Positions 1 to 12,776 of a stretch of 12,776 bases of DNA are shown here, piece after piece. The DNA comes from a virus. Its lineage: Duplodnaviria; Heunggongvirae; Uroviricota; Caudoviricetes. Positions within the stretch are counted from its first letter, which is position 1, and each line of letters opens with the position of its first letter. The notes beneath the pieces are model-generated. The model was not told the origin of the DNA. It searched no databases and worked only from the letters and a program-made list of their open reading frames with translations. The stretch is taken from the IMG/VR virus record IMGVR_UViG_2690316243_000002. The stretch is one strand, 5' to 3'. The translations under genes and the position numbers were made by a program.

Positions 1-25
1 AGCCACTGGATCGGTCAACTGATCC

Positions 26-1182
26 TTAACTGATCGGCATTACACCACCGGGACGCGGATTCATATCTTCCAGGTCGCGGCAGTCATTGGAAGAGTAAAT
101 TCCCCAGTTGATCCCGGTGGCGTAGGCTTCAAAACGGGACTTCATATCCCCGCGCAGTAACGCCCCGGCGTTAAATTTGGCGTAATAAACGCCCTGCTTA
201 CTTTTTCGTACCAGTCCGGTGTTGATCCGCTGTTCGATGCGGGTCAGATACGGCACCAGTGAATAGTTGATAAATCCCAGCCCCAGCTCTTCGATATTGT
301 TGAAGGTGGCGCGATCGGTGTTCTGCACCATGTGCAACGGCACCCGGAACAGACGACAGATTTCTTCCAGCTGAAACTTGCGGGTTTCCAGGAACTGACT
401 GTCCTCGGCGTTCAGCGCCATCGACTTCCAGTCCAGCCCCATTTCCAGAATCATCGGGCGGTGAGCATTGCCAAGCCCCGTGTGACACTCCTCAAAATCT
501 TTCTTCAGACGCTCGTAAGCATCCGGCGTGAGCTTTTGTTCCGTACGCAACACACCGGATGTCACCGCACCATTACTAAACAACCTGGCACCGTGCTCCT
601 CGGTTGCCGCTGCCAGTGAAATGGCCTCACGCGCATACGCAATGGGATTCAGCCCGACAAGTCCATCCAGCGTCAGGGTGCGCACATGCCAGATTTCATT
701 CTGGGTCAACACATCCACGGAACCATCCGGAAACGTCACCTGATAAACCGGCTGCCACTGGCTGTTCAGCTTCGGTTCCACACAGCCCGGATCTATCGGA
801 AGAAGCTCCACCACTTCTCCCAGTGCCTTTACCTTGTAGGCGTAAAAATTCCCCCGTAGACACAGGCAGACAATAACCAGCTCCCAGAATTCCTGCGGTG
901 TCATGTAGCCATTAGGTTTTGCCGAAACCAACTTATGCAGTCGTTCATCCACCGCCCGTGTTTTCAGGGTACCGCTGATTTTGTAGAGACTGCAGGGCAG
1001 CATACCAACAGACTCTGCCAGCACCCTGACGCAAGAATAGACCGCCGTCAGGCGCATGGCCCGCTGGCTACTGATCCGCTTTCCGGTATAGGTGTCGTAT
1101 GACAGCCCGATAGCATCAGCAGTTCTGCTGGCGTGGTCACCGGCACATCGCTTTTTCGTTGAAATAATCCCGAAAAGAACAC
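26..1182 (-). CDS. phage portal protein (HK97 family), reading frame apparently interrupted near the 5' end
   Basis: The 415-aa ORF 26..1273 carries a portal-like block (SSQRAMRLTAVYSCVRVLAESVGMLP). The likely true start is GTG at 1182: GGAGG lies 7 nt upstream and it overlaps the TAG stop of ORF 1182..1364 (TAGTG). That frame (MFFSGLFQRKSDVPVTTPAELLML...) stops after 44 codons, while the conserved body continues in the adjacent frame. Confidence 0.8.
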
Positions 1183-1364
1183 TATTTACCTCCGCCGACA
1201 GACTGCCGTGTACGGTCGAGATATCGCGCCACCAGCCACGACCAGAACAGGCACAGCGCCCCGGCAACAACAAAACCCGCCGGGGGATAAATCAGCCAGG
1301 CACCATACGCCAGCAAAAGCGCACCCAGCACGCCCACCAGAGGCGCGAGAATCAGCATGATCAT
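1182..1364 (-). CDS. small hydrophobic (two predicted TM segments) phage protein between terminase and portal
   Basis: 60-aa [52 protein letters not shown]... with GAGG 5 nt upstream of the ATG; it sits between the terminase stop (1376) and the portal start, in the same orientation. Confidence 0.55.
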
Positions 1365-1375
1365 AATTACCTCAG

Positions 1376-3109
1376 TTAAAGCGAGCGGATCCCGTAGGAC
1401 TCAATGTGGTCAGACAGCGTGTCTTCTTTCTCGTACAGCATGGCTCTGCCAACCGCCATAATCAGCGCAACTGCACCATCGATTTTGTTTTCCGCCTGCT
1501 CTTTGACGGGTTTCACCACATCATCGTTACCCGGCATGTTTTTGCCGACCACGTTGCCGATACACCAGGTCATAATGGGATTGCCGTCATGATGAAAACG
1601 TCCCGATTCAATCGCTGCTTCCAGCTCTTTCATCGGATCGGACATATTGGTGAAGTTCTGGACGATAGTGACGGGATTCAGGTCTTCATCAGCAAGGTCA
1701 TGTGACAACCCGGTCGCCCCGAAGGGGTCGATGGGTGACTCACTGACCGGGCTGATTTTGTTCGCCGCTTTGGCCTCCTCGAGGATGTAGCGATAATCCA
1801 CCTCCGCACCATCGGTAACGGTCAGAACGCCCATTTCCACCCATTTCTGAAAGCGTTCGGCTGTCCGTCGATCTTCATTTTTCTCGACGCTGTACACCGT
1901 GTCATACGGTACCCAGAAACGCGGGGCCACACTGTAGTAATGCGTTTTACCGTCAATCTCGCGGGTATAAAGTCGCGCCATGCTGTTCATATCCAGCTTA
2001 CGCGCCAGGTCAAAGGCCAGAATGCACGGCTGCCCCTCGAACTGCTCAAGGGTCAGTGATTTATCCTCGCAGCTCTGCCAGCTCACCAGGTTGAAATACG
2101 CCGAACGCGCCGACACCCAGATATTGAGGTGTTTTGTTTTAAAGACGTTTGCCAGACGGGCGTTATTTTTCGCACGCTGCTGCTGACTTAACAAAAATTC
2201 GCGATAAACCGACACGCCAATATTTGGATTGGCTTTTTCCAGCACCTGCGGGCCGGTCCAGTCGTCACCTTCATCAACGGTATAGATGATCCCGAACAGT
2301 TCATCGTTAGGCACCGAGCCGTTGAGCATCTCGATGACTTCCCGCCGCTTGTCGTAGCACGGCCCCTCAATGTTGTACCCGGCGGTGGTGATGGCCCACA
2401 TCAGTGGCTGACGTCGCGCCCCCATCCCGGTAAGCATTGTGGTATAAAGCGCATCGGTGGCATGCTCGTGATATTCATCAACCACGGCACAGTGGGGTGA
2501 TGAACCATCACCTGGGTTGCCGATCAGCGGTTCAAACCGCGCGCCATCCTCCGGACGGTTCATGTTTGAGGCGTTAACCTCAATCCCGAACGCTTCCGTC
2601 AGCATGGGTGTGCGTTTACACATCAGTCGCGCCGGGCGAAAGACTTCCCACGCCTGTTTCTCTGTCGTGGCACCGGAATACACTTCCGCGCCAAACTCGT
2701 TATCACAGGCAAAACAATACAGGGCAACACCGGCAGAGATTGCTGATTTGCCGTTCTTACGGGGGATTTCGGTGTACACCTCCCGGAAGCGGCGCAACCG
2801 GGTGCCTTTATTGACCCAGCCAAACGCACAGCAGATCACAAATAGCTGCCACGGCTCCAGCGTGATGGGCATCCGTTTGAATGCCCACTCCCCCTTGGTG
2901 TGCGGCAACAGCTGAATAAATTTCGCGGCCCGTTCAGCCAGGTCCTTGTCGAAGCGGTAACGAAACGACTTACTTTTTTCCGCCATCAGGTCATCAAGAT
3001 GGCGCTGGCAGGCCTGAATCACAAACTGGCAGGCAACAATCTTTCCGCGCACGACATCCCGGGCATACTGATTTGCAGCATTTACGTTGGGGTAAGATTT
3101 CCGGCTCAT
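1376..3109 (-). CDS. terminase large subunit (TerL)
   Basis: 577-aa ORF with a Walker A-like motif ([10 protein letters not shown]) followed by a nuclease-type C-terminal half; its ATG overlaps the stop of the upstream small-subunit gene (ATGA at 3106-3109). Confidence 0.93.
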
Positions 3110-3600
3110 GATTCGATAATTTTCAGAAACGGGTTAGTGGCTTTCTTCTGCCCCGCCAGGCCAATCAGACGCTGGCGGCTGCTGGGGTCGAGTCCGAGCA
3201 TTGCCCCCGTGCTGCTCATCTCGGACTCCTGTTCTTTTTTGGCGGTCAGCTCCGGATTTTTGACCCTGCCGCCCATTGCACCGGTGATGGTGTTGCCCTG
3301 TATGGCAATATTTTTCACGGCACGTCGCCAGAACTCATAGGCCACGCACCACCGCTCAAGTACCGCTAGGTCAGTCACGCACAGCAGGCCCTGACCGCAG
3401 AGTTCTTTGGTTGTCAGTTGCCACATGATCGTGGCGAGAGGGAGATCTTCTTCAGCGAACCACTCTGGTGGCTCAACACCTTTGATGGGCGTAAAAACAG
3501 GTTCATCTTTGTTCAGGGCTCGCTTGCCGGGGTTTCCGGCCAGCGCCTTGCGCGCCGTTGGCTTGGGGCGACGCCCGGAACGCCCCGCCGTTCCAGCCAT
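3106..3600 (-). CDS. terminase small subunit (P27-like)
   Basis: ORF 3106..3609; the preferred start is ATG at 3600 ([18 protein letters not shown]...) with AGGAG 8 nt upstream. Basic N-terminus, position immediately upstream of TerL and downstream of the HNH gene. Confidence 0.85.
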
Positions 3601-3650
3601 ATGCGGCACTCCTGGTTAAATTTCATTTTTCGCGGGTATAAAAAAACGAT

Positions 3651-3699
3651 GGGGCGGGCAGTCCGGAAGACGTCAGGTCACAGGGATTTGCCCCGCCCC
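3651..3699. other. GC-rich inverted repeat, candidate cos / packaging-site region
   Basis: ggggcggg (3651-3658) and cccgcccc (3692-3699) flank a 33-bp spacer in the HNH-terS intergenic region; an A-run at 3640-3647 gives a T-run on the minus strand. HK97-like cos phages place cos between HNH and terS. Confidence 0.3.
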
Positions 3700-3721
3700 T
3701 CCCTACAAGTGAGAATAATTA

Positions 3722-4072
3722 TCACCGGATTCGTTCGCGCGCTGTTTTCGCTTTATGGCAGGGCCAGCACAGACTCTGCAGGTTGCTGTCTGCGTCTGTT
3801 CCGCCATGCGCTTTCGGGATGATGTGGTCGACGGTTTTCGCCTCGCTCACCACACCGACACGCAGACACAACTGACACAGACCTTTATCGCGCTTCAGAA
3901 TACGGGCACGAATCACCGTCCATTTTGAGCCATAGCCACGCTGGTGGCGGCTCAGTCCGCGCTGGTGCTGCACCCAGCCTTCACCGCGATGTTTATCGCA
4001 GTAACCCGAACTGTCTGTGGTTGTACCTGCACATCCACGCTTACGGCAGGCACGTGGGATTAGTGATGGCAT
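3722..4072 (-). CDS. HNH endonuclease (terminase-associated)
   Basis: 116-aa ORF with Cys pairs and an HNH-like core (...DHIIPKAHGGTDADSNLQSLCWPCHKAKT...); located just upstream of the terminase genes as in HK97-like cos phages. Confidence 0.88.
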   Translation of the reverse strand: MPSLIPRACRKRGCAGTTTDSSGYCDKHRGEGWVQHQRGLSRHQRGYGSKWTVIRARILKRDKGLCQLCLRVGVVSEAKTVDHIIPKAHGGTDADSNLQSLCWPCHKAKTARERIR

Positions 4073-4114
4073 AAATACCTCATACCCTGCGAAATGTTTA
4101 CCACGATAAAAAGG

Positions 4115-4564
4115 CTACTTAATGCACTGAGTGCGGATATACTCCTGTGCCCCTTCCAGTTGCATCTGCATCGTCATCAGCCGCTCTCTGAGGGTGAAAT
4201 AATCCCGTTCAGCGGTGTCTGCCAGTCGGGGGCTGGTTGCATTATCCACGCCGGAGGCGGTGGTGGCTTCACGCACTGACTGACAGACTGCTTTGATGTG
4301 CAACCGACGACGACCAGCGGCAACATCAGCGCGCAGAGTTTCATTTTCAGCTTTCGCATCAGCTAACTCCTTCGTGTATTTAGCATCGAGTGCATNCTGC
4401 TGCATGTCAGTAATGGTTGCGTTCGCCAGCTTCAGTTCTCTTGCGTTTTTGTCGCGCTGCTCTTTGTAGGTAATGGCGTTATCACGGTAATGATTAACAG
4501 CCCATGACAGGCGGACGATGATGCAGATAACCAGAGCGGAGATAATCGCGGTGACTCTGCTCAT
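4115..4564 (-). CDS. Rz: i-spanin Rz
   Basis: Near-colinear with lambda Rz as recalled ([17 protein letters not shown]..., [15 protein letters not shown]..., [28 protein letters not shown]...); the ATG at 4564 overlaps the R stop (ATGA). One N at 4396. Confidence 0.9.
4177..4359 (-). CDS. Rz1: o-spanin Rz1 lipoprotein, nested in the +1 frame of Rz
   Basis: 60-aa [27 protein letters not shown]... with a lipobox (VVGC) and a proline run (PPPPP); fully embedded within Rz as in lambda. Confidence 0.85.
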   Translation of the reverse strand: MRKLKMKLCALMLPLVVVGCTSKQSVSQCVKPPPPPAWIMQPAPDWQTPLNGIISPSESG

Positions 4565-5058
4565 TGCTGCCCCCACAAACAGACTTCACGCTCAATCTCA
4601 CGACGGGTCATCAGCCCTTTCCATTGCTTACCGCCAGCATATGTCCAGCGACGTAGCTGGTCACATGCGCCTTTGATATAGCCCTGGTTTATTTTGCGAA
4701 GAAGCGTCGATGTTCTGAAATTGCCAGCGCCCACGTTGTAAACGAACGAGTAAAGAGCGCCGCGCGTTGTTTCCGGTATATCGACTTTGATGTACGGGTT
4801 AATTTGTCTGGCGACAGTGGCAAGGTCTTTATTCAGGAGAGCTTTGCATTCTGCTTCGGTATACGTTTTACCAGGCATGATGTCTTTTCCGGTGTGTCCG
4901 TGACATACAGTCCATACACCAATGATATCTTTGTATGGTATGTAGCTGACACCTTCCAGACCATCGTTACCACCTGGGCCAGTGATTAACACAGATGCTA
5001 TAGCAACAGCCCCGCCACCAATAGCAACTGCAACAGCCTTGCGTAATGATGGCGACAT
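4561..5058 (-). CDS. R: SAR endolysin (phage-21 R-type lysozyme)
   Basis: 165-aa ORF with an N-terminal Gly/Ala-rich signal-anchor-release segment ([23 protein letters not shown]) followed by a lysozyme-like domain ([25 protein letters not shown]); its start overlaps the holin stop (TAATG at 5056-5060). Confidence 0.92.
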
Positions 5059-5269
5059 TATTCACCTCTCGCAGCCTTACNNNNNNNNNNNNNNNNNNNN
5101 NNNNNNNNGTCAGATAAGTCAGAAGCCCCAGAAGCAGACTTCCCAGCACACCAATCGCAGCCCACTGTGATGGACTGACCTGATCCAACCACTGCAAAAA
5201 CCAGTAGCCGGCACTGCCGGCGGAGGTGCCGTAGGCAATGCCCGTTGAAATTTTGTCCATGGATTTCAT
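5058..5269 (-). CDS. S: pinholin S (S21-type), interrupted by an assembly gap
   Basis: N-terminus [45 protein letters not shown]... with the dual-start motif (M-K-S-M) and GGAGGTGAGG upstream. The C-terminal ...KAARGE plus TAA (5058-5060) is in a different phase because of the 28-N run, so the true length is unknown. Confidence 0.8.
5081..5108. other. assembly gap (28 N)
   Basis: Run of n characters in the sequence; it breaks the holin reading frame. Confidence 0.99.
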
Positions 5270-5413
5270 AGCCTCACCTCCGCAAATAACGGATGGCGTA
5301 GTTTTACACTGAGAAATGAAAGGGATTTGAAAAGAAAAAAACGCAAAAGCGGGCGAAACGATATATACAGTAAGGAAAGCACTGAGGNNCCCCCCGACAG
5401 ACCTGTGCTATCG

Positions 5414-5449
5414 GAAAGAAAAAAGGCCATCAGCAAAACTCTGATGGCC
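5414..5449 (-). terminator. intrinsic terminator (minus strand) upstream of the lysis cassette
   Basis: Perfect 9-bp stem ggccatcag / ctgatggcc (5425-5449) with a 7-nt loop; the plus-strand A-run at 5414-5424 gives a T-run on the minus strand. Confidence 0.55.
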
Positions 5450-5559
5450 TGAATCACCTTTACCAATATTGTATGAAAAAACACGCACGACTAATTGACA
5501 ATAATTTTCATTTCCATTAAAAAAGATCGCGTAGCATTCTTAATTCATGAGGAACTTTA

Positions 5560-5624
5560 CCCGCCAGCAATCTGAGTAGCGAAAGCTGTTCATCCCCAAT
5601 GTTTTTGCTGGCGGGTCCTTTTTT
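5560..5624 (+). terminator. plus-strand structured element / terminator-like hairpin
   Basis: Perfect 11-bp inverted repeat cccgccagcaa (5560-5570) / ttgctggcggg (5605-5615) enclosing a 34-nt loop that contains agc-GAAA-gct, followed by tcc and six T (5619-5624) on the plus strand only. Confidence 0.35.
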
Positions 5625-6063
5625 CTACGGTCCTCCTCCCCGGAGGGGGGCATTTCATTATTTTTCTAATCGTTACTGGTGAGAAGGCGGAAGAAAAAGC
5701 CAGTTCTTCGCCCCTAAATAACAGCATGATTCCAGTCCATGCAAAATCTGATTTCCAGCTCACACATACCGAGCACTGTACAAAAAACCGCCAGCCAAGG
5801 CAGTTAAGAGTGTGTTCCCGGGGTTTGCTTAGAATATTTTGTAAGTTGTCCGAAGAGATATTTACAACACCAGAATGATGAATCATCAGTCCCCTGCCAG
5901 AGGTTCACTACGTAACCTGACCGACAATGCACCATTCTGGTGCTGAAAAAAGAGCACTGGAACTGCAACAAAACAACATCACAGAACAGGAGATGGTAAG
6001 GAGTCAGACATTCCCACACAATATTGTGTCAGTGCAAATAACAACCTTCGTCTCAAATCTCGC

Positions 6064-6138
<75 letters not shown>

Positions 6139-6141
6139 ATA

Positions 6142-6217
<76 letters not shown>

Positions 6218-6219
6218 GC

Positions 6220-6296
6220 TGGCCCACCACCGAGGACTCGAACCTCGCACCGTCAACTTAGAAGGTTGATGCTCTATCCGGATGAGCTAGTGGTGG
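6220..6296 (-). tRNA. tRNA-Arg (anticodon UCU)
   Basis: Reverse complement reads CCACCACTAGCTCATCCGGATAGAGCATCAACCTTCTAAGTTGACGGTGCGAGGTTCGAGTCCTCGGTGGTGGGCCA: anticodon stem TCAAC/GTTGA, loop CTTCTAA, T-loop TTCGAGT; unusual C1-G72 acceptor pair. Confidence 0.8.
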
Positions 6297-6297
6297 T

Positions 6298-6374
6298 TGG
6301 TGGCCCTTGCTGGACTTGAACCAGCGACCTGGCGATTATGAGTCGCTCGCTCTGACCAACTGAGCTAAAGGGCC
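6298..6374 (-). tRNA. tRNA-Ile2 (anticodon CAU, probable lysidine tRNA; Met not excluded)
   Basis: Reverse complement reads GGCCCTTTAGCTCAGTTGGTCAGAGCGAGCGACTCATAATCGCCAGGTCGCTGGTTCAAGTCCAGCAAGGGCCACCA: loop CTCATAA; the acceptor stem (C4, C5) and T-arm resemble host ileX rather than elongator tRNA-Met. Confidence 0.75.
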
Positions 6375-6383
6375 GGAGGCAGA

Positions 6384-6412
6384 ATAATAACCATATGTCA
6401 TCACATCTGCAA
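6384..6412 (-). promoter_or_regulatory. candidate sigma70 promoter of the tRNA array
   Basis: Minus strand: TTGCAG (6412..6407), 17-nt spacer, TATTAT (6389..6384); the predicted start falls a few nt upstream of tRNA-Ile position 1 (6374). Confidence 0.45.
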
Positions 6413-6460
6413 ACTCATCTGACCACCAGCACGTTTAACGTCCTGTGCCGTTTTTCAGGT

Positions 6461-6484
6461 ATAAAAAAACCCGCATAAAGCGGG
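6461..6484 (-). terminator. intrinsic terminator downstream of the second Q-like gene
   Basis: Minus strand GAGCCCGC-TTTAT-GCGGG followed by TTTTTTTATACC (plus cccgc 6470-6474, gcggg 6480-6484, A-run 6463-6469). Confidence 0.6.
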
Positions 6485-6563
6485 CTCTTTCAAATGTCCA
6501 TGTCTGCTATTCGCCTCGCGGTACAGCTTTGCGAAGCGTACAAGAATTGAAGCAGTTTTTACG

Positions 6564-7118
6564 TCAAAAAGCAATAACTTTTTTCTCTATACCAAAAGCC
6601 ATAACCATTGGTTTGTACAAAATAAATTCTGCCACCTTTAGCCAATGCTCAATGCGTCTTTCACAGGTTCTTAAACTCCATTTCGGGTGTGCATCATTCA
6701 GCAGTTCAGCCATTTTGCGTTTGGTCATCCCCCGCCCCTCATACCGTTGCCGAAGGACGCTAATCAATCCTGGATGCTCTGCCAGCACCTCACTTATGAC
6801 CCGATCAATACATAACGCCTCTGCATCAGTACAATGCGCCAGCCAGCTCTTTTGCTTACCGTTAATCATATCCCGCAAAAAAGCCTCAAGTTCAGACTTG
6901 TTCAGACCTGCTTTTTTCATCCTCCGGAGCGCCTCGTTAATTGCCGTTTTTGTCAGCTTTTTAGAGGTCAACATCAGGTTAAACATATTCCCCGTCTTAC
7001 CGCCACCAATATACGACCAGCGCCCCCACATACGTAGTTTTCCCTGAATCCAGACACTTTCCAGCGTGGTGAGACGAAGGTGTTCTCCGCTTTTTCCTGT
7101 ATTCGTTGGGTAAATCAT
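6564..7118 (-). CDS. putative late-gene antiterminator, Q-like (second, longer type)
   Basis: ORF 6564..7238; the preferred start is ATG at 7118 (MIYPTNTGKSGEHLRL...) with AGGAGG 7 nt upstream, overlapping the stop of the upstream ORF (ATGA). It shares a W-G-x-W motif (LRMWGRWS) with the QuuD-like protein (ERWGAWA) and sits directly upstream of a terminator, the tRNA array and the lysis genes. Family assignment is uncertain. Confidence 0.5.
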   Translation of the reverse strand: MIYPTNTGKSGEHLRLTTLESVWIQGKLRMWGRWSYIGGGKTGNMFNLMLTSKKLTKTAINEALRRMKKAGLNKSELEAFLRDMINGKQKSWLAHCTDAEALCIDRVISEVLAEHPGLISVLRQRYEGRGMTKRKMAELLNDAHPKWSLRTCERRIEHWLKVAEFILYKPMVMAFGIEKKVIAF

Positions 7119-7372
7119 AAATATCCCTCCTTTCTCCAGATTTCTTGTGTGCGAAAAACACCTTCTGCATGCATCAGGCGTAATTCTTCTTTGGTGTAAT
7201 CGCTGGTTTTTACCCGCCCGTCGATTAAATCGTGGCACGAGCTACAGGCAATCGCTGCCTGCATATCGTGTGGCTTTATCGCTGTTCCGCACGTTCCCGC
7301 CAGTCGGTAATGCGCCAGCACAGACGTTTCCGGATCGTGATTGCAGTAGCCAGGAATTCTGACGGTGCACAT
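7115..7372 (-). CDS. DUF1364 / YbcO-like Cys-rich protein, probably N-terminally truncated
   Basis: 85-aa ORF MCTVRIPGYCNHDPETSVLAHYRLAG...ACSSCHDLIDGRVK...; DUF1364-like motifs as recalled. An in-frame TGA lies at ~7402 with no upstream start, and the IS fragment abuts the 5' side. Confidence 0.55.
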   Translation of the reverse strand: MCTVRIPGYCNHDPETSVLAHYRLAGTCGTAIKPHDMQAAIACSSCHDLIDGRVKTSDYTKEELRLMHAEGVFRTQEIWRKEGYL

Positions 7373-7392
7373 CTGCCCCCGNTGAAAATCAA

Positions 7393-7623
7393 CTTTCGAT
7401 CAGTGAAGGCGCTTCCCGATTATCTCTTCCTGAAGGCACTTTAGGACAATGGGTTACCGCCGCCAGAAAAGGGCTCGGTACTCCTGGTTCCCGCACGGTG
7501 GCTGAACTGGAATCTGAAATTCTGCAACTGCGTAAGGCGTTAAATGAAGCTCGCCTTGAGCGAGATATATTAAAAAAAGCAACAGCGTATTTTGCACAGG
7601 AGTCGCTGAAAAATACGCGTTAA
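7393..7623 (+). pseudogene. IS3-family transposase OrfA, C-terminal fragment
   Basis: The frame is open from the truncation point to TAA at 7621-7623 and has no N-terminal start; it contains a helix-turn-helix remnant and a leucine-zipper-like segment. Confidence 0.6.
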
Positions 7624-7658
7624 TCGAACAATGGCGACAACAATTTCCCATTGAAGCG

Positions 7659-8477
7659 ATGTGTCAGGTATTTGGTGTATCCAGGAGCGGTTATTACAAC
7701 TGGGTACAGCATGAACCCTCAGACAGAAAACAAAGTGATGAGCGGCTAAAACTGGAGATTAAGGTGGCACATATCCGCACTCGCGAAACATATGGAACCC
7801 GGCGGCTCCAGACGGAGCTGGCAGAGAATGGCATCATCGTTGGTCGTGACCGACTGGCACGTCTTCGTAAGGAGCTAAGGCTACGCTGTAAGCAGAAACG
7901 CAAGTTCAGAGCGACTACGAACTCGAACCACAATCTGCCAGTTGCGCCAAATCTGCTGAACCAGACGTTCGCTCCTACAGCACCAAATCAGGTCTGGGTG
8001 GCGGACCTGACGTATGTTGCCACACAGGAGGGATGGTTGTACCTCGCTGGCATCAAAGATGTTTATACGTGCGAAATTGTCGGCTACGCCATGGGAGAGC
8101 GCATGACAAAAGAGCTGACAGGTAAAGCCCTGTTTATGGCGCTCAGGAGCCAGCGCCCACCTGCCGGGCTAATCCACCACTCTGATCGAGGTTCACAGTA
8201 CTGCGCATACGATTACCGGGTCATACAGGAGCAGTCTGGTCTGAAAACATCAATGTCGCGTAAAGGTAACTGTTACGACAACGCTCCGATGGAAAGCTTC
8301 TGGGGAACGCTGAAAAATGAGAGCCTGAGCCACTATCGTTTTAATAACCGGGATGAAGCCATCTCAGTAATACGGGAATACATTGAGATTTTCTACAATC
8401 GTCAGCGTCGTCACTCTCGTCTGGGGAATATCTCCCCGGCAGCCTTCAGGGAAAAATATCATCAGATGGCTGCTTAA
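7659..8477 (+). CDS. IS3-family transposase OrfB (DDE catalytic domain)
   Basis: 272-aa ORF with VWVADLTYV, HHSDRGSQY and YDNAPMESFW motifs (D, D, E); naturally expressed as an OrfAB fusion by -1 frameshifting at the A-run near 7572-7579. Confidence 0.9.
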   Translation: MCQVFGVSRSGYYNWVQHEPSDRKQSDERLKLEIKVAHIRTRETYGTRRLQTELAENGIIVGRDRLARLRKELRLRCKQKRKFRATTNSNHNLPVAPNLLNQTFAPTAPNQVWVADLTYVATQEGWLYLAGIKDVYTCEIVGYAMGERMTKELTGKALFMALRSQRPPAGLIHHSDRGSQYCAYDYRVIQEQSGLKTSMSRKGNCYDNAPMESFWGTLKNESLSHYRFNNRDEAISVIREYIEIFYNRQRRHSRLGNISPAAFREKYHQMAA

Positions 8478-8702
8478 AAAAAGAACAAATGGTAGTGTCC
8501 GCTATTGCCAGTACACCTCACACTCTATCCAACAAACCACCCACAGTTAATCGGAATAAAAGCAGAGTGCTTATGAATGATCGCACGCCCGAAGGTTAGT
8601 ATTTCTGCACAGCAATTTTGCAAAAAAAGGCGATCATTCATAACTTAAACGTCTTTCAGTCACTCCGGGATTTCCCATCATCGCAGACTGAAAGACTCTG
8701 AC

Positions 8703-8777
<75 letters not shown>

Positions 8778-8780
8778 ATA

Positions 8781-8856
<76 letters not shown>

Positions 8857-8858
8857 GC

Positions 8859-8935
8859 TGGCCCACCACCGAGGACTCGAACCTCGCACCGTCAACTTAG
8901 AAGGTTGATGCTCTATCCGGATGAGCTAGTGGTGG
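8859..8935 (-). tRNA. tRNA-Arg (anticodon UCU), copy 2
   Basis: Identical to 6220..6296 (offset 2639). Confidence 0.8.
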
Positions 8936-8936
8936 T

Positions 8937-9013
8937 TGGTGGCCCTTGCTGGACTTGAACCAGCGACCTGGCGATTATGAGTCGCTCGCTCTGACCAACT
9001 GAGCTAAAGGGCC
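8937..9013 (-). tRNA. tRNA-Ile2 (anticodon CAU), copy 2
   Basis: Identical to 6298..6374 (offset 2639). Confidence 0.75.
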
Positions 9014-9022
9014 GGAGGCAGA

Positions 9023-9051
9023 ATAATAACCATATGTCATCACATCTGCAA
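9023..9051 (-). promoter_or_regulatory. candidate sigma70 promoter of tRNA array copy 2
   Basis: Same TTGCAG-17-TATTAT element as 6384..6412, inside the repeat. Confidence 0.45.
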
Positions 9052-9101
9052 ACTCATCTGACCACCAGCACGTTTAACGTCCTGTGCCGTTTTTCAGGTA
9101 T

Positions 9102-9124
9102 AAAAAAACCCGCTCATCGGCGGG
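9102..9124 (-). terminator. intrinsic terminator downstream of the ORF6N-domain gene
   Basis: Minus strand CCCGC-CGATGA-GCGGG followed by TTTTTTTATACC (plus cccgc 9109-9113, gcggg 9120-9124, A-run 9102-9108). It shares the T-run and stem arms with the 6461..6484 terminator; only the loop differs. Confidence 0.6.
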
Positions 9125-9202
9125 TTTAAGCTGTGTGGCGTAGTAACCACTCTTAACAGGATATTCAACTTTTTACGATCGTAAAGTTTTCGGAAAAAAT
9201 TT

Positions 9203-9766
9203 TTAAAACCGCATCAACCGCTCCACCAGTTGCTCTTTACGGGCAACGATCCACCCGTGTTGCTCCAGATAAAATTTAAACCGTTCCAGAGTACATACCA
9301 TCGCATCGGCGGGTACCTTTTCCGTGAACTCAACCTGACCGTGTTTATCGAAGTGGCTCAGTAATGCGCATCCATCATTTTCGATAGATGTGTTTTGTGC
9401 CGCTGGTGGCTGTTTCTGGTTGAAATAACAGTCTTCCAGTTTTTCGAACACTTCCCACGCCTGATCGGTTTCGAGCATTTTGGCGTGACGGGCTGCGCCA
9501 CGTTCTGTCCAGAGGATGAGGGAGCGAACGTTACGGGCAATTTTCACAGAAACTCTTAAAGAGTTTTCGTTCTTCAACTCTCGTAACGCATCACCTTCTA
9601 TCAGGAAAAAATGTTTACCTTCTATAAACCGTTCTTTGTTTCGATTGAAATTGTTTGTCAAACGCTGGCGCTCTGTTCCGTACAAATCAGCCAGCAGCTC
9701 TGTTGTCATGACAGGAAGATGGTTATGCGTAAGTGACGGGAGTTTTTCAATAGACGTGCGATTCAT
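9203..9766 (-). CDS. ORF6N-domain protein (KilA-N/ORF6N-type DNA-binding domain; antirepressor-like), function unknown
   Basis: ORF 9203..9964; the preferred start is ATG at 9766 (MNRTSIEKL...) with AAGGA 7 nt upstream (the alternative ATG at 9772 has too short a spacing). The N-terminal block LPVMTTELLADLYGTERQRLTNNFNRNKERFIEGKHFFLIEGDALRELK matches the ORF6N pattern as recalled; the C-terminal ~70 aa are unassigned. Confidence 0.6.
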   Translation of the reverse strand: MNRTSIEKLPSLTHNHLPVMTTELLADLYGTERQRLTNNFNRNKERFIEGKHFFLIEGDALRELKNENSLRVSVKIARNVRSLILWTERGAARHAKMLETDQAWEVFEKLEDCYFNQKQPPAAQNTSIENDGCALLSHFDKHGQVEFTEKVPADAMVCTLERFKFYLEQHGWIVARKEQLVERLMRF

Positions 9767-9972
9767 AGACATGTCCTTTCGAATATTTTGATTTACCCCT
9801 TTTGAGAGGGTGACCGGGCGCTCAAAACCGTCGAAAGTCGGCGGGCGTATTTCCATTGCTGGTATTGTATTAGCCGCACACCCGGTCATAAACCAAGAAT
9901 TCTGGACACAAAAAAACCACATGGCTATCGGGTGTGGATACCGCTTTCGAGGTGTTTTGAGCACCGCGGGGA

Positions 9973-10001
9973 AATGTAAACTGCAAACCTGAAACTGTCA
10001 A
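9973..10001 (-). promoter_or_regulatory. candidate sigma70 promoter for the ORF6N-domain gene
   Basis: Minus strand: TTGACA (10001..9996), 17-nt spacer, TACATT (9978..9973), about 200 nt upstream of the ATG. Confidence 0.4.
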
Positions 10002-10125
10002 CACCGTCAGGTTCCAATCATCGGGTGGTGAGACGCACAGGGTTGGAACTACCGGGAAACCGACCGGCGAGCTTTTCAGCTCCCCCATGCGCCCCACCAT
10101 AATTCAGATGTGCGCGTGCATACGA

Positions 10126-10150
10126 CAATAAAAAACACGCTCGCGGCGTG
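10126..10150 (-). terminator. candidate tR' (terminator of the short late leader transcript)
   Basis: Minus strand ACACGC-CGCGA-GCGTGT followed by TTTTTTATTG, about 70 nt downstream of the candidate pR'. Confidence 0.55.
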
Positions 10151-10211
10151 TGTCTGTCGCGGTCTCTATCCGGGGTTCCAATCCCGACGCCAGATTTTGC
10201 TGGCGCGTGAG

Positions 10212-10241
10212 GAATATAGCCCCGGACAATGTGTCTGGTCA
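10212..10241 (-). promoter_or_regulatory. candidate late promoter pR' (Q-utilisation region)
   Basis: Minus strand: TTGACC (10241..10236), 18-nt spacer, TATATT (10217..10212), starting 6 nt after the Q stop codon. Confidence 0.5.
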
Positions 10242-10246
10242 AGCAC

Positions 10247-10633
10247 CTACATAATTCGCTCTACGTATCTGTCCATCTCCAGCCGGATATCAAGCATCAT
10301 CAACATGCCATCAATAACCCCTTCCGCTTTCTGCAGGCGCTTGCCAATACAGGTATCCGAACACCCATGTTTCCGTGCCAGACTCATAAAAGTCATTCCA
10401 CCTACGTAATAATCCACCAGCAAATCGTGCAAATCCTGATTTTTCTTGTTCAACCGGGCCATACAGCCACAAATTATCATTGCATCATCATCAGAACACT
10501 GAGGGCGTGATTTCACTTTCGACGGAATTAACCCTTTAAAACCAGCAGCGATCGACGCCCAGGATACATCTTCATGAGTGTTTGCAGCCCAAGCCCCCCA
10601 CCGTTCCATAACCTGCTGAATATCACGCGCCAT
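10247..10633 (-). CDS. late-gene antiterminator Q (QuuD / phage-82-like family)
   Basis: ORF 10247..10654; the preferred start is ATG at 10633 ([34 protein letters not shown]...) with AGGTGA upstream. Resembles E. coli DLP12 QuuD as recalled, with the same RusA-then-Q synteny. Confidence 0.75.
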
Positions 10634-10994
10634 CGTTATCACCTGTGATTTCATAAATCTTCACGCCCAGTCGCCCACCAGGAACGAGCTGACCGCGCAC
10701 AATATTGATTTCATCAAACTGCTCGTCGTCTATGAGTAGTCCGGCATGCGTCAGCGCATCCAGTGGTGCTTTCAGGATATTGTCCAGGTCACGACGGCGC
10801 TTATCCGGTGGCTCTGCAATAATCTTTATCGCCAGCCTTCCGGACAGGTTTAATTTCAGCCGCTGCTGGCGAACAATTAGCGTCACATCACGGCGATAAC
10901 GCTCACCAACTTTTGATACAAAATATGTGCTGCCACGACGTCGCCAGTAAGTATTCACCGTCGGCGGATAAGGTAAAATAAACTCATGGCGCAT
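10623..10994 (-). CDS. rusA: Holliday junction resolvase RusA
   Basis: 123-aa ORF with RusA hallmarks ([14 protein letters not shown]..., [32 protein letters not shown]..., [11 protein letters not shown]). Confidence 0.9.
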
Positions 10995-11236
10995 CAGCGC
11001 AGCACCTCCTGCACCATTTTTTCAAACTTTCCAACTTTGGTTTCCAGCTCTGCCACACAATCAACGAGCTCATCCACCGCTTTTTGTGCGCGATGTTTCG
11101 CCTGCATCAGTTCCCTGAGCGCTGGCACCATATCCCGACGAATGGCATCTTTTGTTACACCTGTTTTTTCCAGTTGTTCCGCCTGTCGCAACATTTCCTG
11201 CGCGTGTTTACGCAATTGTTCAGAGGTAAAAGTCAT
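10994..11236 (-). CDS. hypothetical small coiled-coil protein (nin-region ORF)
   Basis: 80-aa ORF from ATG at 11236 (MTFTSEQLRKHAQEMLRQAEQLEKTG...), charged and helical in character; the longer ORF-track version begins at a TTG overlapping the helicase stop. Confidence 0.45.
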   Translation of the reverse strand: MTFTSEQLRKHAQEMLRQAEQLEKTGVTKDAIRRDMVPALRELMQAKHRAQKAVDELVDCVAELETKVGKFEKMVQEVLR

Positions 11237-11247
11237 TGTCTGGTTGT

Positions 11248-12639
11248 TCAAAAGAAACGCTCCATCTTACTGCTGTCGGTACGTGTATTGCTGTATCTGC
11301 GCGACTGGGGCTGCCGCATTGGGGTGGAAAGAACCTGTGCGCTTTCCTGGTCCACAGGCAGAAAATGTCCGTTATAAAAACGCCGGTAAATCGTCCCCAG
11401 AGAACCGTTACGTTGTTTCGTGATATTAATTTCTGCTATGCCTGTAGCCTGTGTATCCGGGTTGTACACTTCATCCCTGTAAAGCATCAGAATGATGTCT
11501 GCATCCGCCTCTATTTCTCCGGAATTTTTCAGGTCTGAGTTCATGGGACGTTTATTGGGTCTGGACTCCACACCGCGGGAGAGCTGGCTCAGCGCAATCA
11601 ACGGAAAACCACCGGATTTTGCCAGGCCTTTAAGCCCCTTTGAGATTTCACCCACGGCAAGGTCATGACGCCCCGTGGTTCGGGTTTTTATCAGCCCGAG
11701 ATAATCAACCACCACCAGCGCCGTTTCCGGATGTTTAATCAGATGGTGTTTCGTTGTTGCGCATATCTCATCAATGGTCAGGTTCGCCTGGTCCACCATC
11801 CAGATATTGCGCCCGGTCATCCGCCCCACCCCTTGTGAGAAACGCGCCCAGTCTTCATCTTCAAAGTGAGCCACAGATTTCAGGCGTGATACTGGCATCC
11901 CTCCAGCCGCAGACACCATACGTTCACCAATCTGGATGTTCGCCATCTCCATGGTGAACAGAAGCACACCATGCCCCTGCTCAGTCACCTTGTCGATGAT
12001 GTCCAGCGCAAGTTCGGTTTTCCCCATCGAAGGACGGGCGGCAATGAATACCAGGTCTCCGGGCTCCATACCGCCTGTTTTTGCGTCCAGTTCATCAATA
12101 CCGGTCATCAACGTCCTGGATTTCTCCAGCCCCTGATTCCGGCATTCAACACGCTCAACCACTTCCGGAAGCACATCATCAATATGTACCGGCTGAATGA
12201 CGCCCTTTCCTGTCGACAGTGTGACCATCATGTTCTGCGCATCCTTCAGGGCATCTTCAGCTGCTTCACAGGTATGCGCATCACGTAATTTCTGCAGCGC
12301 CTCATTCAGTGTTTTTTCTGCATCGCGCAGTGCGGCATTGCGCCGCAACGCTGCAACATAGTGCTCCAGTGAAGACTTCACCCAGGTTTTACGCCCGGTA
12401 TCAGTAATCACCGGGGCAAGTTCCGGCATCTCATTACACAACAGCACGGGGTCAATCACTCCTGAAACACGGGCCTGTCTGCAGATGCCTGTGTAGATAT
12501 CCCGATACGCTCGTACAGAAAAAATGTCCGCCGGTAGTGTGATCAGAATATCCATCACTTCATGATCTGCCCCACGCAGAAAGAATGCGCCAATGACAGC
12601 GCCTTCCAGGTCATCATTACGCCAGACTGGTGTTGTCAT
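11248..12639 (-). CDS. replicative DNA helicase (DnaB-like)
   Basis: ORF 11248..12660; the preferred start is ATG at 12639 (MTTPVWRNDDLEGAVIGAFFL...) with GAGGTG upstream. Contains Walker A (AARPSMGKT) and the conserved DnaB C-terminal domain pattern. Confidence 0.9.
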   Translation of the reverse strand: MTTPVWRNDDLEGAVIGAFFLRGADHEVMDILITLPADIFSVRAYRDIYTGICRQARVSGVIDPVLLCNEMPELAPVITDTGRKTWVKSSLEHYVAALRRNAALRDAEKTLNEALQKLRDAHTCEAAEDALKDAQNMMVTLSTGKGVIQPVHIDDVLPEVVERVECRNQGLEKSRTLMTGIDELDAKTGGMEPGDLVFIAARPSMGKTELALDIIDKVTEQGHGVLLFTMEMANIQIGERMVSAAGGMPVSRLKSVAHFEDEDWARFSQGVGRMTGRNIWMVDQANLTIDEICATTKHHLIKHPETALVVVDYLGLIKTRTTGRHDLAVGEISKGLKGLAKSGGFPLIALSQLSRGVESRPNKRPMNSDLKNSGEIEADADIILMLYRDEVYNPDTQATGIAEINITKQRNGSLGTIYRRFYNGHFLPVDQESAQVLSTPMRQPQSRRYSNTRTDSSKMERFF

Positions 12640-12776
12640 GCAGCCACACCTCTGATACAAGAACGGTAGCTGGGCCAGTTGAACGACAACCAGTTGCGCC
12701 CCCCGTCTGTGATCCTGTCGGCAATGCGGGGGCTGATGAACGCTGGATTTGCCCCTATATTTCCAGACACCTGTTA
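12636..12776 (-). CDS. 3' end of upstream replication gene (initiator or helicase-loader-like), partial
   Basis: An open frame enters from the window edge and stops at TGA 12636-12638, overlapping the helicase ATG (ATGA); identity inferred from position only. Confidence 0.35.

Follow-up and report, generated by a model that had tools for sequence, protein, structure and literature searches.

The prophage small RNAs (sRNAs) Esr41, AgvB/AsxR and PasA to PasD tie horizontally acquired elements to the core control of iron uptake, motility and virulence in pathogenic Escherichia coli. Esr41 (EcOnc14; Rfam RF02676) is an Hfq-dependent sRNA of the EHEC island SpLE1, and its targets are chuA, cirA and bfr (PMC5286369). 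PasA and PasC (EcOnc51/52), sRNAs of EPEC and EHEC lambdoid prophages, are Hfq-dependent and were validated by northern blotting by Pearl Mizrahi et al. (PMC8550237); in the prophages of strain E2348/69 both are flanked by a cargo gene on one side and the class II holin gene on the other, and they are encoded opposite to the late genes. Convergent pairs of sRNA genes at the moron site downstream of pR' were reported by Tree et al. (PMC4104026), and the kind of element considered here is not novel, moron-site small RNA genes having been described in that paper in 2014.

The window analyzed here, a stretch of 12,776 nucleotides from IMG/VR virus record IMGVR_UViG_2690316243_000002 (Caudoviricetes), is the lambdoid prophage region for late control and lysis; its genes lie on the minus strand. 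The spacer upstream of its holin gene appears to carry, with a probability of about 0.6, an sRNA gene of ~95 nt (roughly 5530-5624) that would be expressed from the lysogen, with its own promoter and terminator, and read opposite to the lysis genes. Judged from its sequence, this unit is most likely an undescribed relative of the prophage moron-site sRNAs of the Hfq type, the Esr41/Pas group.

The spacer and its predicted RNA

Read from right to left, the window begins with the minus-strand genes for RusA (10623-10994) and the antiterminator Q (10247-10654), followed by a block with the isrK/C4 RNA and an ORF6N antirepressor (9203-10219), the first copy of a tRNA array (8703-9013), an IS3-type element, a second Q-like gene (6564-7238) and the second copy of the tRNA array (Met-Arg-Thr-Gly, 6064-6374). 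The latter forms the right flank of the spacer, and a phage-21-type class II holin gene (4967-5269), beyond which lie lysozyme, Rz and terminase, forms the left one; the first-pass annotation of this DNA had likewise placed the spacer between a tRNA array and a holin gene. Nine complete E. coli genomes carry the spacer (5390-6063) with 99-100% identity, and PGAP annotated nothing in them between tRNA-Gly and the holin gene. Two N's at 5388-5389 mark a joint, and the phages that match the sequence left of this joint belong to another set. Between the putative sRNA unit and the holin gene, and outside the sRNA, is an intrinsic terminator of the late strand (5415-5450, minus strand; a 10-pair stem running from 5450 to 5424, then a T-run). 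This terminator had been recognized earlier; similar late-strand terminators precede the class II holin genes of the E2348/69 prophages PP2, PP4 and PP6.

The most prominent feature of the spacer is an inverted repeat, previously reported as perfect over 11 bp. It is indeed perfect but is 12 bp long: ACCCGCCAGCAA (5559-5570) and TTGCTGGCGGGT (5605-5616) on the plus strand are 100% complementary and lie 34 nt apart. The interior contains a second stem of 8 bp (UGAGUAGC, 5573-5580, and GCUGUUCA, 5585-5592, plus strand) closed by a GAAA loop (5581-5584), which agrees with the GAAA-capped mini-hairpin noticed before. Together the two stems form one long branched terminator hairpin at 5559-5616 (plus strand). 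Among 300 dinucleotide-preserving shuffles of 5270-6100, none contained a perfect repeat of 12 bp with a loop of up to 60 nt, the longest one being 11 nt, found in five shuffles. The hairpin alone folds with -28.4 kcal/mol (z = -5.45).

The hairpin is followed, after CC, by six T's (5619-5624, plus strand), which are the predicted end of the terminator and a candidate Hfq-binding 3' end; every variant retains at least five T's here. With seven G-C pairs in the 12-bp stem, a gap of 2 nt and U6, the element has the G+C-rich stem and the run of at least five U's by which intrinsic terminators are recognized. Its 34-nt interior exceeds that of typical intrinsic terminators, and a simple terminator scan misses the hairpin because the loop is too long. 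Long terminator loops are usual in this group of RNAs, with 17 nt in PasA and 18 nt in the related unit of the E2348/69 prophage PP4 (see below).

Several features bear on the strand. The run of six T's occurs on the plus strand only, as had been claimed; what follows the hairpin on the minus strand is TAAAGTTCC, so that side has no U-run. The inner stem contains two invariant G·U pairs, which exist in the plus-strand RNA only and become A·C mismatches on the minus strand. The fold of the plus strand is more stable than that of the minus strand (-31.9 vs -28.4 kcal/mol; z = -2.3 for the minus strand). Three features, namely the one-sided U-run, the two invariant G·U pairs and the direction of the invariant -35 box, favor the plus strand as the one that would be transcribed.

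This -35 box, a perfect TTGACA at 5495-5500, is part of a putative promoter box ATTGACAATAAT (5494-5505, plus strand), lies 59 nt upstream of the repeat and is identical in 10 of 10 distinct variants. At a spacing of 17 nt it is followed by a candidate -10 hexamer, TAAAAA (5518-5523, plus strand), which is weak, having no final T, and matches the -10 consensus at four of six positions; it aligns with TAGAAA of the expressed Esr41-like unit of PP4. Both hexamers had already been read in this way from the sequence. Our consensus promoter scan used a sigma-70 criterion (hexamers 16-18 bp apart, and a -10 hexamer with A at position 2 and T at position 6) and does not list this pair because of the missing final T. 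An alternative -10-like hexamer, TAGCAT (5532-5537, plus strand), has T, A, A and T invariant across the variants and no -35 partner, and the presence of this second candidate makes the start site uncertain.

We infer transcription of the unit, and from the promoter geometry its 5' end (±5 nt), which gives a predicted sRNA of ~95 nt (5530-5624, plus strand) ending in the U-run. A start directed by the alternative -10 hexamer would give a predicted sRNA of ~80 nt. The predicted sRNA 5530-5624 folds with -30.9 kcal/mol (z = -3.59), and none of 200 shuffled sequences was equally stable. Directly before the terminator it contains the conserved block UUCAUGAGGAA (5545-5555, plus strand), which may be a seed or an Hfq contact. 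Ten of the 11 positions of this block are invariant, whereas 16 of 37 columns are variable in the 5' region around it; the block is partly and weakly paired with upstream sequence in the minimum-energy fold and unpaired in the centroid fold. A possible 5' hairpin at 5529-5535 shows one compensatory change, from G-C to A-U, between groups of variants. We do not rely on this hairpin, which is broken in two other variants and absent from the RNAalifold prediction.

Conservation and distribution

From TTGACA to the six T's (5495-5624), the unit is found with 84-88% identity in 1427 of 5426 complete E. coli genomes. The module 5392-5764 occupies 915 chromosomal and 643 plasmid places in these same genomes. 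A scan anchored on the inner loop detected the family in E. coli and Shigella only among 185,579 species representatives, and a scan of the same type found 45 IMG/VR contigs with nearly identical hairpins; no copy was found among 50,697 deposited phage genomes. A degenerate scan of IMG/VR for the promoter box gave mostly random matches and was used after filtering only.

In intact prophages the unit adjoins the class II holin gene and is directed away from it. Of 58 copies collected, 37 have the start of this gene on the opposite strand, at a distance of 186-201 nt from the loop of the inner hairpin. Two other settings were observed. In ExPEC islands the unit stands between an Rz fragment, itself preceded by papI and IS3, and ISL3, and the holin and lysozyme genes are gone; the neighboring late-strand terminator has decayed in these remnants, while the unit is intact. 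On ColV-type plasmids and in strain R1, the unit is found beside iss.

One expectation from the first-pass annotation was that a functional inverted repeat should be conserved in related prophages, and this was borne out. In ten distinct variants both stems and TTGACA are constant, the only exceptions being two rare changes of one base each in the outer stem: an A·C mismatch results from the first (in a sampled copy from a ColV-type plasmid) and a G·U pair from the second. Variable columns are rarer among paired positions of the hairpin (2 of 40) than among its unpaired positions (5 of 18, p = 0.025) or in the 5' part (16 of 37, p = 9e-5). None of the 25 pairs predicted in the consensus fold, which includes the terminator hairpin, changed on both sides. 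Since there is no covariation and the family is shallow, conservation of the stems alone cannot separate constraint on the RNA from constraint on the DNA. As judged from the aligned variants, the structure is under purifying selection, unproven by compensatory change.

Alternative explanations and the proposed mechanism

Among the alternatives, the one that survives best, although we consider it unlikely, is that the hairpin and the six T's are a bare plus-strand terminator and that the short transcript has no function. It would be an insulator that stops stray transcription against the late direction, for example from bor/iss-type genes or from the conserved divergent promoter, before it enters the tRNA genes and the Q/pR' region. 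This would fit the intrinsic-terminator form of the hairpin, as well as its position on ColV plasmids and in strain R1, where it follows iss, in the same orientation, at a distance of ~450-550 bp. However, a bare terminator needs neither an invariant TTGACA ~60 nt upstream nor an 11-nt block conserved before the stem, and the inner hairpin and its loop are kept well beyond what termination demands. Moreover, homologous units of E2348/69 yield abundant Hfq-bound RNA with specific partners. Should the window unit prove not to be expressed, it would be no more than a terminator conserved within a phage spacer, and of little interest.

The first-pass annotation had proposed a plus-strand RNA of ~100 nt antisense to the late transcript. 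Its first half, the sRNA gene, is well supported by comparative sequence evidence: the same site and orientation hold validated or Hfq-bound sRNAs in other lambdoid prophages, namely PasA, PasC and the Esr41-like RNA of E2348/69. The second half, a regulator acting in cis, by pairing or by head-on interference, to tune holin expression and the timing of lysis, appears quite unlikely. The predicted RNA would be fully complementary to the late transcript at ~260-355 nt upstream of the holin start codon, the unit is tightly linked to class II holin genes, and convergent transcription is inevitable on induction. Nevertheless, the overlap falls in a non-coding leader, far from the ribosome-binding site of the holin gene, and the copies in ExPEC islands have stayed intact despite the loss of the holin gene, the lysozyme gene and any late promoter. 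Esr41, PasA/PasC and AgvB/AsxR, which are its analogues, all work in trans (PMC5286369, PMC8550237, PMC4104026). It is this persistence in remnants lacking the holin and lysozyme genes, together with the action of the closest analogues in trans through Hfq (PMC5286369, PMC8550237), that makes us disfavor the antisense role; by analogy, the window RNA probably acts in trans rather than as a lysis antisense.

An element acting at the DNA level or on the late strand seems improbable; it could be a protein-binding or recombination site at a mosaic joint, or a hairpin that processes or stabilizes the leader of the late mRNA. Stems that neither vary nor covary also fit a constraint on DNA, the minus strand folds too (with the energy and z-score given above), and homology to the ExPEC-type relatives stops ~150 nt to the right, near 5764. 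On the other hand, arms of 12 bp lying 34 bp apart are unlike known operators or core recombination sites, and the G·U pairs confined to the plus-strand RNA, the one-sided U-run and the placement of substitutions at unpaired positions all argue against it.

A decayed or unrecognized protein-coding gene on the late strand is very improbable. PGAP does call the hypothetical proteins WP_000502162.1 and WP_050939672.1 (63 and 89 aa) over the unit in some genomes, and in several variants one frame of the minus strand has no stop over ~55 codons. These calls are only hypothetical, however; start codons differ or are missing between variants, an extra A shifts the frame and a stop codon is present in the window and in the genomes 99% identical to it, most differences between variants alter the amino acid, and the one local ORF compared with Pfam (5590-5886) has no match. 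The earlier statement that the spacer has no credible ORF holds more generally, as the ORFs at 5590-5886 and 5804-6019 on the minus strand and at 5726-5878 on the plus strand are short and the frames are broken between variants. A plus-strand mini-ORF of 10 codons (5548-5580) is present in all variants; it was set aside, having no ribosome-binding site and changes that mostly alter the amino acid.

Under the preferred reading, that of an sRNA gene, the segment 5494-5624 would be a self-contained 'RNA moron' on the plus strand of the lambdoid cargo site. A sigma-70-type promoter (-35 box ATTGACAA, a 17-nt spacer and the weak A-rich TAAAAA) would start transcription near 5530. The 5' part of ~30 nt, containing UUCAUGAGGAA, would be largely unstructured, and the branched hairpin 5559-5616 with U6 would act both as intrinsic terminator and as Hfq-binding 3' module, as in enterobacterial sRNAs. 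Since the gene has its own promoter and terminator, it could be expressed from a repressed prophage; on induction, Q-modified late transcription would cross the unit head-on and should shut it off. The RNA would base-pair in trans with mRNAs or sRNAs of the host or of islands, in the manner of Esr41, PasA/PasC and AgvB/AsxR. What the sequences show directly is the structure, its asymmetry between the strands, the pattern of conservation, the constant place beside class II holin genes and a promoter box and terminator stem in common with Esr41-type RNAs; Hfq binding, trans action and targets are what we infer for the window unit.

Comparison with known prophage sRNAs

A covariance search against Rfam had been proposed earlier as a check of the locus. 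For the whole window at the gathering threshold it returned nothing in the spacer, and for 5270-6100 at E <= 10 there was no family match in the spacer, including Esr41, AgvB, AsxR and STnc100. Weak minus-strand matches at 5415-5510 correspond only to the late-strand terminator, and microRNA-like matches at 5859-5951 only to a long hairpin; both were discarded. A full-text literature search with the stem and loop sequences retrieved no relevant paper.

PapR of UTI89, which is the intergenic sRNA E2348C_1409/1408 (EcOnc08/21/42), is likewise a prophage or pathogenicity-island sRNA of pathogenic E. coli. It was considered because ExPEC copies of the window-type unit lie near papI, at a distance of ~2.2 kb. 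Its primer-derived sequence, starting with CGGGCUGAAGUCCGG and ending with ...GCGCGGGCUUUUUUU, is unrelated, which rules out identity of the two RNAs.

The genes of AgvB and AsxR resemble the window unit in position, being situated in the cargo site between Q/pR' and the lysis genes, and AsxR is likewise antisense to a late transcript (stx2). They also evolve in a modular way, the 3' part being conserved and the 5' part variable. In other respects AgvB and AsxR (RF02702 and RF02703) differ, since they are 51-60 nt long, their published sequences are unrelated and neither model matches the window; the ~42-nt conserved 3' region (..GUAUCUCAUGCUAUUGCCCGAACCCAUUCGGGC-U run) that, along with the length of 51-60 nt, characterizes them is not found in the window unit. 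A convergent partner sRNA on the late strand was sought in 5626-5830, and the fold of this segment is no better than that of shuffled sequences (z = +0.9).

PasA and PasC and the window unit share the site between cargo gene and class II holin gene, the strand opposite to the late genes, a TTGACA -35 box, a weak A-rich -10 hexamer and a 3' U-run, and also a GCCAGC...GCTGGC stem; the loop of this stem is long and, in PasA, even includes CGAAAG. However, a covariance model built from nine PasA/PasC variants matched only the terminator part of the unit (5556-5622; 7.9 bits, E = 1.4), and the four published Pas northern probes are absent from the window even with seven mismatches; given these two results, the window unit is not a member of PasA/PasC. 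PasB was set aside because it sits in the tail region of its prophage, a different site.

The remaining comparison is with Esr41 and with a unit in prophage PP4 of E2348/69 (NC_011601, 1060740 to 1060614, descending). The PP4 unit has the same placement as the window unit: it lies immediately past the late-strand terminator that precedes a class II holin gene, and it points away from this gene. It begins with the identical 12 nt ATTGACAATAAT and ends with CGCCAGCGCAGA...UCUGCGCUGGCU-U6, a CGCCAGC...GCTGGC-U6 terminator. It matches the Rfam model of Esr41 with 32.3 bits (E = 5e-4), which is the score of a diverged Esr41. In the RIL-seq data (PMC8550237, Table S3), the fragments 1060613-1060672, labelled as CDS E2348C_1013, correspond to the 3' end of this unit. 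They occur as the second, sRNA-side partner of chimeras with the entC 5'UTR (263), the nlpD-rpoS region (537) and the dnaK 5'UTR, and the read total listed for the RNA is ~808,000. This shows that the abundant Hfq-bound EPEC RNA labelled CDS E2348C_1013 is a mis-annotated Esr41-like sRNA.

The genuine Esr41 locus of O157:H7 contains the same ATTGACAA box, found in the window at 5494-5501, and a stem CGCCGGCA/UGCUGGCG followed by U7, which corresponds to the stem core CGCCAGCA (5562-5569) / UGCUGGCG (5606-5613) of the window. Esr41 and the window unit have in common the terminator stem CGCCRGCA/UGCUGGCG with its U-run, and they are also alike in persisting in island remnants. The distance from the -35 hexamer to the U-run is ~125-130 nt in the PP4 unit, which agrees with the window unit, and ~105 nt in the genuine Esr41. 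The bodies of Esr41 and the window unit are different. The 5' hairpin GAUGC..GCAUC, the single-stranded UUUUCUCC and the GGGG/CCC middle hairpin of Esr41 are all absent from the window unit, as is the Esr41 segment UUUUCUCCAUGGGG; in place of this body the predicted window RNA carries GCGUAGCAUUCUUAAUUCAUGAGGAACUUU, and it differs further by the UUCAUGAGGAA block and by the 34-nt structured insert inside the terminator. The Rfam Esr41 model (gathering score 102 bits) gave no match at E <= 10 in 5270-6100. The 5' parts of the window unit and the PP4 unit resemble each other only marginally (z of about 0 to 2.6), and the same holds for the comparison with PasA, PasC or the PP4 unit (z from -0.7 to 3.2). 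Because the body differs and the Rfam Esr41 model does not match, the targets of the window RNA are expected, on sequence grounds, to differ from chuA, cirA and bfr.

The window unit would add to the described prophage sRNAs an undescribed member with a different seed region. Its distribution is unlike that of the EHEC and EPEC sRNAs, as it occurs in pathogenicity islands of ExPEC and beside the serum-survival gene iss on ColV-type plasmids, the carriers of which are avian and human extraintestinal strains.

The comparison of the loci shows that Esr41, the PP4 unit and the window unit have the promoter box and the terminator stem in common and differ in the interior. We tentatively suggest, as a possibility that we would not yet favor, that the site upstream of the holin gene is a cassette-like sRNA locus, in which ATTGACAA and CGCCRGCA/UGCUGGCG-U would be fixed bookends common to Esr41, the PP4 RNA and the window unit, and the seed-bearing interior would be interchangeable. 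The window unit would then represent a third body type, widespread and unstudied, that occurs in ~26% of complete E. coli genomes, on ColV virulence plasmids as a neighbor of iss and in ExPEC islands close to pap, and that would have its own host targets relevant to extraintestinal virulence. A common promoter box and terminator stem around differing interiors offer a testable picture of how the seeds of prophage sRNAs diversify.

Draft character of the window and its tRNA arrays

Runs of N are located in the window at positions 4396, 5081-5108, 5388-5389 and 7382, and a single one of them, 28 bases long, interrupts the holin gene. At the NN at 5388-5389 the affinity of the sequence switches, with phi467-type phages on the left and CFSAN029787-type prophages on the right. 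Both features mark the window as a draft or mosaic sequence.

Two copies of the tRNA array (Met-Arg-Thr-Gly), 99% identical and 2639 bp apart, occur at 6058-6357 and 8697-8996. Between them lie a plus-strand IS3-family transposase (7659-8477) and, at 6564-7238, a second Q-like gene (DUF1133 plus antitermQ), an arrangement that suggests recombination of two prophages or an assembly join. Two perfect inverted repeats lie just downstream of the second array, by the IS element: one with 14-bp arms 45 nt apart (8571-8643), the longest perfect inverted repeat in the window, and one with 11-bp arms 24 nt apart (8651-8696). Just downstream of Q, Rfam matches above the gathering score were found on the minus strand at 9804-10219, namely isrK (77.5 bits), sRNA-Xcc1, C4 antisense RNA and the c4-a1b1 target; these RNAs are followed by an ORF6N-domain antirepressor (ORF at 9203-9964). 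The isrK/C4 RNAs and the antirepressor form a P1/P7 immI-like, IsrK-type module situated between Q and one of the tRNA arrays.

Mini-ORF and neighboring structures of the spacer

The unit, that is, the predicted plus-strand sRNA gene, contains on the same strand a mini-ORF of 10 codons (5548-5580; ATG AGG AAC TTT ACC CGC CAG CAA TCT GAG TAG), which has no ribosome-binding site. It is open in all variants, the G-to-A change in the terminator stem of the ColV copy being synonymous (CAG to CAA), and most of the remaining differences between variants alter the amino acid.

Several other structures were identified in the spacer. In the late direction, tRNA-Gly is closely followed by a long imperfect inverted repeat (5861-5949), which forms a hairpin of ~90 nt from 31-nt arms of 77% complementarity; the segment 5859-6035 shows 71% similarity to phage SerU-LTIIb. 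The microRNA-like Rfam matches at this hairpin were rejected as chance, as the hairpin shape alone was matched. On the late (minus) strand, ~260 nt past tRNA-Gly, there is a terminator-like hairpin with a T-run (5786-5805), and a strongly conserved block common to all relatives, CCCTAAATAACAGCATG..CAGTCCATGCAAAATCTGATTT, occupies 5722-5765. The hairpin at 5786-5805 and this block may represent additional terminators of the late strand, or else the 3’ end of an RNA read from that strand.

Copies of the unit beside iss

Plasmid-borne matches to the unit number 643 in all. About 450-550 bp separate the unit from the serum-survival gene iss in both of the ColV-type plasmids sampled and in strain R1 (loci L011/L012 and L002/L008); in one of these plasmids (L012) the unit is cut by an IS1 insertion inside the terminator hairpin. 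This setting, comprising iss, Rz/Rz1 fragments, the unit and an IS element, is clearly the remnant of a lambdoid lysis cassette.

Two sRNA loci of EPEC E2348/69

An Esr41-like sRNA unit is located on the minus strand of the EPEC E2348/69 genome (NC_011601 1060614-1060740; L006 3115-3241), where it is overlapped by the annotated CDS E2348C_1013. The RIL-seq fragments assigned to E2348C_1013 coincide exactly with the 3’ terminator of this unit, and its partners are entC, nlpD-rpoS and dnaK; the unit goes unnamed in the published work on the Pas sRNAs.

A second sRNA of this strain (EcOnc08/21/42) is encoded on the minus strand between E2348C_1409 and E2348C_1408 (NC_011601 about 1444795-1444978; L264 2296-2478). 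It starts with CGGGCTGAAGTCCGGAAGTT and ends with ..GCGCGGGCTTTTTTT, in agreement with the primers used for cloning PapR from UTI89. Judging from these ends, PapR and the E2348C_1409/1408 sRNA appear to be one sRNA family with two names.

Follow-up and report, generated by a model that had tools for sequence, protein, structure and literature searches.

A DUF1133 gene related to phage 21 Q and its apparent place as a second Q gene in a draft prophage contig

Does a single lambdoid prophage carry two Q-like genes, the second of them beside a broken operon partner? This question is raised by a 12,776 bp stretch of DNA, referred to here as the window, which an exact-protein look-up identified as the whole of the public draft contig CXCY01000141.1 (GCA_001258795.1). 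The four N stretches of the window are all present in that record. In the preliminary description the gene Q2 was taken as a second Q gene of the prophage that carries Q1, its upstream partner ybcO (DUF1364) as cut by an IS fragment, and transcription of Q2 as possible only by readthrough from the Q1 side. The Q2 gene itself is ordinary and the unusual arrangement is most likely not real.

The minus strand carries every phage gene of the window. The features are listed in Table 1. The two tRNA arrays lie within two copies of a repeat of about 412 bp, 99-100% identical to each other, which comprises the 3' half of a terminator and tRNA-Ile2(CAU)/Arg/Thr/Gly. The first tRNA of each array (6298-6374 and 8937-9013) was called Met (CAT) by ARAGORN, and the identical gene is tRNA-Ile in RefSeq, a call of the lysidine-modified Ile2 type. 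Rare codons (AUA, AGA) are served by the array.

Reading of the sequence confirmed that Q2 encodes 184 aa from the ATG at 7118 with a strong AGGAGG ahead of it, as had been described. The start of Q2 overlaps the stop of the YbcO/DUF1364 ORF in the ATGA at 7118-7115. A W-G-x-W motif had been noted in Q1 and Q2 despite their differences; it is present in Q1 (WGAW) and Q2 (WGRW) and also in the Q protein of phage 21, Q21 (WGAW). The position of Q2 directly 5' of a terminator, tRNAs and lysis genes holds in the deposited sequence as well as in intact prophages and phages. The exact Q2 sequence was present in 3,743 blocks of a public assembly collection.

Table 1. Features of the window, with the isrK/C4 modules of three further loci in the last row
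Feature	Position	Strand	Remarks
DnaB-like helicase, then RusA, then Q1	above 10654 down to 10247	-	order from high to low coordinates
Q1, QuuD-like Q	10654-10247	-	PF06530, E=2.7e-52
Promoter-like site 3' of Q1	10242-10213	-	
c4-a1b1 targets	10219-10167	-	Rfam
isrK	10206-10130	-	Rfam, 77.5 bits
Terminator 3' of Q1	10151-10135	-	
C4 antisense RNA	10104-10021	-	Rfam
ORF6N antirepressor	9964-9203	-	
sRNA-Xcc1	9887-9804	-	Rfam
Terminator 3' of ORF6N	9127-9106	-	
Repeat of about 412 bp, copy 1	8702-9113	-	
tRNA array 1, four tRNAs	9013-8703	-	
Material extra to complete genomes, circularly permuted prophage-remnant piece	6475-8701		L072 and L073 run from 8702 directly into 6062
IS600 copy	7383-8531	+	about 120 nt of the left end absent, including the left inverted repeat and the orfA start
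Single N	7382		between IS600-internal and ybcO-internal sequence; present in CXCY01000141.1
ybcO (DUF1364), 5'-incomplete	7115-7381	-	starts at about codon 9; listed ORF from internal ATG 7372
Shine-Dalgarno AGGAGG	7126-7131	-	7 nt 5' of the Q2 ATG; read from sequence
Q2, intact DUF1133-family gene, 184 aa	6564-7118	-	ATG 7118, TGA 6566-6564
Candidate -35, TTGCTT	6569-6574	-	overlaps last Q2 codons; position-conserved TTGnnn in 32 of 38 loci
Candidate -10, TTCAAT	6546-6551	-	17 nt 3' of the -35
-10-like TACGCT, candidate sigma-dependent pause element	6535-6540	-	about +1 to +6
Predicted terminated leader of about 77 nt	6463-6539	-	ends in the intrinsic terminator
Intrinsic terminator, hairpin and T-run	6490-6463	-	read from sequence, folded, conserved across loci
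Repeat of about 412 bp, copy 2	6063-6474	-	
tRNA array 2, same four tRNAs	6374-6064	-	followed by lysis genes
Holin, lysozyme, Rz/Rz1, HNH, terminase, portal	below tRNA array 2 (6374-6064)	-	
isrK/C4 module after DUF1133	L005 3556-3780; L010 3556-3770; L065 6260-6530		alleles ending ...SSGDLKTVC or similar

The Q2 protein and its family

Q2 was assigned to the Pfam family DUF1133 (PF06576) with an E value of 2e-107 and 356.7 bits, the curated cut-off being 23.1 bits, and residues 1-176 aligned to positions 1-176 of the 176-position profile. It also passed the profile of the phage 21 Q family (PF06530) with 29.4 bits at a cut-off of 26 bits. An HMM comparison with the Q families of lambda, 21 and 82 had been proposed; Q2 matched that of phage 21, and no match to lambda Q (PF03589) or phage 82 Q (PF06323) was found in the Pfam scan at E<=0.01. 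The PHROG assignment of Q2 was PHROG 753, "anti-termination protein Q-like", with weaker matches to PHROG 79 and PHROG 943 which were common to Q1 and Q2. NCBIfam returned no model for Q2. The direct likeness of Q1 and Q2 is weak (hhalign probability of 75% over 69 columns).

The best PDB match of Q2 in a single-sequence phmmer search was Q21 (6P18, 6JNX; E=4e-4), and the match was colinear at both termini. A DUF1133 profile (alignment A4) was made up of 65 sequences from Escherichia, Salmonella, Klebsiella, Pantoea, Pectobacterium, Yersinia and others, reaching down to 36% identity. Searched against the PDB, this profile matched Q21 with an E value of 6.8e-10, and the next match, which was unrelated, had an E value of 0.0027. 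An AlphaFold2 model of Q2 built on the 65-sequence alignment had a mean pLDDT of 71, rising to about 90 over residues 100-175. A first run was set aside; it had used 34 sequences at >=72% identity and gave a pLDDT of 53.

The model was compared to the PDB using Foldseek. Clear homology of Q2 to an unrelated family had been named as the finding that would speak against a Q-like protein; instead the best 11 matches were all Q21 with a probability of 1.00, and the next match had an E value of 0.44. TM-scores between the model and Q21 were 0.53-0.58 by query length and 0.66-0.72 by target length. As in Q21, the modelled fold is all-alpha with a core resembling sigma region 4 and an N-terminal helix packed on this core. 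The residues of Q21 reported as DNA contacts are S93, K94, T125 and R127/R128, and in the alignment S93-K94 and T125-C126-x-R128 correspond to a conserved S/T-K and T-C-x-R in DUF1133. The preliminary view of Q2 as Q-like was thus upheld, Q2 being a DUF1133 protein homologous to phage 21 Q in sequence and predicted fold, as is Q1. Q2 is a divergent homologue of the Q21-type antiterminators, with antitermination as the function inferred from homology and synteny.

A single-sequence search with Q2 among 1.84 billion cluster representatives returned 70 clusters (50% identity), of which most were fragments; the Q21 family was not reached in this way. By cluster count the DUF1133 family is narrow. 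It has already been catalogued, and databases and one paper have labelled it Q-like by way of remote homology; the paper lists DUF1133 as "Q antiterminator (HHPred)" in 13 Stx phages. Several GenBank phage records name a DUF1133 protein Q, and the PGAP name is "DUF1133 family protein" only. A literature search found no experimental work on any DUF1133 protein.

The DUF1133 gene is very common in prophages of Shigella, E. coli and Salmonella. In annotated stretches of intact prophages and sequenced phages the gene order is DUF1367-YbcO-DUF1133, followed by tRNAs or toxin genes and then by holin, lysozyme, spanin and terminase. The Q position is taken by DUF1133 alone in the annotated stretches of loci L001 and L002 and of phages Rac-SA53 and vB_EcoS-683R6. 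Q2 itself is found in three complete-genome assemblies behind an intact DUF1367 gene, a YbcO gene of 96 aa and a nin-like region. The native setting of Q2 is a Rac-like lambdoid prophage in which DUF1367, YbcO and DUF1133 are followed by promoter, pause element, terminator, tRNAs and lysis genes. DUF1133 loci were also seen in contigs labelled Candidatus Nanosynbacter (a MAG; L011) and Vagococcus (L017), and these most likely represent enterobacterial contamination or mis-binning.

The joint at position 7382

The apparent break in the Q2 operon lies at a single N. On one side of it the PF07102 match of ybcO covers profile positions 11-91 of 92, and the first 9-11 codons or so of the full-length 96-aa gene are missing. 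On the other side stands the shortened IS600 copy, whose truncation was measured by BLAST against the IS600 of L001. The joint shows no IS end and no target duplication. The ybcO sequence is 100% identical to the intact gene in loci L053 and L057, and the IS600 copy is 100% identical to the IS600 located downstream of Q2 in the same two loci. The truncation of ybcO most likely marks a contig end and not a biological break, and the missing part of IS600 most likely a contig end inside a multicopy IS.

None of 5,426 complete E. coli genomes carried the ybcO/IS600 junction; a near search among them found no record spanning it, and an exact junction search in viral contigs returned nothing. The Q1 prophage was present in eight chromosome-sized contigs in the order DnaB-RusA-Q1-ORF6N-(one tRNA array)-holin-lysozyme-HNH-terminase-portal. 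The distance from ORF6N to holin in these contigs is about 1.2 kb, and no IS600, ybcO or Q2 lies between. Four of the eight were aligned to the window. Positions 12776-8702 and then 6062-5390 of the window were colinear with two loci (L072 and L073) at 99.9% identity by BLAST.

The order ybcO-Q2-terminator-tRNA-165 bp-IS600 is contiguous in three of the eight assemblies (CP104423.1, CP014099.2 and CP022455.1), about 1 Mb from the Q1 prophage. The remnant that carries Q2 there contains IS elements and has only tail genes downstream. Window positions 7381-6063 equal L053 5738-7056 and window positions 9113-7383 equal L053 6645-8375, both at 100% identity, and L057 is likewise 100% identical to both parts of the window. 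The L053 segment is permuted in the window around the common repeat of about 412 bp, with the N at 7382 as the permutation point. This pattern is the one made by a scaffolder walking a repeat node twice. Other Ns of the contig also stand at the edges of homology blocks.

A stretch of about 129 nt (5261-5389), which ends at an NN gap, replaces about 15 nt of the complete Q1-prophage genomes and resembles the sequence upstream of holin in a different type of prophage (L001). This is further evidence that gaps in the scaffold were filled patchily.

Comparison with related complete genomes indicates that the double-Q context almost certainly arose through an error in scaffolding the draft genome. 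The window is a short-read draft scaffold, in which a piece of about 2.6 kb from another prophage remnant of the same genome would have been threaded into the Q1 prophage at the terminator-tRNA repeat, circularly permuted and with its joint at the N. Scaffolding most likely produced the apparent second Q, the shortened partner and the lack of an early promoter alike. The cut in ybcO next to the IS fragment does exist in the deposited sequence, as described, but it coincides with the N and is contradicted by the complete genomes. The eight chromosome-sized contigs, with a Q1 prophage free of Q2, do not bear out Q2 as the second Q of one prophage, and a partner cut by an IS is at odds with the full-length 96-aa YbcO of the three complete-genome assemblies. 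Like these two views, the view that Q2 is reachable only by readthrough from Q1 rested on the N at 7382. As Q2 lies outside the Q1 prophage in the complete genomes that carry the Q2 remnant, about 1 Mb away, the question of such readthrough does not arise.

A rival to this explanation takes the arrangement as real. A circular or duplicated piece (tRNA-165 bp-IS600'...'ybcO-Q2-terminator) would have entered the Q1 prophage by recombination at the tRNA repeat, setting up a relay of two Q proteins in which polymerase modified by Q1 runs antisense through the IS remnant, so that Q2 is expressed and in turn works at its own promoter. The deposited contig does read in this order, a Campbell-type insertion of a circular piece would yield the identical order, and homologous recombination over about 412 bp at 99-100% identity is mechanistically easy. 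No strong minus-strand terminator lies between tRNA array 1 and Q2. Against this, the sole novel joint is an N, both partners end there at internal and non-canonical positions with neither IS end nor target duplication, and further Ns fall at the boundaries of homology blocks. The insert also corresponds exactly, after circular permutation, to a stretch found unbroken in related complete genomes, and none of the complete genomes examined has the arrangement. A real arrangement is considered improbable. The combined reading of Q2 as a real, intact DUF1133 gene of the Q21 branch in a context made by assembly is held with high confidence. The case calls for caution, as one N in a draft scaffold made an apparent double-Q prophage with a broken operon, a reading that would have been mistaken.

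Sequence elements downstream of DUF1133 genes

It had been stated that no convincing promoter follows Q2, the only candidate -10 being TGGTATAGA. The DNA 3' of the stop codon was read in 40 DUF1133 loci, one genome per species, which gave 38 distinct sequences. The arrangement TTGnnn-16/17-TnnnnT-4..7-TAnG[CA]T, followed by a terminator, was found in 32 of the 38 distinct loci from many genera of the Enterobacterales. Dinucleotide shuffles gave 0.01 expected occurrences of this cassette per set compared to the 32 of 38 seen, the 38 loci being related by descent and their cassettes not independent events. The end of the terminator T-run lies 53-101 nt past TAnG[CA]T, mostly 58-72 nt. Measured from the end of the stop codon, the -35 begins at positions between -35 and +5 nt. 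As the cassette shifts against the stop codon, coding constraint is no explanation for it.

Near-consensus pairs were present in Yersinia, Rouxiella, Edaphovirga and Serratia (for example TTGACT-16-TATGAT), and the arrangement is therefore read as a promoter. The counterparts of the -10 behind TTGACT/TTGACA in Yersinia, Edaphovirga and Serratia are TATGAT, TAAGAT and TAAATT, and in the E. coli and Klebsiella types (TTCAAT, TTGAAT) the -10 does not have the customary A as its second base. In the window this conserved -35/-10/-10-like arrangement overlaps the Q2 stop codon, contrary to the statement that no promoter is to be seen, and TGGTATAGA falls in an allele-specific stretch which is not common to other alleles. 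TAnGCT is predicted to overlap the transcription start, as does the pause-inducing element of lambda pR'. The Q2 cassette (6574-6463), followed by tRNAs and lysis genes, has the architecture of a Q antiterminator locus.

The last 35 residues or so of DUF1133 proteins (about 150-184 in Q2) are mosaic between alleles in alignments A2 and A4. The downstream -35 sits within the tail codons of DUF1133 genes, so that protein tail and promoter are inherited together.

The promoter spacers have a loose T[TG][GA]MGC..AAA pattern in common, and no clear repeat that could be a Q-binding element was found in them. The TGAGCA direct repeat, the binding element of Q21, does not occur in the -35/-10 spacer of the window (TTTGACGTAAAAACTGC). 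A protein as divergent as DUF1133 would be expected to recognise another site. In loci of the Klebsiella/Enterobacter type (L014-L016, L021-L026, L032, L013) TGAGCA, the exact Q-binding hexamer of phage 21, often occurs once in the -35/-10 spacer, some loci having TGAGCC or TGAACC. A second copy is located at about +25 in the leader of L014-type loci.

A 5' hairpin was predicted in most of the individual DUF1133 leaders, and RNAalifold gave no consensus leader structure across DUF1133 types. Rfam at gathering thresholds found nothing in the Q2 leader. A sub-threshold isrK-like match was found at 6537-6464 with an E value of 0.024.

Between the ORF6N stop and the terminator at 9127-9106, the minus strand at 9185-9150 reads TTTACGATCGTAAAAAG-TTGAAT-ATCCTGT-TAAGAG. 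This resembles a spacer, -10 and pause element of the DUF1133 type, although a TTG -35 and the final T are missing, and may represent the decayed remains of a DUF1133-type promoter.

By homology, Q2 would bind DNA in or near its own late promoter, the -35 of which overlaps the Q2 stop codon. It would load onto sigma70-RNA polymerase paused at TACGCT, at about +1, and would let the polymerase pass the terminator (6490-6463) to transcribe the tRNAs and late genes. The other possible role is that of a helix-turn-helix regulator resembling sigma region 4, which might for example activate or repress the adjacent promoter and would share no more than ancestry with Q21. The lack of functional data on DUF1133 in the literature and the bare PGAP name leave room for such a role, as do the missing minor-groove loop and the poor modelling of the nozzle-equivalent region, which is longer by about 31 residues. 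It fits poorly with the fact that the DUF1133 gene lies immediately upstream of promoter, -10-like element, terminator and late genes, which together define a Q cassette, that it alone takes the Q position in the annotated parts of two phages, and that its N-terminal WGxW helix and C-terminal tail are colinear with Q21. DUF1133 proteins that are regulators and not antiterminators are therefore an unlikely prospect.

A by-product of the analysis is a testable map of the cis elements 3' of DUF1133 genes, namely the stop-overlapping promoter, TAnGCT, short leader and terminator. With this map it could be asked whether the DUF1133 branch antiterminates like phage 21 Q.

Comparison with known systems

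Q21 (PF06530; PDB 6P18, 6P19, 6JNX and 6JNY) and DUF1133 are about 20% identical. Both have an N-terminal WGxW helix, a helix-turn-helix with S/T-K and T-C-x-R, and a C-terminal tail, and the gene of each lies directly 5' of a sigma70 promoter, a -10-like element and a terminator. The 13-residue minor-groove loop in the helix-turn[loop]-helix of Q21, which includes R113, is missing in DUF1133, where the alignment has a gap. In DUF1133 the first helix is separated from the core by about 31 additional, basic residues, in the place of the Q21 nozzle, and these were modelled with low confidence. The nozzle of Q21 enters the RNA exit channel. It is possible, if doubtful, that DUF1133 forms a structurally distinct branch of the Q21 type, with a nozzle larger by about 31 residues, an ordinary helix-turn-helix, loading at TAnGCT at about +1 and an IsrK-like sRNA leader of about 77 nt across the Enterobacterales; a real junction at 7382 with a two-Q relay is much less likely.

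The lambda pR'/qut region has an architecture like that of the Q2 cassette, with a promoter, a -10-like pause element over the transcription start, a short terminated leader and the late genes. The lambda Q protein and Q2 are not related in sequence or fold, and Q2 has no PF03589 match. The Q2 leader of about 77 nt is shorter than the lambda 6S RNA, which is 194 nt long.

The supposed late promoter and terminator of Q1 are the isrK promoter and terminator. The layout Q1-isrK-C4-ORF6N is that of the Gifsy-1 antQ-isrK-anrP locus (PMC4825925) and resembles the immI region of phage P1. In antQ-isrK-orf45-anrP of Gifsy-1 a Q-like gene is followed by a terminated leader of about 77 nt which doubles as an sRNA (PMC4825925). 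Against the Rfam isrK family the Q2 leader scored only 19.9 bits, under the isrK cut-off of 50. After some DUF1133 alleles (L005, L006, L010 and L065) an isrK/C4 module stands in place of the gene's own cassette, and an ORF6N antirepressor then follows in L010 and the related locus L065. One late leader is thus paired with at least three Q genes: Q1, Gifsy-1 AntQ and some DUF1133 genes.

As the Salmonella DUF1133 gene of L010 precedes isrK, C4 and an antirepressor, it was considered whether AntQ of Gifsy-1 is itself a DUF1133 protein. This was unsupported, the published antQ cloning primer encoding MNTQYLQ and not MIYPTNTGK.

Q1 and Q2 both belong to the Q21 family and both stand at the Q position of lambdoid prophages. 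Q1 is followed by the isrK/C4/antirepressor module, whereas Q2 is followed by its own short leader cassette, and in complete genomes the two genes are located in separate prophages.

Follow-up and report, generated by a model that had tools for sequence, protein, structure and literature searches.

Genes at the locus

The window, namely the whole stretch of 12,776 nucleotides that was analysed (IMG/VR record IMGVR_UViG_2690316243_000002, Caudoviricetes), contains on its minus strand a gene for an ORF6N-domain protein. As the first-pass annotation had stated, this gene lies between an antiterminator Q gene and a tRNA array:

10247..10654, minus strand: antiterminator Q gene, 135 aa, directly 5' of the RNA region (Pfam Phage_antitermQ, E=2.7e-52)
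9203..9766, minus strand: gene for the ORF6N-domain, AnrP-like protein, 187 aa (Pfam, AnrP homology, PHROG)
9106..9127, minus strand: intrinsic terminator 3' of the ORF6N gene, AAACCCGCCGATGAGCGGGTTT followed by a T-run (terminator scan)
8703..9013, minus strand: array of four tRNAs, Met(CAT)-Arg(TCT)-Thr(TGT)-Gly(TCC), next to the ORF6N gene on its 3' side

The longest form of the open reading frame spans 9964..9203. The ATG at 9766 was taken as the conserved start, because an upstream ATG at 9772 is replaced by ATA in Escherichia coli EC12 (sequence comparison) and the sequence AAGGA precedes 9766 by 7 nt; the resulting protein has the 187 residues initially reported. Residues 13-97 match Pfam ORF6N (PF10543; E=8.8e-21, 74.4 bits, cut-off 27.8), while the C-terminal part that had been described as unassigned, about 70 aa (residues ~118-187), gave no match in Pfam or NCBIfam searches. 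In the protein, a disordered linker connects the ORF6N N-domain to a small C-domain, which is variable and swapped among relatives. It is 100% identical across 11 IMG/VR contigs and 99% identical to a cluster with 106 member sequences.

A full-length homologue is AnrP (STM2616) of the Salmonella prophage Gifsy-1 (49% identity over 184 aa, E=6e-58), which is likewise 187 aa long and is located after Q and before a tRNA. Moreover, residues 2-187 align with positions 3-187 of the 187-position profile PHROG 2379, 'anti-repressor' (E=4.4e-85). Expression of AnrP raises the RNA of the antQ operon and induces Gifsy-1 (Hershko-Shalev et al. 2016, PMC4825925). The gene thus probably encodes an AnrP-type antirepressor, i.e. 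a regulator of prophage induction, which is the best-supported of the roles proposed and was among those offered at the outset. Proteins of this type may bind a repressor or act as DNA-binding activators. Membership in a defence system was considered and set aside: the PADLOC match to the candidate system PDC-S05 is weak (1.4e-7) and confined to the ORF6N domain, and NCBIfam gave none.

The survey of related loci that had been suggested showed that Q genes of three families are found 274-509 nt 5' of ORF6N genes in 27/53 non-redundant loci, all 27 being enterobacterial-type IMG/VR loci, while in Stx phages the ORF6N unit occupies another position. The fixed distance after three Q families and the different place in Stx phages indicate that the unit is mobile. 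The setting is the leader of a lambdoid prophage late region, and no integron features are present within the window. Two Q genes occur in the window, as do two tRNA arrays, and they are joined where an IS3-family element truncated at its 5' end and a truncated ybcO are found; the prophage has been rearranged at an IS, and its repressor is encoded outside the window.

The interval of about 480 nt between Q and the ATG yielded four Rfam matches above the gathering score. It had been overlooked earlier and is composed of RNA elements, not spacer.

A C4-type module downstream of Q

The half of the interval next to Q contains a first module, with the following elements:

10213..10242, minus strand: isrK promoter-like site, TTGACC-18-TATATT
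10130..10219, minus strand: target-bearing sRNA of module 1 (Rfam isrK and c4-a1b1)
10219..10167, minus strand: c4-a1b1 (Rfam 50.1 bits, gathering score 46.7)
10206..10130, minus strand: isrK (Rfam 77.5 bits, gathering score 50)
10151..10135, minus strand: intrinsic terminator of IsrK (terminator scan)
10021..10104, minus strand: antisense RNA of module 1, C4 family, b' = GUUCCAA (Rfam C4 71 bits, gathering score 45)
10011..10017, minus strand: downstream target b2, UUGGAAC
9870..10100, minus strand: orf45-like small ORF, 76 aa, beginning inside the C4 5' strand and stopping inside the Xcc1-type RNA

The b1 sequence UUGGAAC is in the loop of the second hairpin of the target-bearing sRNA, and the C4 RNA is the counterpart of Salmonella STnc1160. 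The three sites b1, b' and b2 co-vary over 17 distinct C4 modules with five specificities, cognate combinations matching in 16/17 cases and non-cognate ones in 51/272. The combination isrK plus C4 is present directly 5' of an ORF6N gene in 36/40 non-redundant loci scanned. The b2 of the window (10017..10011) does not coincide with a recognisable ribosome-binding site.

The AUGs of the orf45-like ORF are at transcript positions 107 and 119-121 from the isrK +1, the same positions at which orf45 was mutated in Gifsy-1. There, codon 45 of orf45 and the anrP ATG overlap in an ATGA (read from sequence), while the ORF of the window ends 100 nt 5' of the ORF6N ATG and is not coupled in this way. The 76-aa product has no PHROG match and is treated here as an accidental extension of orf45. 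No isrJ match was obtained in the window by the Rfam scan, including the region 3' of the ORF6N gene; isrJ is present in the Gifsy-1-type loci L071, L090 and L093.

The terminator previously labelled tR' is the terminator of IsrK. It is attractive to regard PisrK as the Q-dependent late promoter PR' and IsrK as an analogue of lambda 6S RNA: PisrK sits right after three Q families and its deletion abolishes spontaneous release of Gifsy-1 phage (PMC4825925). However, phage production driven by AnrP reportedly does not require the isrK locus.

A second module with an sRNA-Xcc1-type RNA

Between the C4 region and the gene a second set of elements is found:

9973..10001, minus strand: P2, promoter of module 2, TTGACA-17-TACATT (10/12 consensus positions)
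9911..9966, minus strand: predicted target-bearing short RNA of module 2 (sequence and alignment)
9804..9887, minus strand: antisense RNA of module 2, sRNA-Xcc1 (RF02221) family, 84 nt (Rfam 77.4 bits, gathering score 53)
9774..9806, minus strand: downstream targets a2 and b2 of module 2

P2 is the promoter already suggested from the sequence. Its match alone is not above chance, four sites of this grade having been found in the region against 2.4 expected. Nevertheless, EC12 retains both hexamers in spite of divergent flanks, and a promoter match of at least 9/12, mostly with TTGAC-, occurs at the equivalent place in 29/52 distinct homologous modules. Control of P2 by LexA was examined for a CTGT-N8-ACAG site with one mismatch that overlaps the -35 (9995..10010) and was ruled out: the window contains 9 such sites where 4.3 would be expected, the core lacks AT-richness and EC12 does not have the site.

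The predicted short RNA starts with a hairpin (GGUG/CACC) that displays a1, CUCAAAA (9961..9955), followed by b1, UCGAAAG (9950..9944), and ends in a weak terminator, CCACA..UGUGG-U7 (9936..9911). In the alignment the terminator stem shows compensatory changes (CCACA/UGUGG, CCGCG/CGCGG, CCAAC/GUUGG); no Rfam model gave a match here at E<=1. In the Xcc1-type RNA, b' (CUUUCGA, 9837..9831) occupies a hairpin loop and a' (UUUUGAG, 9827..9821) the multiloop junction. Downstream, a2 (CUCAAAA, 9806..9800) is within the loop of a CCC/GGG hairpin and b2 (UCGAAAG, 9782..9776) overlaps the Shine-Dalgarno sequence AAGGA of the ORF6N gene (9778..9774). Thus, the loop CUUUCGA is complementary to UCGAAAG both just 3' of P2 and again over the Shine-Dalgarno, and the target and antisense sites of the window are perfectly matched (6/6). 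In other modules the 3' end of b2 is mostly 7-10 nt before the ATG, reaching into the Shine-Dalgarno AGG/GAG.

The C4 model gave no match to 9887..9804 at E<=1 and Rfam places sRNA-Xcc1 outside clan CL00128; the second RNA resembles C4 in architecture, homology being no more than possible. An RNA of this type adjoins the ATG in 10/40 non-redundant loci scanned. When the whole P2 leader is folded at minimum free energy, a1/b1 pairs with a'/b' in cis. Global RNA duplex energies compared with shuffles (z from -0.0 to -3.9) were discarded as uninformative, because full-length duplexing ignores intramolecular structure.

Co-variation and distribution of the Xcc1-type modules

The b1/b'/b2 sites read UCGAAAG/CUUUCGA/UCGAAAG in the window and CAGAAAG/CUUUCUG/CAGAAAG in locus L094. 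E. coli EC12, which has the same long form as the window, carries a different and internally consistent set, UCAGUAG/CUACUGA/UCAGUAG. For 30 distinct b' loops it was asked whether the 5' and the 3' flank of the module both contain a perfect complement of 6 nt or more; this was the case for 21/30 cognate and 26/870 non-cognate combinations, and none of 2000 permutations reached the observed co-variation. When G·U pairs are allowed, the values become 24/30 and 138/870; in L107, L159 and L151 the mismatch is rescued only as G·U, as fits pairing between RNAs rather than repeats in DNA. The a-site is far less variable than the b-site and its co-variation is weaker (15/24 cognate vs 107/552 non-cognate). 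Thus, in both modules of the window an antisense RNA is placed between co-varying upstream and downstream targets, which is the c4-type arrangement, and in module 2 the downstream target also covers the ribosome-binding site of the regulated ORF.

The sample, collected from viral contigs with one core pattern and hence biased to phage contexts, comprises 52 Xcc1 modules in leaders of antirepressor-type genes with cis target sites, and their 7-nt loops represent at least 25 b-specificities. The 26 distinct proteins encoded 3' of the modules have different N-domains: ORF6N in 8, KilA-N in 6, Bro-N in 5, P22_AR_N in 3 and Rha in 1. The same type of leader is found in Stx phages of E. coli O104:H4 and O157 and in Shigella phages. 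In the annotation of phage P13374 the RNA region appears as a 49-aa 'antB2' CDS and the ORF6N gene as 'antitermination'. At an Rfam sRNA-Xcc1 locus of EHEC EDL933, possibly prophage-borne, the RNA is abundant and ribosome coverage is poor.

Proposed regulation of the ORF6N gene

Each module follows the order promoter, short target-bearing sRNA, structured antisense RNA and target sites, as in the systems of the P1-c4/P4-CI type. We consider it likely that the AnrP-type gene is held off in the lysogen by these two antisense-RNA modules arranged in tandem in its leader. In module 1, PisrK would direct synthesis of IsrK, with a1/b1 and its terminator, then of the C4 RNA and of b2, as characterised in Gifsy-1. 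In module 2, P2 would produce the short RNA carrying a1 and b1, and read-through of the weak terminator would yield the 84-nt Xcc1-type RNA, presumably after processing, and then the mRNA leader with a2 and b2. The free Xcc1-type RNA would pair through a'/b' with a2/b2 and, since b2 overlaps the Shine-Dalgarno, block translation of the ORF6N gene. The short a1/b1 RNA may serve as a decoy, titrating the antisense RNA so that translation is released, as IsrK does for anrP; provided in trans, IsrK increases anrP translation 140-fold (PMC4825925). The ORF6N protein, once made, would derepress the early/Q operon of the prophage, assuming that the rearranged prophage is still active.

The direction of this regulation is deduced from the arrangement of the sites and could be more complex. 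Judging from the predicted cis fold, read-through transcripts might relieve themselves, and regulation could have a net sign other than that in P1. Extra STnc1160 worsened the toxicity of IsrK instead of relieving it (PMC4825925), which fits poorly with a simple repressor role of C4-type RNA. In addition, the orf45-type ORF is uncoupled from the ORF6N ATG in the window, indicating that the Gifsy-1 mechanism is not transferable unchanged.

A different explanation is implied by the first-pass description of a self-contained moron, according to which the protein would be made from P2 in the repressed prophage for superinfection exclusion, defence or host regulation. The gene is indeed bracketed by a promoter and a terminator of its own, the latter found at 9127..9106, its C-terminal domain is exchanged between relatives, the post-Q position is typical of morons and the PADLOC match could point to defence. 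However, the label 'self-contained' cannot be retained. The first products of P2 are predicted to be the short sRNA and the antisense RNA with a loop complementary to the ribosome-binding site of the gene, which argues that its own promoter serves production of RNA, not protein, in the lysogen; the isrK promoter/C4 module is also located 5' of the gene, and anrP is transcribed from the isrK promoter in Gifsy-1 (PMC4825925). Furthermore, the antisense RNA and the Shine-Dalgarno take part in three-way co-variation, the closest characterised homologue induces its own prophage, classic antirepressor domain families are found behind the same RNA module and the PADLOC match spans the shared N-domain only. 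An autonomous moron is accordingly unlikely, as is a role as host-benefit cargo, and the leader is probably transcribed in the lysogen while the ORF6N protein is held off. That RNAs and gene are functionless relics of an IS-scrambled prophage might be suspected from the double set of Q genes and tRNA arrays joined at the IS element and from the extension of the orf45-like frame by fusion. Conversely, the intact ORF, the identity of the protein among many contigs, the perfect match of all six sites and the occurrence of the long form in EC12 with its own consistent specificity make this reading quite improbable.

Two further alternatives concern the Xcc1-type RNA and its repeats. Published accounts of an integron-encoded, HrpG/HrpX-controlled and virulence-linked RNA would favour a trans-acting sRNA directed at host (virulence) mRNAs and only incidentally adjacent to ORF6N genes. 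If the target were a conserved one in the host, the loop would be expected to be constrained; instead, its sequence differs between modules and invariably has two matching cis sites in the flanks, so that we regard incidental adjacency as very unlikely; cis and trans roles of this RNA are compatible with each other. The heptamers could also be DNA sites bound by protein, given that b2 repeats b1 directly, b' is the inverted version and ORF6N/KilA-N domains bind DNA. Nevertheless, b' is always in the loop of a hairpin supported by a covariance model, some cognate pairs are kept through G·U alone, which is meaningless in duplex DNA, and there is precedent in P1 c4 and in Gifsy-1 IsrK, with compensatory mutations tested (PMC4825925, Table 1D-E); there is hardly any room left for DNA sites.

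Implications

Beyond this locus, we lean, by a small measure, towards the view that sRNA-Xcc1 forms a second class of c4/CI-like antisense RNAs in phage immunity, and a widespread one, in which reprogrammable 7-nt loops gate antirepressor genes of every major N-domain type. Here it would be stacked behind C4, setting two independent RNA keys before the inducer is made, and the loops would be heteroimmunity determinants deciding cross-induction of co-resident prophages. In many genomes the family is annotated as a trans-acting sRNA linked to virulence. It was formerly unrecognised as an antisense lock on antirepressor genes, and no paper describing a c4-like role for it was found in the literature.

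Control of antirepressors sets the timing of prophage switch-on, including that of the Stx phages of O104:H4 and O157 and of Shigella phages. Recognition of sRNA-Xcc1 as a cis-encoded antirepressor lock would correct annotations such as that of P13374 and would require 'virulence sRNA' reports for the family to be reinterpreted. On this reading, the ORF6N gene should not be counted as lysogenic-conversion cargo. The mutable 7-nt code provides a simple test bed for cross-talk and heteroimmunity of co-resident prophages, and the tandem of C4 and Xcc1 a natural two-input RNA gate.

Comparison with known systems

The immI region of phages P1 and P7, reportedly described by Citron and Schuster in 1990, is said to comprise the c4 antisense RNA, icd and ant (Rfam RF01695/RF03163). 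The likeness consists in a1 b1, a structured antisense RNA with a'/b', and a2 b2 on one transcript 5' of an antirepressor gene, with b2 at the ribosome-binding site and short loops that set specificity. The window differs in that the antirepressor is of the ORF6N type, not AntA/AntB, in the presence of two tandem modules and in a second RNA unmatched by the C4 model. In P4 immunity (seqA, CI RNA, seqC; PMC4825925) a processed structured RNA is likewise found between complementary sites on one transcript; there, transcription of replication genes is terminated prematurely, whereas here the downstream site overlaps the antirepressor Shine-Dalgarno.

The antQ-isrK-orf45-anrP-isrJ region of Gifsy-1 (Hershko-Shalev et al. 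2016, PMC4825925) has the same gene order as the window: Q, isrK promoter and IsrK, C4-like RNA, 187-aa AnrP-type protein and tRNA. In both, the C4-like RNA (STnc1160 in Gifsy-1) is overlapped by a small ORF with AUGs at +107 and +119. The window contains an extra block of about 200 nt between C4 and the gene (P2, a1/b1 RNA, Xcc1-type RNA), its small ORF has 76 instead of 45 aa without ATGA coupling, and isrJ is missing. Its Q belongs to family PF06530, while that of Gifsy-1 is phage-82-like, and the b specificity is UUGGAAC instead of UUGGCGU.

With sRNA-Xcc1 (RF02221) the second RNA shares a long closing stem, two inner hairpins and an ACC-rich 3' tail. In Xanthomonas campestris it was described as an integron-cassette, trans-acting and virulence-regulated sRNA (Chen et al. 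2011); an ORF6N gene adjoining sRNA-Xcc1 was noted only in a paper on APSE phage, which offered no mechanism. Conversely, here the location is not an integron cassette and the RNA is in the leader of an antirepressor-type gene with cis targets. Finally, the locus shares with the lambdoid morons found 3' of Q (stx and others) the post-Q position by phage tRNAs and a promoter and terminator of its own; unlike them, it is predicted to serve phage regulation, not host benefit, with its protein output off in the lysogen.

The ORF6N protein and the setting of its gene

The gene carries an ORF6N domain at residues 13-97 (Pfam, 74.4 bits; cut-off 27.8), as the first-pass annotation had proposed, and the length of 187 aa given there also holds, the start at 9766 being the one kept in the relatives, with AAGGA 7 nt upstream. 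The protein has more than 4,600 relatives at E<1e-5, its identity to a Shigella sonnei cluster (named 'ORF6N domain-containing protein') being 99%, and over its whole length it aligns with PHROG 2379, 'anti-repressor' (E=4.4e-85). It shares 49% identity over 184 residues (E=6e-58) with STM2616 of the Salmonella prophage Gifsy-1, which is likewise 187 aa long and encoded after Q and before a tRNA. STM2616 is AnrP, whose expression in Gifsy-1 leads to more antQ-operon RNA and to induction of the prophage (Hershko-Shalev et al., PMC4825925); AnrP may act either by repressor binding or by DNA binding. In the AlphaFold model the N-terminal domain is confident, the linker 112-130 disordered and the small C-terminal domain of low confidence. 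The C-terminal domain is exchangeable: ORF26 of P13374, the O104:H4 Stx2a phage, is 67% identical over residues 1-124 and has no likeness beyond.

All phage genes of the window lie on the minus strand, in this order:

First in order, minus: DnaB-like helicase and RusA
10654..10247, minus: Q antiterminator, 135 aa (Pfam Phage_antitermQ, E=2.7e-52)
Between Q and the ATG at 9766, minus: interval of 480 nt
9766..9203, minus: ORF6N gene
9127..9106, minus: intrinsic terminator after the ORF6N gene
9013..8703, minus: four tRNAs; after them an IS3-family element on the plus strand
Next after this element: truncated ybcO and a second Q-like gene (DUF1133)
End of the order: second tRNA array copy, then lysis, HNH, terminase and portal genes

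The gene's own terminator and its position between Q and the tRNAs are thus as first described. The tRNA array (Met-CAT, Arg-TCT, Thr-TGT, Gly-TCC) is duplicated: the copies at 6058-6357 and 8697-8996 agree at 99% over 300 nt, and of the two differing Q-type genes, PF06530 Q (10654..10247) and DUF1133 (7238..6564), each has one copy downstream of it. The IS3-family element (~7384-8700, plus strand) is without its 5' end, its orfA frame beginning mid-protein at ~7384, with orfB at 7659..8477; ybcO (7372..7115), abutting it, is 5'-truncated and covers Pfam profile positions 11-91 of 92. This boundary looks like an IS-mediated junction joining two prophage late regions, of a type common in Shigella. 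The sequence has N characters, perhaps masked or ambiguous positions, at ~4400, ~5080-5110, ~5390 and 7383; they turn up as X when the Rz-like and holin-like ORFs and their neighbours are translated.

An RNA region between Q and the ORF6N gene

The 'spacer' between Q and the ATG is an RNA region, in which four Rfam families exceed the gathering score. In the following list a1/b1 and a2/b2 are upstream and downstream target sites, a'/b' the complementary sites in the antisense RNA:

10219..10167, minus: c4-a1b1 (Rfam)
10206..10130, minus: isrK (Rfam), terminator at 10151..10135
10104..10021, minus: C4 antisense RNA (Rfam)
10001..9973, minus: promoter P2, TTGACA-17-TACATT, start of an extra block of ~200 nt
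9961..9955, minus: a1, CUCAAAA, displayed by a hairpin
9950..9944, minus: b1, UCGAAAG
9936..9911, minus: weak terminator
9887..9804, minus: sRNA-Xcc1 (Rfam); in this Xcc1-type RNA b' (CUUUCGA) is the second hairpin loop and a' (UUUUGAG) the junction
9806..9800, minus: a2, CUCAAAA, in a small hairpin
9782..9776, minus: b2, UCGAAAG, overlapping the Shine-Dalgarno AAGGA

The first three elements agree with the Gifsy-1 isrK locus at nearly every base, and the two AUGs of a small ORF, at transcript positions 107 and 119-121, are the orf45 codons mutated in the Gifsy-1 study (PMC4825925). The window and E. coli EC12 represent a long form, in which the extra ~200 nt directly follow the b2 site of this first module; the block, which opens with the promoter already reported at first pass, is the logic of module 1 in a second copy. 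Unlike orf45 of Gifsy-1, the orf45-type ORF of the window is uncoupled from the ORF6N gene. Its frame (9870-10100, minus) is lengthened to 76 aa by the insertion and stops at the TAA in GGCUAAUAC, a conserved stretch of the Xcc1 RNA; ribosomes moving along the frame would be expected to unwind P2 and the terminator of the short RNA, together with the 5' strand of Xcc1.

Homology breaks off where Q ends (10224-10247, the Q stop together with the -35 of PisrK), and this point therefore marks a sharp mosaic junction; the isrK-C4 block is matched in ~880 of 5,426 complete E. coli genomes and is contiguous with the window's Q in only 50.

Co-variation of the pairing sites

One hundred loci encoding relatives of the protein were fetched, and 40 non-redundant ones were scanned with Rfam. 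isrK and C4 lie directly upstream of the gene in 36 of the 40; Xcc1 adjoins the ATG in 10 (eight behind C4, one with two tandem Xcc1, one with Xcc1 alone). Q genes of three families are found upstream at a fixed distance in 27 of 53 non-redundant related loci. A core-pattern scan of viral contigs added 76 loci, yielding 52 distinct Xcc1 modules with 30 distinct b' loops.

In 21 of 30 modules the upstream flank and the downstream flank each contain a perfect complement, 6 nt or longer, of the module's own b' loop; among mismatched module pairs this holds for 26 of 870, and no permutation of 2000 attained the figure for the true pairs. The b1/b'/b2 positions read UCAGUAG / CUACUGA / UCAGUAG in EC12 and CAGAAAG / CUUUCUG / CAGAAAG in the comparison locus L094, and one module has its a site altered to CUCGAAA / UUUCGAG. 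When G·U pairs are allowed the counts become 24/30 and 138/870, and in L107, L159 and L151 a site failing Watson-Crick pairing is rescued via G·U, which accords with pairing between RNAs and not with repeats in DNA. The sites of module 1 co-vary likewise (16/17 against 51/272, five specificities). In Xcc1 modules the 3' end of b2 is mostly 7-10 nt upstream of the ATG, running into the Shine-Dalgarno, and 29 of 52 retain at the P2 position a sequence that agrees with the sigma-70 consensus at 9/12 or better.

L094 (same contig as L169) bears tandem Xcc1-type modules at 2163-2247 and 2369-2453 with differing a and b specificities; this locus has no isrK and no C4, and its first module is without a clear b2. 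In L087 and L088 (~2250-2500) C4 ends ~250 nt upstream of the ORF6N ATG, with a ryfA RNA upstream on the other strand; the interval between C4 and ATG has no Rfam match and may be a third, so far unrecognised kind of module. In the Rfam scan of upstream regions, which covered loci other than those from Firmicutes, the ORF6N relatives of L005 (Xenorhabdus) and L023 (Morganella) have no match upstream, the upstream region of L006 (Xenorhabdus) being identical to that of L005; thus the RNA lock is not universal to the protein family.

Genes behind Xcc1 modules

The 26 distinct proteins encoded downstream of Xcc1 modules include ORF6N (8), KilA-N (6), Bro-N (5), P22_AR_N (3) and Phage_pRha (1), the classical set of antirepressor N-terminal domains. 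The same leader precedes the 'ant' genes of the Stx phages P13374, phi191, 2851, Nil2 and TL-2011c and of the Shigella phages Ss-VASD, 75/02 Stx and POCJ13. In P13374 (HE664024.1, L180 in the survey), from the O104:H4 outbreak, the Xcc1-type RNA region (3548-3694) is annotated as a 49-aa CDS, 'antB2 antirepressor', and the ORF6N-domain gene behind it (3705-4379) as 'antitermination'; both labels are probably mis-annotations.

Proposed mechanism and relation to known systems

The layout of the window leader resembles that of P1 immI (c4 with a1 b1 / a2 b2) and of P4 (seqA-CI-seqC), and on this ground a three-step mechanism is proposed. The Xcc1-type RNA transcribed from P2 would block the ORF6N ribosome-binding site; the short a1/b1 RNA would act as a decoy and counteract it, as IsrK does, which in trans gave 140-fold activation in Gifsy-1 (PMC4825925); the ORF6N protein, once produced, would derepress the prophage. 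The first-pass claim that an own promoter entails expression in the lysogen would then probably hold for the RNA and probably not for the protein. What was observed there is confirmed; its interpretation is supported in part. In an EHEC EDL933 data set an Rfam sRNA-Xcc1 locus, not necessarily prophage-borne, is abundant and poorly covered by ribosomes. Caveats to the mechanism are that a1/b1 pair with a'/b' in cis in the whole-leader fold, that the orf45-type ORF is uncoupled, that the prophage is IS-rearranged, and that additional STnc1160, a C4-like RNA of Salmonella, aggravated IsrK toxicity in Gifsy-1 (PMC4825925).

In the searchable literature, which leaves out most subscription journals, so that an earlier description is possible, we found no account of sRNA-Xcc1 acting in cis as a c4-like antisense regulator of genes for antirepressors, of the a1/b1 RNA that partners it from upstream and is without a match in Rfam, or of C4 and Xcc1 standing in tandem. 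An ORF6N gene adjoining sRNA-Xcc1 was noted in one paper on APSE phages, with no mechanism offered, and in a Xylella annotation table C4, isrK and sRNA-Xcc1 appear next to one another. Already known are the gene family, IsrK/C4 and the c4 principle; the P4 parallel for IsrK was drawn by the Gifsy-1 authors themselves (PMC4825925).
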